Of a stretch of 64,000 nt of DNA, positions 1 to 64,000 are shown piece by piece (positions within the stretch are counted from its first letter, which is position 1; every line of letters begins with the position of its first letter). A program made the position numbers and the translations under genes. Source of the DNA: an uncultured Pedobacter sp. Lineage in GTDB: Bacteria > Bacteroidota > Bacteroidia > Sphingobacteriales > Sphingobacteriaceae. Where the stretch lies: the NCBI GenBank assembly GCA_965650335.1, contig CBFGOI010000003.1, positions 28,152 to 92,151 on the forward strand. Direction: 5' to 3'. The notes beneath the pieces were generated by a model. The model had not been told where the DNA came from, ran no database searches, and saw only the letters and a list, made by a program, of their open reading frames with translations.

Positions 1-519
1 TGCGTAAACCTTAAAAAAGTATCGGTGAGTGCCGGAGGGAGGGCAGGGGCCACCATAATTTTTCCTTTCAAAATCATTTACCCCTTCTATGCCATGGATG
101 CTATTCTCTTTTATATGATGCGTCAACGGGATGTTCCACACAAGCCAGTGCGCCCAGGTAGCTATCGGAGCATCCGGGTCGTCAACGATCAATGCCAGGC
201 ATTTGGCTTCATTCGGAATGTGTTCAACTTCTAGCGGTGGACTTATATTTTTGCCGTCGCACGTAAACTTTGATGGAATCGGTTGATTGTTTTCAAAAGC
301 AGGGCTGGTAATCTTGAGCTCTTTATAATATACTGTTTCGCTGGTGTCTAATTGATCGGGCCAATTCTGTTCATGTTCTCCCGGAGAAAAAAGTGAATCA
401 ACGCCTTCAACGAAATCCGGATTCTCATGATGAATAATCGGTTCATCTGCATCCATAGGCATTTTAGCTTCCGAATTAGTTTTCGGAGCCGTCGCGTTTG
501 GTTTTGCTACCTTTCTCAT
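1..519 (-). CDS. YbhB/YbcL family Raf kinase inhibitor-like (PEBP) protein; 3' end runs off the window
   Basis: Not in the ORF track. Manual minus-strand translation from ATG at 519 is open to position 1: MRKVAKP...ELKITSPAFENNQPIPSKFTCDGKNISPPLEV...LALIVDDPDAPIATWAHWLVWNIP...GVNDFERKNYGGPCPPSGTHRYFFKVYA. The DPDAP, HW and YGGPCPP-GTHRYFF motifs are diagnostic. Lies 26 nt downstream of the esterase stop. Confidence 0.92.
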   Translation of the reverse strand, partial: MRKVAKPNATAPKTNSEAKMPMDADEPIIHHENPDFVEGVDSLFSPGEHEQNWPDQLDTSETVYYKELKITSPAFENNQPIPSKFTCDGKNISPPLEVEHIPNEAKCLALIVDDPDAPIATWAHWLVWNIPLTHHIKENSIHGIEGVNDFERKNYGGPCPPSGTHRYFFKVYA

Positions 520-545
520 AATCTTAGTATTAAATTCTTGTCTTG

Positions 546-1880
546 CTATTCCCCAAATGGGTATGTTTCAGGTATTTGGTGTCCGTCGGGTTTGAGATGC
601 AGCGGATGCAAAGCACTGGTCTCATCCAGATAGATAAACGCATCGTAACGCAACGGCAAAATGCTGGGCACATAATTACCATATTCATGTTTCGGATCAT
701 AAACCACCCCAATGGCCCTGTGTCCTAAATGATTTTCCATCAGAATGTCATGGTCCGCAAAATCATCCATCATCAATAACTTATTTTCCGCACCTGCTGT
801 ATGCAATAAATATTCCCAGCTTCCTTTTTTTGCTTCTGGTACTTCCATTTTCTGCATTGGTGCTCCCCAATTTACACCTGCCATAACAGATCCTTTGTAC
901 GAGCCGAAGCCTACTAATACCACGCCTTTATCAGGATGCTGGGTTCTCGACAGCTCACCAATGTTAAACATACCATCATGAACCATGTCCGTTGCCCGGG
1001 CATCGCCGATGTGCGTGTTATGTTCCCATACAATTGCTTTAGAATTTTCGCCGTGATATGCCAAAAGTCTGTTGAGCGTTTCAGCCATATGCCTGTCCCG
1101 AACATTCCAGCTATGTGGGCCGCCCTGCACCATTGCTCTGTAATACTTCTCGGCATGCACCGTAACCAGAGCATTTTGTTCGGCACTAAATACATTTTCA
1201 TAATCGGAGTCGTAATGCGGCGACTTTTGCTGTATTTCTTTGAGCAGTTTCACTACCTCGTTCTGGCATAACTGAGGTACCAGCATTGATGCTCTGGCAT
1301 ATGCCTGGCCCTCATCGCTGCGATACGGCTCAAAACACCTGAAGGCATCTTCGGCAACTTGCAATGCTGCGGGATCGGTGTTTTTAAGATACTGCATAAT
1401 ACTCTCCATGCTTTCCCAGAGACTGTATACATCGAGACCATAAAATCCAGCTTTTTTATTCGAAGGTAAATCCGAATTGTGTCTTTGCAGCCACTCCGCC
1501 AGTGCCGCTACTTCCCAGTTTGCCCACATCCATGTTGGCCAGCGGTTAAATTCGTGCAATACTTTTAAGGCTGTTTTGTGCTCCTGATCGTATCCTTTTA
1601 CAAACCGGTTTAAGCGGTAGCAATCCGGCCAGTCGCCCTCAACGGCAATAAAATTGAATCCTTTTTCTTCTATCAGCTTTCGCGAAATATGAGTTCTCCA
1701 GGTATAATATTCATTCGTTCCGTGGCTGGCTTCACCCAGCATCACCACTCTCGAATCTCCGATTCGATCAAATAATGGCTGCAAATCAGCCCTGCTATTA
1801 AGCGGATAACTCCATTGTTTAATGGCAGATATAGCAGCAGATTCATCTACTGGTACTTCTTGTGTAAAATGACGTCTCAT
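546..1880 (-). CDS. Erythromycin esterase (EreA/EreB) family protein, substrate unknown
   Basis: 444 aa with motifs VVMLGEASHGTNEYY, FIAVEGDWPD, FYGLDVYS, SWNVRDRHM, WEHNTHIGDARAT and HRAIGVVY. Confidence 0.88.
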   Translation of the reverse strand: MRRHFTQEVPVDESAAISAIKQWSYPLNSRADLQPLFDRIGDSRVVMLGEASHGTNEYYTWRTHISRKLIEEKGFNFIAVEGDWPDCYRLNRFVKGYDQEHKTALKVLHEFNRWPTWMWANWEVAALAEWLQRHNSDLPSNKKAGFYGLDVYSLWESMESIMQYLKNTDPAALQVAEDAFRCFEPYRSDEGQAYARASMLVPQLCQNEVVKLLKEIQQKSPHYDSDYENVFSAEQNALVTVHAEKYYRAMVQGGPHSWNVRDRHMAETLNRLLAYHGENSKAIVWEHNTHIGDARATDMVHDGMFNIGELSRTQHPDKGVVLVGFGSYKGSVMAGVNWGAPMQKMEVPEAKKGSWEYLLHTAGAENKLLMMDDFADHDILMENHLGHRAIGVVYDPKHEYGNYVPSILPLRYDAFIYLDETSALHPLHLKPDGHQIPETYPFGE

Positions 1881-2026
1881 AATAATAAATCTCTGTCTAT
1901 TGTCTGGATTTTTATCTCTTGAACAGCGTATTATGCAAAGGCTTTTCTTTGTAAAGATGTCTTTTAGATAATTTGTTTTTTCGATATAATTTATTCAAAA
2001 CAACCTCATTTTATGCGCTTTAAGCA

Positions 2027-2060
2027 TGATGATTGTCAGACTCTAGTCTGATGATTATCA
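2027..2060. promoter_or_regulatory. Two tandem Crp/Fnr-like boxes (TGAT-N4-GTCA and TGAT-N4-ATCA) in a divergent promoter region
   Basis: tgatgattgtca at 2027-2038 and tgatgattatca at 2049-2060, 22 bp apart. Resembles the FNR core TTGAT-N4-ATCAA. Confidence 0.4.
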
Positions 2061-2112
2061 TGGAGATAGAATTGAAAGCGGACTAGATTTGAATTATAAA
2101 AAGGAAAAAACC

Positions 2113-2634
2113 ATGGAAAATAACACGCCTATCAGCACACTTCATAATCTGATAGATTATGATATCAGCAGGTTTATGAGTGCAGAAGTTCAGCTGAAAA
2201 ACAGCCTGGCAGAATGGATAAACAGGGCAAATTCGCTGCAGCTGAAAAATGTGTTGCAGAGATATTTAACTTTTGTACAGCAGCATATTGAAAAGTTGGA
2301 AGATTTTTTTGAACAGGAAAAAATAGGCTCTCTAAGTCTTAACAATCGCGTGATGCAGGCTTATATCTCCGAGACCAATGAGGCCTTAGAAAATTGCACA
2401 CATTTGGAAGTGAAAGATGCCTGCTTGCTTTCATCCGTGCAGGCTATCAATCATTTTAAAATAAGTACATATGGAACTGCCGCAGCATTTGCAAATGCAC
2501 TCGGAATGGACAAATCTGCGACTGTTTTTCATGAAGCAGAAATTAACGAAAAACATATAGACGATCGGTTGTCTCAGTTGGCCGAGCATGAGGTAAATAT
2601 TAAGGCTAAAACTCCTATTGTTTTACCCGAATAA
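2113..2634 (+). CDS. DUF892 / YciF-like ferritin-like protein
   Basis: ATG at 2113 is preferred over TTG at 2089. All-helical pattern with SAEVQL, QQHIEKL, VQAINHFKISTYGTA and EKHIDDRLSQLAE matching the YciE/YciF layout. Confidence 0.8.
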   Translation: MENNTPISTLHNLIDYDISRFMSAEVQLKNSLAEWINRANSLQLKNVLQRYLTFVQQHIEKLEDFFEQEKIGSLSLNNRVMQAYISETNEALENCTHLEVKDACLLSSVQAINHFKISTYGTAAAFANALGMDKSATVFHEAEINEKHIDDRLSQLAEHEVNIKAKTPIVLPE

Positions 2635-2644
2635 ACCAGAGATC

Positions 2645-3304
2645 ATGGAAATGCAAATTGCTAAAGAGGTCTCAATCCCGGTTAATAATATAACCTTAAA
2701 AGGTGATTTGGTTGTGCCTCAAAATGCTACAGCTATTGTAGTTTTTTCGCATGGCAGTGGAAGCAGCCGGTTTAGCACCCGTAACCAGATGGTGGCCGAA
2801 TACCTGCGGGAGAGAAATTTCGGAACGCTTTTATTCGACTTGCTCACAACTCAGGAAGATGCGGATTACGATAACAGGTTTAACATCGATCTGCTGAGCA
2901 GCAGGTTAATAAGTGCAACCGAATGGCTTAGAGCTAATTCGGCTACAAAAGATCTGAACGTCGGGTATTTTGGCGCCAGTACGGGTGCTGCATCAGCCTT
3001 ACAGGCCGCTGCTAATTTAAAATGGGTTGGCGCTGTTGTTTCGAGAGGTGGGCGCCCGGATCTGGCCATGCGGTTCGTAGAACGGGTCGAAGCTCCAACT
3101 TTGTTGATTGTCGGAGGTTTCGATACCGTGGTTCTGGAGTTAAATCAGAAAGTATTACAAAGATTACACTGCCCTAAAGAGCTGGTAGTAGTTGAAGGGG
3201 CAACTCATTTATTTGAGGAGCCCGGAAAATTGAATAAGGTTGCTGAACTGGCTGCTGAATGGTTTGAAAAATACTTAAGCCCAGTGGCTGCGATTAAGAG
3301 TTGA
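2645..3304 (+). CDS. Dienelactone-hydrolase-like alpha/beta hydrolase
   Basis: VVFSHGSGSSRFS, nucleophile elbow GYFGASTGA, VSRGGRPDLA, LLIVGGFD and GATHLFEEPG give a Ser-Asp-His triad pattern. ATG at 2645 is preferred over TTG at 2618. Confidence 0.85.
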   Translation: MEMQIAKEVSIPVNNITLKGDLVVPQNATAIVVFSHGSGSSRFSTRNQMVAEYLRERNFGTLLFDLLTTQEDADYDNRFNIDLLSSRLISATEWLRANSATKDLNVGYFGASTGAASALQAAANLKWVGAVVSRGGRPDLAMRFVERVEAPTLLIVGGFDTVVLELNQKVLQRLHCPKELVVVEGATHLFEEPGKLNKVAELAAEWFEKYLSPVAAIKS

Positions 3305-3327
3305 TACGGCCGAGAAAAAAGAATGTT

Positions 3328-3960
3328 ATGTTTAGAGATAGAATAGATGCCGGGTTATTCCTGGCAGAAAGGCTCAAAAAGTTTAAAGGCGATCCTGGTG
3401 TGGTTTTGGCGGTTCCAAGGGGAGGCGTGCCTGTGGCGTATTCTGTAGCCCGCGAATTAAATTTTCCGCTCGACTTGATCCTGACAAAGAAAATCGGACA
3501 TCCCAGGAATGAAGAATATGCAATAGGTGCTGCAAGTCTCAGCGATTATTTTGTAATTCCTCATGCCAATGTTTCCGACGAATATATTCTTCAGGAAGTG
3601 GAACGAATTCGGACCCGTTTAAAGGAGATGTATAAAAAATTTATGGGAGATAGAGAGCCCGAGAATCTTAAAGGGAAAACCGTAATTGTAGTGGATGATG
3701 GTATTGCCACTGGTAATACAATTTTGGCAACGGTAAATGTGCTGCGGAAGAGTGAACCCGCTAAAATTGTAATTGCGGCTCCGGTAGCGTCTAAAACCGC
3801 TGTTCAGAAACTGTCTAAAGAAGTGGATGAAGTAATTGCTGTAATGATACCGCATGAATTTTATGGCGTAGGTGCATTCTATCATAATTTTACGCAGGTC
3901 GGGGACGAGAAGGTGTTGTTTTACCTGAATAAACTTAGAGAGTCGGGAAAGGTGGTTTAA
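3328..3960 (+). CDS. Type I phosphoribosyltransferase family protein
   Basis: MFRDRIDAG start, LAVPRGGVPVA, and PRPP-binding loop VIVVDDGIATGNT. Confidence 0.9.
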   Translation: MFRDRIDAGLFLAERLKKFKGDPGVVLAVPRGGVPVAYSVARELNFPLDLILTKKIGHPRNEEYAIGAASLSDYFVIPHANVSDEYILQEVERIRTRLKEMYKKFMGDREPENLKGKTVIVVDDGIATGNTILATVNVLRKSEPAKIVIAAPVASKTAVQKLSKEVDEVIAVMIPHEFYGVGAFYHNFTQVGDEKVLFYLNKLRESGKVV

Positions 3961-4023
3961 ATCTTGAATTCTTAAGACTTCCTTTGGGATTTCGAAAATC
4001 CTTTATAACGTGCATAAAATGAT

Positions 4024-4698
4024 ATGAAAACTGATTTACAGATCCAAAAGGATGTAATGGAAGAGCTTAATTGGGAGCCGTCTTTAAATGCTTCGGAAAT
4101 TGGAGTGGCTGTGAAAAATAGTGTGGTAACTCTTTCAGGGAAAGTAGATACTTTTTCTAAAAAGCTCACGGCCGAGAAAGCTGCTAAAAGAGTGGCCGGC
4201 GTAAAAGCCGTTGCAGAGGAAATACAGGTAGGAATACCAATGGGCTTTACTAAAACTGATGCAGAAATTGCAGAAGCAGTCCTTGTCGCTTTACAATGGC
4301 ACACCTCAGTTCAAGAAGAAAAAGTTAAAATTAAGGTTGAAGAAGGAAATGTAACACTTGAAGGAGAGGTAGAATGGGAATATCAGCGGGCATCTGCTAA
4401 GACGGCTATTGAGCAGTTGGCCGGCATTCGCTCTATCACTAATTTAATTATTGTTAAGCCACAAATTACCGCACTAGATATCAGACAAAAAATTAGTTCT
4501 GCATTTCATCGCAGCGCTAATATTGATGCGGGTAGAATTGATGTTAGTGTAAACGATACCAAGGTGGTACTGTCTGGTAAAGTTCGTTCTCTGGCAGAAA
4601 AAGAAGATGCAGAAACTGCAGCTTGGGCAGCGCCGGGAATAACAAGTGTGGAAAATAATCTCGAAGTTGTGGTTAAAGATTATATTTTGGCTAAGTAA
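4024..4698 (+). CDS. BON domain protein (three BON repeats)
   Basis: 224 aa with three roughly 68-aa repeats carrying VTLSGKV, VTLEGEV and VVLSGKV, each followed by an A-x-x-x-x-GV/GI-x-x-V/I-x-N segment. Confidence 0.88.
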   Translation: MKTDLQIQKDVMEELNWEPSLNASEIGVAVKNSVVTLSGKVDTFSKKLTAEKAAKRVAGVKAVAEEIQVGIPMGFTKTDAEIAEAVLVALQWHTSVQEEKVKIKVEEGNVTLEGEVEWEYQRASAKTAIEQLAGIRSITNLIIVKPQITALDIRQKISSAFHRSANIDAGRIDVSVNDTKVVLSGKVRSLAEKEDAETAAWAAPGITSVENNLEVVVKDYILAK

Positions 4699-4721
4699 AT
4701 CGTCGCTCTGATTTGGTGATC

Positions 4722-4958
4722 TTAGAGTTTCTCGTTCAAAATATCATGAACTTCTTTGATATCTAATTGAAGTAATAAAGATCCGAAAAAGACTGCTGCT
4801 TTATCCTGCGCCTGAAAATGCTGCAAAACAGCTCTTCTGATTTTATTGTGATCCAGCTTTCCCTCTTCATAGGTTCGCTTAATATAAGCCAGAAAGGTAT
4901 TTGTACAATTGTTTTTGTGTTCTTCCAGATATCCTGAAACAGTATTCTTAAGATCCAT
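4722..4958 (-). CDS. Hypothetical protein, 78 aa
   Basis: ATG-started ORF with helical, protein-like composition, convergent with the BON gene. No recognised family. Confidence 0.5.
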   Translation of the reverse strand: MDLKNTVSGYLEEHKNNCTNTFLAYIKRTYEEGKLDHNKIRRAVLQHFQAQDKAAVFFGSLLLQLDIKEVHDILNEKL

Positions 4959-5348
4959 CCTTGTATTCTATATCCTAAAATTTATAATGATGTATAAATT
5001 GAAACTGCTAAAACCACTAGAGTTAGAATGACATACATTAAAATATCGAACTTCCTGTTCTGTTCAGTGCTGAACTTGTGTTTGTGCGGCGATGGGGTAT
5101 AGGTTTTTAGGATCATAGGGAGATATTTTTGTTTTCATGATGCAATACTCGGGCCAAAATCAACAGTTTACGACCGGGATAATTTTTTTTCATACTAGGA
5201 GAGAAAAAAATCGATAGAATTAATCACTTGAAAACTAGCTGGATAATATTTAGGGCAACGGTGTATGGGTTTAAAATCAGTGTTTTAAATTCAGAACAGT
5301 CATCTGCACTAAGCCGGCGACAAGTAAAGCTCCCTAACGATGCATTGA

Positions 5349-5930
5349 TTAAAAGTAGATATCGACGTAATCCGTCAGCATTCCGCCTTCACAATTTATC
5401 ATATCTTGTAAACGCCAGTATTTTCTGTTTTTCGTGGTTTTAAATAACTGTTTGCCTGTTTTAATACAAGGTTCGCCGCGGTTATTGCTTTCAATTACCG
5501 ATTTGATTTCTCCCTGAAATAATAGTTCGGATTCTGAGACCTGCTTTATAAGGCCGTCAATACTTATATAGTCTGCATTTTTGCTGCTTTTCTGTCCTCC
5601 TTTAATTGAATACCAGCCGTTTTCGGCAATTTGAATGTTAACACTTCCTGGTTCGTTCCAGCTGATCCATTGCAAGGTGAAATCGTGTTTCCCAACTCTT
5701 AAGGCTTTATCTTTCGGGGACGTCGATAGTTTAATTGTTGTTGCGGCTTTTGCGTCAGTATCAGTTTTTCCAGAATCAGCAACGCCAATAAGCTTTTTCA
5801 AGCTGTCTATCTCTTGCCTTAGAACTCTGTTTTCCTTTTTCAATTCTATTACCTGATTTGAAGAGTTCTTACATCCCGAAAGGATACCTATCAATAAAAT
5901 CAGCAGATGAAATCTAATAAGTGCATGCAT
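5349..5930 (-). CDS. Hypothetical lipoprotein
   Basis: MHALIRFHLLILLIGILSG-C lipobox (ATG at 5930 preferred, 5951 possible). Coiled-coil segment ELKKENRVLRQEIDSLKKL, then a globular C-terminus ending RKYWRLQDMINCEGGMLTDYVDIYF. Confidence 0.7.
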   Translation of the reverse strand: MHALIRFHLLILLIGILSGCKNSSNQVIELKKENRVLRQEIDSLKKLIGVADSGKTDTDAKAATTIKLSTSPKDKALRVGKHDFTLQWISWNEPGSVNIQIAENGWYSIKGGQKSSKNADYISIDGLIKQVSESELLFQGEIKSVIESNNRGEPCIKTGKQLFKTTKNRKYWRLQDMINCEGGMLTDYVDIYF

Positions 5931-6093
5931 AGGTATATAATATTCATTCACGAAATAAGTTTGGCTCGGACTTGATACACCGGTTTGTCTTCTAGTACGA
6001 TACGAAACCCTAAAAGTATAATCAGGATACTACAAGAGAGAGGAGTAATAAGTTGTTATACCTATTTTTAGTAAAAATGGCGAGAACAGATAT

Positions 6094-7851
6094 TTATGAA
6101 GCTACAGGTAGCGAGAAGCAAAACCGGCTTCCCTCGCCAATTGCGCTTTCTACCCATATTCTCCCGCTTTGGGCTTCTATAAAATCTTTTGAAATAGCCA
6201 AGCCTAATCCCGTTCCAGACTTATTTTTCCCGTCTGTTGGTACTTGAAAATACTTGTCAAACAACCTTTTTTGATATTGCTCTTCAATTCCTTTTCCAAA
6301 ATCTTTCACAGAAAACTCTATCATGGTCCCGCTTGGCTTGATTTGTATAGTCACCTTTCCTTTTTCAGAACTATATCTCATTGCATTTGACAGGAAATTT
6401 ATGAGCACCCAAGTAGTTTTTTCTATGTCAGCAGTTACTTTAGGCAGATTAGGTACACTAAAACACTCAATCTGGATTTGTTTTTGATCTGCTTGAAATT
6501 TTACAGCATTTATGGCATAATCTACTATTTTATCCGGGTCTGCAGCCATAAAGCTCAGCTGGATGTTCCCTGTTTCTACCTGTGACAGATCAAGAAGTTC
6601 GCTTGTGATTTTTAATAGTCGTTGTGTATCATCCTCAATATGTTCTACCAGTTCTTTCTGCTCATGATTCAGCTCACCAACTCGTTCGTCTTTAAGGAGC
6701 TTGATGCTCATTTTAATTGATGATATAGGTGTTTTTAATTCATGAGATACTGTAGCTATAAAATTAGTTTTGGCTTCATCCAGTTCTTTAAACTGCGTGA
6801 TGTTTTTAAGGATGTAAACTTTCCCTGCAGAGTTTCCCGATTTAATTACTGCATTATCCGTATTTGATTCCTCTAGATTGGGAATCAGTATTTCTCTGCT
6901 TTCTAACTGAAAATATGATTCTTTGCCGTTCGCATATATCGTTAGTGGTTTTCTAGCATTTTGAAGCTCAAGGATACTCTTTAATAGATTATTCCTTTGA
7001 GAAAGCTCTAATGCATTTAACCCAACTATATTATTCTCATCCAGGTTTAGCACCTGTTCCGCGATTGGGTTTACAAAAAGAATCTCATTATTTTCATTAA
7101 GACCGATTATGGCATCCTCCATTTGCTCGATAATGGCTTCAATTCGTAGTTTTTCGGATTTTAATGTAGCCAGATTAGTGCTCTCCCATTCATCCAGGCG
7201 CGTAGCCATTTCGTTAAATGCTTTGGCTATATCAGAAAATTCATCATTTCCTTCAAAATACAGATGTTGCTTATAATTTTTATGGGTAATTTCTTTTATC
7301 CCGGCTTTTAACTCATTCAATGGATTGGCAATAAACCCCGGAAAGTTTACAATGAAACTGAATAAGACAAGAAAGCTAAAGGCTGCTGCAAAGCTCATAT
7401 ACATCGTTGCTTTCTTAACCGATTTTTGAGCGGCTGCATTTTTTCGTACGATTGCATCAATATTAAGTTTTTCAATAAAATTTAAATTCATGCGTATATG
7501 CTTCAATGCCTGTTCTTTTTGGATAAGAGGGCTCGCAGGAGAAATTAACAGTGTAAAAGCATCTTTTAATCGCAATACCGCTTCTCTTTCACCAGCTTCT
7601 GTGATGTTATTTTCTTCCAGTTGAAGATGATTATTAAAAGTGTTAGATGCTTCACTGGAGAGAGGGAGACTGTTATTATCCAAGATATCTCTCATCGCCC
7701 TGGTGAAATTCAGCGTCTCATAATTATCCTTAAGAATAACCCGGGCACTTAAGGAAATTTCATTTAGATAGAATAAAGAGACCGCGCCAAAAAAAAGAAC
7801 GATGGCGAATAAGAATCCGAAGCCCAGCCGGAGCTTTGTTTTTATTTTCAT
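6094..7851 (-). CDS. Membrane sensor histidine kinase (2 TM, HAMP, PAS, HisKA, HATPase); kinase partner of the split KdpD
   Basis: Two TM helices, HAMP (EGNDEFSDIAKAFNEM), PAS-like segment, H-box VSHELKTP, N-box NFLSNAMRY, G1 DFGKGI and G2 GTGLGLAIS. Overlaps the upstream gene by ATGA. Confidence 0.92.
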   Translation of the reverse strand: MKIKTKLRLGFGFLFAIVLFFGAVSLFYLNEISLSARVILKDNYETLNFTRAMRDILDNNSLPLSSEASNTFNNHLQLEENNITEAGEREAVLRLKDAFTLLISPASPLIQKEQALKHIRMNLNFIEKLNIDAIVRKNAAAQKSVKKATMYMSFAAAFSFLVLFSFIVNFPGFIANPLNELKAGIKEITHKNYKQHLYFEGNDEFSDIAKAFNEMATRLDEWESTNLATLKSEKLRIEAIIEQMEDAIIGLNENNEILFVNPIAEQVLNLDENNIVGLNALELSQRNNLLKSILELQNARKPLTIYANGKESYFQLESREILIPNLEESNTDNAVIKSGNSAGKVYILKNITQFKELDEAKTNFIATVSHELKTPISSIKMSIKLLKDERVGELNHEQKELVEHIEDDTQRLLKITSELLDLSQVETGNIQLSFMAADPDKIVDYAINAVKFQADQKQIQIECFSVPNLPKVTADIEKTTWVLINFLSNAMRYSSEKGKVTIQIKPSGTMIEFSVKDFGKGIEEQYQKRLFDKYFQVPTDGKNKSGTGLGLAISKDFIEAQSGRIWVESAIGEGSRFCFSLPVAS

Positions 7852-8975
7852 GATAATATTACTAAATCTGTTTCTGTAGCCGCTATTTTATGCAGCAGCT
7901 GATTAAAAATTGCAGTCCTTAGAATAACTTGAAATAAGTTCAAATGTGGCTTGCCAATGCAAATAGTAGTAATTTCTTTCTCAACCGCTACTTGCATAAT
8001 CGTTTTGGTGATATCGTCGTTTTTAATTTTTATTACTTCGGCTCCAAGTTCCGTAGCAAGTTTAAAATTATTGATCAAATGACGTTGTTTATCTAACTTA
8101 ATTCTGTCAAGACTTTCGCTACTACTTTGAACATATAATACAATCCATGGAGAACGATAATACGATGCTAGTCTTGCGGTCTTTCGAATCACGACTTTTG
8201 CCGTTTCGGAATTAGACGAGATACAAGCAAGGAACCGCTCTGGACGAAGTTTTACCTGTTTTGGTATCTCAATATCTATTTTTCTTTCTACCTGATGTGC
8301 TACTTCCTTTAGGGCCAGCTCACGTAATTGAAGAATTTTATCTGATTGGAAAAAGTTGTTTAACGCTTGCTGGACTTTACTTTTGTCGTAAATTTTACCC
8401 TCTTTAAGGCGGGTAACCAATTCATCGGCCGTTAAATCTATATTTACAATTTCGTCTGCCAGTTCTAGTATCTTATCGGGGATACGTTCGGTGATTGAAA
8501 CCCGGGTAATTTTTTCTGCTTCTTCATTAATGCTCTCCAAGTGCTGAATGTTTACAGCTGATATCACACTGATTCCAGCCTCTAGTATATCCCATACATC
8601 CTGCCAGCGTTTGCTATTTTTACTACCCTCTACATTGGTATGAGCTAGTTCGTCAATAATTACAACTTCGGGATGGCGACTGAGTATGCTCTGAACATCC
8701 ATCTCTTCCAGTTCTTTGCCTTTGTAAAATATTTTTCTTCTCGGGATTAAAGGAAGTCCTGACAAAAGGGAATGCGTTTCAGAACGGTTATGTGTTTCTA
8801 TATAGCCAATCTGAATATCAATACCGTTACGCAGTAACGTATGCGCTTCCTGTAACATACGATAGGTTTTACCAACCCCAGCGATCATGCCGATGTATAT
8901 TTTAAGTTTTCCGCGTCTGGATTTTTTTACCAGGCTCAAGAAATTCTTTACAGAATCGTTATTCGTTGCTTCCAT
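7848..8975 (-). CDS. kdpD: KdpD N-terminal sensor domain plus Usp domain (cytoplasmic, no kinase part)
   Basis: RGKLKIYIGMIAGVGKTYRML (Walker A-like), IDELAHTN, KRWQDV, NIQHLESIN, LRELAL, then a Usp-like domain (FLACISS...WIVLYVQ). Confidence 0.92.
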   Translation of the reverse strand: MEATNNDSVKNFLSLVKKSRRGKLKIYIGMIAGVGKTYRMLQEAHTLLRNGIDIQIGYIETHNRSETHSLLSGLPLIPRRKIFYKGKELEEMDVQSILSRHPEVVIIDELAHTNVEGSKNSKRWQDVWDILEAGISVISAVNIQHLESINEEAEKITRVSITERIPDKILELADEIVNIDLTADELVTRLKEGKIYDKSKVQQALNNFFQSDKILQLRELALKEVAHQVERKIDIEIPKQVKLRPERFLACISSNSETAKVVIRKTARLASYYRSPWIVLYVQSSSESLDRIKLDKQRHLINNFKLATELGAEVIKIKNDDITKTIMQVAVEKEITTICIGKPHLNLFQVILRTAIFNQLLHKIAATETDLVILS

Positions 8976-8992
8976 TTTATAGAAGTATATTA

Positions 8993-9556
8993 TTATTTCA
9001 TTTCGTCTAAAGCAAGATTAAGCTCTAAAACGTTCACAGACGAAGGTCCGAATAAGCCCATTAATGGCTTCCTAGTATTTTTTTCAACAAGCTCCTTAAT
9101 TTGTTGCGCATCTAAATTTCGATTAGCGGCAACACGTTTTACCTGAATGTCGGCAGCCTCCACAGAGATATTGGGATCTAACCCGCTGCCAGATGCTGTT
9201 ACCATATCAGCTGGAATTTGATATTTGTGAAGATAGGGGTGATATTTTAACAAGGTATCTATCCTTTCACCAACTTCAGTTAAATAATCCGGATTTGATG
9301 GCCCCTTATTTGAACCTGCCGAACCAGCAGCATTATAGCCAATCGCAGAGGGTCTTCCCCAGAAATATTGGGCGCTTGTAAACGATTGACCTATTAAAGC
9401 GTAACCCACAACTTTGCCATCTTTCATTATTTTTTCTCCCCCGCCCTTTCCTTTCGAAAATTTACCTGCAAAAGCAACTGCCAGAGGATAAATTACACAT
9501 AACAGCACCAGAAGTACCAGCGTAAGTCGTATAGATTGTAAAATGTATTTTTTCAT
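8993..9556 (-). CDS. kdpC: K+-transporting ATPase subunit C
   Basis: N-terminal TM, ALIGQSF, YFWGRPSA, DMVTASGSGLDPNIS and VNVLELNLALD. Confidence 0.96.
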   Translation of the reverse strand: MKKYILQSIRLTLVLLVLLCVIYPLAVAFAGKFSKGKGGGEKIMKDGKVVGYALIGQSFTSAQYFWGRPSAIGYNAAGSAGSNKGPSNPDYLTEVGERIDTLLKYHPYLHKYQIPADMVTASGSGLDPNISVEAADIQVKRVAANRNLDAQQIKELVEKNTRKPLMGLFGPSSVNVLELNLALDEMK

Positions 9557-9567
9557 GAATTCTATAT

Positions 9568-11601
9568 TTAAACAAATAAGCCAACTGCCAAATCAATAAC
9601 CTTGATTCCGATAAAGGGAGCTACTACGCCGCCAATACCATAAATGAACAAATTTCGTCTAAGCAAGGCTGTAGCACCTATGGGCTTGTAAGCCACCCCT
9701 TTTAAAGCAAGCGGAATTAGGATCGGAATTATGATAGCATTGAAAATTACTGCCGAAAGGATAGCACTTTCCGGCGTGTGCAGCCCCATAATATTAAGGC
9801 TTTGCAACGCTGGGATTGAAGCGATGAACAAAGCAGGAACGATCGCAAAATATTTGGCCACGTCGTTTGCAATAGAGAATGTTGTGAGCGTGCCCCTGGT
9901 GATTAGTAACTGTTTTCCAATTTCAACTATTTCAATCAGTTTAGTAGGGTCATTATCCAAATCGACCATGTTACCTGCTTCTTTCGCTGCCTGAGTTCCG
10001 CTGTTCATAGCTACACCTACATCTGCCTGCGCAAGTGCGGGGGCATCATTGGTGCCATCACCCATCATGGCGACGAGTTTTCCAAGAGCCTGCTCACTTT
10101 TGATATAGTTCATTTTATCTTCTGGTGTTGCTTCTGCGATAAAATCGTCTACTCCGGCTTTTTCAGCAATATACTTTGCCGTTAATGGGTTATCTCCGGT
10201 AACCATTACCGTTTTAACCCCCATTTTACGGAGACGTTCAAAACGTTCGCTAATGCCAGGCTTAATAATGTCCTGTAATTCGATTACTCCCAGAGCTCTT
10301 TCATTTTCTGATACCACCAGCGGTGTACCGCCGTTTCTGGCAATCGCTTTCGCCTGGTCTTCAATATCATCTGGAAAAATATTTCCAGCTTTTTGAACAA
10401 TGTTTCGAATTGAATCTACAGCCCCTTTTCTGATTCGTATTCCATCGGGCATATTGATTCCGCTGGACCGGGTTTCGGCAGTAAATCTGATAAATTCTGA
10501 ATTAGCATGGGCCACAAGTACTACGTTTGGATCTTGGGTCAAAGCCAATTCAATAATGGATTTCCCTTCAGGAGTTTCATCAGACAGCGAACTTAAAACG
10601 CATGCATTTGAAAAGCTTTGCATAACCACACCAACAGCAGGATAAAAATTAGTTGCTTTCCTGTTTCCAATTGTAATGGTTCCGGTTTTATCTAGTAATA
10701 GCACGTCAATATCTCCTGCTGTTTCTACCGCCTTACCCGATTTCGTAATTACATTGGCACGTAATGCCCTGTCCATACCTGCAATGCCAATCGCCGAAAG
10801 CAAACCGCCAATGGTGGTTGGAATAAGACATACAAATAGCGAAATAAGTGCTGCTATGGTAATGGGCGTATTTGCATAGTCGGCAAAGGGCTTTAGCGTT
10901 ATACACACTATTATAAATACGATGGTAAAGCTAGCTAGTAAAATAGTTAATGCAATTTCGTTTGGTGTTTTTTGACGTGAGGCGCCTTCTACCAAAGCAA
11001 TCATTTTATCCAAAAAACTCTCGCCGGGCTCAGTAGTCACCATCACCTTAATTTGATCTGAAAGTACTTTGGTTCCACCTGTTACAGATGATTTATCACC
11101 ACCCGACTCGCGGATAACCGGAGCTGATTCTCCGGTTATGGCAGATTCATCGATCGTTGCGATTCCTACTACAATCTCACCATCTGCAGGTATAATATCT
11201 CCGGCTTCGCAGAAAAAAACATCCCCTTTTTTTAGTTGGCTTGATGAACGGGTTTCAATTGTGCCATTAACCAATACAACCTTCGCTGGTGTATCTTCGC
11301 GGGTTTTTCTTAAACTGTCAGCCTGCGCTCTGCCTCTGGCTTCAGCTATTGCTTCGGCAAAGTTGGCAAAAAGTAATGTTAGCAGTAAAATAAGGAAGAT
11401 GAAAAAGTTATATATGGGAGAGCCCTGGCCACTGTGATTAATAGAATAGAATGTAACATAAGCCATAATGAGTGTCCCGATTTCTACCGTAAACATCACA
11501 GGGTTTTTAATCATCACCCTTGGATCCAGTTTAGTGAACGATTGTGACAGTGCGGTTTGCACCAGAGCTGGCTCAAATAATTTATTTGATTGAGGTTTCA
11601 T
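9568..11601 (-). CDS. kdpB: K+-transporting ATPase subunit B
   Basis: P-type ATPase motifs [24 protein letters not shown] phosphorylation site, MVTGDN and [13 protein letters not shown]. Confidence 0.98.
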
Positions 11602-13323
11602 TTACTTATTAATAAGGGTAAAGTATTCGGCTATCGGACCTAAAGCCAATGCCGGGAAATAAGAAAGAGCATTAAGTAGAGCTATCACGGCAAATGTCAT
11701 GAGAGCGAAAGTCATGGTATCGGTTCTTAGAGTGCCCGCTGATTCCGGAATGAATTTTTTAGAAGCCAGCAGTCCGGCAATAGCCACAGGACCAATAATT
11801 GGAAGAAAGCGGCCAAGTATTAACACAAACCCTGTTAAAACATTCCAGAAAATATTGTTATCCCCCAGACCTTCAAAACCGGAACCATTATTTGCATTAG
11901 ACGATGTGACTTCATAAAGCATTTCCGAAAAGCCGTGAAAACCAGGATTATTTAACCAATTAGCAGGCCTAATTGTCCATGTAGCATCTCCGTAATGCTT
12001 AAAAACAAAGCTTGCCAAGGCTGTACCCGCCAGTATTAAAAACGGACTAAGCAGGGTAACAATAGCAGCAATCTTCACTTCCCTTGCTTCAACCTTATGG
12101 CCCAGAAACTCTGGTGTACGGCCAACCATCAAACCTGAAATAAATACTGCGATTATGAGGTAAATGAAGTAGTTTAAGATGCCCACCCCGCAGCCACCAT
12201 AGAACGAGTTAATCATCATCCCCAATAATTGCCACAATCCGGTAAGGGGCATAGTACTATCGTGCATACCATTGACAGAGCCGGTAGAAATTACGGTTGT
12301 AATGGTACTCCAGTAAGCAGTAGCCATCGGGCCAAAGCGCACCTCTTTGCCCTCCATCGCTCCGGTTGCCTGAGAGATTTGCATTTTACTGATAGCTGGA
12401 TTACCCCTTAATTCGCTGCTGATAGTTGGAATAAGTAAAAGAAGAAATCCAATGGTCATTATTCCAAAAATCGTATAGGCAAGTTTCTTTCTGCGGATAA
12501 AGCATCCAAACGCGAGAACCATGGCAATGGGAATAATCATTTGCGAAATAGCCTCTACCATATCAGTAAGGTAATTCGGATTCTCAAACGGATGAGTTGA
12601 GTTGGCACCAAACCAGCCACCTCCGTTTGTCCCTAAGTGCTTTATGGCAATCATTGCGGCAGCCGGACCTCTCGATACGTTTATCGTATCGCCCTGCATC
12701 GATATGAATTGATCTTTCCCCTCATAGCTTGATGGTGTTCCATTAAAGGCCAGTATGATGGCTATAACTAAGGACAAGGGGAGGAGCAGGCGGGTAATGG
12801 ATTTGATAAAATATTCCCAGAAGTTACCTAATGTAGTAGTTGTTTTATCGCGAAAGGCTTTGAAGAATATAACTGCTGATGCGATTCCGGTAGCTGCACT
12901 AACGAAATGGAGAAACATTATTACAAAGTGCTGGGTAAGATAACTTACTCCAGATTCTCCCGAATAATGCTGCAAATTACAGTTCGCCACGAAGCTAATA
13001 ATTGTATTAAAGGAGAGATCGGGTGTCATTCCGGGATTGCCATCCGGGTTGAGCGGTAATTTATCCTGATAAAGAAGGACAAAGAAGCCATACACCAGCC
13101 AAACAGAGTTGATAGTAAGCATAGCTTTGAGCTGCTGCTTCCAATTCATTTGCTCTCTGGGGTTAATTCCCGAAAGTTTATAGATGCTCCTTTCCACGGG
13201 ATTTAGAAAGTCTGTCCAGGTCTTTTCTCCTGCAAATACCTTTGCAAGATATTTACTTAGAGGAATAGCAATTAGCAGCGTAAGCAGATAGGTAGCAATA
13301 ATTCCCAGTAATTCTGTGTTCAT
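11602..13323 (-). CDS. kdpA: K+-transporting ATPase subunit A
   Basis: NLQHYSGE, KHLGTNGGG, NSTHPFENP, STGSVNGMHDS, GRTPEFLG, NNGSGFEGL and ALALGPIAE. Confidence 0.98.
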   Translation of the reverse strand: MNTELLGIIATYLLTLLIAIPLSKYLAKVFAGEKTWTDFLNPVERSIYKLSGINPREQMNWKQQLKAMLTINSVWLVYGFFVLLYQDKLPLNPDGNPGMTPDLSFNTIISFVANCNLQHYSGESGVSYLTQHFVIMFLHFVSAATGIASAVIFFKAFRDKTTTTLGNFWEYFIKSITRLLLPLSLVIAIILAFNGTPSSYEGKDQFISMQGDTINVSRGPAAAMIAIKHLGTNGGGWFGANSTHPFENPNYLTDMVEAISQMIIPIAMVLAFGCFIRRKKLAYTIFGIMTIGFLLLLIPTISSELRGNPAISKMQISQATGAMEGKEVRFGPMATAYWSTITTVISTGSVNGMHDSTMPLTGLWQLLGMMINSFYGGCGVGILNYFIYLIIAVFISGLMVGRTPEFLGHKVEAREVKIAAIVTLLSPFLILAGTALASFVFKHYGDATWTIRPANWLNNPGFHGFSEMLYEVTSSNANNGSGFEGLGDNNIFWNVLTGFVLILGRFLPIIGPVAIAGLLASKKFIPESAGTLRTDTMTFALMTFAVIALLNALSYFPALALGPIAEYFTLINK

Positions 13324-13331
13324 AGCTTGAA

Positions 13332-13409
13332 TTAAAATTTTTCAGGTTTAAGCAGGACGTATATCATGTACACGAAGACTGCAACTGCGATAATGAATAA
13401 TGCGATCAT
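13332..13409 (-). CDS. kdpF: KdpF, 25-aa membrane subunit
   Basis: Manual translation MIALFIIAVAVFVYMIYVLLKPEKF*: a hydrophobic helix ending in the Y-L-x-P-E-K-F signature, 8 nt upstream of kdpA. Below the ORF-track size limit. Confidence 0.92.
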   Translation of the reverse strand: MIALFIIAVAVFVYMIYVLLKPEKF

Positions 13410-13412
13410 GAT

Positions 13413-13496
13413 TTAGATTTTTTCGAACCAGTCAATGGATTTAAAAAATAGCCACATACAAAGAAACAGGGCGAGGGAGAGAAGTATTACCAGCAT
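13413..13496 (-). CDS. 27-aa single-TM peptide upstream of kdpF
   Basis: Manual translation MLVILLSLALFLCMWLFFKSIDWFEKI*. The stop lies 3 nt before the kdpF ATG. Confidence 0.7.
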   Translation of the reverse strand: MLVILLSLALFLCMWLFFKSIDWFEKI

Positions 13497-13520
13497 ATCT
13501 TGATTGTTTTCACCAACAAG

Positions 13521-13535
13521 GCTACTTCAATGCCA
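13521..13535 (-). promoter_or_regulatory. Putative sigma54 (-24/-12) promoter of the kdp operon
   Basis: Minus strand TGGCATTGAAGTAGC has exact GG-N10-GC spacing (consensus TGGCAC-N5-TTGC). It is 24 nt upstream of the peptide ATG, and a GAFTGA enhancer-binding protein is encoded next door. Confidence 0.65.
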
Positions 13536-13609
13536 GAATACTGTTATTTTCGTAATCGATTAATGTACAGTCGTTTATAATAACTGCACAAAACAATGAG
13601 GGCTAATAA

Positions 13610-13646
13610 ACAAAGAAACCCTTCCATTTTGGAAGGGTTTCTTTGT
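13610..13646 (-). terminator. Perfect 16-bp inverted repeat: terminator of the regulator gene and/or enhancer (UAS) site
   Basis: acaaagaaacccttcc-atttt-ggaagggtttctttgt, 24 nt past the regulator stop and followed by TTATT on the minus strand. Confidence 0.6.
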
Positions 13647-13670
13647 CAATATGGAGTGGTATAGCGGTGC

Positions 13671-14999
13671 TTATATCCTGAACTCTTCTATTTTACGATA
13701 TAAGGTAGTGAGTCCAATTCCCATAAGTCGGGCTGCTTCAGTTTTGTTACCGCCAGTATATTTTAAGATACGCTGAATATGCAGTTTTTCTATTGCTGCC
13801 AATTCAAATGTATTTTCAGGTAGCGGCGAGCTTTCATCAAATTCAAACGGTAACACATTCAACGACAAAGCCGGGGCATCCGAGAGGATTAGAGCTCTTT
13901 CGATCACATTCTTTAACTCCCTGATATTGCCTTTCCAAGTATGACTTTTAAGCTTGGACAAAAAATATTCATCAACTGCAGGAACTGGTTTGTTTAGCTT
14001 CTGAGCAAATTGTTGAATATAATATTTGACTAATTGAGGTATATCTTCGGTGCGATTGTTCAAAGATGGGAGTTGAATAATGAATACAGACAACCTGTAA
14101 AAAAGATCTTCCCTGAAATGTCCTGCCTTGATTTCTTCCTGTAAATTTCGGTTGGTTGCTGCGATTATCCTTACATCCGTCCTGGTTGTTTTTGTATCCC
14201 CAACTTTGATAAATGCCCCGTCTTCAAGCACTCGCAATAATTTGGCTTGCAAATCGACACTCATTTCACCAATCTCATCGAGAAAGATCGTACCATGATC
14301 AGCCTCTTCAAACAATCCTTTTTTATCCTTCAAGGCACCAGTAAAAGCTCCCGCTTTATATCCGAATAATTCACTTTCAAGAATATCTTTCCCAAAAGCA
14401 CTGCAATTAACTGCGACAAAGCTTTGATCTTTCCGTTTGCTGCTTTGATGAATCGCCTGCGCAAAAATCTCTTTTCCTGTACCAGTTTCGCCCAGTAGCA
14501 AAACAGTAGTATCTGTGCGGGCAACTTTCTGAGCTAAATCTTTCGCGTGCAGTATGGCTTCAGATTTCCCAATTATAACGTCAAATCCGTAGCGTTTTTC
14601 AAGCTTTTGTTCGAGCTGATGAACTTTCTGTTGAAGCAATGCCTTATCCATTGCCCTGGCAACTAAAGGAATAATTTTATCATTATCATCTCCTTTCGTG
14701 ATATAATCGAATGCACCATTTTTTATCGCTTGTACGCCATCAGGAATATTACCGAATGCTGTGAGATTTATTACTTCGGTTGCGGGGCTCAATTGGCGGA
14801 TCTTTATCACCAATTCTACCCCGTTACAATCGGGTAGCTTTACATCACTAAGAACTACAGGGATATCTTCTTTTTCTAAAAGCTTAAGTCCAGACTTTCC
14901 ATCTTTCGCCTGATAAACTTTATAGCCCTCAAGCTCGAGAATTCTGGAAATTAGCGAGCGAAGACGCTCTTCATCGTCTATAATTAGAATCTTTTTGAT
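13671..14999 (-). CDS. Sigma54-dependent response regulator (NtrC family: REC, AAA+, Fis-type HTH)
   Basis: The frame stays open 62 codons upstream of the track's TTG (14813): (I/M)KKILIIDDEE...VVLSDVKLPD with the phosphoacceptor Asp. Also GETGTGKE, ESELFGY, GAFTGA, LDEIGEM, RIIAATN, WKGNIREL and NKTEAARLMGIGLTTLYRKI. Start inferred at ATC 14999. Confidence 0.93.
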   Translation of the reverse strand: MKKILIIDDEERLRSLISRILELEGYKVYQAKDGKSGLKLLEKEDIPVVLSDVKLPDCNGVELVIKIRQLSPATEVINLTAFGNIPDGVQAIKNGAFDYITKGDDNDKIIPLVARAMDKALLQQKVHQLEQKLEKRYGFDVIIGKSEAILHAKDLAQKVARTDTTVLLLGETGTGKEIFAQAIHQSSKRKDQSFVAVNCSAFGKDILESELFGYKAGAFTGALKDKKGLFEEADHGTIFLDEIGEMSVDLQAKLLRVLEDGAFIKVGDTKTTRTDVRIIAATNRNLQEEIKAGHFREDLFYRLSVFIIQLPSLNNRTEDIPQLVKYYIQQFAQKLNKPVPAVDEYFLSKLKSHTWKGNIRELKNVIERALILSDAPALSLNVLPFEFDESSPLPENTFELAAIEKLHIQRILKYTGGNKTEAARLMGIGLTTLYRKIEEFRI

Positions 15000-15195
15000 G
15001 ATAAATTTTTAAACAAATAACGGGTAAAATAATGCCTCGAGCAAACTAAATATGCTGACGGGGGCTGAGAACACTTAATTGGAGTAATTTTGTTTATGGA
15101 AGAATGCCGACTGATTCCCATCCTACATTGCGGGCAGATTGTTGCTAACGATAAATTATAACTTCTAAAAAGAAAATTATGCTATTTACGGTTGT

Positions 15196-15257
15196 AAATT
15201 ATATAAAACTCTCTCAAAATTATATAAAGTCATAAATAACAATTCTTTATATATTTG
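15196..15257 (+). promoter_or_regulatory. Candidate housekeeping promoter (-7 TAnnTTTG) with upstream 12-bp direct repeats
   Basis: TATATTTG at 15250-15257, 9 nt before the ATG at 15267. aaattatataaa at 15196-15207 and 15217-15228. Confidence 0.5.
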
Positions 15258-15266
15258 CTTTTGTAA

Positions 15267-15707
15267 ATGAAATTATTCCGTACCTATATCGTACTTACGT
15301 TAGCCATGCTGATAACCTTGTCGGCAAGCGGGATAACAATTTCTTTGCATAAGTGCTGTGGTTCTATAAAAGGATTTTCGCTTTTCGCTAGTGCTCACAA
15401 ATGTGAGATGGCCGAGAAACCGGCTCCAAAAGACTGCCCCCAACATTCAAAAACATCGCTAAAGAAAACGTCCTGCTGTACAGATCAGAAAATAGTTTTA
15501 ACTAAATCCACAGACAAAGCATTTCCTGCAACTACAAATAGCCAGGTAAAAGAAACGAAACAAAACTTTGATGTTTTGTTTTTCCATACCTTAATTACCA
15601 ACTGGTTTAGTTCATCCGATCAGCAAGAAGAAGAAATACGAAAGCCATCTCCCGGCTTGTTTATCATAGAAGCATTAATTCTCTTGCTTCAGCAATTCAG
15701 ATTATAG
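15267..15707 (+). CDS. HYC_CC_PP-like Cys/His-rich protein
   Basis: N-terminal hydrophobic stretch, then LHKCCG, HKCEM, DCPQH and SCCTD. Located at the head of a metal-efflux cluster. Confidence 0.65.
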   Translation: MKLFRTYIVLTLAMLITLSASGITISLHKCCGSIKGFSLFASAHKCEMAEKPAPKDCPQHSKTSLKKTSCCTDQKIVLTKSTDKAFPATTNSQVKETKQNFDVLFFHTLITNWFSSSDQQEEEIRKPSPGLFIIEALILLLQQFRL

Positions 15708-15867
15708 GATTTTTATCAGCGACACCACCACATTTTGGTGGTCTCTAACCCATTTTGTCGGGTTAATGAACCGGTCAGCTTCGAGGTATTTGGCGTTTTA
15801 CGTCAATTTTCTCTCGCATCAATCAGCCGACCTGAATTTTTTGACTGATAATAATTAACAAAATCTC

Positions 15868-17169
15868 ATGATAGAGAAACTGATTGCATTTTCATTACGC
15901 AACAGGTTTTTAGTTCTCCTTTGTTCGGCGGCCATATTTGTATGGGGAATCTATTCTGTAAAAACCAGTAAAATTGATGCCATTCCGGATTTGTCCGAAA
16001 ATCAGGTAATTGTGTTTACCGAATGGATGGGGCGCAGTCCGCAGCTTATCGAAGACCAAATTACCTATCCACTGGTTACTAATTTGCAAGGTATTCCCAA
16101 GGTGAAGTATGTTAGGGCCAGTTCCATGTTTGGAATGAGTTTTATCTATATCATTTTTGAAGATGATACCGATACCTATTGGGCCCGATCGCGCGTTTTG
16201 GAACGCCTTAGCTCCCTCGGTACTGCCTTACCTGCAGGGGTAAAGCCCACAATGGGGCCCGATGGAACCGGTGTGGGACATGTTTTGTGGTATACTCTGG
16301 ATGCGCCCGGAATGGATTTGGGAGAACAGCGCGCCGTTCAGGATTGGTACATAAAATTCGCCCTGCAAAATGTGAAAGGAATAAGTGAAATCGCCTCTTT
16401 CGGCGGATTTCAAAAACAGTATCAAATAAGTATTGACCCCAATAAATTAAGCTATTACAAACTTGGCTTGTCAGATGTGATGCGCTCGGTAAACTCGAAC
16501 AATAACGAAGCGGGGGGCAGGAAGTTTGAAATGAGCGATATCGGGTACATCATAAAAACTACCGGATACCTGAAATCTATTGAGGAGATTGAAAATCTAT
16601 CAATTAAAACGCGCAACTCAATTCCTGTACGGATTAAAGATGTGGCTTCTGTAGAAATGTCGGGCGAAAGCCGCCTGGGTATTTTTGATTATAACGGCCA
16701 GGGCGAAGCCGTAGGCGGAATTGCTGTTTTGCGGTACGGAGAAAATGCTGATGAAGTAATTGGTCGACTGAAAAATAAAATGAAAGAGGTGAGCAAGGGC
16801 TTACCTGCGGGACTAAAGTTTAACATTGTTTACGACAGGGGCGAACTGATCGAAGAATCGATTTCGTCTATAAAAACGACTTTAATCGAAGAGATGATAG
16901 TCGTTTCACTCATCGTACTACTATTCCTTCTGCATTGGAGAAGTGCTATCAGTATTATTATTCAAATCCCTATTACCATTGCTGCCAGCTTTATCGTATT
17001 GAACGCGTTCGACATCAGTTCAAACATCATGTCTTTAACTGGGATTGCCCTTGCCATAGGGGTAATTGTTGACAATGGAATTATAATGGCCGAGAATGCA
17101 TACCGGCATCTTGCAGTAAGACAGGCGGAGTTAACTGCTTTGCAGAAAGGAGAAACTAATGTTAAATAA
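15868..17169 (+). CDS. cusA: CusA/SilA-type heavy-metal RND permease, N-terminal part (TM1-TM4 plus first periplasmic half)
   Basis: IDAIPDLSENQVIVFTEW, EDQITYPL, LGPDGTGVG-like segment (MGPDGTGVG) and TM4 MSLTGIALAIGVIVDNGIIMAEN. The ORF stops just after TM4. Confidence 0.88.
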   Translation: MIEKLIAFSLRNRFLVLLCSAAIFVWGIYSVKTSKIDAIPDLSENQVIVFTEWMGRSPQLIEDQITYPLVTNLQGIPKVKYVRASSMFGMSFIYIIFEDDTDTYWARSRVLERLSSLGTALPAGVKPTMGPDGTGVGHVLWYTLDAPGMDLGEQRAVQDWYIKFALQNVKGISEIASFGGFQKQYQISIDPNKLSYYKLGLSDVMRSVNSNNNEAGGRKFEMSDIGYIIKTTGYLKSIEEIENLSIKTRNSIPVRIKDVASVEMSGESRLGIFDYNGQGEAVGGIAVLRYGENADEVIGRLKNKMKEVSKGLPAGLKFNIVYDRGELIEESISSIKTTLIEEMIVVSLIVLLFLLHWRSAISIIIQIPITIAASFIVLNAFDISSNIMSLTGIALAIGVIVDNGIIMAENAYRHLAVRQAELTALQKGETNVK

Positions 17170-19102
17170 GTTTAGCAAATACTTTGCTCGTAATAAAAAA
17201 GAGAACTATGTGAGACTTTCTGATGAAGAGCGTTTGCAAATCATTGAAAAATCTTCAAAACAGGTATCTCGCGGAGTTTTTTATTCTACCGTAATAATTA
17301 TCACCTCATTTCTACCGGTTTTTTTATTAACCGGCCAGGAGGGTAAGCTTTTTCATCCGCTGGCATACACCAAAACCTTCATTTTGATGATTGATGCTTT
17401 GCTGGTGGTAACGCTTGCACCGGTTCTGATTTCATTTTTTATGAAAGGACGCTTTCGCATGGAATATGAAAATCCCATTAACCGAAAACTGGAAAGCTTT
17501 TATGAGCCATTAATCCGTACTTGTATAAAACATCGCAAAACTACTATAGGCATAAATATTCTAGCCGTTCTTATTAGCATTCCATTGCTTATGAGTATGG
17601 GCAGAGAGTTTATGCCGCCGTTGGATGAACAGTCGATTTTGTTTATGCCAGTTACTTTGCCCGATGTTTCCAATGCAGAAATCAAACGAATTCTACAGGT
17701 ACAAGATCGAATCATAAAATCTGTTCCCGAAGTAGATAAAGTTTTAGGGAAAGCGGGACGTGCGAGTACAGCTACCGATAACTCGCCTATCAGCATGATA
17801 GAAACCATGATTTCATTGAAGCCAAAGAGCGAATGGCGGCCGGGCCTTACAAAAAAAGATCTGATCAAGGAACTGGATCAAAAGCTTCAGATTCCCGGTG
17901 TGGTAAATGGCTGGACACAGCCTATTATTAACCGGATAAATATGCTTTCAACGGGTATTCGCACAGATGTGGGGGTTAAAGTTTACGGACAGGATTTACA
18001 GCAAATAGACAAAGTGTCAAAGCAGGTGCACTCCCTTTTACAAGGTATCGATGGCGTGAAGGATATTTACGTAGAACCCGTTACAGGGGGTAAATATCTG
18101 GAGATCGATATTCAACGAGATCAGTTGGAGCGCTACGGTTTAACTGTTGAAGATGTAAATTCTACTGTTGAAACCGCTATCGGAGGCGCTCCATTCGCGA
18201 CAACAGTAGAGGGGCGTCGCCGGTTTAACATCAGTCTGCGGTTAGGACAGGATTATCGTAACAGTATCGAACGCTTAAAACGGATTCCCTTGAATTCCCC
18301 TGATGCGGGAGTAGTTCCGCTTTCGTCTGTTACCGAGATCCGTTTTGTAAATGGTCCGCCCATGATTACTTCCGAAAACGCCATTTTACGAGGGGCGGTA
18401 ATGTTTAACGTTCGCGACAGAGATTTGGGGAATACGGTTCAGGAAGCGATTTTAAAGCTTAACAAGCAGCTTCAATTACCGAATGGTGCTTTCATAGAAT
18501 GGAGTGGTCAGTATGAAAACTTAATTCGTGGACAGCAGACATTGGTTTTCATCGCTCCTATTGTTCTATTGATCATTTTCTTATCTCTTTATCTCGCTTT
18601 TAAATCCTTACGGGAAGCCTTTTTGAGTTTGATAACCATTCCATTTGCATTGATCGGTGGCGCCTACCTTGTTTACTTCTGGGGCGTGAATCTTTCGGTA
18701 GCAGTAGCTGTTGGGTTCATTGCTTTGTTTGGTATTGCAGTAGAAACCGGAGTTGTGATGGTAATATATTTAAATGATGCTATGAGCCGGCTGGTAGCTT
18801 TGAAAGGAAATTCCAGAGATACGATCACCAACGACGACCTTAGGGAATATGTGATTGCCGGCGCTGCAAAACGTCTTCGTCCAAAGATTATGACGGTTTG
18901 CGTAGCCCTGTTCGGACTAATTCCGGTGCTGTGGTCGCAGGGAGTGGGAAGTGATGTAATGCAGCCAATTGTGCTGCCTATGATTGGCGGGGTATTGACT
19001 TCTTCCATCCATATTTTGATTGTTACACCACTTATATTTTTAATGACAAAAGAATACGAATTGAACAAATTTGGAAAAATGGAGGTGCACAATGGACATT
19101 AA
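17159..19102 (+). CDS. cusA: CusA/SilA-type heavy-metal RND permease, C-terminal part (TM5-TM12)
   Basis: SFLPVFLLTGQEGKLFHPLAYTK, FMPPLDEQSILFMPVTLP, SPISMIET, RINMLSTGI, GIAVETGVVM and LRPKIMT. Confidence 0.88.
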   Translation: MLNKFSKYFARNKKENYVRLSDEERLQIIEKSSKQVSRGVFYSTVIIITSFLPVFLLTGQEGKLFHPLAYTKTFILMIDALLVVTLAPVLISFFMKGRFRMEYENPINRKLESFYEPLIRTCIKHRKTTIGINILAVLISIPLLMSMGREFMPPLDEQSILFMPVTLPDVSNAEIKRILQVQDRIIKSVPEVDKVLGKAGRASTATDNSPISMIETMISLKPKSEWRPGLTKKDLIKELDQKLQIPGVVNGWTQPIINRINMLSTGIRTDVGVKVYGQDLQQIDKVSKQVHSLLQGIDGVKDIYVEPVTGGKYLEIDIQRDQLERYGLTVEDVNSTVETAIGGAPFATTVEGRRRFNISLRLGQDYRNSIERLKRIPLNSPDAGVVPLSSVTEIRFVNGPPMITSENAILRGAVMFNVRDRDLGNTVQEAILKLNKQLQLPNGAFIEWSGQYENLIRGQQTLVFIAPIVLLIIFLSLYLAFKSLREAFLSLITIPFALIGGAYLVYFWGVNLSVAVAVGFIALFGIAVETGVVMVIYLNDAMSRLVALKGNSRDTITNDDLREYVIAGAAKRLRPKIMTVCVALFGLIPVLWSQGVGSDVMQPIVLPMIGGVLTSSIHILIVTPLIFLMTKEYELNKFGKMEVHNGH

Positions 19103-20561
19103 GAGAATTAGGTCATTAGTTTATAGTTCATTAGTTTATAGTTCAATAGTAAGTTTAGTTAAGGCGCTTAATCTCGCCTTATGTTTCCCTTTTTCTTTGG
19201 GGCGAAGTGTTGGGGATGAGGGGTATTCGTATTCATCTCAAAGTCCCCTCACCCTTAATCCCTCTCCCCGGGGAGAGGGGGTTGGCGCTTTATGCAAGAA
19301 ACTTTATGAGGGAATCTCTTTAAAGCCTGGTCTTTCTTTGATTGTGTTGTGTATGCTTAGTCTCAATATTTCAGCGCAGCAAGGCATGAGCCTGCCGGAA
19401 ATACTGAAAGAAATTGAAGCGAACAATCCATCTCTCAAAACATATGAATATCAGGCGAAAAGTCAGGAAGCAAAGGTCGAGGGTGCGGGCGCATGGATGC
19501 CACCAATGATAGGGGCGGGAACCTTTATGACGCCTTACCCCGGTCAGGGCATGATTGAAGAAGGCGATAAAGGCGCTCTTATGATTTCTGCAGAGCAGGA
19601 TATTCCCAATCCCGCTAAGGTAAAGGCACGGAGAGAATATCTCAATACTTTGGCGGAAACCTATACCCTGGGCCGGTCTGAGCGTTTTAATGAATTGCGA
19701 AGCAGGGCGAGACAGCTTTATTTCGATTTAATCATAGCATCTAAAAAGCAAAAGTTTCAACGCGAGAACAAGCAGATCATGCAAACAATGAAAAAGCTTG
19801 CAGATATTCGCTATCCCTATAACCAGGGAAAACTGAATGAGGTTTTTAAGGCAGAAGGTCGGCTTGCTGAAGCAGATAATATGTTGCTAATGACCGAGGG
19901 ACGGATCAAATCGGATAAAATGGTATTAAATGCCTTGATGAACCGCCCTGCGACCGCATTATTGGAAATTGATACCACTTTGAAAGTGTCGTTTACTCCC
20001 CTCGCTGGTCTCGATTCAACCTATTTGGTCGATGTGCGCAGCGATCTGCGACATATGCAGCATAATATTCATTCGATGCAGGCAAATATTAATCAAATGC
20101 GGCAGCAGGCAAAGCCCGATTTTCGAATCCGCTTCGATCATGCAGCCAATTATTCGGCGATGATGCCAAGTCAGTTTACCCTTATGGGGATGCTCTCCAT
20201 CCCAATCGTTCCATGGTCATCAAAAATGTACAAATCGGAAATTAAATCGATGAATTTTGAAATTGATGCCATGCGTCAGCAAACTGAAGGAATGGTTACA
20301 GAAATGCTTGCCATGGCTAAATCTATGTCGGTCGAACTCACATCGATGGAGCAGCAGCTTAAAGGATATGAAACGAGGATATTGCCCGCTTTGAAGAAGA
20401 GCCTTGATGTTTCGATGCTTTCTTACCAGGAGAATAAAATGGATTTGAGCGAAGTGATTATCAGCTGGGAAGCACTGAACATGACCCAGATGAATTACCT
20501 GGATGCTTTGCAGCGATATTATAAAATGATTACAGATTATGAAAAGAGCATTGAAAGATAA
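19092..20561 (+). CDS. TolC/CusC-like outer membrane efflux factor with a long N-terminal extension
   Basis: EIEANNPSL, coiled-coil OEP repeats, RQQAKPDFRIRF and YQENKMDLSEVI. ATG at 19092 overlaps the cusA-C stop. Confidence 0.82.
   Translation: MDIKRIRSLVYSSLVYSSIVSLVKALNLALCFPFSLGRSVGDEGYSYSSQSPLTLNPSPRGEGVGALCKKLYEGISLKPGLSLIVLCMLSLNISAQQGMSLPEILKEIEANNPSLKTYEYQAKSQEAKVEGAGAWMPPMIGAGTFMTPYPGQGMIEEGDKGALMISAEQDIPNPAKVKARREYLNTLAETYTLGRSERFNELRSRARQLYFDLIIASKKQKFQRENKQIMQTMKKLADIRYPYNQGKLNEVFKAEGRLAEADNMLLMTEGRIKSDKMVLNALMNRPATALLEIDTTLKVSFTPLAGLDSTYLVDVRSDLRHMQHNIHSMQANINQMRQQAKPDFRIRFDHAANYSAMMPSQFTLMGMLSIPIVPWSSKMYKSEIKSMNFEIDAMRQQTEGMVTEMLAMAKSMSVELTSMEQQLKGYETRILPALKKSLDVSMLSYQENKMDLSEVIISWEALNMTQMNYLDALQRYYKMITDYEKSIER
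19113..19150 (+). repeat. 15-nt tandem repeat (2 perfect copies plus a partial) inside the OMF coding frame
   Basis: tcattagtttatagt at 19113-19127 and 19128-19142, then tcaatagt. Encodes SLVYS-SLVYS-SIV. Confidence 0.85.
19212..19279. repeat. REP-like palindromic element inside the OMF coding frame
   Basis: ggggatgagggg ... cccctcaccc, followed by the perfect 20-bp palindrome ccctctccccggggagaggg (19260-19279). Confidence 0.7.
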
Positions 20562-21867
20562 ATCTGCATTCACCATGATTTGCTTTGTGTTACTCTTGCT
20601 TTTTAGTTGTAGAGATAAAGCACACCAAGACGATACAAATTCAGCGACGAAATATACCTGTCCTATGCATCCACAAATTATTTCGGATAAGCCGGGTACC
20701 TGTCCCATTTGCCATATGGAGCTGGTTCCGCTAAAGGCAGCGGCTTCGCATAATGTTGCCGACACGAGTCTTGAAAGTTTAGTCAAACCCACCAATCAAC
20801 TGGTACTTTCTGAAATTAGAACTGTGAAACCATCAGAAGGGGTGCGCACAGCAGATGTAAGAATCCAGGGAATTATAAATTACGATTCCAATAATCGGAA
20901 CGTTATTTCGAGTCGGGTAGGCGGGAGGATTGAGCGATTGTACGTTAAATATAACTATCAAAGCGTCAGCAAGGGGCAAAAGCTGATGGATATTTATAGT
21001 CCTGATTTAGCGAATGCACAACAAGAACTGCTTTACCTGAAGAATAGCGGCGACAAAAACCTTTTAGACGCGGCAAAAATGAAGTTGCGCTTACTTGGAG
21101 CTTCTGACCAACAAATTAATACCCTGCTCAGAACTGGAAAGCTGGACTATACCTTTTCCGTTTATAGTCCGTATTCCGGCTATGTATCCGAACAATCGGG
21201 AGCAGTAGCTGCCGAGACTGCATATAGCTCTGGTACAGTGATTACTGAAAGTTCGGGTTCTTCGATGGGCGAAATGGGTGGAAATAGTGCTTCTGTTGCA
21301 TCAAAATTGCCGACGGTTAAAACAAACTCGCCTCTGCAATTGCGGGAGGGGCAATATATTAGCCAAGGGCAAAAAATATTCGACCTTATAAAGGCTTCTT
21401 CAGTCTGGGCCGAGTTTTTTGCCAGCGCCGAACAGTTGAACTATTTGAAGCGCGAAACTCCTGTGCAGGTAACTGCGCTTGATAACCCGGCACAAAGTAC
21501 TCTATCCAAAATCAGCCTGATCCAGCCTTATTACAGCGAGGGCGCTACATTTTCTCTGGTAAGATCGAAAGTAAATAATTCGGGCAAGCAATGGAAGGTA
21601 GGACAGCTGGTCGAAGTTAAAACAGATGTGGATAGTAAATTTGGGAGCTGGCTTCCCCGAAGTTCAGTTCTGCACTTGGGGTCGAAGTATGTCGCTTTTG
21701 TAAAGAATGAGGGACATTTCATTCCTGTTTATGTAAGAATAACCGAACGGAGAGGCGACTGGGTGGAGATTGGCGAAAGCTTGCCGAAAGATGCGAATGT
21801 TGCAGTAAATGCCTGGTTTTTGGTAGACAGTGAGAGTTTTGTGAAGGTAGATAGTTTGAAGATGTAG
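20539..21867 (+). CDS. cusB: RND periplasmic adaptor (CusB-like) with an N-terminal heavy-metal-binding domain
   Basis: Lipobox LLLLFS-C, YTCPMHPQIISDKPGTCPICHMELV, SRVGGRIERLYV, MDIYSPDLANAQQELL and YSPYSG. Confidence 0.88.
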   Translation: MKRALKDKSAFTMICFVLLLLFSCRDKAHQDDTNSATKYTCPMHPQIISDKPGTCPICHMELVPLKAAASHNVADTSLESLVKPTNQLVLSEIRTVKPSEGVRTADVRIQGIINYDSNNRNVISSRVGGRIERLYVKYNYQSVSKGQKLMDIYSPDLANAQQELLYLKNSGDKNLLDAAKMKLRLLGASDQQINTLLRTGKLDYTFSVYSPYSGYVSEQSGAVAAETAYSSGTVITESSGSSMGEMGGNSASVASKLPTVKTNSPLQLREGQYISQGQKIFDLIKASSVWAEFFASAEQLNYLKRETPVQVTALDNPAQSTLSKISLIQPYYSEGATFSLVRSKVNNSGKQWKVGQLVEVKTDVDSKFGSWLPRSSVLHLGSKYVAFVKNEGHFIPVYVRITERRGDWVEIGESLPKDANVAVNAWFLVDSESFVKVDSLKM

Positions 21868-21941
21868 GCGTTTGTATGCAAAAGTCGATATATATATTTA
21901 AACACATCATGGCTGTAGCAATGATTATTAAATAGATTGAA

Positions 21942-23144
21942 ATGAAATTTAAAAAATTAAATATTCTTGGATTCCTGTTTTTGTGTATAGCGGTATTATG
22001 GCTCCCCGCTTGCGGCGGCGACAATCATTCAGGCGACCACCAGAAAGCTAAAACTGAGGCAAAATACACATGCCCCATGCATCCACAAATAGTACAAAGC
22101 CACCCGGGAAACTGCCCGATTTGCGGCATGGAGCTAGTCCTGATGAAAGATACAGGAAAGGAAATGTCGCTTATGCTAAACGAAAGTCAGATTCAATTGG
22201 CCAATATACAGACCATTAAAGTGGGCTCCTCGAACTTCAATACGTCGAAGATCCTGAATGGCCGCATCGTAACAAACCCTATGCAAACCGAATTGATATC
22301 AAGCCGTATGGCGGGCCGCATCGAACAGCTTTTTGTTAAAGAAACCGGAAGGAAGATCATAAAAGGCGAGCCCCTGTTCAAGGTTTACAGTGAGCAGTTA
22401 CAAGTATTGCAGCAAGATTATTTGCTGCAGATAAAACAGGTGGCGGCTTTTCCGGGAGAAAAAATATATCAGTCTTTAAGGGAGGCTGCTCGAAATAAGT
22501 TAAAACTATTCGGGTACTCTGATGCTCAGATTAGTGCTTTGGCTAAGCGAAACCGTGTGTCGCCATTGGTTACCATGTATGCTTCAGCATCGGGAATCGT
22601 TAATGAAATTAACGTATCAGAGGGACAGTACATCCCGGAAGGAAGTCCGGTTCTACGTTTAGAGAATTATGATCGTTTATGGATCGAAGCAGATGTTTAT
22701 CCTTCAGAAATTAATCAGGTCGCTCTTGGATCAAACCTAAAAGTCGTTGTAAATGGATTATCAGATTTAAGCCAAAATGCAAAGGTCGACTTTATCAGTC
22801 CCGCTTTAGATCCTTCAACTCAACGTTTAACTATTCGTGCGTCTATTGATAATTCTGCAGGTAAAATCCAGCCTGGTATGCAGGCAAATGTATATTTATC
22901 TACCGGAAATGTTTCAAATGTTGTTAGTTTACCAATAGAATCTGTACTTCGGGATGAAAATGGAGCCTACGTTTGGATAAAAACCGCTGCAAATTCTTTC
23001 ACCTCCCGGCAAGTTATTACCGGGGCAGAAGATGCAAACAATATAATTATTACGTCAGGAATTTCTGGCGGCGAAGAAATAGTCACAAGAGGTGCATATT
23101 TGCTGCATAGCGAGCTGACTCTGAAACGAGGAACAAGTCTTTAA
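21942..23144 (+). CDS. cusB: Second RND periplasmic adaptor (CusB-like) with an N-terminal heavy-metal-binding domain
   Basis: Lipobox WLPA-C, YTCPMHPQIVQSHPGNCPICGMELV, SRMAGRIEQLFV, LWIEADVY and IQPGMQA. Confidence 0.88.
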   Translation: MKFKKLNILGFLFLCIAVLWLPACGGDNHSGDHQKAKTEAKYTCPMHPQIVQSHPGNCPICGMELVLMKDTGKEMSLMLNESQIQLANIQTIKVGSSNFNTSKILNGRIVTNPMQTELISSRMAGRIEQLFVKETGRKIIKGEPLFKVYSEQLQVLQQDYLLQIKQVAAFPGEKIYQSLREAARNKLKLFGYSDAQISALAKRNRVSPLVTMYASASGIVNEINVSEGQYIPEGSPVLRLENYDRLWIEADVYPSEINQVALGSNLKVVVNGLSDLSQNAKVDFISPALDPSTQRLTIRASIDNSAGKIQPGMQANVYLSTGNVSNVVSLPIESVLRDENGAYVWIKTAANSFTSRQVITGAEDANNIIITSGISGGEEIVTRGAYLLHSELTLKRGTSL

Positions 23145-23163
23145 ATAAGTATAAACTAATAGT

Positions 23164-23697
23164 ATGAAAATGAACACAATCCTAATTAGCAGTCTGGCTG
23201 TGCTTTTTGCAGTGTCAACCGCATGTCAATCAGAAACAACAAACAAAACTGCTACAGAACAACACGACGATCATGAGCAGGAAACTGCAGTAGTCGAAGC
23301 AGGTAATCCTGAATTTAAAGATGAATCGTCAAATGCCGTTTATCAGCATTACATTCATCTAAAAACGGCCTTGGTTAATTCTGATGTTAAAGAAGCTCAG
23401 GCCGGGGCATTGGCTTTAAAAGCAGCATTAACTAGTGTCGGCAGCAAGAAAGGCGCAGATGTTGCTTCTAAAATCGCCGCTTCTTCCGATATTAAACAAC
23501 AACGCAATGACTTGAATGCCTTAACCATCGAGGTTGAAACGGTGATTAAAAAAACAGGACTTAAATCGGGGAAAATCTACAAGCAATATTGCCCGATGGC
23601 AGATGCATATTGGTTAGCCAGCGAAAAAGAGATTAGGAATCCGTATTATGGTAATGATATGTTGAATTGCGGAGAAGTTAAGGGAGAAATAAAATAA
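23164..23697 (+). CDS. DUF3347-domain lipoprotein (metal-efflux associated)
   Basis: Lipobox VSTA-C, HDDHE, YQHYIHLKTALV, QYCPMA-x-x-x-WL and NPYYGNDMLNCG. Confidence 0.82.
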   Translation: MKMNTILISSLAVLFAVSTACQSETTNKTATEQHDDHEQETAVVEAGNPEFKDESSNAVYQHYIHLKTALVNSDVKEAQAGALALKAALTSVGSKKGADVASKIAASSDIKQQRNDLNALTIEVETVIKKTGLKSGKIYKQYCPMADAYWLASEKEIRNPYYGNDMLNCGEVKGEIK

Positions 23698-23702
23698 TCG
23701 GA

Positions 23703-23735
23703 AAAGTCCCGGAAAGCTCAGCATTCCGGGACTTT
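23703..23735 (+). terminator. Intrinsic terminator of the efflux operon
   Basis: 12-bp stem aaagtcccggaa / ttccgggacttt, 5 nt after the DUF3347 stop. Confidence 0.7.
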
Positions 23736-24196
23736 ATTGATGATTCATCACAATTCATTCACTTACTGTTTTCTGGACGCGATGGAAACATAGGATCTGT
23801 TAAATATCAGGCCTGTAATAGCAAGAGCTCCTCCTCATCGACATACAATGTGAAAATTCTTACATGCTGAAAATATTCTATTCTTTAACCTCTTAGCCAT
23901 TCAACCACCAAACTGAGAATGTTAAACATATGTTAAATGATCCGCGAAGTATTGAATTCCTATGCATCCCTGCGAAGACAGAATCAGACTGGATACATTA
24001 AAACAAGAACACATTTTGCCAGTTTTCTAGCTCGAAAAGAGCCTAATATTCTTTCAATTTTTTTTTCATGTACATAAAAGGCCGGCATACAAATTGCGGG
24101 CTTAACAGGCCTTAAACATGACAGTCCATGACAGATGTAAGCCCTTACTTTTCTATTTTTAGAGCCTATTAACTTTAAACAAATAAACCTCAGTAC

Positions 24197-25270
24197 ATGC
24201 AAGCAATTTTAGGTGTTATTTTTCACTTTATCGGCGGATTCGCCTCAGGTAGTTTTTACATTCCTTACAAAAAGGTAAAAGGTTGGGCATGGGAAAGTTA
24301 CTGGATCGTGGGTGGAATTTTCTCTTGGTTTATTGTACCTCCATTAGCTGCATATTTAACAATTCCCGGCTATTTGGATATCATAAAAAATACTGATGGT
24401 GGCATATTAGGTCTTACCTATTTCTTCGGGGTTTTATGGGGAATTGGAGGCTTAACCTATGGTCTGGGTGTTCGGTATTTGGGCGTGGCCCTGGGTAGTT
24501 CTATTATATTAGGACTTTGTTCTGTTTTCGGTGCACTTATCCCTTCTATTTATTATGATTTCAACCCGAGTCCGGGAAAAGATACATTCACCGACCTGAT
24601 TAGTTCAACATGGGGACAGATGGTGCTGATTGGCGTTTTGGTATGTGTAATCGGAATAATCATTTGCGGTAAAGCCGGTTCGATGAAGGAGAAAGATCTG
24701 GCCGCAGAAAATAAGGCAAATAATATTGAATTTAAAATTGGCTTAGGTCTTTTTGTATCTATTGTTTCAGGTATCCTTAGCGCTTGTTTTGCCTTTGGTA
24801 TAGATGCGGGAAAAGATATGGCTCATATTGCCAATGATGTGTGGAAAGCTGCTAACCCTGGTGAAGGTGAATTCTTGTTCCAGAATAATGTTACCTATGT
24901 GGTTATTCTTTGGGGTGGTTTAACAACAAACCTAATCTGGTGTATGATACTGAATGCACGTAACAAAACGTTCTCCGATTACGGTAATAAGAAGGTTCCG
25001 CTTCTTAAGAATTATTTATTCTCAGCGCTAGCTGGTACAACCTGGTTCCTGCAGTTCTTCTTCTACGGTATGGGCGAAAGTAAACTGGGTAACGGGCCAA
25101 GTTCGTGGATCTTACACATGGCCTTTATAATCCTTGTGGCAAACACATGGGGTTTGGCGTTAAATGAATGGAAAGGCGTACGTAAAGCTACGCTAACAAC
25201 AGTAATAGTAGGTATTATCGCTATAATTCTCTCAATTTTAATTGTAGGATATGGCAACTCATTAAAATAA
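24197..25270 (+). CDS. rhaT: L-rhamnose/H+ symporter
   Basis: SGSFYIPYKKVKGWAWESYW, LWGIGGLTYGL and WFLQFFFYGMG; about 10 TM segments. Confidence 0.95.
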   Translation: MQAILGVIFHFIGGFASGSFYIPYKKVKGWAWESYWIVGGIFSWFIVPPLAAYLTIPGYLDIIKNTDGGILGLTYFFGVLWGIGGLTYGLGVRYLGVALGSSIILGLCSVFGALIPSIYYDFNPSPGKDTFTDLISSTWGQMVLIGVLVCVIGIIICGKAGSMKEKDLAAENKANNIEFKIGLGLFVSIVSGILSACFAFGIDAGKDMAHIANDVWKAANPGEGEFLFQNNVTYVVILWGGLTTNLIWCMILNARNKTFSDYGNKKVPLLKNYLFSALAGTTWFLQFFFYGMGESKLGNGPSSWILHMAFIILVANTWGLALNEWKGVRKATLTTVIVGIIAIILSILIVGYGNSLK

Positions 25271-25287
25271 AAGTTAAAATTTAATTT

Positions 25288-27408
25288 ATGTCTGTCGAAA
25301 CAACACGTTTTAAACACGTTAGCTACCTGTGGGATGACGCTAAAGCAGCCGAGCTTGCTGGTGATGAAGTAGGATTATTAATATATCGTTCCAATCTATT
25401 GGGAGCTGATTTGCGTCTTACGAATTATGGCGGTGGCAATACTTCTTGCAAAGCCATGGCTAAAGATCCTTTAACGGGAGAAGAAACTGAGGTTATGTGG
25501 ATTAAGGGTTCTGGTGGTGATATCGGTACTTTAAAACGCAGTGGACTTGCAGCCTTGTATGTAGATCGTTTACGTAGCTTGAAAAATGTATATAGAGGTA
25601 TAGAGCACGAGGATGAGATGGTTGAATTATTCAATCATTGCATTTACGATCTAAGCTCAAAAGCTCCTTCTATTGACACTCCCTTACACGGGTTTTTACC
25701 GTTTAAACACATTGATCACTTGCATCCGGATGCTGCAATCGCTATCGCGGCAGCGAAAGATGGTAAGAAAATCACTGAAGAATTATTTTCAGGAACTATT
25801 GGTTGGGTAGAATGGCAAAAACCGGGTTTTGATCTGGGTCTTCAGTTAAAGCAATGCCTTGACGAAAATCCTGGAATCCGTGGTATTATGCTCGGTTCTC
25901 ACGGCCTATTTACCTGGGGAGATACAGCATACGAAAGTTACATGAATACTCTCGAAGTAATTGAGCGTTGTGCGCAATACCTTGAAGAGAACTTTGGCAA
26001 AAAAGGTCCGGTATTTGGTGGTCAAAAAATTCAGAGCTTAGATCAGGAAAACCGTAAAAAACAGGCCGCATCAATTGCACCTATATTGCGTGGTTTCTGC
26101 TCAAGCGAAAGACACATGATCGGTCACTTTACGGATGATTCTCGTGTGCTTGAATTTATTAACTCGAATGATTTAGACAGGTTGGCTCCTCTTGGTACCA
26201 GTTGCCCGGATCACTTTTTACGCACCAAGATCAGCCCTTTAGTTTTGGATCTTGCACCTGATGCTGATTTATCAGATGTAAATGCGTTAAAAGAAAAGTT
26301 AGCTCCTGCTTTTGAAGCTTACCGTAAAATGTACACAGAGTATTATGAAACCTGTAAGCATCCAAACAGCCCTGCAATTCGCGACGCTAATCCCGTTATA
26401 ATTTTGTATCCTGGAGTTGGTATGTTTGCTTTTTCAAAAGACAAACAAACAGCTCGCGTTGCCGCAGAATTTTATACGAATGCTATCAACGTAATGAAAG
26501 GTGCGGAGGCAATCTCTGAATACACTTCATTGCCACGTCAGGAGGCCTTCAATATTGAGTACTGGTTGTTAGAAGAAGCAAAGCTTCAACGCATGCCAAA
26601 ACCAAAAGCTTTATCTGGTAAAATTGCTTTGATCACGGGCAGTGCTGGTGGTATTGGAAAAGCAATTGCTAAAAAGTTTGTTGATGAAGGCGCAGTGGTT
26701 ATTCTTAACGACATGAATGTTGAGCGTTTGGAGAGTGCGGGTGAAGATTTCAAAAGCCAGTATGGCAAAGATTCTTATGCAACAGCAGTTCTGGATGTAA
26801 CCAATAGTTCTCAAATTAAAGATGCCTTAGATATAGCTGCATTAGCGTTCGGAGGTGTCGACATCGTTGTAAACAATGCCGGTTTATCAATTTCAAAATC
26901 AATTGCCGATCACACCGAAAAAGATTGGGATCTGTTATATGATGTATTGGTTAAAGGCCAGTTTTTTGTAACTCAGGCTGCTGCGGCAACTATGCAAAAA
27001 CAAAACATTGGTGGCGATGTAATCAATATTGTAAGTAAAAATGCATTGGTTAGTGGTCCGAATAATGCGGGTTACGGAAGTGCTAAAGCAGCTCAGTTAC
27101 ATTTAAGCAGGTTAAACGCTGCCGAACTGGGTGCAGATAAAATCCGTGTCAACGTAGTAAACCCGGATGCTGTAATCAGCGATAGTAATATTTGGGCAGG
27201 TGGCTGGGCCGAAGGTCGTGCTAAAGCTTATGGAATTACTGTAGCAGAATTGCCTGCATATTATGCTAAACGTACATTGCTAAACGAAATCATATTGCCA
27301 GAAGATATTGCAAATGCTTGTTTCTCTTTTGCGGGAGGCCTTTTGAATAAATCTACCGGTAACGTTTTAAATGTTGACGGTGGCGTTGCAATGGCCTTTG
27401 TGAGATAA
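25288..27408 (+). CDS. rhaEW: Bifunctional rhamnulose-1-phosphate aldolase / short-chain (lactaldehyde) dehydrogenase
   Basis: Class II aldolase part (NYGGGNTSCK, PSIDTPLH, HLHPD, CPDHFLRTK) fused to an SDR (ITGSAGGIGKA, NNAG, YGSAK). Confidence 0.9.
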   Translation: MSVETTRFKHVSYLWDDAKAAELAGDEVGLLIYRSNLLGADLRLTNYGGGNTSCKAMAKDPLTGEETEVMWIKGSGGDIGTLKRSGLAALYVDRLRSLKNVYRGIEHEDEMVELFNHCIYDLSSKAPSIDTPLHGFLPFKHIDHLHPDAAIAIAAAKDGKKITEELFSGTIGWVEWQKPGFDLGLQLKQCLDENPGIRGIMLGSHGLFTWGDTAYESYMNTLEVIERCAQYLEENFGKKGPVFGGQKIQSLDQENRKKQAASIAPILRGFCSSERHMIGHFTDDSRVLEFINSNDLDRLAPLGTSCPDHFLRTKISPLVLDLAPDADLSDVNALKEKLAPAFEAYRKMYTEYYETCKHPNSPAIRDANPVIILYPGVGMFAFSKDKQTARVAAEFYTNAINVMKGAEAISEYTSLPRQEAFNIEYWLLEEAKLQRMPKPKALSGKIALITGSAGGIGKAIAKKFVDEGAVVILNDMNVERLESAGEDFKSQYGKDSYATAVLDVTNSSQIKDALDIAALAFGGVDIVVNNAGLSISKSIADHTEKDWDLLYDVLVKGQFFVTQAAAATMQKQNIGGDVINIVSKNALVSGPNNAGYGSAKAAQLHLSRLNAAELGADKIRVNVVNPDAVISDSNIWAGGWAEGRAKAYGITVAELPAYYAKRTLLNEIILPEDIANACFSFAGGLLNKSTGNVLNVDGGVAMAFVR

Positions 27409-27414
27409 AATAAA

Positions 27415-27474
27415 GATCGGAAAGTATGAGATCAGAAAGCTATAAATGGCTGATATGGATCATACTTTCTGACC
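27415..27474. repeat. Imperfect intergenic inverted repeat between rhaEW and rhaI
   Basis: tcggaaagtatga (27417-27429) pairs with tcatactttctga (27460-27472). gatcagaaag at 27430 is a direct echo of gatcggaaag. Confidence 0.6.
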
Positions 27475-27571
27475 TTAATTAATCCTTACCTTGCCTGGAA
27501 TGTTTAAGAAAATTAATCAGTAAAATCTGTCTCTTGTCTTCCCGACTTTTGGACTGAATAAAGAAATAACC

Positions 27572-28846
27572 ATGAAACTCGAAAAATATCAGATTGAGGA
27601 GCACAATAATAAACAAGCTCAGCAACACAAAAGAAAATTTGAATTTGTAGCACAAGAGGTTGCTGGCGTAGAGGGTATTATCCAAAAACTTATTAAGTTT
27701 CAGATCGCAATACCTAGCTGGGCTTTAGGTACCGGCGGTACTCGTTTCGGCAGATTTTCTGGCGGTGGAGAGCCTCGCAACCTTGAAGAGAAAATGGAAG
27801 ATATCGGTTTATTGCATCAACTGAACCAGTCGAGCGGTGCAATATCTCTTCACATTCCATGGGATATCCCAGAAAATGCGAATTCAATCAAGGCTTTAGC
27901 TGCGCAATACGGTTTGAAATTTGATGCGGTGAATTCAAATACCTTTCAGGATCAACCAGGGCAACAACACAGTTATAAATTTGGCTCTTTACAGCATGTT
28001 GATAAAGCAGTACGTAAGCAAGCCATTGAGCATAATATTGAAGTAATCCGTCAGGGTGTTGAATTAGGATCTGATTCATTAACCGTTTGGCTAGCGGATG
28101 GTTCGAGTTTTCCTGGTCAGTTGAATTTCCGTAAAGCTTTTAACAATACCTACGAAAGTTTACAGGAAATTTATGCAGCGCTTCCAGACAATTGGAAAGT
28201 GTTTGTAGAGTACAAAGCATTCGAACCAAACTTTTACTCAATGACGGTAGGGGACTGGGGACAATCGTTGCTTTATGCCAACAAATTAGGTCCAAAGGCT
28301 TACACTCTTGTAGATTTAGGTCATCATTTGCCTAATGCGAATATCGAGCAAATTGTTTCTTTATTACTTAATGAAGGCAAATTAGGTGGTTTCCACTTTA
28401 ACGATTCAAAATACGGCGACGACGATTTAACTGCGGGCTGTATGAAGCCTTATCAGCTGTTTCTAATCTTTAACGAATTGGTTGAAGGTATGGACGCGAA
28501 GGGAATTGATCATGCAACCGGTTTAGGCTGGATGATTGATGCATCTCACAATATTAAAGATCCACTTGAAGATTTGTTGCAATCTGTTGAAGCAATTATG
28601 ATGGCTTATGCTCAGGCTCTGCTGGTGGATACAAAGGCATTAGATCAGGCCCGTCAGGAAAATGATGTGGTACGTTGCCAGGAGATTTTGCAAAATGCAT
28701 TCCGCACAGACGTTAGATCTATTGTTGCCGAAGCAAGATTACGTTCTAACGCAGCTTTAAATCCGGTTCAATTATACCGTGAATTAAAAGTTAGAGAAAG
28801 TCTGGTTGGTGAACGTGGATTAAAGACCGTAGCAACGGGATTGTAA
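27572..28846 (+). CDS. rhaI: L-rhamnose isomerase (RhaI type, xylose-isomerase-like TIM barrel)
   Basis: PSWALGTGGTRFGRF, SLHIPWD, WLADG, EYKAFEP, LVDLGHH and HFNDSKYGDDDL, in rhamnose operon context. Confidence 0.88.
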   Translation: MKLEKYQIEEHNNKQAQQHKRKFEFVAQEVAGVEGIIQKLIKFQIAIPSWALGTGGTRFGRFSGGGEPRNLEEKMEDIGLLHQLNQSSGAISLHIPWDIPENANSIKALAAQYGLKFDAVNSNTFQDQPGQQHSYKFGSLQHVDKAVRKQAIEHNIEVIRQGVELGSDSLTVWLADGSSFPGQLNFRKAFNNTYESLQEIYAALPDNWKVFVEYKAFEPNFYSMTVGDWGQSLLYANKLGPKAYTLVDLGHHLPNANIEQIVSLLLNEGKLGGFHFNDSKYGDDDLTAGCMKPYQLFLIFNELVEGMDAKGIDHATGLGWMIDASHNIKDPLEDLLQSVEAIMMAYAQALLVDTKALDQARQENDVVRCQEILQNAFRTDVRSIVAEARLRSNAALNPVQLYRELKVRESLVGERGLKTVATGL

Positions 28847-28849
28847 AAT

Positions 28850-29012
28850 AGATTTGAGATACGAGGTGTTAGATTTGAGAAGGCATAGTTCAAGCTGTTT
28901 GCTGTTTGCCATTCACATCGAATAAAAATATGTGGGATTTGAGAAGTGCGGCTCTAGACCCTGCATTTCTCAAGTCTCATATCTAACATCTCAAATCTCT
29001 CATCTCATATCT
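28850..29012. repeat. Short-unit degenerate repeats in inverted arrangement, intergenic
   Basis: agatttgaga at 28850 and 28871 (gatttgaga again at 28936). Complementary array tctcaagtctcatatctaacatctcaaatctctcatctcatatct at 28968-29012. Confidence 0.7.
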
Positions 29013-29021
29013 AAAAAACCA

Positions 29022-30413
29022 ATGAGTAAAACCCCGGTAATAGCAGTATTTGATGTTGGGAAGACCAACAAAAAGCTTTTCTTTTTCGATGAGCAATACA
29101 AGATAGTTCTTGAACGAACTTCGCGTTTTGAAGAAACCGTTGATGAAGAAGGTGATCCTTGTGAAGACTTAGTTAATTTAACAAACTGGATTAAGGTTAC
29201 TCTTGCTGAGGTGATGCAATTGCGGCAGTTCGAGATTAAGGGTATTAACTTCTCGGCCTACGGTGCAAGCTTTGTTCATATCGACGAAAGCGGAAATCCA
29301 ATCGGATGTTTATATAATTATTTAAAACCATATCCCGAGGAGTTAAAGGAAGAGTTCTATAACCAATATGGTGGCGAGTTAAAGGTTTCTACCGAAACGG
29401 CATCTCCTGTGTTAGGAAATTTGAACTCCGGCATGCAACTCTACAGACTTAAATACCAAAAACCAGAAGTATATAGCAGGATAAAGTATTCGTTACATCT
29501 GCCTCAGTATTTAAGCTATCTGATAACAGGACAATTTTATAGCGATATAACGAGTGTCGGTTGTCATACCAATTTATGGGATTTTACAAAGCAAGATTAT
29601 CATCGATGGGTGAAAGATGAGGGTATCATTAACAAGCTTGCTCCGCTTCATCCCTCAGATTCTGCTATTGAAGTAAACATCGGAGGCAATAAATATTCGG
29701 TAGGAATAGGCCTTCACGATAGTTCTTCTGCGCTGATTCCTTTTTTTACAAGTTTCCACGAGCCTTTTGTATTAATATCTACAGGCACTTGGTGTGTAAC
29801 ATTGAATCCATTTAACTCATCTCCCCTTACAAGCGAGGAATTAAAGAGCGATTGCTTATGTTATATCAGTTATAAAGGGAAACCGGTTAAAGCTTCGCGG
29901 GTATTTGCAGGCAATGAGCACGATCATCAATCGAAACGTATAGCTGAACATTACAAAAAGCCGGCTGACTTTTATAAGAAAGTTAAATACAATTCTACCA
30001 TCATTAGCAAGCTTCAAGGCAATGCTAAAGAAGTGGGACTAATTGTTAATTGGGATAATTTGGCTAACTCGGGTTTTGAGAAAAGAGATTTGTCTGTTTT
30101 TGCAAATGCAGAAGAAGCCTATCATCAATTAATTATAGATTTGGTTAAACTTCAGGCAGTTTCTACCAATATGGTAGTAAAAGGAACCGGAGTTAAACGT
30201 ATTTTTGTCGACGGTGGCTTTAGCAATAACACTATTTATATGCAATTGCTGGCTGCAGCATTTCCTGATATGGAAGTTTTTGCCGCTTCTGTGGCTCAGG
30301 CCACTTCTATCGGTGCAGCGCTCGCAATTCATAAACACTGGAATAGCAAGTCTTTGCCGACAAATATTATAGATTTAAAATATTATTCAGCTTCACAGGA
30401 AATAGAAATATGA
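29022..30413 (+). CDS. FGGY-family sugar kinase, probable L-rhamnulokinase (RhaB-like role)
   Basis: ATG at 29022 (MSKTPVIAVFDVGKTNKK), GLHDSSSA, ISTGTW and VDGGFS. The track's longer start at 28932 translates the repeat. Confidence 0.82.
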   Translation: MSKTPVIAVFDVGKTNKKLFFFDEQYKIVLERTSRFEETVDEEGDPCEDLVNLTNWIKVTLAEVMQLRQFEIKGINFSAYGASFVHIDESGNPIGCLYNYLKPYPEELKEEFYNQYGGELKVSTETASPVLGNLNSGMQLYRLKYQKPEVYSRIKYSLHLPQYLSYLITGQFYSDITSVGCHTNLWDFTKQDYHRWVKDEGIINKLAPLHPSDSAIEVNIGGNKYSVGIGLHDSSSALIPFFTSFHEPFVLISTGTWCVTLNPFNSSPLTSEELKSDCLCYISYKGKPVKASRVFAGNEHDHQSKRIAEHYKKPADFYKKVKYNSTIISKLQGNAKEVGLIVNWDNLANSGFEKRDLSVFANAEEAYHQLIIDLVKLQAVSTNMVVKGTGVKRIFVDGGFSNNTIYMQLLAAAFPDMEVFAASVAQATSIGAALAIHKHWNSKSLPTNIIDLKYYSASQEIEI

Positions 30414-31144
30414 AAGTCGGGTTATTTATACCCTGTTATGTAGATCAGTTTTATCCTAATGCCGCTATCGCGACGCTTCAATTATTAGAAAAATTTGGAG
30501 TAGAGGTGGTATTTCCCAAAAAGCAAACCTGCTGCGGTCAGCCAATGGCCAATTCAGGTTTTTCTCATTTATCGGGCGAGTGTGATGAGCTGTTTGTCGA
30601 GAATTTTGCCGAATTTGATTATGTAGTATGCCCTTCCGGGAGCTGTGTACTTCATGTTAAGGATCATTTGCATTCATCTAAACATCCCGAGAAGGCAAAA
30701 GAAATACGCACAAAGGTATATGAGCTGGTAGAGTTTCTTACCGATGTTCTTGAGGTAAAAGAACTAAAAGCCAGTTTTCCGCATAAAGTGGGCGTCCATC
30801 AAAGCTGTCACGGTCTGAGAGGTTTAAAGCTGTCGCAGATGAGCGAATTAGTGGCGCCAAAATTTTCTAAACCGGAACAATTATTAAACATGGTTAGCGG
30901 AATAGAGCTAATTACCTTAACCCGTGTGGACGAGTGTTGTGGTTTTGGGGGGACTTTTTGTGTTGCCGAAGAAGCAGTTTCTGCAAAGATGGGTAAAGAC
31001 CGGGTTGCCGACCATGTAAAAAATGGGGCAGAATATATTACAGGTGCAGATCTATCATGTCTTATGCACATGGAAGGCATCTTGAAAAGGCAAAAAAGCA
31101 ATGTGAAAATAATACACATCGCCGAAATTTTGAACGCAGGCTAA
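30410..31144 (+). CDS. lutA: L-lactate utilization protein A (YkgE/LutA, two CCG domains)
   Basis: FIPCYVDQ, TCCGQP, CPSGSC, HQSCH, ECCGFGGTF and DLSCLMH. Confidence 0.9.
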   Translation: MKVGLFIPCYVDQFYPNAAIATLQLLEKFGVEVVFPKKQTCCGQPMANSGFSHLSGECDELFVENFAEFDYVVCPSGSCVLHVKDHLHSSKHPEKAKEIRTKVYELVEFLTDVLEVKELKASFPHKVGVHQSCHGLRGLKLSQMSELVAPKFSKPEQLLNMVSGIELITLTRVDECCGFGGTFCVAEEAVSAKMGKDRVADHVKNGAEYITGADLSCLMHMEGILKRQKSNVKIIHIAEILNAG

Positions 31145-31173
31145 AATACTTAGAGATTTGTAAGGTTTAGACC

Positions 31174-31307
31174 TTGTCATCTTGAACTCGCTCAGGATTT
31201 TAAATACAACTGGAAGATGCTGGAACAAGTTCAGCACGACGTGTGCTTAGCCTTTGGGTGGATTGTTCTCCCGAGAGCTTGTCATCCTGAAGTCGTTTCA
31301 GGATCTC
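31174..31307. repeat. REP-like palindromic units between lutA and lutB
   Basis: ttgtcatcttgaactcgctcaggattt (31174-31200), aagatgctggaacaagttcagcacgac (31214-31240) and ttgtcatcctgaagtcgtttcaggatctc (31279-31307), the last with an atcctgaa/ttcaggat stem. Confidence 0.7.
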
Positions 31308-31339
31308 AGTAACTGGTGATATGATTTCACCATTGAAAA

Positions 31340-32734
31340 ATGAATTTCATGAAAGAAGAATTAGTGAAAGATCACGCAGAATTATCAGATATCTTCAACC
31401 AGGATGAGCCACGTGTTAACTGGCACGATGAGACTCTTTGGTTTGTTCGTCAAAAGCGCGATAAAGCAGTAAATACCATTCCTGAATGGGAGCTGCTAAG
31501 AGAAACTGCATCTCAAATCAAACATAATGTACTTTCAAACTTAAGCGCTTACCTAGAGCAGTTTGAGGCAAATGCCTTGGCGAATGGCGCTCAGGTGCAC
31601 TGGGCTGCCGACGCGAAAGAGCATAACGAGATAGTACTTTCAATTTTAAATAAAAACTCGGTTAACAGAATGGTAAAGAGTAAATCCATGTTAACGGAGG
31701 AATGCCACCTAAACGATTTTCTATCAGAAAATGGAATTGAAGTGGTCGATTCTGATTTGGGAGAACGGATTGTTCAGCTAGCGCAGGAGCCACCAAGCCA
31801 TATTGTATTGCCTTGCATCCATAAAAAGAAAGAGGAAATAGGCGATTTGTTCCACATCCACTTGGGTACAGCCGCCGGGGAGGCAGATCCGCAGGTGCTA
31901 ACCGAGGCCGCTAGGCAGGATCTCAGAAATACGTTTCTTACCAGGAAAGCTGCTTTAACAGGTGTTAACTTCGCGGTAGCCGAAACAGGAGAAGTTGTGG
32001 TTTGTACCAATGAGGGAAACGCCGATATGGGCGTGCATTTAGCTGATGTACACATCGCCTCTATGGGCATTGAAAAGATTATCCCCCAAAGGAAACATCT
32101 GGGCTTTTTTCTGAGATTGCTAACACGAAGTGCTACTGGGCAGCCTATCACAACCTATTCAAGCCATTTCAAGAAGCCTCGTCCCGGTACAGAGATGCAC
32201 ATTATCCTTGTTGATAACGGCAGAAGTCGGCAGCTGGGTAGAGAAGACTTCAGAAACTCGTTAAAGTGTATTCGTTGCGGCGCTTGCATGAATACCTGCC
32301 CGGTTTACAGAAGAAGCGGCGGACATAGTTATCATTATGCGATCTCTGGCCCGATTGGGTCAATTTTGGCGCCGAATCTGGATATGAAAAAAAATGCAGA
32401 CTTACCTTTTGCGTCAACGCTTTGCGGTTCGTGCTCAAACGTGTGTCCAGTAAAAATTGACATCCACGATCAGCTGTATAAATGGCGGCAGGTATTGGTG
32501 AAAGAAGGGTATGTAAGTACTGTTAAAGCTGCAGGAATGCGCGGCATGGCATGGGTGTTTTCGTTTCCTGCTCTGTTTAATATCGCGGGAAAATCCGGAC
32601 GCTGGTTTATGAAATATTTTCCATTTATGGTTAGTAATAAATTAAACCCCTGGTATAAAGAACGCGAAATGCCCGAGCCACCTAAAGAGTCGTTTAGAGA
32701 ATGGTATGCGAAGAGGGAGAAGGGGAAGAAGTAA
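31340..32734 (+). CDS. lutB: L-lactate utilization protein B (YkgF/LutB, 4Fe-4S)
   Basis: VKSKSMLTEE, DLGERIVQL, PSHIVLP, TNEGNA, CIRCGACMNTCP and STLCGSCSNVCP. Confidence 0.93.
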   Translation: MNFMKEELVKDHAELSDIFNQDEPRVNWHDETLWFVRQKRDKAVNTIPEWELLRETASQIKHNVLSNLSAYLEQFEANALANGAQVHWAADAKEHNEIVLSILNKNSVNRMVKSKSMLTEECHLNDFLSENGIEVVDSDLGERIVQLAQEPPSHIVLPCIHKKKEEIGDLFHIHLGTAAGEADPQVLTEAARQDLRNTFLTRKAALTGVNFAVAETGEVVVCTNEGNADMGVHLADVHIASMGIEKIIPQRKHLGFFLRLLTRSATGQPITTYSSHFKKPRPGTEMHIILVDNGRSRQLGREDFRNSLKCIRCGACMNTCPVYRRSGGHSYHYAISGPIGSILAPNLDMKKNADLPFASTLCGSCSNVCPVKIDIHDQLYKWRQVLVKEGYVSTVKAAGMRGMAWVFSFPALFNIAGKSGRWFMKYFPFMVSNKLNPWYKEREMPEPPKESFREWYAKREKGKK

Positions 32735-32738
32735 GAAA

Positions 32739-32768
32739 AAAGGTGAAAGGTAAAAAGGTAAAAGGTGA
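32739..32768 (+). repeat. Degenerate ~7-nt tandem repeat (aaaggt[g/a])
   Basis: aaaaggtgaaaggtaaaaaggtaaaaggtga, just after the lutB stop. Confidence 0.6.
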
Positions 32769-32844
32769 CAGGATATAGGTGAAAGCGAGTATGGGATTCA
32801 ATCAATCTGTACATCTATTATTCAAATAAATTCTACATTAATTC

Positions 32845-33426
32845 ATGGGTAGCAGAGATAAAATATTGGCGGCTGTAAAAGCCAATCAACCGGCACTGAT
32901 AGAAATTCCGGTTGTGAATATTCCTCAATCGACAGATGGGCTTGTTGAACGGTTTACGGCAATTGCAACGGCAATTGGAAGTAAAGTGATTGAAATTGAA
33001 AGCCTGGAGGAAATAAAAGAGTATGTAAGCGGACATTTCGGTGCGCCTTCGCGAGTTATTTCTTCTTTTTCAGAATTATCTGCTATCGCTGAAACGAATA
33101 TATCGGGGTTTGACCCTCACGAATTAGAGAATGTAGATTTCGCCATTCTTAAGGCCGAGATGGCAGTGGCAGAAAATGGCGCTTTGTGGGTTCCGGAAGG
33201 AAATACCATGCAGCGGGTTTTGCCATTTATTACACAGCATCTCGCCCTTGTGGTTTCAAAGAATACGCTCGTTCCAACGATGCATCAGGCATATGGACTT
33301 ATTGGCGATAGGGAGTATGGATACAGTGCTTTTATAGCGGGGCCATCTAAAACAGCCGATATAGAACAATCACTGGTGCTGGGTGCGCACGGACCAAGAT
33401 CCATGGTTGTATTTTTGATAAAATAA
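32845..33426 (+). CDS. lutC: L-lactate utilization protein C (YkgG/LutC, LUD domain)
   Basis: AENGALW, FIAGPSKTADIEQSLVLGAHGP. Confidence 0.92.
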   Translation: MGSRDKILAAVKANQPALIEIPVVNIPQSTDGLVERFTAIATAIGSKVIEIESLEEIKEYVSGHFGAPSRVISSFSELSAIAETNISGFDPHELENVDFAILKAEMAVAENGALWVPEGNTMQRVLPFITQHLALVVSKNTLVPTMHQAYGLIGDREYGYSAFIAGPSKTADIEQSLVLGAHGPRSMVVFLIK

Positions 33427-33736
33427 GCATCTCTGCAAGTGTTTTTTTTTGAATGTTATCGCTCTGAAGTTTAGCTAATCAAGTGGAATTTTAAAAGTCA
33501 TTCTATTTTCATCTGCCGCTTCATTGTACGGAGGGGATTATTCTGTTGATTCTAGCTGCCATTTGAATCTAATTAACATCACGCTTTAACACCCAGTTTA
33601 GCCAATAAACATAATTACTTTTTACATTGCAGCACGGTGCAGGTTGGCTATGTTCAGAAATAATACTATGTTTAGATAACGAACCTGTTACACTACGCAA
33701 TGCTATATAGTGGTCTATCAAACCGTGTAAAAGAGT

Positions 33737-34315
33737 ATGCTGAAAAAACTTTCTGATAATGATCTTCTTGAATTACTGAAGGATGGCCAGATGGCTGCAT
33801 TCGACGAGTTATACAATCGTTATTGGTCTAAATTATATTCCCAGGCCTATAAGAGAATTAACAGAACTGAAGTGGCAGAGGAGATTGTTCAGGATTTTTT
33901 TACCAGCCTTTGGATCAATAAAGATTCGGTGATCATTCATACATCGTTCAGTAATTATGCCTATGCGGCTGTTAGGAATCTTGTTTTTAAGCAATATCAG
34001 AAAGAATATAACGTCCGAAAATTCGAAGATGCTCATAAAATGAGCCTTGTTGAAAGCGATACTTCAACCGAGCAACTCATAGAGTTAAATGATTTGCGAC
34101 GGGTACTGGAGCAACAGGTAGAAACTCTGCCTCCCAAATGCAGAGGGGTTTTTAATCTCAGTCGCAAAGAATATAAAAGCAATAAAGAAATTGCTGCCAT
34201 TCTTGAGATTTCTGAGAAGACGGTTGAAAATCATATGACAAAAGCACTTAAAACGCTGCGTTTAAGTGTAAAAAATATTATCCCGCTAGTTTTAGCCTTT
34301 TCTAAGTTTTTTTAA
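33737..34315 (+). CDS. ECF sigma-70 factor (Bacteroidota PUL-associated type)
   Basis: AFDELYNRYW, AEEIVQDFFTSLW and region 4 LPPKCRGVFNLSR...KEIAAILEISEKTVENH. Confidence 0.93.
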   Translation: MLKKLSDNDLLELLKDGQMAAFDELYNRYWSKLYSQAYKRINRTEVAEEIVQDFFTSLWINKDSVIIHTSFSNYAYAAVRNLVFKQYQKEYNVRKFEDAHKMSLVESDTSTEQLIELNDLRRVLEQQVETLPPKCRGVFNLSRKEYKSNKEIAAILEISEKTVENHMTKALKTLRLSVKNIIPLVLAFSKFF

Positions 34316-34390
34316 ATATTTTTTTATTTCACTAGGGGTTAGGTGGTAGTTTGAGAACTATGTACCTATACCGGATATTCTAATCATTCA

Positions 34391-35410
34391 ATGCAAGACG
34401 AAGTAATATTTCAATTAGTTGATAAGTATCTCAAGGGAGAATGCACCCTTGAAGAAGAGATGGTTATTATGAACTGGTATAATTCTTTTAATTCTACAGT
34501 TGACCCTATATCACTTTTATCTGAAAAACAGCAAGACGATCTAAAAGCCGCTATGCTTAGTCGCATCAAATTTAAAATCTCAACGATGCCGGTCGTCCAT
34601 TCGAAAAGATCAACCAATTCAATAAAAGGGTATTATTATGCTGCGGCAAGTATTGCCGCGGCATTTTTGATTGTGTTTTCATTACTGAATCAGAACTTTA
34701 AAAAGGGTAAGCCGGAAGAGAATGTTTTAGCAGAGATTGCTACTCAAATTAATTTTAAGAACGATCTTAACAGGATTCAAAAATATATTTTACCCGATAG
34801 CACGATTGTATGGCTTCAGCCTGATGCCGCTATCAGTTACGATCATGATTTTGTTCGACAAACACGGGATATAAAATTGGCTGGCGAAGCATTTTTTGAA
34901 GTAACGAAGGATGCAAAACACCCATTCCTGATTCACAGCGATGACTTTATTACCAAAGTATTAGGTACAAGCTTTAACGTGAAATCTTATGCAGGGGCTA
35001 ACAATGCCGAGGTTTCGGTGGTTACAGGTAAGGTTTTGGTTTATACTCCGGCTTCAAAAAATGAAAAATTGCGCAGTGTTTATCTGCTTCCAGCACAAAA
35101 GGTGACATACAATAAGGCCAAACATCAATTGATAAAACTCAAAGTCGAGGAGCCAACTTTAAGCATTTGGGAAAAGAATACCCTCTCTTTTGAAAATGAA
35201 CCAATCACTAAAGTGGTCGAAACTTTAAATAGAACGTTTAAAGCCAAAATCATTTTAACGGATCCTGATATCAGCCAGTTAACCTTAAGAGCGGATTTTA
35301 CAGATGTTAATTTGCCTAATATTATGGACATGCTGTCCAAATCTTTAAATATTACTTATGAGCTTAACGGAGATACAATCATAATCTCCAAAAAACCTGA
35401 AACTAACTAA
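34391..35410 (+). CDS. FecR-family anti-sigma factor
   Basis: Cytoplasmic N-terminus, one TM, LPDSTIVWLQPDA, LAGEAFFEV, VLGTSFNV and a C-terminal domain (LSFENEPI...LDMLSK-like). Confidence 0.92.
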   Translation: MQDEVIFQLVDKYLKGECTLEEEMVIMNWYNSFNSTVDPISLLSEKQQDDLKAAMLSRIKFKISTMPVVHSKRSTNSIKGYYYAAASIAAAFLIVFSLLNQNFKKGKPEENVLAEIATQINFKNDLNRIQKYILPDSTIVWLQPDAAISYDHDFVRQTRDIKLAGEAFFEVTKDAKHPFLIHSDDFITKVLGTSFNVKSYAGANNAEVSVVTGKVLVYTPASKNEKLRSVYLLPAQKVTYNKAKHQLIKLKVEEPTLSIWEKNTLSFENEPITKVVETLNRTFKAKIILTDPDISQLTLRADFTDVNLPNIMDMLSKSLNITYELNGDTIIISKKPETN

Positions 35411-35464
35411 AATTTAACCTAACCCCCCTGCATGAAAAATGAAATAGAATAATTAGAAAGTATT

Positions 35465-35572
35465 AAAAAGTTAAGAAGTGGTTGCGACACTTCTTAACCC
35501 AAAACCTAAACTATCGGATTAGTGCTTTATCACTAATGCCAGGTTTTTTATTGTCTCATTTTTGGAAATAAA
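35465..35572 (-). ncRNA. Putative cis-antisense sRNA in the susC1 leader (copy 1); ends approximate
   Basis: Perfect 11-bp stem gttaagaagtg/cacttcttaac (35470-35498) with an A5 tract on its left, i.e. a U-tail on the minus strand. Minus-strand TACTTTTA (-7-like) overlaps the susC ATG. The element is duplicated at 41.7 kb. Confidence 0.5.
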
Positions 35573-35584
35573 ACAAATAAAAGT

Positions 35585-38500
35585 ATGAATTTTTATTTAC
35601 AACTCTCTAATGACTTAGGTTATATTATGAGAATTACATTAAGTCAATTAATAATATTTATTGTTTTAACAGGTGTCTCCTATGCCGACGAAAGCAACGC
35701 ACAAGGTGTGTTGAATAACTCTGTTAAATTAAATCAAACTACCACTACGTTAAACAATGCCTTAAAAAAGATTGAAAAAGTAGCCGATGTCAAATTTGTT
35801 TATAGCAAAAACATCATCGATGCAGACCAATTAGTTTCCATATCGGCAGATAGCGAGAAGCTTTCTGTCATACTCGACGATTTACTCAAGTCTCGAGGTA
35901 TCGGGTATGAGGTAATGAACCAGCAGATTATTTTAAGTCCCCTGGTTCCTGAAGAAAAAAATACCGGATCAGGTGATATTAATTCAGTAAGGCAGGATAT
36001 AATCGTTACCGGAAAAATTACGGATCCAAGCGGCGAGCCTTTAATCGGGGTGAGCATTAAATTGAAAGGCTCAACATCTGGTGCAGCCAGCAATGTCTCA
36101 GGAAATTATTCAATTACCATACCTTCTAACATCACAAATCCGGTATTAGTGTTTTCATATCTCGGCTATGCAACTAAGGAAGTCGCTGTAGAGGGGAAAA
36201 CATCTATCAACGTTCAATTAGTCGAGGATGTTAAAACATTGCAGGAGGTAGTAGTAGTAGGTTATGGCACGCAGAAAAGAGGGGATGTTTCGCAGGCGAT
36301 TGCTTCTGTTGATATGGAGAATCTTAGAGATGTACCGGTAACAAACGTTACGCAGGCTCTGCAAGGAAGGATACCGGGCCTCGTGTCAACTCCCAGTTCT
36401 TTTCGTCCGGGCTCAGGATCAAGTATCAGATTGAGAGGTACCAGATCTTTAACAGCCGGGAATGACCCGCTTTATGTGGTAGATGGTATTCCGATCAGCT
36501 ATACAATTGATGATATCAATCCTCTGGATATTGAATCGATTGATGTGCTTAAGGATGCCGCAGCAACAGCTATTTATGGATCAAGAGGTGCAAATGGAGT
36601 AATTCAGATAACGACTAAAAAAGGAAAGGCAGGGAAGCTTTCTATTGATTATAATGGAAATACATCCGCCGACAATATTGTCAGAAAGCTTGAAGTATAT
36701 AACGGTCCCGAATTCGCCCAGTTTAGGCGAGACGCGTTTATCGGCTCCGGTGTCTATAATGCTACTGCGAATGCGAATAACACCAACAAACGATATTTTC
36801 CTGATCCCGAAGCGGATTACGAATTATTTAAAAGCAATGACAACATGCTTTGGGATAATGTGAAGAATGCGTATGAATGGATTGATCTTGATATTACGAG
36901 CACACCAAAAAGATTTGTTGCTAAAACCCGGCCCACTACAGCAGAAGAAAAAGCTGTAATGGCAAGTTTGGGCTATCCTGTTTTAAATGAAGTTGCAATA
37001 TATGACCCTTCTAAAATTACAACTTATAACTGGGGAGATGATGCCTTAAGAACGGGGATCACCCAAAATCACAACCTTTCTATCTCTGGGGGATCTGATA
37101 AGTTCAGAAGTGCTTTCGGCGGTGGTTATTTTAAACAAACTGGTATCATAAAAAGCCAGGATTTCGCTCGATTCACTTTATCAAATAATAATAATTTCAG
37201 ACCCAGGGAATATTTGAATTTCGGAACCAATCTAAATTATTCCAATGCGATTCGTAATAGCGGTACAGATTTGTATAGTGGCGCAAGCGGGCAGTTTCCT
37301 CTAACCACTCCTTACGATAGCAATGGAAAGTTTCTTCTCAATCCTGGAGCTGACGATCAGGTATTTAATCCTTTAAACGATCCAAATACTGTGTTCGACG
37401 AAACAAGAACTAACCGTTTGTTAGCTAACGTCTTCGGCCAGGTAGATATCTTAAAAGGTCTGAGCTTTAAAAGTGCATTTGGCGTCGACCTTAATACCTC
37501 AAGAAGAGGGCGGTTCAATGGAGCCGTTTCATCCGTCCGACGAAATGCTGCACCCAACGGTAATTACGATACGAATAATGGCTTAGTATGGACACTTCAA
37601 AACCAATTGAGTTATAACACCACCTTTGCGGGGAAACACGACTTTTCTGCGACTGTTGTACAAGAGCTTAGAAAGCGAAGGGACGAAGAGAATAATACCA
37701 GTGCCAATGAACTAACTTACGAAACTCAAAAATGGTATGCCCTGCAAAACAATGCCAAAGGAGTGACTGTGGTTTCGGGTAACTTCTTGCAAGATCAGTT
37801 AGCGTCTCATCTCGGCCGTATTAACTATTCTTATGATAGTAAGTATATATTCTCCGCAGCTCTTCGGCACGATGCTTCTTCTGTTTTGTCTCCTGAAAAT
37901 CAAAGTCAGTTATTCCCTTCTGCTTCTATCGCATGGCGGTTAGACCGGGAATCGTTCATTAAAGCCATACCCGCTATCGAGCAATTGAAATTGCGCTTAG
38001 GATTTGGTGCAGTTGGAAATGCCGGTATAGATCCCTATCAAACTGCTGGTGTTTTATTCAGAGATCCGTCCTATTATAACTTTGGAAATAATGTAGCCAT
38101 CGGATATACCCCCCAATACCTGCGTTCTGAGGTTACTTGGGAGAGAACTATTACAAAGAATCTTGGGGTAGATTATGGATTCTTGAAGGGGCGGTTAACG
38201 GGGGCGATCGATATTTATGAATCGAATACAAACAATATTCAAAATATCCCGCTGCCAGGAGCTGGAGGAATAGCTAGTGCGCTTGTTAATTTGGGAAATG
38301 TTCGAAACAGAGGCCTTGAAATAGCGCTGTCTACTGTTAACATCGACAAGTCTGCCAAAAAGGGTGGGTTTCGATGGACATCAGATTTCGCTTTCTCCAC
38401 TAACAAGGAAGAGATTACAGAATTAAACAATCGGGGCGTTGACGATATCGCACGCCAGTGGTTTTATGGAAATCCGGTTAGAAGTTACTGGGATTTTAAA

Positions 38501-39163
38501 AGCGATGGAATTTTTCAATATACAGATACACTTTCGGGAGGGATACTTAAAGATTATTTCTGGAAAAAAGCCGGAAAAAATGCTGCCAATTTTCAGCCCG
38601 GGCGGATTAGGGTGCAAGACCTAAATGGAGACACCGTGATTAACGATGCCGATAGAGTAATACTTGGTTCTCCCAATCCAAAATGGACAGGTAGCATCAA
38701 CAATACCTTTTCGTTTAAAGGGTTTGATCTTTCAAGCTTTATTTATATAAGCCACGGTTCGCTGGTTAGAGATTTCAGGCCAGGCTTGGTTGGCCGATAT
38801 CCAGGTCAAAAGGTAAATTATTGGACTCCGACCAATCCATCTAATGAATATCAACAGCCAAACAGAACAAGCGATATTCCTCTCTACTGGCAATCTTTAA
38901 GTTTTCGCGACGGCTCATTTGTGAGAGTAAGAAGTATTCAACTGGCATATCACATACCTGCTTCCATGCTCGAACGGTTTAGCTTAAGTAATATGACGCT
39001 ATCGTTTAATGCAGTAAATCCTTTCATTTTCAGTAAATATAAGCGTTACGATCCTGAGACAGTTCCGTATAATTCCACGTATCCTCAGGGAAGTACAGCG
39101 AACCCGGCCCCTACTTCTTATAGTTTCCGAAGCTTTGTATTTGGTTTAAGAATGGGATTGTAA
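35585..39163 (+). CDS. susC: SusC/RagA TonB-dependent transducer with N-terminal STN signalling domain
   Basis: Signal peptide, STN-like segment (LNNALKKIEKVADVKFVYS...), CarboxypepD-like domain, EVVVVGYGTQ, PLYVVDGIP, LKDAAATAIYGSRGANGVIQITTKKG and a beta-barrel. Confidence 0.96.
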   Translation: MNFYLQLSNDLGYIMRITLSQLIIFIVLTGVSYADESNAQGVLNNSVKLNQTTTTLNNALKKIEKVADVKFVYSKNIIDADQLVSISADSEKLSVILDDLLKSRGIGYEVMNQQIILSPLVPEEKNTGSGDINSVRQDIIVTGKITDPSGEPLIGVSIKLKGSTSGAASNVSGNYSITIPSNITNPVLVFSYLGYATKEVAVEGKTSINVQLVEDVKTLQEVVVVGYGTQKRGDVSQAIASVDMENLRDVPVTNVTQALQGRIPGLVSTPSSFRPGSGSSIRLRGTRSLTAGNDPLYVVDGIPISYTIDDINPLDIESIDVLKDAAATAIYGSRGANGVIQITTKKGKAGKLSIDYNGNTSADNIVRKLEVYNGPEFAQFRRDAFIGSGVYNATANANNTNKRYFPDPEADYELFKSNDNMLWDNVKNAYEWIDLDITSTPKRFVAKTRPTTAEEKAVMASLGYPVLNEVAIYDPSKITTYNWGDDALRTGITQNHNLSISGGSDKFRSAFGGGYFKQTGIIKSQDFARFTLSNNNNFRPREYLNFGTNLNYSNAIRNSGTDLYSGASGQFPLTTPYDSNGKFLLNPGADDQVFNPLNDPNTVFDETRTNRLLANVFGQVDILKGLSFKSAFGVDLNTSRRGRFNGAVSSVRRNAAPNGNYDTNNGLVWTLQNQLSYNTTFAGKHDFSATVVQELRKRRDEENNTSANELTYETQKWYALQNNAKGVTVVSGNFLQDQLASHLGRINYSYDSKYIFSAALRHDASSVLSPENQSQLFPSASIAWRLDRESFIKAIPAIEQLKLRLGFGAVGNAGIDPYQTAGVLFRDPSYYNFGNNVAIGYTPQYLRSEVTWERTITKNLGVDYGFLKGRLTGAIDIYESNTNNIQNIPLPGAGGIASALVNLGNVRNRGLEIALSTVNIDKSAKKGGFRWTSDFAFSTNKEEITELNNRGVDDIARQWFYGNPVRSYWDFKSDGIFQYTDTLSGGILKDYFWKKAGKNAANFQPGRIRVQDLNGDTVINDADRVILGSPNPKWTGSINNTFSFKGFDLSSFIYISHGSLVRDFRPGLVGRYPGQKVNYWTPTNPSNEYQQPNRTSDIPLYWQSLSFRDGSFVRVRSIQLAYHIPASMLERFSLSNMTLSFNAVNPFIFSKYKRYDPETVPYNSTYPQGSTANPAPTSYSFRSFVFGLRMGL

Positions 39164-39191
39164 GATTGTTTAATGATATAATTTAAAAACA

Positions 39192-41198
39192 ATGAAAAAA
39201 TATTATATAGTTGCCATAACCCTCTTATTTGTTCTGAGTAATTTCTCTTGTAAGAAGTTCGTTGAAGAGGAATTGATAAGCACCTTAACTTTTGATTACT
39301 ATAAAACGGATAAAGGCCTCGAAGATCTGGTTGAAGCCGCTTACGCTCCCGTAAGGTGGAAGTTCAATAATGAGCAGTCATATACTCTCTTTAATTTTGG
39401 AACAGATGAATTTATCCTGGGCGATCAGTTTAATAATGTGCATTACAATACGTATTCTCCGGTATTAAATCCCAGTGAATCAGCTTTAAACGCCTTATGG
39501 AATAATAATTATGATGGAATTAATCGTTGTAACATAGGTATTGAATTGATTGGTGCCTTCAATGATGCGAATTCGGCCCTTTTAGAAACCGAATCAAAAC
39601 GCAGGCAGCGAATAGGCGAATTGCGTTTCCTGCGTGCCTACTACTATTTGATGATGGTTCAGCAGTTCGGGGGGGTGCCCTTGGTTCTCGAATCAAGTAA
39701 CGAAGTTCGTACTGATTTCCCCAGAGCAAGTACCGCCGATGTCTATAAAGCGATAATTGCGGATTTGATTTTTGCAAAAGACAATTTAGCCCCCACAACA
39801 ACTCTGCTGGGCCGTGCCACCAAAGGGGCTGCACAGCATTTTCTGGCAAAGACCTATCTAACCAGAGGAAGCGCAGTTAGTGTCGAGGCAAAAAAAGAGC
39901 GGGGAACACTGGCTACGGATTTGGATAGCGCTATCTTTCATTCGGAGGCGGTTATAGCCGGGCCCTATGCGCTCGAGTCGGATTACATGAATCTATTTTT
40001 CGGGGTTTATCCAAATGGATATCCGAATGTGTTAACACCGGCAATCGGAGAACACGGATCTGCACCGGCGGGCGATTACGCGAAGCTCGCCACTTCAAAT
40101 AATAGCAAGGAAATTATCTTCGCGGCGCAGTTTATAAACAATATTACCGCAAATGGTACTGGTAATAGAGTGCATGAGTATTTTTTAATGCAGTATGATT
40201 CTGGCATACCAGGAATGGTAAGAGACCAGTTCAATGGTCGCCCATTCCGACGTACCGGCCCATCAGATTATACTATTGATCTTTTTGACCGAAAAAATGA
40301 TTCTCGTTTTTATAAAAGCTTTAGAACGGCATATTATTCCAATGCTGACGCGAAGCTAACTTTCACTTCGGCTAATGCACCAAATCCATCGCTTGTTGGC
40401 AAGCCAAAATTTGGGATAGGAGATACGGCGGCTTTGTTTATTGTAAACAATAGAAATACGGCCATCCTCAATACGGACCTTCCTAAATATCGATATGCAG
40501 CTTATGCACGATACATAAAAAATTCAGCGGGAGTTATTTCAAAAGGTTTTACAACCAGTAAGTATCTCTCTTTGGTTAAGCATATCGACCCGGTGCGTGT
40601 TACTACAACAGTTAATGAGGAATCGGGCGTAAAAAATGGTATTCTGGCCCGACTTGGCGAAACTCATTTAATTGCTGCAGAAGCATATGGAAGAAAAGGC
40701 TTGTTTACAGATGCATTACGACATGTGAATAAAATCAGAGCCAGAGCAGCCTATCATGCCGGTGAATTTAAAAATCCGCAAACCTGGAAATTTGATGGAG
40801 GCACCCCCGGTGATGTTTCTGATACCTATCCTAATATGATAGCAACCACCGCCTTGTTCACAACCAATGCGGCCAGCGAGCTTTACCCAATTACTGTTAC
40901 CACCAATGAAGAACGGTTTATACATTTTATGTTAAATGAAAGAACAAGAGAGCTTTGTGGCGAACTGTATCGTTGGGAAGATCTTGTAAGAACAGAAACC
41001 TTATATCAAAGGGTGAACCAGGAAAATGGTAGTTATATCAAAGACGGTATTACTCAAAAATATAATCCCGATGCAACCGATATTAAACCATATCATAAAT
41101 TGCGTCCCATCCCAAGTCAACAAATTGAGTTAACCACCTCCAATGGTGTAGCCCTCACCCCCGCGGAGAAAGCCGCATATCAAAACCCTGGATATTAA
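39192..41198 (+). CDS. susD: SusD/RagB lipoprotein
   Basis: Lipobox FS-C followed by KKFVEEE, ELRFLRAYYY, FGGVPL, RATKGAA, RLGETHLIAAEA and ERTRELCGELYRWEDLVR. Confidence 0.95.
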   Translation: MKKYYIVAITLLFVLSNFSCKKFVEEELISTLTFDYYKTDKGLEDLVEAAYAPVRWKFNNEQSYTLFNFGTDEFILGDQFNNVHYNTYSPVLNPSESALNALWNNNYDGINRCNIGIELIGAFNDANSALLETESKRRQRIGELRFLRAYYYLMMVQQFGGVPLVLESSNEVRTDFPRASTADVYKAIIADLIFAKDNLAPTTTLLGRATKGAAQHFLAKTYLTRGSAVSVEAKKERGTLATDLDSAIFHSEAVIAGPYALESDYMNLFFGVYPNGYPNVLTPAIGEHGSAPAGDYAKLATSNNSKEIIFAAQFINNITANGTGNRVHEYFLMQYDSGIPGMVRDQFNGRPFRRTGPSDYTIDLFDRKNDSRFYKSFRTAYYSNADAKLTFTSANAPNPSLVGKPKFGIGDTAALFIVNNRNTAILNTDLPKYRYAAYARYIKNSAGVISKGFTTSKYLSLVKHIDPVRVTTTVNEESGVKNGILARLGETHLIAAEAYGRKGLFTDALRHVNKIRARAAYHAGEFKNPQTWKFDGGTPGDVSDTYPNMIATTALFTTNAASELYPITVTTNEERFIHFMLNERTRELCGELYRWEDLVRTETLYQRVNQENGSYIKDGITQKYNPDATDIKPYHKLRPIPSQQIELTTSNGVALTPAEKAAYQNPGY

Positions 41199-41238
41199 TA
41201 AATATTTCTGCCTGCGCTTGTAACCGGGCGCATATCAC

Positions 41239-41270
41239 AAAGGACAAAGCCGAGAGCTTTGTCCTTTTTT
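41239..41270 (+). terminator. Intrinsic terminator after susD1
   Basis: aaaggacaaagc-cgaga-gctttgtccttt followed by more T residues. Confidence 0.85.
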
Positions 41271-41698
41271 GTTACATCAAATACAAGTGAAGCTATCTAC
41301 ATCATCTTTTGCAGAAATTTTTGACGTTCTGCTTTTTCCGTCGCGCGCAGTTTCATGTAAATCTGCCTCGAATTTCTGAAAAAATCGAATGCCAAAGACC
41401 TCAGATCCATCAAAAAAAAATCTCGCGAATTGAGAATTTATCAGCTAATAATTAAAATAGAATTTAACTAAACAGTTTGAAAATAAGAGTGTTGTTGTCA
41501 AATCCAGAGGGTGTTAAATCTCTTTTGAAACCAATTTACCAATATGAAAATTATTATTTAATATCCATTAATTAGCTGTTAGTACAAGTTGTATGATGTT
41601 GCTTTTCGTAAGACAAAAGCCTGATGAAAGGGGCTCGAAACCTAATTGAACAATTAAACTAATAAGAATGAATAGAGGAAAGCAAGCGAAAGATTATT

Positions 41699-41810
41699 AA
41701 AAAAGTTAAGAAGTGTGTGCAGCACTCCTTAACCAAAGACCTGTCTATCGAATAATAGTGCATTATTTCTAATGCCCAGGTTTTTTATTGTCTCATTTTT
41801 TGGAAATAAA
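41699..41810 (-). ncRNA. Putative cis-antisense sRNA in the susC2 leader (copy 2); ends approximate
   Basis: Stem gttaagaagtg/cactccttaac (41705-41733). Its single A-C mismatch becomes a G-U pair on the minus strand. A6 tract at 41699-41704, and minus-strand TACATTTA over the ATG at 41823. Confidence 0.5.
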
Positions 41811-41822
41811 ACAAATAAATGT

Positions 41823-44800
41823 ATGAAATTTTACCTACAAGTCTCTAGTAAGTTAGGGAATATTCTAAGAAACAGATTAAGTCAGCTTGTGCTGGCTATT
41901 AGTTTAACCGTCATTTCTTTTGGAGAGAACAATTCCATTATTGTATCTGCTGCAAAAGCACAGACACGCGTTTCGGGAAAAGTTACCGATGCGTCAGGCG
42001 AAGGCCTTATTGGCGTAAGTGTAAAACTGAAAGGCAGCAGCACCGGAGTGGCGACGGACGTTTCAGGGAATTACGTTACAACTATTCCTGATAATGTTGC
42101 CAGTCCCGTGCTCGTATTTTCTTATATCGGTTTTGTATCTCAGGAAGTTGCTGTTAATGGCCGAACAACAATTAACGTTCAGTTAGTTGAAGATACCAAA
42201 ACCCTCGAAGAGGTGGTGGTGGTAGGTTATGGTACTCAAAGAAAAAGTGATGTTACCGGTGCCTTAACAAGTGTTTCTGCCGAAACAATTCAGGAACGTC
42301 CGGTTACCAATGTATTGCAGGCTGTACAGGGGAAAGCAGCCGGAGTAAACGTTACGACCAATTTAAAGCCGGGTGAAACGCCGAACGTAAGCATACGGGG
42401 TAACCGGTCTTTAGGAGCATCGAATGATCCATTATATGTAGTTGATGGTATTCCAATTGTATCTGCTTTGGGCGTTACTTCATTTTCTATCAATGATATC
42501 AACCCCAATGATATTGCGTCAATGGAAATTTTAAAGGATGCTTCAGCCACCGCGATTTATGGATCTCGCGGAGCAAACGGTGTGATTCTTATTACCACTA
42601 AAAAGGGTTCGCAAGGAAAAGTTGCTATAAACTATAGCAGTACAGTTGCCTTGGACTGGTATAAATCATTAACCGATTGGATGAATGGGAGCCAATATAT
42701 AGATCGATGGCGGGAATCTCTGATTAATGGTCGTCAGTACGGAAATATCCCTACCACGATCAATAACTCTGATCTATCTAAACCCGCTGTAGTTTGGTAT
42801 CCCGATCCATTTGAAGATGTTAAAAGGATGGGACTTGGATCGGATCTTGTGGCACGGAATTCCGTTTGGATGGGGTATGATTGGGATGAGTTTGGGGTAA
42901 CAGTAAAAACCCGTCCGACAACTGCACAAGAACAGGCTATGGGTTGGCCGGCTCAGGTTCCGATATATAACTCAGCCAATATCAGGTCGTACGACTGGAC
43001 CAATGATGTTCTCCGCCAGGGGATAAATCAAAACCATCAAATAGCGCTCAGCGCAGGTTCGGAAATCTCCCGTTTATACCTCTCTCTTGGATACAACAAT
43101 GTAACAGGGGTTCAAAGAGATCAGGATTTTAATAGATACAACGTCAATCTGAACGGAGATATCACCGCCACTAAATGGCTAACACTGGGAACTTCCATAA
43201 TGGGTTCTTTCTCAACACAGAATTATGGCATATTTGGCCCGAATACCAGCAATACTGGCTCTAAAGATTTATACTCAAGGGCTCTTGATCAATTTCCTTA
43301 TGCACTTCCCAGGGGCGATAATGGCGAGTTTATTAGAAATCCGGGAGGAAATCTCAACTTGTGGAACCCAATAATTGATATAGACCAATCTGTAAATGAG
43401 CGACGTTCGGCATCGGCAATGGCCAATATGTTTTCTGAGGTGAAGTTCACCCCATGGTTAAAATACCGCCTCAACTTCGGAACACAGTTCCGAACATTCA
43501 GAATTGGAGCATGGACTGGTCCGGAAGCGACAAATCACTTAACAAACAGACCAAACACTGCCGGATATAACAGAGATGAAAACTTCTCCTGGGTAGCAGA
43601 GAATCTTTTGTATTTAAATAAAACCTTCGGTAGCGATCATGTGCTGGGTGTTACCTTGTTGCAGTCGGCTCAAAAGTCGAGAAGAGAAAATGTTGCTACA
43701 AGCGTATCTGGTACAACTATTCCGTTAAGTATGTGGTATGATCTTGCTTCCAATACAAATGGCCAGCCAAATAGCTATGGGTCCAGTTTTACAGAAAACA
43801 CCTTGTTCTCTTATATGGCACGGGCTAATTATACTCTGATGAATAAGTATTTACTTACCGCATCAGGGCGCTTTGACGGAGCTTCTGTACTTGCCAAGGG
43901 ACATAAATGGGACTTTTTCCCTTCGTTTGCTCTCGCCTGGAAGATGCATGAGGAGAAGTTTTTAGAAGGAGTTGATTGGATCAGAGAGTTAAAACCTCGT
44001 TTGGGATACGGAGTGACAGGTAATTCATCGGTGCAACCATATACTACTTCAGGTCCTTTGAGTAGAAACCCTTATATATTTGGTAATTCTCCGGCTATTG
44101 GTTACTTGCCTCAATTGGTACAGAACCCAGATCTGGCCTGGGAAAAAACAGCTCAGTGGAACTTCGGGGTAGATTTTGCTGTCCTTGACAATCGCTTGTC
44201 CGGAGCTATTGAAGTGTACGATTCAAAAACATCTGATTTAATTATGCCTAGAACTATTAACGCGGTTTCTGGCTATGTTACCAAATTTGAAAATATTGGT
44301 AAAACACGTAACAGAGGTCTGGAAATAACACTTTCATCGGATAATATTAAGAAGAAAGATTTTAGCTGGAGTACCGACCTTAATTTTACAACGAATAAGG
44401 AAGAAATCGTTGAGCTGATTAATGGTAAGGAAGACATGCTTTCGAATAATTGGTTCATAGGCCAGCCATTGCAGGCATTTTATTACTATGATTTTAACGG
44501 TCTGTGGCAAAATACCCCCGAGGACCTTGCCGAAATGGCGAAGTTTAAAGCTACTAGTGGTCTTAATTTCTATCCTGGAACAGTTAGGGTGATCGATCAA
44601 AATGGTGATTATAAAATCGACGGTAACGATATGGTCATCAGAGGTTCGGCCAGACCGAAATGGACAGCAGGTATCACCAACACCTTTACCTATAAAAATT
44701 TTAGTTTAAGCTCGTTTGTTTATGCACGAATAGGACAGACCTATTTTGGTGGATATCCTAATTCCTATGGCGGTATTTTCCCTAATGGTCGTGTTGAAAA

Positions 44801-45164
44801 TGATTTATGGTCATGGACAAATCCAGGCGGACGTTGGCCTATGGCTATCATGGGAGCGACGGTAAGTAATTTTTCGCAAGCAATGCAGTATAATCGCGGT
44901 TCATTTGTAGCCGTTAGAAATATTTCGCTTACCTACGATGTTCCCTCGAAACTGATTGAAAAATATACCTTAAAAAATGTCCAGCTAAATATTCAGGTGC
45001 TAAATCCCTTCCTTTTTGGAGGAGATTTAGTTAAGTGGGGAATTAATCCTGATGATGAAACGAACTGGGAAAGGATTTCAAGTAATGGTGGGCCTTTAGG
45101 CGGAACGAATAATAATACAATTCAGCCTCAAAGTTTTGTATTTGGGATACGCGCAGGTTTATAA
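41823..45164 (+). CDS. susC: SusC/RagA TonB-dependent receptor, paralog of susC1 lacking the STN domain
   Basis: ATG at 41823 chosen by alignment with the susC1 leader and N-terminus (MKFYLQVS vs MNFYLQLS). EVVVVGYGTQ, LKDASATAIYGSRGANGVILITTKKG and C-terminal SFVFGIRAGL. Confidence 0.96.
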   Translation: MKFYLQVSSKLGNILRNRLSQLVLAISLTVISFGENNSIIVSAAKAQTRVSGKVTDASGEGLIGVSVKLKGSSTGVATDVSGNYVTTIPDNVASPVLVFSYIGFVSQEVAVNGRTTINVQLVEDTKTLEEVVVVGYGTQRKSDVTGALTSVSAETIQERPVTNVLQAVQGKAAGVNVTTNLKPGETPNVSIRGNRSLGASNDPLYVVDGIPIVSALGVTSFSINDINPNDIASMEILKDASATAIYGSRGANGVILITTKKGSQGKVAINYSSTVALDWYKSLTDWMNGSQYIDRWRESLINGRQYGNIPTTINNSDLSKPAVVWYPDPFEDVKRMGLGSDLVARNSVWMGYDWDEFGVTVKTRPTTAQEQAMGWPAQVPIYNSANIRSYDWTNDVLRQGINQNHQIALSAGSEISRLYLSLGYNNVTGVQRDQDFNRYNVNLNGDITATKWLTLGTSIMGSFSTQNYGIFGPNTSNTGSKDLYSRALDQFPYALPRGDNGEFIRNPGGNLNLWNPIIDIDQSVNERRSASAMANMFSEVKFTPWLKYRLNFGTQFRTFRIGAWTGPEATNHLTNRPNTAGYNRDENFSWVAENLLYLNKTFGSDHVLGVTLLQSAQKSRRENVATSVSGTTIPLSMWYDLASNTNGQPNSYGSSFTENTLFSYMARANYTLMNKYLLTASGRFDGASVLAKGHKWDFFPSFALAWKMHEEKFLEGVDWIRELKPRLGYGVTGNSSVQPYTTSGPLSRNPYIFGNSPAIGYLPQLVQNPDLAWEKTAQWNFGVDFAVLDNRLSGAIEVYDSKTSDLIMPRTINAVSGYVTKFENIGKTRNRGLEITLSSDNIKKKDFSWSTDLNFTTNKEEIVELINGKEDMLSNNWFIGQPLQAFYYYDFNGLWQNTPEDLAEMAKFKATSGLNFYPGTVRVIDQNGDYKIDGNDMVIRGSARPKWTAGITNTFTYKNFSLSSFVYARIGQTYFGGYPNSYGGIFPNGRVENDLWSWTNPGGRWPMAIMGATVSNFSQAMQYNRGSFVAVRNISLTYDVPSKLIEKYTLKNVQLNIQVLNPFLFGGDLVKWGINPDDETNWERISSNGGPLGGTNNNTIQPQSFVFGIRAGL

Positions 45165-45185
45165 AACTTATTTAAAAAGATCGTT

Positions 45186-47345
45186 ATGAAAAGATATATT
45201 TCAATTTTGACAGTATTGATTTTGATCAGCCTTGGCTCCTGCAAAGATTTTCTGGAAGAAGAGCAGGTTTCAAGTTTAACTCAACAGTATTTCGAGGACG
45301 AAAGTGGATTGAATTCACTTATTAATGGCCTGTATGTGTATGCGCGGGTAAAGCATGAATGGGACGGCAATGGAACAAAATTAATTGAACCCGAAACAGA
45401 TGCCTACATGCATACCAATCTGGGCTTTGCCCGAATGAGCCCTGAACAGTATGGCTCGGACATAACCGGAATCGCCCCGAATGTAAATAACTACATTGGT
45501 AGTGCAAATGCAGGTTTTGCCCCAATGGGAGCTTATCCTCACATTAATAACTGCAACATTGCTCTGGATGTTATCGATAATATTCGCCCCGGCAAATTCG
45601 GTACCGATGAAAATTTCAGAAAGGCACGCAGAGCAGAAATTCTGTTTCTGAGGTCCTGGGCTTATTATTTAATTTCTAATCAGTTGGGAGATGTTCCTTT
45701 GTTGTTGACCCCGACAAGGGAAGATAGGGGGATCTATTATTATCCAAAAGCAAAACTCGAAGACATTTATAAACAGATAATTTCTGATGTGCGCTATGCA
45801 TACGATAATCTGCCCGGAACAACCGAGCAGGGTCGTGCTTCGAAATGGGCTGCCGGCCATTTTCTTTCGAAGCTGTACCTTAATCGTGCACAGGCAGCAG
45901 GATTTCAAAATAGTGCTGAACTGCATTTGAAAATGCTCTATAAGGGAAATGTGGCCACTGACCTGGATTCGGTGATCACGATTTCAACCGCAGTGATCAA
46001 TGGAATGGGTGGAGTAGCCGGACTTGCACCAGATTACTGGACCTTGTTTGATCCAAAGGTTTCAGAAACCAATCCCCATAAAGAAGTATTATGGTCGGCC
46101 CAGTTTGATATAAATCTTACTTTGAACGGTCGCTTTCAAAACCGCTCAATAAATTATCATATTGGCGATTATACTTCTCAAACAGGAGTAAGCAGGACCA
46201 TGGCCTATGGTCGTCCGTTTGGTACATATAAACCCACCGATTGGGGATACGATAATTTTAGAGATAAAGTAAATGACTCCCGTTATTACAAAACTTTTCA
46301 ATACGAATATATCAGTAATATGCCTCTTTCAACAAGTTCATCCTATACCTGGAGTGCAGCAGCGGCAGCCTGGTGGAATGCAAATAAGCCAGCCGGGGAA
46401 CCGGCAGTAACCGCTGGCAGCAAAAGGATATTAACAGGTCAGCGGGCACTTATTTATCTCGAAAACCAAAAGAACGAAGCGCTGGATTCTGCTATGGTAA
46501 TGAGTATGCCTTTTCAATTCATGGTTCGTTGGATCAAGTCGGCGACTACCGGAAGGTATTATTACAGATTATTTATAGACCAATCATCCATGGGTTTGGC
46601 GACAGGCAGAACAGCACCCTATCTTTCCTCTAAGAAATATATAGATCCTTTAAGAGGAGGCAGCTCTGATGAAGCAAATTTCAACAGTGAAAGCGGTACC
46701 CGGGACGTTATTTTAATGCGCTTAGCAGAAACATATCTGATCCGGGCAGAAGCCTACGGACGAAAAGGCCAGTACGCATTGGCTGTAAGTGATATTAATG
46801 TGCTGCGCCAGAGAGCAGCCTATAAATCGGGTGAAGCTCGTCCTAAGGTTCTGGTGGAATATGAACCCAAGGCAGCTACTTTGGCAGCCAGCGAAAAACA
46901 AGCTCCTTATCCTGCCAGCGGAACTTCTTATGCGGCTATACAGGTTTCGGAAAATTATTTTACACCGGGTACTCCTCAGGCACTGGCCGAAGGTTACATT
47001 CCAACTGTTTCCTCAAAAGCAGATATGTTCATCCACTTTATTTATAATGAAAAAGGACGCGAATTCCTGTCGGAAGGTTTAGCCTGGGAAGATTTACATA
47101 ATGCAGGCATTCTATACGACCGCGTGGTTTACCTCAATCAGATGGCTTCACCGCTCACCGGTTTGTGGCCCGTAGCCTTTAATACACAAAGCGGCAACGG
47201 TCAGAATGGAAACGGGAAAGGACAGATGCAAAAGTATTATACTTTCAGGCCATGGCCTAATGCCTATTTGGTGCAATTAACGGATGCCAATGGAAATGCC
47301 TTGGATGCTTCGGCAAGAGCCGCTTACCAGAATCCGGGTTATTAG
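45186..47345 (+). CDS. susD: SusD/RagB lipoprotein
   Basis: Lipobox LGS-C followed by KDFLEEE, EILFLRSWAY, LGDVPL, RASKWAA, MRLAETYLIRAEA and EKGREFLSEG. Confidence 0.95.
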   Translation: MKRYISILTVLILISLGSCKDFLEEEQVSSLTQQYFEDESGLNSLINGLYVYARVKHEWDGNGTKLIEPETDAYMHTNLGFARMSPEQYGSDITGIAPNVNNYIGSANAGFAPMGAYPHINNCNIALDVIDNIRPGKFGTDENFRKARRAEILFLRSWAYYLISNQLGDVPLLLTPTREDRGIYYYPKAKLEDIYKQIISDVRYAYDNLPGTTEQGRASKWAAGHFLSKLYLNRAQAAGFQNSAELHLKMLYKGNVATDLDSVITISTAVINGMGGVAGLAPDYWTLFDPKVSETNPHKEVLWSAQFDINLTLNGRFQNRSINYHIGDYTSQTGVSRTMAYGRPFGTYKPTDWGYDNFRDKVNDSRYYKTFQYEYISNMPLSTSSSYTWSAAAAAWWNANKPAGEPAVTAGSKRILTGQRALIYLENQKNEALDSAMVMSMPFQFMVRWIKSATTGRYYYRLFIDQSSMGLATGRTAPYLSSKKYIDPLRGGSSDEANFNSESGTRDVILMRLAETYLIRAEAYGRKGQYALAVSDINVLRQRAAYKSGEARPKVLVEYEPKAATLAASEKQAPYPASGTSYAAIQVSENYFTPGTPQALAEGYIPTVSSKADMFIHFIYNEKGREFLSEGLAWEDLHNAGILYDRVVYLNQMASPLTGLWPVAFNTQSGNGQNGNGKGQMQKYYTFRPWPNAYLVQLTDANGNALDASARAAYQNPGY

Positions 47346-47363
47346 CGATATAATCTAGAATTT

Positions 47364-47399
47364 ACAAACATCAACCGTTGCCAAACGGTTGATGTTTGT
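47364..47399 (+). terminator. Intrinsic terminator after susD2
   Basis: Perfect 16-bp stem acaaacatcaaccgtt-gcca-aacggttgatgtttgt followed by gtttt. Confidence 0.82.
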
Positions 47400-48036
47400 G
47401 TTTTAAAAGCTTAGGGAAATTTTCAATTACCTCGATATTATCCATCTGCTTCTGGAAAACCTACTTGGCAAGTCTTCTTTTAACGGTGGGTGTTTCAATT
47501 TAACAGCCTGATAAATTAGAAGATATATCCGTTCTCCGGTTTTTCTTGGCAAGTGCCCACAGTTCTGGGGTTCGCAGAACAGTATTACATTGCTAAAACT
47601 GAAAGGTCTAACACCCTGAGTAACAAATTTGCAGATAAGATATTTCTCTGCTAAAAAAATCAACAATTTTCTATTACAATATTGATAACTAGTTGCTGGT
47701 TTTAGTAAAAAAATGGCATTGTAAATAGATATTGTTAATGAAAAAAATAAGATTATCGCTCTTTTCTTCTGCTAGTATTGAATGCAATCTTGAGATAGCA
47801 GGACACTACAGGTTGCCGCCGCTATTTACTCTCGCTAATTTAGTTCTATTAACCAATGATGAGCCATGGCGATTCATCCTTTATTTTAAACCTTACACAA
47901 AAAAAGTATGATAAAAAATTTACTATTCCTTACTTCTCATGATTATACCTGTACAAAAGCTACCATTAGTTTTTGTTAAAAAAACCATTCAGAGAAGAGC
48001 TAAACCATCAGTAAATACATTTAATAACAATTTTAT

Positions 48037-50244
48037 ATGAAGAGATCGATACATGGCCTATTGTGCTTTTTGTCTGTTACTTTCTTTTTTTCAGCTTGCC
48101 AGAAAAAAGATTGGGATGAGTATTATGGACGACCAGCGAATTTAGCTCCTCCTATTTATCAGCAACTACAGGCTAAAGGAAACTTTACAAATCTGTTAGC
48201 AGTAATAGAGAAAGCAGGCTATAAGGATATTTTAGGTAAGGCTGGCGCCTGGACCTTCTTTGCACCAAATGACGAGGCATTTAAGGTGTATTTTCAGGAA
48301 AAGGGAATTTCCGGTGTAGACGGCATTGATCTGGAAACGGCTCGCAAAATTTCCACCTATGGTCTTGTTTATAATCCATACCGGAAAGATCAGTTAAGTT
48401 CAAGCCAAACATCAGCAGGCTTGGTTCCTGACGTGTCGTTCAGAAGACAAACCGCATATTATGATTTTGTTTATTCTGAAAACGGAAAGAAAGTGTTTAG
48501 TAATGGCTTAAACAGTAGTCAGTATATAGCTACAGTAGATAATAATAAATATATCCCATATTTCGTCACTAAGTTTGTTGACAACAATGGTCTAACGGAA
48601 GCCGACTATAAAGCCTTTTATCCTTCGAATACCTATACCGGCTTTAATGTTGCTAATGCAACAGTTGTTAACGCGGATATTCCCGCCGAAAACGGAATCA
48701 TTCATGAGGTGGATAAAGTTTTGCTTCCCTTGCCTAATGTTGATCAATATTTAGCTTCCAAGCCAGATAAATACAGCAAATTTAAGGCTCTTCTCGATAA
48801 AAAATCTTTATATGTTTCCAATGCCGTATTAACAAACCGGTATAAAGTGTTAACAGGTTCAACAGACTCTGTGTATGTTAAATCCTATGATCCCAATCTC
48901 GCATTCTCGCCTGTTAATGAAAATTACCTGGCTGTTTCTACCGATGGACAAACCCAGGAATGGTCAATAGCTGTTCCGACAGATGATGTTCTAGATACTT
49001 ATACAAGTAAGATTTTAAAATATTACGGAACCTTCGATAATGCCCCTCCTTCCGTTTTACTCAATTTCATAAACTCACACATGTGGCGTAATGTAGTATG
49101 GCCCTCTAAGCTCACCACAGAAGTGAATTCACAGCAAGAAGTGGTTACGTTTACCAATGCTGATGTTGTTGAGAGTAAGCAACTAAGTAATGCCAATTTT
49201 TACGGCATTAATAAAGTGCAGGAAGCAAATGTATTCAGAACAATCTTTGCAGGCGCTTATTTAAACCCTTCTTATGCTTTAATGACGAGAGCGATAGCAA
49301 ACTCAGATATGCAGTTTAATGTGTTAACTCCTGCTTTAAAGCAAACTATGTTTTTGACTTCCGATGTTACACTTCGTGCAGCTGGGTATAATTATTACGA
49401 CGATGTGAATTCATGGGGCTATACAGCTCCTGGCGCATCAACAGATTATACAACAAACGCACTGGCAAGGATAAATCGACTGGTTCAAAATATGGTTGTA
49501 ACCACTCCTTTTAATGAGTTCAACAGTCTTTCTGGAAATTCAATAGCCGAAGCTTTTAACAGGGAGTATATCAAGAAAATTGGAGATAAACTGTATGCAA
49601 GTGGAAATGTGGAAGCTAACACATCTGTGACGATGACCGGCGAATACGAAGATTATTATAACGGGCGTGCTTATTTTACAACTGGAGTATTAACCTTTGC
49701 TACGGATAACTTCAACTTAGGCGCAGCTCTGAGCCGTCTGGCTACTTCCACAGATTTAAACGTTAAAAATAGATATAGTCTGTTCTTCGATTATTTAAAG
49801 AACTCGAGCCTCTGGACTGCTACCGGTACTTTAATTACTGGAGTAGATGTTGGTGCATTTTATACTTTGTTAGTGCCCACGAATGCAGCGATCCAACAAG
49901 CTGTGTTAGAAGGCAGATTGCCGGCAAATGTATTATCATCGGCGCAAACTGCTGCGCAGCGCCAAGCCGTTGAAAAGTTTATACAGTATTCTATTATTGA
50001 TAAAAACACCATAGCTGTTGATGGAAAGAAAGCGAGTAAATACGCTACGCTTCTTAAAAATGCTGTAGGCGACTCGCGGTTATTAACGGTAAGGTATGCT
50101 CCCGGCGATAATCCTGACCCCGCCACTATGGAAATAGTTGACGATACAGCCACGCCTAACATAGCAAAACCTAGTGTTGCGTATAGTAATAACTTATGCA
50201 ACAGGGCACTTATTCATTCTATAGACAAAGTTTTAAAATTTTAA
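48037..50244 (+). CDS. Multi-fasciclin (FAS1) domain surface lipoprotein
   Basis: Lipobox FSA-C followed by QKKDWDE. FAS1 motifs WTFFAPNDEAF...NGIIHEVDKVL, WSIAVPTDDVL, TMFLTSDVTL and YTLLVPTNAAI...LIHSIDKVL. Confidence 0.85.
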   Translation: MKRSIHGLLCFLSVTFFFSACQKKDWDEYYGRPANLAPPIYQQLQAKGNFTNLLAVIEKAGYKDILGKAGAWTFFAPNDEAFKVYFQEKGISGVDGIDLETARKISTYGLVYNPYRKDQLSSSQTSAGLVPDVSFRRQTAYYDFVYSENGKKVFSNGLNSSQYIATVDNNKYIPYFVTKFVDNNGLTEADYKAFYPSNTYTGFNVANATVVNADIPAENGIIHEVDKVLLPLPNVDQYLASKPDKYSKFKALLDKKSLYVSNAVLTNRYKVLTGSTDSVYVKSYDPNLAFSPVNENYLAVSTDGQTQEWSIAVPTDDVLDTYTSKILKYYGTFDNAPPSVLLNFINSHMWRNVVWPSKLTTEVNSQQEVVTFTNADVVESKQLSNANFYGINKVQEANVFRTIFAGAYLNPSYALMTRAIANSDMQFNVLTPALKQTMFLTSDVTLRAAGYNYYDDVNSWGYTAPGASTDYTTNALARINRLVQNMVVTTPFNEFNSLSGNSIAEAFNREYIKKIGDKLYASGNVEANTSVTMTGEYEDYYNGRAYFTTGVLTFATDNFNLGAALSRLATSTDLNVKNRYSLFFDYLKNSSLWTATGTLITGVDVGAFYTLLVPTNAAIQQAVLEGRLPANVLSSAQTAAQRQAVEKFIQYSIIDKNTIAVDGKKASKYATLLKNAVGDSRLLTVRYAPGDNPDPATMEIVDDTATPNIAKPSVAYSNNLCNRALIHSIDKVLKF

Positions 50245-50254
50245 AGAAAACAAG

Positions 50255-53200
50255 ATGAAGATATTTTTTAAAATATTGTGGTGTTTGGTTTTTCTATCCG
50301 CATTATTTAATCTGTCGGATGTTAGTGCACAAGGTACGCAGAGGATCGTAATACGTGGAACCGTAATCGATGCTAAAGACAAACTTGCTGTAATTGGTGC
50401 ATCCGTCGTTGAGTTGGATAAAGATCGACGAATCATTAGAGGGGTTACAACCGATATCGACGGAAATTTCGCTTTACCGGTGTCAGATCCCAAAAACACG
50501 CTTCAGGTATCCTATCTGGGTTATAAAACCTATTCCCAGCCTATAAACGGTCGTACCACAATCAACGTTTCACTTTCTTCAACTTCAAATGAACTGGAGA
50601 GCGTGGTTGTTACAGGTTCCAGACCAGTAAATAATGGTACGGGATTGAATATCGAATCCAGGAATTCAACCATGGCAACTACCACCATAAATGCAAAAGA
50701 TTTGGAAGAGCTTTCTGCAGCTTCTATCGATCAGGCATTGCAGGGGCGTATGCCAGGGGTAGATATCGGCGCCACTTCAGGGGACCCCGGAGCAGGAATG
50801 TCCATTCGTATACGTGGTACTTCATCTATCAATGGATCTTCACAGCCATTGATAGTTTTGGATGGTATGCCGTATGAAACAGAAATTCCTTCTGATTTCA
50901 ATTTCGGTACGGCAGATGAGCAGGGTTATGCACAACTGCTAAATATCGCACCTACAGATATCAGGGATATAACTGTCTTAAAAGATGCGGCTTCAACTGC
51001 TGTATGGGGTGCACGTGCAGCGAATGGCGTGTTAGTAATCAATACCAAACGTGGCGTAGTAAGTAAACCTACTTTTGCATATAATTTAAGAGGAACTTTA
51101 TCCAGGCAGCCAGAAAATATTCCTTTGCTCAGTGGCGATCAGTTTTCAAACTTAATTCCGGAGGCGATTAACAATGTTGGTAAGCTGCCTCTTAACATCG
51201 CAGGAAATCAAGAGTTTCTGTATGATCCGATGACACCTCTAGCTTATTATAATTACAATAATAATAGCGACTGGGTAGGAGCTATTACTCAGCTTGGGTA
51301 TACACAAGATCACAATATTTCAATGCAAGGGGGAGGAGATAAAGCCCGTTATTATGCATCTTTTGGTTACTTAAATTCAACCGGTACAACCGTAGGCACG
51401 GATTTAAATCGTATTACCACCAAGATAAATCTCGATTATAACGTTTCCAACCGAATACGTTTCCGTTCAGACTTTACCTATACCAATGTTAGAAATTCGT
51501 TAAATTATTCCGGATCTCTGAGAGGTATCGCATATAAAAAAATGCCAAATATGGCCATCAATCGATACGATGAGTATGGAAATGAAACACCGAATTACTT
51601 TTCACCGGCTTCCAATATACAAGGATATTACAGAGGGTTGAATTCGAGAGGCGATATTCAAGGTACGTTGAATCCACTTGCAATGGCGGAGGAAGCCAGC
51701 AGCCGCCTTTATGGAGAACGGATCACACCTAAATTTAATTTGCAGTATGATATTCTGCCCAAAATATTGCTGTCTACTTTTGATTTGCAATTTGATATAA
51801 ATAATACAAAATCAAAGCGCTTCCTGCCCCAAACTGCAACCGGGCGACCTGCTACCGAAACCACTGTGAACCGGGCGGATGATAATGACGGAGATGCTTT
51901 TGCAGTTGATACCAAACTAAATTTCATCTTCACGCCTGAAATTGGCGAAAAACATTCTTTACAGACCCTGCTTTCTTTCCAAACGAATGACAATAAAGGA
52001 TTAAGTCAAAATATTACAACATCAAATACAGCTTCTTCTTTTTTACAGGATCCATCTAATCAGGGAAGAACTCAAAATGGTGATCTGGTTTTAAAATCAA
52101 CTTTTGGCCAGCAACGGAGTTTTGGTGTAGTACTTACTAACCAATACTCTTTATCAGACAAATACATAATTAACGTCGGCGCCCGTCTTGACGGGAATTC
52201 AAGATTCGGTGCAAATAACAGATACGGTATATTCCCGTCGCTTTCCACCCGGTGGCGCTTATCTGGAGAACCTTTTATGAAGAAGTTTAGCTGGATAGAT
52301 GATTTAAGTCTTCGTGCCAGTTATGGGCAAAGCGGACAGCAACCCAGATATAATTACACCTTTTATAATACATATAATCCAGTTAATACAACCTATTTGG
52401 GACTGTCAGGTGTTGTTCCCGGAAATATTGGTTTGGATAACTTAAAATGGCAGACGAATATTGGAAGGAACGTGGGTCTTAACTTCTGGACCTTCAAGAA
52501 CAGATTCAAAGTAGATGTTGAACTTTATAGTAACAGAGTTAAAGATCTTTTCTTCGACGATCTTCAGATTCCTAATTACACAGGGTATACCAAGTTGTCG
52601 GTTAACATTGGCTCAATGATTAACAAAGGATTTGAGATTGGTATTAATACTATTCCGTACCGCGCTAAAAATCTGACTGTGGGTTTTGACTTTAACCTTG
52701 CTCAAAATCTAAACGTGGTTGAAAAAGTTTCCGAGTATTATCCACGAAATGATGGTAAGGTAATTGGTAATGGTGTTTATCGCTCTTATTTGCAGGAAGG
52801 CAATCCGTTCGGATCTTTTTACGGATTTAAATACAAAGGGGTATATAAAGACCTTGATCAAACGGTAGCGAAGGACTCAAACGGTGAGCAAATTATTGGC
52901 CCTAACGGACAAATTGTTTACATGCGTTATGGTTATCCAACAACTGATTATACTTTCCAGCCCGGTGATGCAATCTATGAAGATATTAATCATGATGGTA
53001 ATATCAACGAAGATGATATTGTATATCTGGGAAATGGAAATGCCAAGGTTACTGGTGGTTTTGGCCCTTCGGTTACGTTTAAAGGAAATCTAAAACTACA
53101 GGCATTTTTCAACTTCAAATATGGTTACGAGTTAATAAATCAAACTCTGATGAATACAACCAATATGTATAATTTCGATAATCAAAGTACGATTGTTTTA

Positions 53201-53545
53201 AGAAGATGGAGAAATCCTGGCGATGAAACTGATGTTCCAAGGGCCTTATATAATGCCGGATACAACTGGTTAGGATCAGACAGATATGTGTCAGATGCAT
53301 CTTTTATAAGGCTGAGGTCTGTTACAGCCCGGTACAATCTTAATAAAGCTTTAACAAACCGGTTGAAAGTTAAGAATGCAAGCATTTTTGTTACAGGGGA
53401 GAACCTGGCAACATGGACAAAATATAAAGGGGTGAATCCTGATGTATCGCTTCGTGGAGACAATAGTCCTTTCAAATATGCCGTAGATGACGCAATGACA
53501 CCGCCGTCAAAAAATATTTTGATGGGCTTATCTGTTGGATTTTAA
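50255..53545 (+). CDS. susC: SusC/RagA TonB-dependent receptor
   Basis: Signal peptide, CarboxypepD-like domain, LESVVVTG, PLIVLDGMP and LKDAASTAVWGARAANGVLVINTKRG. Confidence 0.96.
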   Translation: MKIFFKILWCLVFLSALFNLSDVSAQGTQRIVIRGTVIDAKDKLAVIGASVVELDKDRRIIRGVTTDIDGNFALPVSDPKNTLQVSYLGYKTYSQPINGRTTINVSLSSTSNELESVVVTGSRPVNNGTGLNIESRNSTMATTTINAKDLEELSAASIDQALQGRMPGVDIGATSGDPGAGMSIRIRGTSSINGSSQPLIVLDGMPYETEIPSDFNFGTADEQGYAQLLNIAPTDIRDITVLKDAASTAVWGARAANGVLVINTKRGVVSKPTFAYNLRGTLSRQPENIPLLSGDQFSNLIPEAINNVGKLPLNIAGNQEFLYDPMTPLAYYNYNNNSDWVGAITQLGYTQDHNISMQGGGDKARYYASFGYLNSTGTTVGTDLNRITTKINLDYNVSNRIRFRSDFTYTNVRNSLNYSGSLRGIAYKKMPNMAINRYDEYGNETPNYFSPASNIQGYYRGLNSRGDIQGTLNPLAMAEEASSRLYGERITPKFNLQYDILPKILLSTFDLQFDINNTKSKRFLPQTATGRPATETTVNRADDNDGDAFAVDTKLNFIFTPEIGEKHSLQTLLSFQTNDNKGLSQNITTSNTASSFLQDPSNQGRTQNGDLVLKSTFGQQRSFGVVLTNQYSLSDKYIINVGARLDGNSRFGANNRYGIFPSLSTRWRLSGEPFMKKFSWIDDLSLRASYGQSGQQPRYNYTFYNTYNPVNTTYLGLSGVVPGNIGLDNLKWQTNIGRNVGLNFWTFKNRFKVDVELYSNRVKDLFFDDLQIPNYTGYTKLSVNIGSMINKGFEIGINTIPYRAKNLTVGFDFNLAQNLNVVEKVSEYYPRNDGKVIGNGVYRSYLQEGNPFGSFYGFKYKGVYKDLDQTVAKDSNGEQIIGPNGQIVYMRYGYPTTDYTFQPGDAIYEDINHDGNINEDDIVYLGNGNAKVTGGFGPSVTFKGNLKLQAFFNFKYGYELINQTLMNTTNMYNFDNQSTIVLRRWRNPGDETDVPRALYNAGYNWLGSDRYVSDASFIRLRSVTARYNLNKALTNRLKVKNASIFVTGENLATWTKYKGVNPDVSLRGDNSPFKYAVDDAMTPPSKNILMGLSVGF

Positions 53546-53561
53546 ATAAAAATTAGAGAAA

Positions 53562-55049
53562 ATGATTAAGAATTTAAAATATACACTTCTAATAGTAGTA
53601 TTAACTCTAACAGCGTCCTCTTGTAACAAGTGGTTAGAATTAAAGCCTCAGGACGGAATAGTAAGAGAAGATTTCTGGAAGACCAAAGAGCAGTTACAAT
53701 CTGCAGTAATAGGGTGTTACACAGCATTGCTGAATCCAACTTTAGTTCAAAATATGTTCATCTGGGGCGAATTAAGAGCCGATATGGTAACCACACATGG
53801 TTCCAGCTCGTTTGCCAACGCTAATGAGGTAGATTTTAATGATGCTGAAATTTTGTCTACCAACCCTCTGGTAAATTGGTCGAATCTTTATACTGTAATA
53901 AATTATTGTAATACAGTAATCGATTATGGCCCGGGGGTAAAGGAAAATGATGAAACTCTAACCGAGCAGAAGTTGAATGCCTATTTAGCAGAGGCAAAAG
54001 CTATCAGAGCATGGATGTACTTTTACCTTCTTAGAACCTGGGGTGAAGTGCCGTTGCAGTTAAAAGCCAGTTCGAGTGATTCCAGAATAGAGCAATTGCC
54101 TAAAAGCTCTCAGGAGGAGATCTATAATCAAATCGTTGAAGATTTGAACTTTGCCGCAGTTAATGCGGTAAGCACTTTTGGAGATAGAAATTCTGATAAG
54201 GGAAGAATTACCCGATATTCTGTTTATGCGCTACAGGCTGATGTTTATCTATGGATGAATAAGTATGAGGAATGTATAGCGGCTTGCGAGAAAATACGTA
54301 CATCGAATCGTTTTGGCTTAATAAGGGATGCTTCACAGTACTATAATAGCGTGTTTGTACAGGGAAACTCCAATGAGGGAATTTTTGAGATTCAATTCGA
54401 CAGTCAGGCTCTAAACCCCTGGTTCAATAGTCTGGCGAGCTCTGGTTTGAAATTTAAGGCATCAGAAATTGTACCGGAATTATATGGTTTCAACCCGGAT
54501 CCAAGCAGTTTTGAGAGAGATATAAGGGGCGAAAATGCAGCTTATCGTGCTGACTTAATTATTTGGAAGCATGTTGGAACAAGCGATATCGCTACAACAG
54601 TTACTGCAACAACTTCTGTCCGAAATTGGATTGTTTACCGATATGCAGACATCGAGTTAATGGAGGCAGAAGCTTTGGTTTGGAGTGACAGACCTAATAA
54701 ATTAGCTGACGCACTGACTCTCATCAACGACGTGAGGGGAAGAGCCCGGGCTTTGATAACAACAGAGGAAGGTCCAACCGACGCCCAGGGGATGTCTGAC
54801 TATATTCTGAGAGAAAGAGCTCGCGAATTTGCCTTTGAAGGAAAGAGGTGGTACGATTTATTGCGCCATAGTAAACGTGAGGGCCGTACCGAGTTAATTA
54901 TCGATGCAGTTTCTAAAGTGGCAGTGTTAGACAAACAGCAGTCCATTATAAATAAATTAAAAGATCCGAGAAGTCATTATTTACCAATAGCCTTTTCTGA
55001 ATTACAGGCGGATAAACTGCTGGTACAAAACCCATTCTATAAAAACTAA
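53562..55049 (+). CDS. susD: SusD/RagB lipoprotein
   Basis: Lipobox ASS-C, GELRADM, EAKAIRAWMYFYL, WGEVPL, YRYADIELMEAEA and ERAREFAFEGKRWYDLLR. Confidence 0.95.
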   Translation: MIKNLKYTLLIVVLTLTASSCNKWLELKPQDGIVREDFWKTKEQLQSAVIGCYTALLNPTLVQNMFIWGELRADMVTTHGSSSFANANEVDFNDAEILSTNPLVNWSNLYTVINYCNTVIDYGPGVKENDETLTEQKLNAYLAEAKAIRAWMYFYLLRTWGEVPLQLKASSSDSRIEQLPKSSQEEIYNQIVEDLNFAAVNAVSTFGDRNSDKGRITRYSVYALQADVYLWMNKYEECIAACEKIRTSNRFGLIRDASQYYNSVFVQGNSNEGIFEIQFDSQALNPWFNSLASSGLKFKASEIVPELYGFNPDPSSFERDIRGENAAYRADLIIWKHVGTSDIATTVTATTSVRNWIVYRYADIELMEAEALVWSDRPNKLADALTLINDVRGRARALITTEEGPTDAQGMSDYILRERAREFAFEGKRWYDLLRHSKREGRTELIIDAVSKVAVLDKQQSIINKLKDPRSHYLPIAFSELQADKLLVQNPFYKN

Positions 55050-55058
55050 TCTAAGGAT

Positions 55059-56915
55059 ATGAAGAGAATTATAAAGCCCTGGTGGATTTCAATTCAGGTA
55101 GTTGCGATCCTGTTATTAATTATTAGCATTTCGGGATGTAAAAAGGAAGCCATCGTGGCTAAAACAAGTGATAACGTAAATATTACCACGTACCTTGAGA
55201 AGTATCCCGATCAGTTTTCTGAATTCAGAAAAATCCTTGAGATTACTAAGACAGCGGGATTTTTGCAGGCATACGGAAACTACACGATGTTTTTGCCCAC
55301 AAATGATGGAGTAAAAGCTTATCTCCAAGATATCGGCAAGAACTCTGTCGAAGAAGTTAATGTGGAAGATCTTAAAAATGTAGTTAAGTTTCATTTATTG
55401 GAAGATACAATACCATCCACCAGCTTCGGCGACGGCAAATTGGATGCAGTTACCATGTATGGTCAATTTTTGATTACAGGGGTGCAAAATGTAGGAGGAG
55501 TGTCGTCAGTTACGATTAACAGGCAGGCAAATATTGAAAAGGCAAACATCCGGGTAGGAAACGGTTACATTCATGTAATTGATAATGTTTTACGTCCGGA
55601 GAAATTCACACTTGGATTTTTGCTCGAATCAATGCCCGAAAAATATTCAATATTTACAGAGGCCCTTAAGAAAACCGGTTTATTCGACAGCTTAAATATA
55701 GCTCCTGCTGCCAATCCAGATCCGACCCGCAAGTATTTGACTGTTCTGGCAGAAACAAATGATGTCTTAAACGCTGCTGGTTTTCAAAAATGGGAGGATT
55801 TAAGAGATCGTTACACTTCTGGTAATTCTGATCTTACGAAGGCAGGAAATGGTTTCCATGCATACATGGCATATCATATACTTAATGGTGCAAAATATCT
55901 GGCAGATCTGGCTTCAGCAACTCCGATAGCTCACAAAACTCTTGCTCTCCCTGAAATTATAACCTCAGAGCTGAAAGGTGGAGATATTATCTTAAATGAA
56001 CTAATATTTAATTTCCAATTTGAGCCAGGTACTCGACTGGTGCGTGAAACGAGCGATCGTTCAGCGTTTAACGGGGTAATACATACAACTGGTTTGTATA
56101 CCTATACAAAAACCTATAAAGACGCTACAGATGCATCGATTACTGTTAGCGGAACAACAACAGGTCAGTTTGCAATTAAACCGAGAGTTCCGTTCCCGGT
56201 CTACTGGGACGTGGCTGATTTTCCGGAAATAAGAAAGCTCACCAACTCATTCAGGACTGTAGGCGGACCTTCCGTTGCTTTCAATAAAGCAAGTTCCACT
56301 GCACCAGCTCCTATAGCAGGTTGGAACTGGTTTAAGCAAACTTTTGGTGTTACTTATATAAACGATGGAAAATTTGTCAATAAGGATTATTTGAACATGG
56401 TACTAGGGGTAAGCAGCCGAAATGACTGGATGGAGTTAAAGACTCCTTTAATCGTACGTGGTCGTTATAACATCTGGATCTGTTACGAAAGAAGAAGGCA
56501 GTCAAGCACTGAATGGCCGAATAACGTCGGAACCACAATGAGGGTAAGCATCGATGGTGGTCCAATGACAACTATACCTCTGCATTTTGCCGAGCCGGCA
56601 CCAGCGGGGTCAACCGTAGAACTTGAAAATTTAGGCTGGAAGTATTATACATCAACAGGAAATCCTGCGAATCCTTTCACAAAACAGCCTCAATCCGGAT
56701 CTCTTGGAAATCTGCTATTGTCTAAAAAAGTAGGAGCGTTGGATATTACAACCACAGGAACGCATACGATCAGACTTACTGCTGTTCTTGGAAGTCAGAG
56801 TACAAATAATCTGGACATGATCCATTTCATTCCGGTTGACTGGCCGTCACAAATATTGCCTCGTTTCAAAACAGACGGTTCACTCGACTATACAGATTAT
56901 CCTGGTACGCATTAA
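55059..56915 (+). CDS. Fasciclin-domain lipoprotein with a C-terminal beta-sandwich-like domain
   Basis: Lipobox ISG-C followed by KKE. FAS1 motifs YTMFLPTNDGV...NGYIHVIDNVL and LTVLAETNDVL...NGVIH. Confidence 0.85.
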   Translation: MKRIIKPWWISIQVVAILLLIISISGCKKEAIVAKTSDNVNITTYLEKYPDQFSEFRKILEITKTAGFLQAYGNYTMFLPTNDGVKAYLQDIGKNSVEEVNVEDLKNVVKFHLLEDTIPSTSFGDGKLDAVTMYGQFLITGVQNVGGVSSVTINRQANIEKANIRVGNGYIHVIDNVLRPEKFTLGFLLESMPEKYSIFTEALKKTGLFDSLNIAPAANPDPTRKYLTVLAETNDVLNAAGFQKWEDLRDRYTSGNSDLTKAGNGFHAYMAYHILNGAKYLADLASATPIAHKTLALPEIITSELKGGDIILNELIFNFQFEPGTRLVRETSDRSAFNGVIHTTGLYTYTKTYKDATDASITVSGTTTGQFAIKPRVPFPVYWDVADFPEIRKLTNSFRTVGGPSVAFNKASSTAPAPIAGWNWFKQTFGVTYINDGKFVNKDYLNMVLGVSSRNDWMELKTPLIVRGRYNIWICYERRRQSSTEWPNNVGTTMRVSIDGGPMTTIPLHFAEPAPAGSTVELENLGWKYYTSTGNPANPFTKQPQSGSLGNLLLSKKVGALDITTTGTHTIRLTAVLGSQSTNNLDMIHFIPVDWPSQILPRFKTDGSLDYTDYPGTH

Positions 56916-56926
56916 ATATATTAAAT

Positions 56927-56948
56927 CCCTGTAGCCCAAGCTACAGGG
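56927..56948 (+). other. Intercistronic GC-rich hairpin without a clear U-tract
   Basis: ccctgtagc-ccaa-gctacaggg between the two fasciclin genes. Confidence 0.55.
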
Positions 56949-56972
56949 TTACATTATAACTAATTGAAGATA

Positions 56973-58580
56973 ATGAACTTAAAAAGAAACGTATATATGG
57001 TTTTGGCTTGCATGGCGGTAATATTTGCGGGCTGCTCAAAAAAGTGGGATGAGCACAATGAAGTAACCAACCCGATCTTAAACCAGAAGCTATTAGACAA
57101 AATAAACTCAGACCCCGAACTCAGTAAATTCAGCGAGTATCTGGCGTCAACAGGTTACGACAGTGTTTTGGCCAGCTCTAAAACATTTACAGTTTGGGCG
57201 CCTACAAATGCCGCATTGCAGGCCGTTGATCCAACTTTGTTAGATACTGAGGCCGAGTTAAAGTTATTCGTGGGAAATCATCTTGCGACTCAAACCTATC
57301 TTACAGCATCGACCCTGCCTACCTTTATTCGTGTAAAAACCTTAAATGGTAAGAATGTAACGTTCTCAGAAAACGCTGTCGATGGCTCGCCCCTGGCAAC
57401 TAAAGATTTTTATGTGGGAAACGGGGTGTTACATACCATAAGCACCGCAATTATCCCAAAAGTTAGTGCCTGGGAATATTTGATGTCAACCAGCACTATC
57501 CAAAAGGACGAACTTGTTAAATTGAACTTTACCTTCTTTGACCCTACAAAAGCTGAAGAAATAGGAGTTGACGCTAACGGAGTCACTCTTTATAAACCGG
57601 GAACGGGTTACTTTACTAGAAACTCTTATTTGAACCGAGCTAATATAAGCAATGAAGATTCACTGTATACTTATATTGTTTTAACTGATGCTGCATTCCA
57701 GGCAGAGAGAGCTAAGCTAAATAAATATTATCAACTTGGAATAGATCCTATCACAGGTTATGATAGCACCGCAGTTTTGACAAACCAAAGTATCATAAAA
57801 GATTTGGCTTTTAAAGGGATTTTAGATAAAGAAAACTTCCCTGCATCAGCCTACTCTGTAGGAGACAGCGTTAGATTCCACCTTCATAAGTCGGCGATAG
57901 TAGAGACCAGACAAGTGAGTAACGGGGTCGTTTACGTCATGAATAGTATTAACTATGATTTAATGGGCGCCGGCGGAACATATGATCCTTATACTAAAAT
58001 CAAACCGGTTGTGATTCAGGGAGAAAGTGCCAATAACAGTACTGATTTTCTCTCAGTTAAAACCAATACGCGCCCGGTAAGAAGAGATTTGGATGGAAAA
58101 TTATTTACGCAAATCCAGGTGGAGAATCATGGTACTAGCGCTTATTGGGCCCGTTACAAGCCGACGGCGGTAAATTCAGTTAAATACAAGGTGGTTTGGA
58201 GGGTTGTAAGACAAACAAACCTTGTGCCTGCTAATGCCGCAACAGCTCCAACTGGCAACGACCTGGTATATTTCCCTATGAGGGTTGCGTTTAAAACGTC
58301 GGCTCTAACTACCGGATTTGCTTATATACCCAAACCAGGAGTCGTACCGGTGCTAAATAGTAATGGCACCCAGGCTACTGATGCAGCAGGTAAATATATG
58401 TTCGCCCCTGACTATGAAGAAAGGACCTTGGGAGAGTACACTGTCGATAAATATTATTCAAGCAGCTTGAAATTTGGGGGTAATAGCAGATTGCCAATCT
58501 ACCTGGTTGGAAATACATCAACCGGCAACGGTACAAATACACTTTTGCTTGATTATATTAAGTTAATCCCTATTCAATAA
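56973..58580 (+). CDS. Fasciclin-domain lipoprotein
   Basis: ATG at 56973 (TTG at 56964 possible). Lipobox FAG-C followed by SKKWDE. FAS1 motifs FTVWAPTNAAL...NGVLHTI and YTYIVLTDAAF...NGVVYVM. Confidence 0.85.
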   Translation: MNLKRNVYMVLACMAVIFAGCSKKWDEHNEVTNPILNQKLLDKINSDPELSKFSEYLASTGYDSVLASSKTFTVWAPTNAALQAVDPTLLDTEAELKLFVGNHLATQTYLTASTLPTFIRVKTLNGKNVTFSENAVDGSPLATKDFYVGNGVLHTISTAIIPKVSAWEYLMSTSTIQKDELVKLNFTFFDPTKAEEIGVDANGVTLYKPGTGYFTRNSYLNRANISNEDSLYTYIVLTDAAFQAERAKLNKYYQLGIDPITGYDSTAVLTNQSIIKDLAFKGILDKENFPASAYSVGDSVRFHLHKSAIVETRQVSNGVVYVMNSINYDLMGAGGTYDPYTKIKPVVIQGESANNSTDFLSVKTNTRPVRRDLDGKLFTQIQVENHGTSAYWARYKPTAVNSVKYKVVWRVVRQTNLVPANAATAPTGNDLVYFPMRVAFKTSALTTGFAYIPKPGVVPVLNSNGTQATDAAGKYMFAPDYEERTLGEYTVDKYYSSSLKFGGNSRLPIYLVGNTSTGNGTNTLLLDYIKLIPIQ

Positions 58581-58608
58581 GAAATAACCGATTCATAAAA
58601 CTTGAATT

Positions 58609-61600
58609 ATGCACATATTTACAAAAACGGTGAAAAGAATTTTCTTGCCATGCTTAATTATTGGAATTGCTTCAAATCAAATAAATGCGAGACAACAAGA
58701 TTCAGTATCAACTACTGTTCAGGATTCTTTAAATAAAAAAACTAGTAATAGCCGGTTACAAGTTTCGGGCGTGATTAAGGACGCCGCAAGTGGAAAAGGA
58801 CTTGATGGAATAAACGTGGCTCTTCCTGGTTATTCAGCATCCATAACCAATGCTAGCGGTGAGTTTAAGCTCTCAATTCCGGATTATCATGTTACTTTGT
58901 TGGTTTCTGCTCCGGGATTTCATACGAAGGAAATAGCACTAAAAGGACGGAAAAGAGTGTCCACCGACCTATATGAGGAGGATTTTACCTCTGCATACGA
59001 TGAGGTTCGTATGCCATATGAGCAAAAATTATACAGCCATTCAACCGCAGGCATTAAATCTCTTGGTGTGAGTGATAACTGGCAACGCTCGGGCGAGAGC
59101 GTAGATACTTACCTTCAGGGGAAAGTGGCCGGGCTAAATGCGATAAGACGTTCGGGAAGCTATGGTTCGGGTTCAAATATTCTGATTCGGGGATATAATT
59201 CTTTATACACAACAAATCAGCCCCTCTATATTGTGGACGGTATTTATTACGACAATACCAATTTTGGCACATCACTAATTGCCGGCCATGTTGACAATCC
59301 TTTAACCAATATCGACTTAAAAGATATCGATAACATCACAGTTATCAAGGATGGAACAGCTTCAAGTTATGGTACAAAAGCAGCTAACGGAGTGGTTATC
59401 ATCACAACCGCCAGGGCAAAAGAACAAGCTACAAAAATCGATTTCGCAGCTTATGGTGGATATAATGTAAAGCCATCAGGAGTGCCGGTAATGGATGCCG
59501 GGCAATATCGTTCCTATTTGACTGATGCCCTTGCATCGGTGTATCCGCAGTCATATATTCAGTCTCAACCTTATATGAACGACGATTCAAACCCGGCTAC
59601 GAATCCTAATTTTTTTCGTTATCATAACAACGTCAACTGGCAGGACCAAGTGACGAGTAATAGTTATAATCAGAACTATTATATGAAAGTAACGGGCGGT
59701 GACAATATTGCAACTTATGGACTGGCAGTTGGCTATTTAAATAATAAGGGTGTTACTAATAATACCGATCTACAGCGTTACCAAACGAGGTTTAATGCTG
59801 ATTTGCGTCTTTCAGAAAAGTTTAAAGCTAACGCTAACTTATCCTACATTTCTAATGAACAGAATTTGAAGGATCAGGGACTTGCGTTTAATACCAATCC
59901 TCTCTACCTTGCTCTAACTAAAGCTCCATTTTTATCTACCAATGAAGTATCCGATGAGGGAGCTGTTTCCCCTAATTATGCCGCAGTAGATATTTTTGGT
60001 AAAAGTAATCCGGTTTCGGTTTCAGAAAAAATGTTAGGCGATCATAAGAACTATCGCTTTATGGGTTCTATGGCTTTTGGCTATGAATTTAGCAAAAAAT
60101 TAAATCTTCAGGTGCTTGGAGGAGTGACGTTTAGTAAAGTACGTGAGAATATATTTATCCCGGAAAAAGGTGTTGTAGCAGATACACTAACAAAGGCGAT
60201 TGCTGAAAACCGCTCAGGTACCAACACGGAACGTTTGTATTCTATATTTAATGATACTCGTTTATCCTTTAACCAAACATTCAACAACATTCATAGCCTT
60301 TCAACAAATGTTGGATTCAGGTTTAATGATAGTAAAATGGAAACGGATTTAGGATTAGGATATAACTCAGCAACCGATGAGTTCATCAGTGTTGGAAATG
60401 GCCAGGCTGCATTAAGGAAAATTAGTGGCCAAAATGGAAACTGGCGTTCACTCAATCTGTATGGAAATGCAGATTATGCTTTCAGAAAGAAATATTTTGC
60501 TTCCTTTAATATAGGTGTTGATAAATCATCAAGATTTGGAAAAGATGCACCTTCGTTCGCATTAATGCCGTCCCTTTCTGCGGGGTGGTTGATCTCTTCT
60601 GAAGATTTCCTTGCCGAAAATAAATTTTTTGAACTTTTGAAATTAAGAGCAAGCTATGGATTAGTTGGTAATGACGATTTGGGAAACTATTCGTCAAGAC
60701 AGTATTATGTCTCCCAAAATCTTCTTGGCTTTCAGGGATTAGTTCGGGGAAATGTACCTAACAGTTCTTTACAATGGGAAACTGTTGGGAAATTCAATGT
60801 CGGAGTAGATGCTTCTGTGCTTAAGGAAAGGCTAAGCTTAAGTTTTGATGTATTTAAAAATCATACCTACGATATGCTAATACAGGAGCCGGTGCCAACT
60901 ATTAGCGGGTTCGACTACACGCTTACCAATAATGGTGGTATGAAAAGTAGTGGTATTGAGCTTGGCATAAATGCCCGGGTTCTAAACAAGGCAGTGAAGC
61001 TAGATATGGGATTCAATATTGCAACATATCGAAATGAAATTACCAAAGTGCCTAATGACCGGATACTAACAAATTATGCAGGTGCCACTATTCTTTCTCA
61101 AACGGGGTTGGCTGCTAACTTGTTTTATGGTTATAAAACTAATGGAGTATACTCTTCACAAGCAGAGGCATCAGCTTCAGGTTTGTTTAATAAGGATCTG
61201 GCTGGAAATATCGTTGCTGTACAAGCCGGAGATATGCGCTTTGTAAATACTTACGATAGTCCGGCCGACATTGCAAATAATATCCATGTAATTGACGAGA
61301 ATGACCGGCAGGTAATTGGCAATCCAAATCCTGATTTTACAGGAATGTTTAATAGCTCATTATCCTGGAAAAGATTGTCAGCCGATATTATGTTCACATT
61401 TTCGAAGGGTAATGATATTTACAATTCTTTGCGCTCAAGTTTAGAATCAATGGACGGAATTGAAAACCAGCTGCCTGCTGTGAATAACCGTTGGAGAGCT
61501 GACGGTCAGGTAACCAGTGTTCCAAGAGCTGTTATTGGCGACCCTACAGGGAACGCACGGTTTTCTGATCGTTGGATTGAAGATGGATCTTACTTGCGTT

Positions 61601-61818
61601 TAAGAGCTTTGTCTGTAAGTTATGATGTGCCAATGAAAGCACGGGCATTAAAGTATACCAAAGTGTATTTAACCGGAAATAACCTATTTACAGTCACAAA
61701 ATATTTAGGGTACGATCCTGAATTTAGTGCTGGTGAACGGATATTTACCCAAGGTATTGATACCGGTTTAGAGCCTCAATTTAAGACCATTCAGCTTGGA
61801 GTCAGAGTTGGTCTATAG
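58609..61818 (+). CDS. susC: SusC/RagA TonB-dependent receptor
   Basis: PLYIVDGI, IKDGTASSYGTKAANGVVIITT and C-terminal YLGYDPEF...TIQLGVRVGL. Confidence 0.95.
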   Translation: MHIFTKTVKRIFLPCLIIGIASNQINARQQDSVSTTVQDSLNKKTSNSRLQVSGVIKDAASGKGLDGINVALPGYSASITNASGEFKLSIPDYHVTLLVSAPGFHTKEIALKGRKRVSTDLYEEDFTSAYDEVRMPYEQKLYSHSTAGIKSLGVSDNWQRSGESVDTYLQGKVAGLNAIRRSGSYGSGSNILIRGYNSLYTTNQPLYIVDGIYYDNTNFGTSLIAGHVDNPLTNIDLKDIDNITVIKDGTASSYGTKAANGVVIITTARAKEQATKIDFAAYGGYNVKPSGVPVMDAGQYRSYLTDALASVYPQSYIQSQPYMNDDSNPATNPNFFRYHNNVNWQDQVTSNSYNQNYYMKVTGGDNIATYGLAVGYLNNKGVTNNTDLQRYQTRFNADLRLSEKFKANANLSYISNEQNLKDQGLAFNTNPLYLALTKAPFLSTNEVSDEGAVSPNYAAVDIFGKSNPVSVSEKMLGDHKNYRFMGSMAFGYEFSKKLNLQVLGGVTFSKVRENIFIPEKGVVADTLTKAIAENRSGTNTERLYSIFNDTRLSFNQTFNNIHSLSTNVGFRFNDSKMETDLGLGYNSATDEFISVGNGQAALRKISGQNGNWRSLNLYGNADYAFRKKYFASFNIGVDKSSRFGKDAPSFALMPSLSAGWLISSEDFLAENKFFELLKLRASYGLVGNDDLGNYSSRQYYVSQNLLGFQGLVRGNVPNSSLQWETVGKFNVGVDASVLKERLSLSFDVFKNHTYDMLIQEPVPTISGFDYTLTNNGGMKSSGIELGINARVLNKAVKLDMGFNIATYRNEITKVPNDRILTNYAGATILSQTGLAANLFYGYKTNGVYSSQAEASASGLFNKDLAGNIVAVQAGDMRFVNTYDSPADIANNIHVIDENDRQVIGNPNPDFTGMFNSSLSWKRLSADIMFTFSKGNDIYNSLRSSLESMDGIENQLPAVNNRWRADGQVTSVPRAVIGDPTGNARFSDRWIEDGSYLRLRALSVSYDVPMKARALKYTKVYLTGNNLFTVTKYLGYDPEFSAGERIFTQGIDTGLEPQFKTIQLGVRVGL

Positions 61819-61840
61819 ATAAAATTTAAAAAGAACTTAT

Positions 61841-63628
61841 ATGAAAATATTATTAAAGGGATGGTTAAAAGGGGCAATAGCACTGTCTCTAAGCATAAGT
61901 TTCGTTTCTTGTGAAAAAACTTTCGATCTTAAACCAGAAGACGCGCTTGATTATACTCAGGCATATCAAAATGTTTATGATGCTGATGCTGTTGTATTTG
62001 GTATCTATGGTAAAATGGCTGGAATTGCAGATCGTTATTTAGTTTTAAATGAACTGCGTGCTGATTTAGAGGATGTAACTCAGAACTCAGATCAATATCT
62101 CAAACAATTAAGTAATCATAACGTAAGCGTTGATAATCCATGGGCTGATCCAAAGCCCTTCTACGAGATTATTCTAAACTGTAATGATGTATTGAAGAAC
62201 TTTGATATCATGCTTGAAAACAAGCGTCTGACTCAAACAGATTATGATATCCGCAAATCAGAAGTTATTGCCGCCAGAGCTTGGCTGTACCTTCAATTGG
62301 GAATTCAATACGGCGATGTTCCGTATATTACAGACCCTCTGGCAACGTTTGCTGACTTAAAGGATGAATCTAAATATCCAAAAATTCCGTTTACGGAGCT
62401 TCTGGATAAACTTATCGTTTCCACTGAAAGTATGCCGAATAAGGATCCTCTTCCTTCCACAGTTTCACTTAGTGTTACTTTGGATAGCTATCCTACTTTA
62501 AAGATGTTTATCAATAAATATTTTTTAATGGGTGACTTGTATTTATGGAAAGGTGATTATCCTTCTGCTGCCAAATATTATCATAAGCTAATGACTTATG
62601 CGGAAGTATTATATCCTGGAAATCCTGCGGATGAAAAGGCTTTTAACACCTATTCTTTAGGTACTTCCAGCAATAGTGGAACCACCTATATTGGTAATGA
62701 TCGATGGACGAATATATTTACAACCGGCTTTACAGACCGATATGCCAATGAAGAGAACATTACGATGCTTCCCTTTGACAAGAAATTTGATCCAGTGAAT
62801 CCATTCATAGAGCTGTATTACAACAAGTATGTTATAAAGCCATCTGCTTTAGCAGTTAACAAATGGAATGCTCAGAGCCGTTCAGATAATACTCCTTTTG
62901 ATACATGGAGAGGGTTTAATAGAAGCTATTTTGTTGAAGGAAATCAAACCTATATCAATAAGCAAATCTCTAATTATTCCAAAAACTTACCATTTGAAAC
63001 TACAGATAAATGGATAATTTACCGGGCTGCCTTGTTGCATCTTCATATGGCAGAAGCGGCAAATAGAGATGGACGAGACAGACTAGCCTATGCTTTATTA
63101 AACAATGGAATAAGAAGTGCTTACACGCCTGTTCCGTCTCCTTCTAACGTTATTAATGTAATGCAATCGAATGTTTACATGAACTCCGCGAATGAGTGGG
63201 GAGCAGATCCAAATCACGATTATTACTTTGATGCACGATTTGGAACGGCGCCGAATTACAGGGCTTATTGGCATACTAATGCTGGGGTTAGAGGTCGGAT
63301 GAGTCTGGCACCTGTGAAGGTTGATTCTGCACAGTACTTTAATATGACAGTTCCCGGAAAACAATATAAGGAAGTAATCGATCGCCCCGGATTGACCCTG
63401 GCAATGGAGGATCTTATTCTTGAAGAAGTTGCCTTGGAAGGCGCCTTTGAAGGATACCGCTGGCAGGATTTGTTGAGGATTGCTTTGCGTCGGAAGGATA
63501 TCCAACCAAACTTTTTAGCGGATAAAATAGCCGCAAAGTTTGAAGCTAAAGGCGATGCTGCAGGTGCTGCTGCTGTCAGAGCAAAACTCGCTACCCAGGC
63601 AGGTTGGTATCTGCCATTTAAAATGTAA
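61841..63628 (+). CDS. susD: SusD/RagB lipoprotein
   Basis: Lipobox FVS-C, NELRADL, YGDVPYI, IYRAALLHLHMAEA and EGAFEGYRWQDLLR. Confidence 0.92.
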   Translation: MKILLKGWLKGAIALSLSISFVSCEKTFDLKPEDALDYTQAYQNVYDADAVVFGIYGKMAGIADRYLVLNELRADLEDVTQNSDQYLKQLSNHNVSVDNPWADPKPFYEIILNCNDVLKNFDIMLENKRLTQTDYDIRKSEVIAARAWLYLQLGIQYGDVPYITDPLATFADLKDESKYPKIPFTELLDKLIVSTESMPNKDPLPSTVSLSVTLDSYPTLKMFINKYFLMGDLYLWKGDYPSAAKYYHKLMTYAEVLYPGNPADEKAFNTYSLGTSSNSGTTYIGNDRWTNIFTTGFTDRYANEENITMLPFDKKFDPVNPFIELYYNKYVIKPSALAVNKWNAQSRSDNTPFDTWRGFNRSYFVEGNQTYINKQISNYSKNLPFETTDKWIIYRAALLHLHMAEAANRDGRDRLAYALLNNGIRSAYTPVPSPSNVINVMQSNVYMNSANEWGADPNHDYYFDARFGTAPNYRAYWHTNAGVRGRMSLAPVKVDSAQYFNMTVPGKQYKEVIDRPGLTLAMEDLILEEVALEGAFEGYRWQDLLRIALRRKDIQPNFLADKIAAKFEAKGDAAGAAAVRAKLATQAGWYLPFKM

Positions 63629-63647
63629 TTACAATTATTTTTTTCTG

Positions 63648-63688
63648 AACTTTCCAAAGGCCCTGAGCTTTTGGAAAGTTATTTTTTT
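63648..63688 (+). terminator. Intrinsic terminator after susD4
   Basis: aactttccaaagg-ccctgag-cttttggaaagtt followed by attttttt. Confidence 0.8.
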
Positions 63689-63961
63689 CCTCCCGCCTAC
63701 GGTTGCATCTACCCTCTCGCTGGGCTTAAATCGAAAATGCTTCTTAAATTTATCCAGATACCTTTCTAACTCCCAAACGGGAATTTTTGGGCAGATCTGT
63801 TTTATTATTCTGATTTTCTATCTTCGTTCGAAGTCTTGGTTATAGAGTGCTCTATGCGGCGATATAAATATGTGGTTAATGGCTTTGAGGAAATTCATTA
63901 ACTTGCATTCGGCGTTTTGTATCATATCCCAAGTGTTAGGCTCCGTTTTCTCGTTGTCTTC

Positions 63962-64000
63962 ATGAAACAATTAGAAAGTTATTTACGGAAACATATAAAA
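63962..64000 (+). CDS. Possible 5' end of the next gene (13 codons, unassignable)
   Basis: ATG AAA CAA TTA... gives MKQLESYLRKHIK, open to the window edge. Confidence 0.3.
   Translation, partial: MKQLESYLRKHIK

Follow-up and report, generated by a model that had tools for sequence, protein, structure and literature searches.

A CusA-type efflux permease probably made as two chains through an ancient natural gene split in Bacteroidia

Metal and drug efflux in Gram-negative bacteria is powered by RND permeases, which are regarded as single chains of 12 transmembrane (TM) helices. To our knowledge, CusA is a single protein chain in every bacterium in which it has been studied. SecD/SecF, the RND-superfamily protein-export factor, is encoded by two genes in Escherichia coli and by one fused gene in Bacillus subtilis. 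MexB that was split in the laboratory (by Eda, Yoneyama and Nakae, in Biochemistry in 2003) reportedly works as two separate polypeptides, the cut being said to lie in the large loop that joins TM6 to TM7 on the cytoplasmic side. In MdtBC, two paralogous protomers, MdtB and MdtC, each of full length, share one trimer (PMC7015380). A literature search for described split RND, CusA or CzcA proteins found nothing relevant, the part of a tripartite-pump review (PMC8277102) that was available to us makes no mention of a split RND permease, and the split CusA family seems to be undescribed.

Here we analysed a 64,000-nucleotide stretch of DNA from an uncultured Pedobacter sp. (hereafter, the window), in which a first-pass annotation had proposed that cusA is naturally split into two open reading frames (ORFs). 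The ORFs lie in a cluster with the following features:

15267–15707, plus strand: first gene of the cluster, a small HYC_CC_PP/DUF8199 protein (NCBIfam NF047658, E 1e-11; DUF8199 from PF26622 on the identical gene in an ENA contig).
15868–17169, plus strand: cusA-N, N chain of the split CusA-type RND permease, 433 amino acids (aa), with TM1, the first periplasmic loop, TM2–TM4 and D402 (CusA D405).
17149–17152, plus strand: Shine–Dalgarno (SD)-like GGAG, 6 nt 5′ of the cusA-C ATG and within codons of the N-chain tail.
17159–17169, plus strand: stop/start overlap of cusA-N and cusA-C, ATGttaaaTAA, 11 nt.
17159–19102, plus strand: cusA-C, C chain of the split permease, 647 aa, with a basic head, TM5–TM7, the second periplasmic loop carrying M163, M213 and M262, and TM8–TM12 carrying E529 and K576.
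19092–20561, plus strand: TolC/CusC-like outer-membrane factor (OMF; PF02321 OEP, E 3e-15), the mature part starting near 19380.
19100–19330, no strand: REP/MITE-like palindromic insert that separates, in frame, the coupled OMF start from the signal peptide.
20539–21867, plus strand: membrane-fusion (adaptor) protein 1, CusB-like (PF16576, E 3e-44; CusB model NF007303), with an N-terminal heavy-metal-binding domain (PF19335 HMBD, E 2e-13).
21942–23144, plus strand: membrane-fusion (adaptor) protein 2, CusB-like, with an HMBD (PF16576, E 7e-53; PF19335, E 4e-14), scoring 135 bits against TIGR01730, over the cut-off of that model.
23164–23697, plus strand: last gene of the cluster, a DUF3347 protein (PF11827, E 1e-14).

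The cluster thus encodes tripartite partners beside the cusA halves, namely an OEP-type OMF and two HlyD_D23/CusB-like adaptors with HMBDs. The split CusA is the sole HME-type pump of the genome, and the remaining RND paralogues are full length. A sigma-70 promoter scan, the model of which does not cover Bacteroidota promoters, found sites no more commonly than in shuffled sequence.

Taken jointly, the two ORFs are colinear with complete CusA and no element is lost. Residues 1–417 of the N chain align to residues 1–420 of E. coli CusA (PDB CusA, E 3e-120), and residues 20–627 of the C chain to residues 430–1035 (E 7e-159). The cut falls in the cytoplasmic TM4–TM5 loop, near E. coli CusA residue 428. 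A 16-aa tail and a 19-aa head (around 35 residues) stand in place of a 9-residue loop, and therefore add roughly 26 residues, close to the 25 or so first estimated. Hydropathy places four TM segments in the N chain and eight in the C chain at the expected positions, which, together with the colinearity, bears out the asymmetric 4 + 8 division that had been proposed. The 12 TM helices of the family and its two large periplasmic loops, which follow TM1 and TM7, are present but shared over two chains, and the single polypeptide of around 1,000–1,100 aa per protomer that is typical of the family is replaced by two ORFs. The HME-RND model TIGR00914 (CusA/CzcA family) is by far the best for both chains. 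It matches the N chain over model positions 1–428 (451.8 bits) and the C chain over positions 419–1036 (630.6 bits), so that each half alone falls below the curated cut-off of 701.45 bits whereas jointly they span the model and sum to around 1,082 bits. AlphaFold2 models of the separate halves, made with 56–57 family sequences, had low confidence (mean pLDDT 65 for N and 51 for C); Foldseek with the low-confidence N model returned CusA first (E 8.5e-30) with a TM-score of only 0.45 and an rmsd of 14 Å. These models are silent on assembly and we base no conclusion on them.

The Met triad and the charged residues named in the first reading are intact. C-chain M163, M213 and M262 correspond to the three-Met site of E. 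coli CusA (M573, M623 and M672), which all 75 split pumps compared retain. The proton-relay residues are divided between the chains, with D402 on the N chain equivalent to D405 (TM4), and E529 and K576 on the C chain equivalent to E939 (TM10) and K984 (TM11); among the same 75 pumps these are conserved in 75, 75 and 74 cases, respectively. The methionine-pair relay of E. coli CusA runs through the TM and periplasmic domains with the pairs M410–M501, M403–M486, M391–M1009 and M271–M755. Of these residues, M391, M1009 and M410 are invariant, and the E. coli methionines M403, M486, M501, M271 and M755 are replaced (in the window by I, L, I, S and P). From the conserved three-Met site and the neighbouring genes, we infer that the substrate is Cu(I)/Ag(I).

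At the junction, both ORFs lie on the plus strand, with the C frame at +1 relative to the N frame. The 11-nt overlap and the GGAG 6 nt before the cusA-C ATG are both as first recorded, and so is the like geometry at the next junction, where GGAGG (19081–19085) lies 6 nt before the OMF ATG at 19092 and the cusA-C TAA (19100–19102) closes another 11-nt overlap. This coupled ATG..TAA arrangement with GGAGG at the cusA-C/OMF junction is conserved in relatives L013–L023. Overlaps of the N and C genes in near relatives L011–L028 are 8 or 11 nt, and all 19 split loci scored within the Sphingobacteriaceae subclade of the window (L011–L028 and L032) have the SD-like motif at the N/C junction, which every other split locus lacks. 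The overlap and the GGAG point to translational coupling and to equal amounts of the two chains.

Two other readings start from the same junction. One is that cusA is truly a single gene, interrupted by a sequencing or assembly indel or recently turned into a pseudogene; a one-base change near 17135–17169 would join the frames, and the genome is a draft of 203 contigs. The other is that programmed +1 frameshifting (or stop read-through in relatives in which the halves are in frame) yields one full-length chain, with the SD-like GGAG acting as a stimulator as in prfB. The C frame is always +1 in the Sphingobacteriaceae subclade, GGAG or GGAGG lies a few nucleotides 5′ of the overlap, and around 11 codons ahead of the N stop are open in the C frame. 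However, the same GGAGG-ATG..TAA geometry is found at the ordinary cusA-C/OMF junction.

The split is not confined to this genome. The first-pass annotation had suggested looking for splits at the same position in other Bacteroidota, with uniformly fused close relatives counting against a natural split; the close relatives are split. Among loci from related GTDB species, 73 of 80 are cut at this same site, and N chains of 424–435 aa with 83–94% identity form more than 120 protein clusters. Class-wide sampling of 401 species of Bacteroidia gave 57 copies, of which 53 carry the cut at this position, and carriers make up 51 species (around 13%) and 35 of 200 genera. Among the matches listed from a phylum-wide sample, those from the class of the window at ≥59% identity, and one at 54%, all lie in open frames of 426–475 aa; matches from other classes have ≤59% identity, in frames almost all of 1,030–1,260 aa. 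The split position is conserved over Sphingobacteriales, Cytophagales, Chitinophagales and Flavobacteriales, with Pedobacter superstes, Daejeonella rubra, Chitinophaga filiformis and Flavobacterium hibernum among the carriers that can be cultured. With this break present in hundreds of independent genomes, the pattern far exceeds what chance would give. Three short matches from a 50%-cluster search (P0175, P0177 and P0248) were rejected as independent splits, as they end in or just past TM5 at contig ends.

Junction architectures across the family are diverse. In the 81 split loci scored, the C frame relative to N is +1 in 36, +2 in 29 and 0 in 16; there are 37 overlaps (1–34 nt), 33 gaps of ≤30 nt and 11 gaps of 54–686 nt, the shortest gap being 1 nt, and at four loci (L034, L042, L063 and L065) whole unrelated genes stand between the halves. 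An ATG is rightly placed for the C chain in 81 of 81, followed by a conserved basic head. Given such diverse junctions and intervening genes, the halves are therefore separate cistrons, and we reject frameshifting as a general mechanism because of this diversity. We regard it as a highly improbable explanation, although minor frameshift products may be made in the Sphingobacteriaceae subclade.

Purifying selection is equally strong on both halves. Compared with L013, dN is 0.048 and 0.061 for the two halves, whereas dS is saturated at 1.9–2.5, giving a ratio of around 0.025. Such values, and functional residues that are all intact, argue against a recent pseudogene, and the junction DNA is identical in two further assemblies. 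The conserved split site in four orders, the many junction architectures, selection on both halves and the two identical assemblies exclude the indel artefact that the first-pass annotation had left open, and we give it next to no credence.

Phylogenetic analysis traces the split to a single, ancient fission basal to a Bacteroidia clade, with at least four re-fusions since then. The tree places one fission (SH-aLRT 100) with fused clades nested inside, and monophyly of the split forms is rejected by an AU test (delta lnL 236, p 2e-52). With enlarged sampling we count five state changes, which implies at least four re-fusions. Linkers of the re-fused proteins retain remnants of the tail and head, for example, ELNG-PIPDLERL and WRSWFTRRPDPL. 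Net charge averages +2.3 for the C-chain head, which is positive in 54 of 62 cases, whereas the linkers of fused forms range from −4 to 0.

Both chains could be made without forming a CusA-like pump; for example, the C chain might act alone with the adaptors and the N chain have another role. In favour of such a reading, the three-Met site and 8 of the 12 TM helices belong to the C chain. The N chain, however, carries the essential TM4 aspartate (the D405 equivalent), which is invariant. It also carries the first periplasmic loop, which in every solved RND pump accounts for half of the periplasmic portion. The two genes are adjacent and co-oriented in 80 of 80 related loci examined, and their rates of evolution are alike. 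Repeated re-fusion into one chain of working length indicates that the halves still fit together. We therefore judge this alternative very unlikely.

The two ORFs very probably encode two chains of one working CusA-type Cu(I)/Ag(I) RND permease that arose by an ancient natural split, a reading that the same cut in four orders, the varied junctions and selection on both halves support. On this reading, a single ancestral cusA was cut once in the cytoplasmic TM4–TM5 loop at the base of the Bacteroidia clade. The pump would since have been made as an N chain of around 430 aa (TM1, first periplasmic loop and TM2–4) and a C chain of around 645 aa (TM5–7, second periplasmic loop and TM8–12). Neither chain would need an additional translocation step, because both new ends are cytoplasmic. 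The short basic N-terminal head that the C chain has gained would fit the positive-inside rule, with TM5 as a new N-in first helix. The chains would pack into a normal 12-TM protomer, with three protomers forming the trimer, probably as (N·C)3. The proton relay would be a composite of D402 from the N chain and E529 and K576 from the C chain, and the M388–M601 methionine pair would span both chains. Partners of the split permease would be the OMF and the two CusB-like adaptors encoded downstream. More broadly, we think it somewhat probable that a large Bacteroidia clade carries a two-chain, hetero-hexameric N3C3 Cu/Ag RND pump, which arose once, was kept in around 93% of descendants and reverted at least four times.

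One feature of the window bears on expression in this strain. The insert at 19100–19330 contains a perfect 20-bp palindrome (19260–19279) and a 15-nt tandem repeat (19109–19138), and is missing from relatives L016–L023, in which the OMF signal peptide directly follows the ATG. This in-frame REP-like insert raises a doubt about full expression of the whole tripartite system.

The split family seems to have gone undescribed partly because RND surveys drop hits of less than around 850 aa (one survey filtered out hits of <852 aa; PMC10872679) and because the halves score under the family cut-off. As each half is below the TIGR00914 threshold, split pumps are annotated merely as ‘efflux RND transporter permease subunit’. 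Poorly named and filtered by length, they lead to an under-count of the metal-efflux capacity of soil and freshwater Bacteroidota. The natural split suggests that covalent continuity between TM4 and TM5 is not needed in the first TM bundle, and that a proton relay can be built from two polypeptides. Split pumps and their naturally re-fused sisters offer a ready comparison for studying RND protomer assembly and the coupling of protons to substrate.

Compared with E. coli CusA (CusCFBA; PDB 3K07, 3NE5 and 4DNT), the window permease is colinear over the full length at around 40–42% identity, conserves the three-Met site and the D405/E939/K984 relay, and adjoins genes for CusB-like adaptors and an OMF. 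It differs in being made as chains of 433 and 647 aa, cut at the TM4–TM5 loop with the extra residues there, and in lacking several relay methionines. The cluster in the window is without cusF or cusRS, and has the HYC_CC_PP and DUF3347 genes and two adaptors that both bear an N-terminal HMBD. As with SecD/SecF, a 12-TM RND-superfamily unit occurs naturally as one or two chains that interconvert in evolution. SecDF, however, is cut 6 + 6 between the repeats and forms no tripartite efflux pump, whereas the 4 + 8 split in the window, natural and reversible, lies inside the first repeat, right after TM4, the helix of the proton relay. The split in MexB is artificial and reportedly at TM6/TM7; that in the window is natural, ancient and at TM4/TM5. 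Like MdtBC, the permease would be an RND inner-membrane component that needs the products of two adjacent genes, but the genes in the window appear to encode two pieces of one protomer.

The CusA-type RND permease in the window is encoded by two overlapping open reading frames (ORFs), followed by the gene for an outer-membrane factor (OMF; 19092..20561) and two CusB-like adaptor genes. The permease genes, the GGAG motif at their junction and the genes that border the cluster are as follows.

15267-15707: HYC_CC_PP/DUF8199 small uncharacterised protein, at one border of the cluster
15868..17169, + strand: cusA-N, ORF of 433 aa (N chain)
17149-17152: GGAG, 6 nt upstream of the cusA-C ATG
17159..19102, + strand: cusA-C, ORF of 647 aa (C chain)
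23164-23697: DUF3347 small uncharacterised protein, at the other border

The ATG of cusA-C sits within the last codons of cusA-N (ATGttaaaTAA, an 11-nt overlap), in the +1 frame relative to cusA-N. The cusA-C/OMF junction has the same geometry (GGAGG 19081-19085, ATG 19092, TAA 19100-19102). Inspection of the ORFs and the sequence thus bears out all that the first-pass annotation had described here: the lengths of the two frames, their overlap, the GGAG and the repeated arrangement at the OMF gene.

In profile searches (Pfam and NCBIfam), the RND permease family was the sole match for both ORFs. The N chain covers positions 2-430 of Pfam ACR_tran and the C chain 416-1019; in NCBIfam TIGR00914 (CusA/CzcA) they cover 1-428 (451.8 bits) and 419-1036 (630.6 bits). 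Either half alone scores below the curated cut-off of that model (701.45 bits), which fits the naming of the halves in public records as ‘efflux RND transporter permease subunit’. The closest solved structures for both chains are E. coli CusA entries, with N residues 1-417 aligned to CusA 1-420 (E 3e-120) and C residues 20-627 to CusA 430-1035 (E 7e-159); ZneA, a divalent-metal pump, is far weaker (7e-76 and 3e-95, respectively). The genome holds no second HME-type pump, and its remaining RND genes are full length.

A single indel would also join the two frames, and the first-pass annotation, which favoured a natural split, had left that artefact open. We reject a sequencing or assembly artefact, because the same cut recurs across species and the junction DNA is identical in two other metagenome assemblies. 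A search for N-chain homologues that admitted only proteins of similar length yielded more than 120 clusters with lengths of 424-435 aa (83-94% identity) from Pedobacter, Arcticibacter, Daejeonella, Desertivirga and many metagenomes. When other Bacteroidota were searched for splits at this position, 73 of 80 GTDB species loci proved to have the cut at this very point, the other 7 being single frames; the 80 loci cover Sphingobacteriaceae, Hymenobacteraceae, Spirosomataceae, Cyclobacteriaceae, Fulvivirgaceae, Chitinophagaceae and Flavobacterium. Among the matches listed from an even phylum sample of 401 genomes, all own-class matches of at least 59% identity, and one further at 54%, lie in open frames of 426-475 aa; other-class matches are at most 59% identical, in frames almost all of 1030-1260 aa. 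In the class sample the pump is present in 51 of 401 species (35 of 200 genera), and 53 of its 57 copies are split. Clustering at 50% places the entire split family under one 427-aa representative, the next relatives being full length. Three split copies lie within 35 kb of each other in a single Bacteroidia genome (at 368844, 375176 and 402583 of one contig; 59%, 66% and 72% identical to the N chain of the window), so that each N chain would need to find its own C chain.

In a maximum-likelihood tree of concatenated N and C sequences, rooted with full-length pumps of the phylum's other classes, all Bacteroidia sequences form one clade (SH-aLRT 100) with a split backbone, and five single-chain Cytophagales form a clade nested deep within the split forms. 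A tree uniting the split forms is rejected by the AU test (delta lnL 236, p 2e-52), for a group defined after the tree was seen. Together with the four single-chain copies of the class sample, the tree requires a minimum of five state changes, that is, a single fission followed by four or more re-fusions. The re-fused linkers retain pieces of both former ends. In L029, one of the five Cytophagales loci, the linker reads ...RYAELNG-PIPDLERL..., and its split sisters have ...RFEELNNK(stop) and MATKNYIPIPEQERL...; the linker of another re-fused locus, L112, retains WRSWFTRRPDPL, the counterpart of MAKWFKRNIDPL, which is the head in its split sister. Nested re-fusions with such remnants indicate that the two states interconvert and that both must work, the split being the state that persisted. 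On the comparative evidence, this two-chain variant of CusA is natural, of ancient origin and widespread.

Alignment with the E. coli CusA sequence from NC_000913 places the break near residue 428, in the cytoplasmic loop after TM4, where a 16-aa N-chain tail and a 19-aa C-chain head replace a 9-residue loop. Across split loci the cut always falls between two motifs: ENAY(R/K)xL, where TM4 ends, and EERLxIIEKSSKQV, which precedes TM5. Hydropathy gives four segments in the N chain and eight in the C chain (residues 39-57, 68-91, 130-148, 462-480, 487-505, 510-528, 573-595 and 604-629), in agreement with the asymmetric 4 + 8 TM division first proposed; by known RND topology, both new chain ends lie in the cytoplasm. 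The methionine triad and charged residues, previously read as intact, are so in the alignment.

Residues of E. coli CusA and their aligned equivalents in the window
Three-Met metal site: M573, M623, M672; window C-M163, C-M213, C-M262
Proton relay, TM4: D405; window N-D402
Proton relay, TM10: E939; window C-E529
Proton relay, TM11: K984; window C-K576
TM methionine pair: M391-M1009; window N-M388, C-M601

Residues of the proton relay, and of one methionine pair, are thus distributed over the two chains. Five further relay methionines of E. coli CusA are absent from the aligned window pump.

The junctions vary among the 81 split loci scored. The C frame is +1 relative to the N frame in 36, +2 in 29 and the same in 16; overlaps of 1-34 nt occur in 37, short gaps (≤30 nt) in 33 and longer gaps (54-686 nt) in 11. 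Unrelated whole genes can separate the halves: a 124-aa 23S_rRNA_IVP (PF05635) four-helix-bundle ORF in two Pontibacter loci (L034, 7288-7742; L042, 7276-7703), and a SAM-dependent methyltransferase ORF of ~210 aa in Spirosoma (L063, 7396-8015) and Chitinophaga japonensis (L065, 7288-7973). With such genes in between, neither frameshifting nor read-through can be the general mode of expression. In a comparison with Pedobacter superstes, the nearest relative, the N half has a dN of 0.048 and the C half one of 0.061, and dS is 1.9-2.5, giving dN/dS of ~0.025 for both; at greater distances dS is saturated, with dN still equal between halves. By these measures each half is a cistron of its own and under selection. 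In the Sphingobacteriaceae subclade to which the window belongs, an SD-like GGAG(G) accompanies an overlap of 8 or 11 nt, which suggests translational coupling and equal chain amounts; the motif occurs in 19 of 19 loci of this subclade and in none of the other split loci. In relatives, cusA-C and the OMF gene are linked by the same arrangement.

The cluster is flanked upstream by kdp, on the opposite strand, and downstream by rhamnose catabolism genes, with no cusF, cusRS or other regulator evident within it. Its two tandem, divergent CusB-like adaptor genes (20539-23144) each carry an N-terminal CPMHP-type heavy-metal-binding domain (PF19335), suggesting a mixed adaptor ring. Within 19092-19380, a REP/MITE-like element follows the coupled OMF ATG (19092) in frame and precedes the OMF signal peptide, adding ~80-95 codons. 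It contains a perfect 20-bp palindrome (19260-19279) and a 15-nt tandem repeat (19109-19138), as well as a small hairpin (19160-19181). In relatives L016-L023 the signal peptide immediately follows the OMF ATG, and L012-L014 have other inserts at the same spot; the insert might affect OMF expression in this strain. The linkers of two re-fused Cytophagales pumps (L038, PLPLSSGEGFRVRS; L046, PLSFEEGPGVR) resemble the translated element (PLTLNPSPRGEGVG). Some of the cusA fusions may have involved a repeat element.

The head of the C chain is basic: its net charge averages +2.3 (+2.95 across the first 14 residues) and is positive in 54 of 62; the equivalent linker of single-chain forms has a net charge of -4 to 0. 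Under the positive-inside rule, this head would anchor the chain in the cytoplasm and orient TM5 in its role as new first helix, after which the two chains would pack into a normal 12-TM protomer and then a trimer. AlphaFold2 single-chain models are of low confidence (pLDDT 65 for N, 51 for C); the low-confidence N-chain model has CusA as its top Foldseek match, with a TM-score of only 0.45. We infer a Cu(I)/Ag(I) substrate on three grounds: the three-Met site is invariant, CusA is matched more closely than ZneA, and the neighbouring genes encode the two adaptors with heavy-metal-binding domains, an OEP, DUF3347 and HYC_CC_PP. The conserved catalytic residues on both chains support the original reading as a two-chain Cu(I)/Ag(I) RND pump, with assembly and substrate as probable features. 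Overall, the first observation is confirmed, and comparative sequence evidence supports its interpretation.

The literature searched gave no account of a CusA, CzcA or RND permease in split form. A broad phylogenetic survey of HME, NFE and HAE-1 pumps dropped matches of <852 aa (PMC10872679), a filter that would remove a split-pump family. Within the literature searched, two-chain CusA therefore appears to be undescribed. The split pump is homologous over its full length to E. coli CusA and would work in the same way, but it departs from the family as described in one defining feature, the single polypeptide. MexB has reportedly been split in the laboratory, between TM6 and TM7. The nearest natural precedent is SecD/SecF, a divided unit of the RND superfamily in which the cut is symmetric (6 + 6), whereas that of the split CusA is 4 + 8.

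Follow-up and report, generated by a model that had tools for sequence, protein, structure and literature searches.

Paired susC leaders of a Pedobacter-like genome and the DonS-type cis-antisense RNAs predicted on their minus strand

The window, that is the whole 64,000-nt stretch of DNA that was analysed, contains two sugar-transporter (susC) genes that start behind closely similar leaders. This locus raises the question of what such a leader encodes, on which strand, and why it also stands before a susC gene that has no sigma/anti-sigma pair of its own. A first-pass annotation had seen in the two leaders a pair of cis-antisense small RNAs. The features of the locus, including those predicted on the minus strand, are listed below.

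33737..34315, plus strand: ECF sigma factor gene (Pfam Sigma70_r2, Sigma70_r4_2, Sigma70_ECF)
34391..35410, plus strand: FecR-type anti-sigma gene (Pfam FecR, FecR_C)
35585..39163, plus strand: susC1, TonB-dependent transducer type (Pfam Plug, CarbopepD_reg_2)
39192..41198, plus strand: susD1 (Pfam SusD_RagB, SusD-like_3)
41239..41267, plus strand: intrinsic terminator closing the susC1-susD1 unit (12-bp stem, then TTTTTTG)
41440..41545, plus strand: conserved block, candidate susC2 promoter/operator region (alignment of three genomes of the genus, G000, G007 and G005)
41823..45164, plus strand: susC2 (Pfam), without N-terminal signalling extension and without its own sigma/anti-sigma
45186..47345, plus strand: susD2 (Pfam SusD_RagB)
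35585..35578, minus strand: copy 1 -7-type box TACTTTTA, lying across the start codon of susC1 (CAT, then A...; sequence reading and family alignment)
41823..41816, minus strand: copy 2 -7-type box TACATTTA, lying across the start codon of susC2 (sequence reading and family alignment)
35574 to 35465, minus strand: predicted antisense sRNA 1, ~110 nt (fold, model score, covariation, strand asymmetry)
41812 to 41699, minus strand: predicted antisense sRNA 2, ~114 nt (terminator scan, fold, model score)

Pairwise alignment of the leaders (35461-35610 and 41695-41850) revealed 82% identity over ~190 nt, with a near-identical core of ~55 nt that ends at each susC ATG, and weak similarity continues for another ~25 nt on the upstream side of the A-tract (near 41668). 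The upstream flanks are unrelated, being the 3' end of fecR before copy 1 and, before copy 2, a 430-nt spacer that starts after the plus-strand terminator at 41239-41267. A BLAST search of the whole assembly (4.79 Mb) returned the leader twice only, the second copy with E = 9.8e-45; no third copy was found there, and the remaining matches had E > 0.2. These data bear out the earlier statement that the leaders are homologous and the surrounding intergenic DNA is not. Position 41772, listed as the ORF start, belongs to an in-frame ATG within the copy 2 leader; since its equivalent in copy 1 is out of frame, 41823 is the susC2 start common to the family.

Three details that had been read as clues to the minus strand proved accurate. 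On the plus strand the A-tract precedes the stem, at 35465-35469 in copy 1 and 41699-41704 in copy 2, and hence forms a U-tail on the antisense strand in both copies. The single stem substitution of copy 2 was reread, and it is an A-C mismatch on the plus strand and a G-U pair on the minus strand. Finally, a minus-strand TAnnTTTA lies over each ATG, and the two boxes (TACTTTTA and TACATTTA) differ at one n position. The predicted RNAs extend from transcription starts at ~35574 (+/-3) and ~41812 to 3' ends at ~35465 and ~41699, so that their lengths of 110 and 114 nt represent the span from box to U-run as taken from the sequence. Their parts, all on the minus strand, are the following.

35574-35553, minus strand: sRNA 1, P1 5' hairpin
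35561-35550, minus strand: sRNA 1, invariant core AAAUGAGACAAU
35547-35501, minus strand: sRNA 1, P2 middle domain
35500-35468, minus strand: sRNA 1, terminator stem-loop
35469-35465, minus strand: sRNA 1, U-run
41812-41790, minus strand: sRNA 2, P1
41798-41787, minus strand: sRNA 2, core
41785-41735, minus strand: sRNA 2, P2
41734-41704, minus strand: sRNA 2, terminator (terminator scan match)
41704-41699, minus strand: sRNA 2, U-run

The 3' elements have the form of a Rho-independent terminator (11-13-bp stem, 7-nt loop, U5-6) on the minus strand only. The minimum free energy was -33.5 kcal/mol for sRNA 1 (z = -5.26 on the minus versus -3.43 on the plus strand) and -31.9 kcal/mol for sRNA 2 (z = -5.56 versus -2.56), and each copy scored 141 bits with the covariance model described below. 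The U-run follows the stem on the antisense strand only in all 33 aligned members of the family, and the full-length fold is more stable in the antisense direction in 33/33 (mean -36.1 versus -26.9 kcal/mol). Besides the terminator helix, the 5' hairpin P1 is conserved on the antisense strand only. Mismatches read in the antisense direction amount to 34 G-U versus 1 A-C in the terminator helix and 64 G-U versus 3 A-C in P1, counts that carry a slight bias from alignments fitted by an antisense-built model and that include many inherited, non-independent G-U cells (in the terminator, counted by column, at least 7 G-U versus 1 A-C, p ~0.07). The arrangement is DonS-like in that a box lies over the susC ATG, and the terminator plus U-run is antisense-oriented in both copies and in 33/33 aligned relatives.

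A covariance model (R1), which the first-pass annotation had proposed for searching fecR-susC spacers, was built and run, and it detected the element in 67/201 Sphingobacteriaceae genomes and 18/37 genera, among them Mucilaginibacter, Pedobacter, Arcticibacter and Paradesertivirga. Copy-2 type matches excepted, all fetched matches (30/30) lie at fecR-susC junctions (gene order sigma, FecR, element, susC), and the 5' end of the RNA falls on the ATG of susC. Paired cells reached 93.5% compared with 84.6% in shuffled alignments, none of which (0/500) was as high, and 10/12 pairs of the terminator helix show compensatory changes. The closing helix of P2 varies between genera with pairing kept (AAAACC/GGUUUU, GCCC/GGGC, GUCCCCC/GGGGGAU). 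The 3' arm of P1 and the bases that follow it are invariant across genera while the opposite arm varies, indicating a constraint beyond base pairing, which could be a sense-strand DNA signal.

When all species genomes were scanned for the exact pattern TTCATANNTTT-N12-22-AAATGAGACAAT, 67 loci were returned, and the genuine ones belong without exception to Sphingobacteriaceae or unclassified Bacteroidota; matches in Mariniphaga, Cyclobacteriaceae, Muribaculaceae, Parabacteroides, archaea and others do not adjoin susC and were discarded as chance. Since a second model (R2), run on 400 genomes of the phylum, gave a single match outside the family, where the core is not conserved, the sequence family appears restricted to Sphingobacteriaceae, though the design is wider and was met in other families of the class. 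A search of Rfam 15, at gathering thresholds for the window and at E <= 10 for 35300-42000, gave only unrelated weak matches.

The invariant bases bear on a quite unlikely alternative, in which the leader is a sense signal, namely an ECF-sigma promoter/operator and 5' UTR common to both susC genes, with one sigma/FecR pair driving both and the hairpin serving on the sense strand for processing, attenuation or protein binding. GG-N6-TTGTCTCATTTTT does not vary between genera and keeps a constant distance of 34-37 nt to the ATG, as expected of a promoter of a conserved sigma clade, susC2 sits after a terminator and hence requires its own promoter, and the core includes GTC, a frequent ECF -10 element. 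However, a -35-type element was not found 16-18 nt on either side of GTCTCA, where the variable middle hairpin lies, nor was the core motif found upstream of the sigma gene. Furthermore, G-U pairs occur in the stems of the antisense strand only, the sense strand has no U-run after the stem, a conserved block of its own precedes the susC2 unit by ~300 nt, and the ten other FecR-susC spacers of the genome lack the core and keep the antisense terminator and/or the box. Since the core could serve both purposes, such a signal is compatible with an antisense RNA and competes mainly for the role of the core.

The antisense design itself follows the sigma/FecR association. An antisense box and/or antisense terminator was found at 11/12 FecR-linked susC genes of this genome compared with 4/36 unlinked ones (Fisher p = 6.5e-7), and the FecR-linked leaders are otherwise unrelated in sequence. 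Copy 1 shows the order sigma, FecR, element, susC1. Copy 2 lies 6.2 kb downstream of this pair, and Pfam analysis of susC2-susD2 upheld the earlier description of a second unit without sigma or anti-sigma of its own. We also observed a recurrent short-ORF-like motif (AACC...ATGA) upstream of antisense terminators; as a two-box promoter it was rejected, its spacing being too variable and its occurrence not clearly above chance in A-rich DNA.

The box TAnnTTT[G/A] occurs at a fixed offset over the ATG in 28/33 members, a frequency whose chance level is somewhat raised by the A-rich start-codon context, and three more members also carry a box; the P1 stem begins 3-4 nt past it. This fixed place fits the primary-sigma boxes "centred at -7", for which the spacing between -7 and -33 is variable (PMC7366714). 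Both caveats of the first-pass annotation hold. The exact TAnnTTTG is present at that position in 10-13/33 members, about a third, and at most of the other FecR-linked susC genes here, whereas the boxes of the window and of its genus have A as their last base (TAnnTTTA) where the consensus has G. In most members an AT-rich spacer with a constant length of 14 nt separates the box from the sole upstream TT[TC]G; this is shorter than the usual -33 spacing, and SusC codons 4-6 place a further constraint on the TT[TC]G site.

The sub-consensus box of this genus is also what would be seen if the antisense terminator were a mere insulator of fecR and the sigma gene against pervasive antisense transcription from the AT-rich susC 5' region, any short RNA made being a by-product with no regulatory role. 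Most antisense start sites of B. thetaiotaomicron give short, weakly expressed and possibly spurious transcripts (PMC7366714), which agrees with such an explanation. We nevertheless hold it to be hardly probable: P1, P2 and the 12-nt core are conserved and covary across genera, which an insulator does not need, the position of the box is fixed relative to P1, and the design is kept where no fecR lies upstream, as in copy 2, in the unlinked copy-2 unit of G005, at C35:8924 of this genome and at L164 in G188.

The origin of the second leader was approached by comparing it with its gene. SusC1 and SusC2 are 39% identical, and SusC2 is missing residues 36-131 of SusC1, whose ~135-aa N-terminal region ahead of the CarboxypepD_reg domain has a weak FecR_C-like Pfam match at residues 54-116. 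The nearest relative of the SusC2 coding sequence, at 70% identity, is a FecR-linked SusC from a different genus, and that of leader 2 is leader 1 of the same genus. These discordant relatives point to leader exchange or conversion, and leader 2 thus probably goes back to exchange with, or conversion by, leader 1 and did not arise by duplication together with its gene. Of the earlier proposal that the element was kept after duplication, the kinship of the leaders stands and inheritance together with a duplicated gene does not. Copy 2 was retained in three species, in one of them at an unlinked site: in G005 the susC2 unit is unlinked to the sigma/FecR pair of copy 1, and Pedobacter superstes P351 has an unlinked copy-2 element. 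That the likeness of the leaders is a neutral, functionally uninformative trace of recent duplication or gene conversion would agree with the 82% identity of the leaders versus 39% of the proteins and with the exchange or conversion that the discordant relatives suggest, but it is highly improbable and largely refuted by family-wide conservation, since the leader is found at orthologous positions in at least 18 genera with compensatory changes, copy 2 persists as described, and the family matches are located at fecR-susC junctions and are not a mobile repeat.

All comparative tests run (terminator, strand asymmetry, P1, box and sigma/FecR association) favour the earlier prediction of a ~110-nt minus-strand RNA for each susC leader. 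We consider it likely, from these sequence comparisons, that each leader carries one minus-strand small gene for a cis-antisense RNA of this size which, by analogy with DonS, would repress susC, and the paired leaders most likely represent a DonS-type design, now in a soil-type Sphingobacteriaceae genome. Transcription would depend on a promoter of the primary sigma (-7 box) in which the TA is complementary to the sequence around the susC start codon (CAAAnnTATG or TAAAnnTATG on the sense strand), and the first transcribed base would be the opening G of P1, 3-4 nt past the box. Elongation would pass through the invariant AAAUGAGACAAU and then the closed middle domain P2, and the 3' end would form at the GC-containing stem-loop followed by U5-6. 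Such an RNA would be the exact complement of the susC leader between roughly -11 and -120, with the A-rich translation-initiation region included, and its target on the sense side may be a long 5' UTR or just the promoter-proximal ~25 nt. Expression of susC/susD might be lowered by pairing with the leader RNA (initiation block and/or cleavage) or by collision with sense transcription, so that the ECF-sigma/FecR signal would have to exceed a threshold set by the sRNA.

The first ~45 nt of sRNA 1 and sRNA 2 differ by single-base bulges only, and each predicted RNA could therefore pair with the other leader. Duplex energies with the non-cognate leader (-127 kcal/mol) lie between those of the cognate duplexes (-188 and -196) and those of unrelated leaders from the same genome (-30 to -37). 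By analogy with DonS these RNAs may repress susC and, through such pairing, may also cross-repress. A more far-reaching and rather doubtful extension is that the core (antisense AAAUGAGACAAU plus A-rich linker; sense ATTGUCUCAUUU) is a seed or protein-binding site, that the paralogous RNAs act in trans on all core-bearing susC leaders, and that leader exchange recruits a sigma-less transporter pair to a neighbouring or unlinked sigma/FecR/sRNA module. If true, this class would be a modular, transferable "regulatory cassette" and not strictly a cis device.

If the RNAs are expressed, DonS-type antisense control of glycan uptake reaches from gut Bacteroides to soil and freshwater Sphingobacteriaceae, and, with the design at nearly every sigma/FecR-linked susC, these signalling modules would regularly include it as a third component, and it would be more than a Bacteroides curiosity. 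A family with a covariance model, covariation support and cultured carriers offers a tractable system for the repression of susC by RNA; carriers include Paradesertivirga mongoliensis KCTC 52859, which has copy 1 only, P. superstes P351, which has both copies, and Mucilaginibacter. The susC2 gene represents a natural experiment on cross-regulation, for which the unlinked copy of P. superstes P351 is especially useful.

Among the known systems, DonS of B. fragilis was reportedly described by Cao and colleagues in 2016 (J Bacteriol 198:2410). Bacteroidota small RNAs that match DNA just upstream of ECF-type-sigma-controlled susCD operons are also known as dCas12f-sigmaE guide RNAs or hth-associated ncRNAs; these systems lack FecR, have dcas12f beside rpoE, and their RNAs activate transcription (PMC13472631). 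The present locus has a canonical sigma-FecR pair and no Cas12f-like gene in the unit, whose ORFs are sigma, FecR, SusC and SusD only, and its RNA would oppose susC; the guide RNA reading was rejected because FecR is present and dcas12f is absent. FopS/GibS of B. thetaiotaomicron are multicopy, trans-acting paralogous sRNAs that block translation by pairing close to the start codons of susC genes (PMC11697453). They share with the predicted RNAs the paralogy, a conserved 5' region and a layout in which a terminator hairpin comes after a single-stranded or 5' region, but FopS is mostly intergenic and pairs in trans through an imperfect seed, whereas the RNAs predicted here match their own cis target over the full length; neither the FopS/GibS Rfam models nor the R1 seed of those sRNAs gave a match in 35300-42000 at E <= 10, barring unrelated weak ones.

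The closest likeness is with DonS and ten DonS-like Bacteroides RNAs, which are 78-128 nt long, cis-antisense and divergent to susC homologs, and repress or anticorrelate with susC; they include BTnc009, -055, -077, -123 and -249 of B. thetaiotaomicron (PMC7366714). The predicted sizes of 110-114 nt fall within this range, and both groups have in common the antisense/divergent position at the susC 5' end, a sigma/anti-sigma-controlled utilisation locus, a primary-sigma promoter (predicted here), an intrinsic terminator and the expected role in repressing the susC operon, which for the present RNAs is by analogy. The host of DonS is a gut Bacteroidales and the present one a member of the Sphingobacteriaceae (Paradesertivirga/Pedobacter-like), the likeness being one of description. 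Unlike DonS, the RNAs predicted here form a sequence family with an invariant core in many genera, and copy 2 would serve a susC without sigma/anti-sigma or signalling domain.

The leaders of susC1 (35461-35610) and susC2 (41695-41850) are 82% identical across ~190 nt, and a core of ~55 nt up to the ATG is almost identical, which confirms the duplication recognized in the first-pass annotation. BLAST indicated that these are the only two copies of the element in the 4.79-Mb assembly (second copy, E = 9.8e-45; all else, E > 0.2). The locus is organized as follows:

33737-34315, plus strand, ECF sigma gene
34391-35410, plus strand, FecR anti-sigma gene
35585-39163, plus strand, susC1
39192-41198, plus strand, susD1
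41239-41267, plus strand, intrinsic terminator after susD1
430-nt spacer between the terminator at 41239-41267 and susC2
41823-45164, plus strand, susC2, with a start common to its relatives (MKFYLQ...)
45186-47345, plus strand, susD2
~35574 to 35465, minus strand, predicted RNA 1, 110 nt
~41812 to 41699, minus strand, predicted RNA 2, 114 nt

Comparison with the relatives places the susC2 start at 41823 rather than at 41772, the listed ORF start, which is an ATG in frame within leader 2 and out of frame in copy 1. About 300 nt upstream of susC2, a block of ~100 nt (41440-41545, TAAACAGTTTGAAAATAAGAGTGTTGTTGTCAAATCC...) is conserved in three species, one of them with an unlinked unit, and is a candidate for the susC2 promoter or operator.

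The search for relatives used BLAST and then a covariance model built from 10 sequences. Of 201 genomes in the same family, 67 carry the element, each with at most ten matches, and 18 of 37 genera are represented. An exact-pattern scan of named genomes identified this family as the Sphingobacteriaceae (Mucilaginibacter, Pedobacter, Arcticibacter, Paradesertivirga, Pararcticibacter and Anseongella). Apart from the copy-2 type, all 30 matches that were fetched are arranged as sigma, fecR, element and susC, and the antisense 5' end of the element falls at the susC ATG. Three species of the genus have the copy-2 type, which is without sigma or fecR upstream. Its distance from copy 1 is 6.2 kb both in the window and in one congeneric genome (G007); in Pedobacter superstes it is on a separate contig. 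Two other susC genes, C35:8924(+) in the same assembly and L164 (G188:C1:870714-873862) in a Mucilaginibacter, have neither FecR upstream nor a signalling extension, yet carry the antisense box and terminator, so copy 2 is not alone in lacking a sigma gene.

The reading of the leaders as minus-strand RNAs is supported by comparative evidence from covariation, strand asymmetry, fold stability and conservation in the family. The three strand clues noticed at first pass all hold: on the plus strand the A-tract is on the 5' side of the stem, the stem substitution of copy 2 makes A-C on that strand but a G-U pair on minus, and a minus-strand TAnnTTTA overlaps the ATG of each susC. The predicted lengths are likewise close to the ~110 nt estimated earlier. 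In an alignment of 33 sequences, 93.5% of the cells pair, against 84.6% after shuffling (0 of 500 shuffles as high), and pairing falls to 43-57% when partner columns are shifted by 1-3. The terminator helix has changes on both sides in 10 of its 12 pairs. On the strand antisense to susC, the non-Watson-Crick cells are 34 G-U vs 1 A-C in the terminator and 64 G-U vs 3 A-C in the 5' hairpin P1, in an alignment for which the fitting model had itself been built on the antisense strand and in which many cells share common ancestry; when columns rather than cells are counted, the terminator gives 7 vs 1 (p ~0.07). In P1, a variable arm (GUUUUAUUU, GUUUCGUU or UGUUUCUUU), which is the complement of the susC translation-initiation region, pairs with the invariant AAAUGAGAC. 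Two P1 pairs are U-G on the antisense strand, where the sense equivalents are C-A, and the P1 substitutions seen in another genus (U to C, A to G) are compatible with pairing on the antisense strand only. A long-range helix closes the middle domain in almost all members, though its sequence varies (AAAACC/GGUUUU, GCCC/GGGC, GUCCCCC/GGGGGAU, CCACCUG/CAGGUGG). The full RNA folds more stably as antisense in 33 of 33 members (mean -36.1 vs -26.9 kcal/mol for sense), the z-scores in the window are -5.3 and -5.6 for minus and -3.4 and -2.6 for plus, and the U-run follows the stem on the antisense strand only in every member.

The loop-proximal part of the terminator, (G/A)AGUG-N6-8-CACU(U/C) (e.g. 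35477-35491; L130:1588-1612), is kept in otherwise unrelated spacers and families, which is unusual for a plain terminator. In the interval from the fecR stop to the antisense terminator, a short AACC...(T)ATGA motif occurs in nearly every spacer (35423-35450 and 41668-41700 in the window), at the same position in most relatives (e.g. L044, L041, L040). Its context is similar to that of susC start sites, and it opens a mini-ORF of 2-10 codons, such as ATG ACA TAG, MNRGKQAKDY* in copy 2 and MNKKAAEKTY* in G007. This may represent a leader peptide or a standby site, or may have arisen by chance in A-rich DNA.

Starting with the T of CAT (complementary to the start codon), an eight-base box has the form TAnnTTTG in 10-13 of the 33 members and TAnnTTTA in 18, the remaining members having a one-mismatch variant. 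The distance from this box to the P1 stem is 3-4 nt, and this spacing fits the promoter element described as "centred at -7" in B. thetaiotaomicron (PMC7366714). A TT[TC]G fixed 14 nt upstream of the box is closer than the usual -33 element, and the same site encodes SusC residues 4-6. In the SusC proteins of the family, the signal peptide is preceded by an N-terminal extension, M[KN]F.L[QR]......IM[KR]IT[LF]SQL (35585-35650 and 41823-41890), whose reading frame is maintained from genus to genus, indels being multiples of three, and whose first codons are also the predicted antisense promoter region.

The invariance of the core exceeds what pairing requires, and a dual role is possible; a conserved partner element for a two-box ECF promoter was sought around the core and none was found. 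On the predicted RNA the core contains AUG AGA CAA UAA after an A-run (minus strand, 35559-35548 and 41796-41785), a 3-codon ORF that is probably incidental, since the ORF length varies in other genera.

SusC1 and SusC2 are 39% identical, and residues 36-131 of SusC1 are absent from SusC2. The first 400 residues of SusC2 share 70% identity with L043, a FecR-linked SusC of another genus, and 47% with SusC1. For leader 2, in turn, the closest sequences are copy-1 leaders from the same genus (79-83% overall and, for the variable middle region alone, 65-78%, vs 47% for L043). Because the nearest relatives are discordant, leader 2 and susC2 have different histories, contrary to the earlier proposal of retention after duplication. 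The most likely course of events is exchange or conversion of the leader between the two units, within the genus, which argues that its sharing is under selection.

Complementarity between the predicted antisense RNA and the susC leader starts at ~-11 and extends upstream, taking in the A-rich initiation region. The analogy with DonS suggests that the RNA would lower susC/susD output against the sigma/FecR signal, either on a long 5' UTR or through interference close to the promoter, depending on the sense-strand start site; if the block at 41440-41545 is the susC2 promoter, the 5' UTR would be complementary to the whole RNA. Calculated duplex energies are -188 and -196 kcal/mol with the cognate leaders, -127 with the non-cognate and -30 to -37 with unrelated leaders of the same genome, making cross-pairing thermodynamically plausible.

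The assembly has 12 FecR_C loci, and at 11 of the 12 FecR-linked susC genes an antisense box overlaps the ATG, a terminator in antisense orientation lies 60-90 nt upstream, or both. Besides susC1, the genes with a box (TAnnTTT[G/A]) and/or terminator are C82:16249, C184:906, C5:71920(-), C55:24997, C16:9162(-), C83:5597(-), C156:2120(-), C65:5019, C69:18107(-) and C4:69016; exact boxes include TAAATTTG, TACTTTTG, TACCTTTG, TACATTTG and TAATTTTG, and the spacers are unrelated in sequence beyond box and terminator. Only 4 of 36 unlinked susC-like genes, copy 2 among them, have either feature (Fisher p = 6.5e-7 vs linked). The same design occurs at fecR-susC junctions in a random sample of other Bacteroidia families and in the sole out-of-family match given by the model used phylum-wide; none was seen in the sampled other classes of the phylum. 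These data argue that the duplicated leader is, by sequence, one family inside a general class.

Other small RNAs act at susC leaders, namely FopS/GibS (PMC11697453) and dCas12f-sigmaE guide RNAs (PMC13472631), and assignment of the element to either was rejected. DonS represents a family of cis-antisense RNAs of 78-128 nt, divergent to susC homologs, that lower their expression (PMC7366714, Ryan et al.). B. thetaiotaomicron has ten more RNAs of this orientation, five validated by northern blot, and some anticorrelate with the cognate susC (PMC7366714). As predicted from sequence, the element matches DonS-like RNAs in orientation, sigma/anti-sigma link, size and terminator, features that make it a probable member of this already known class of cis-antisense RNAs.
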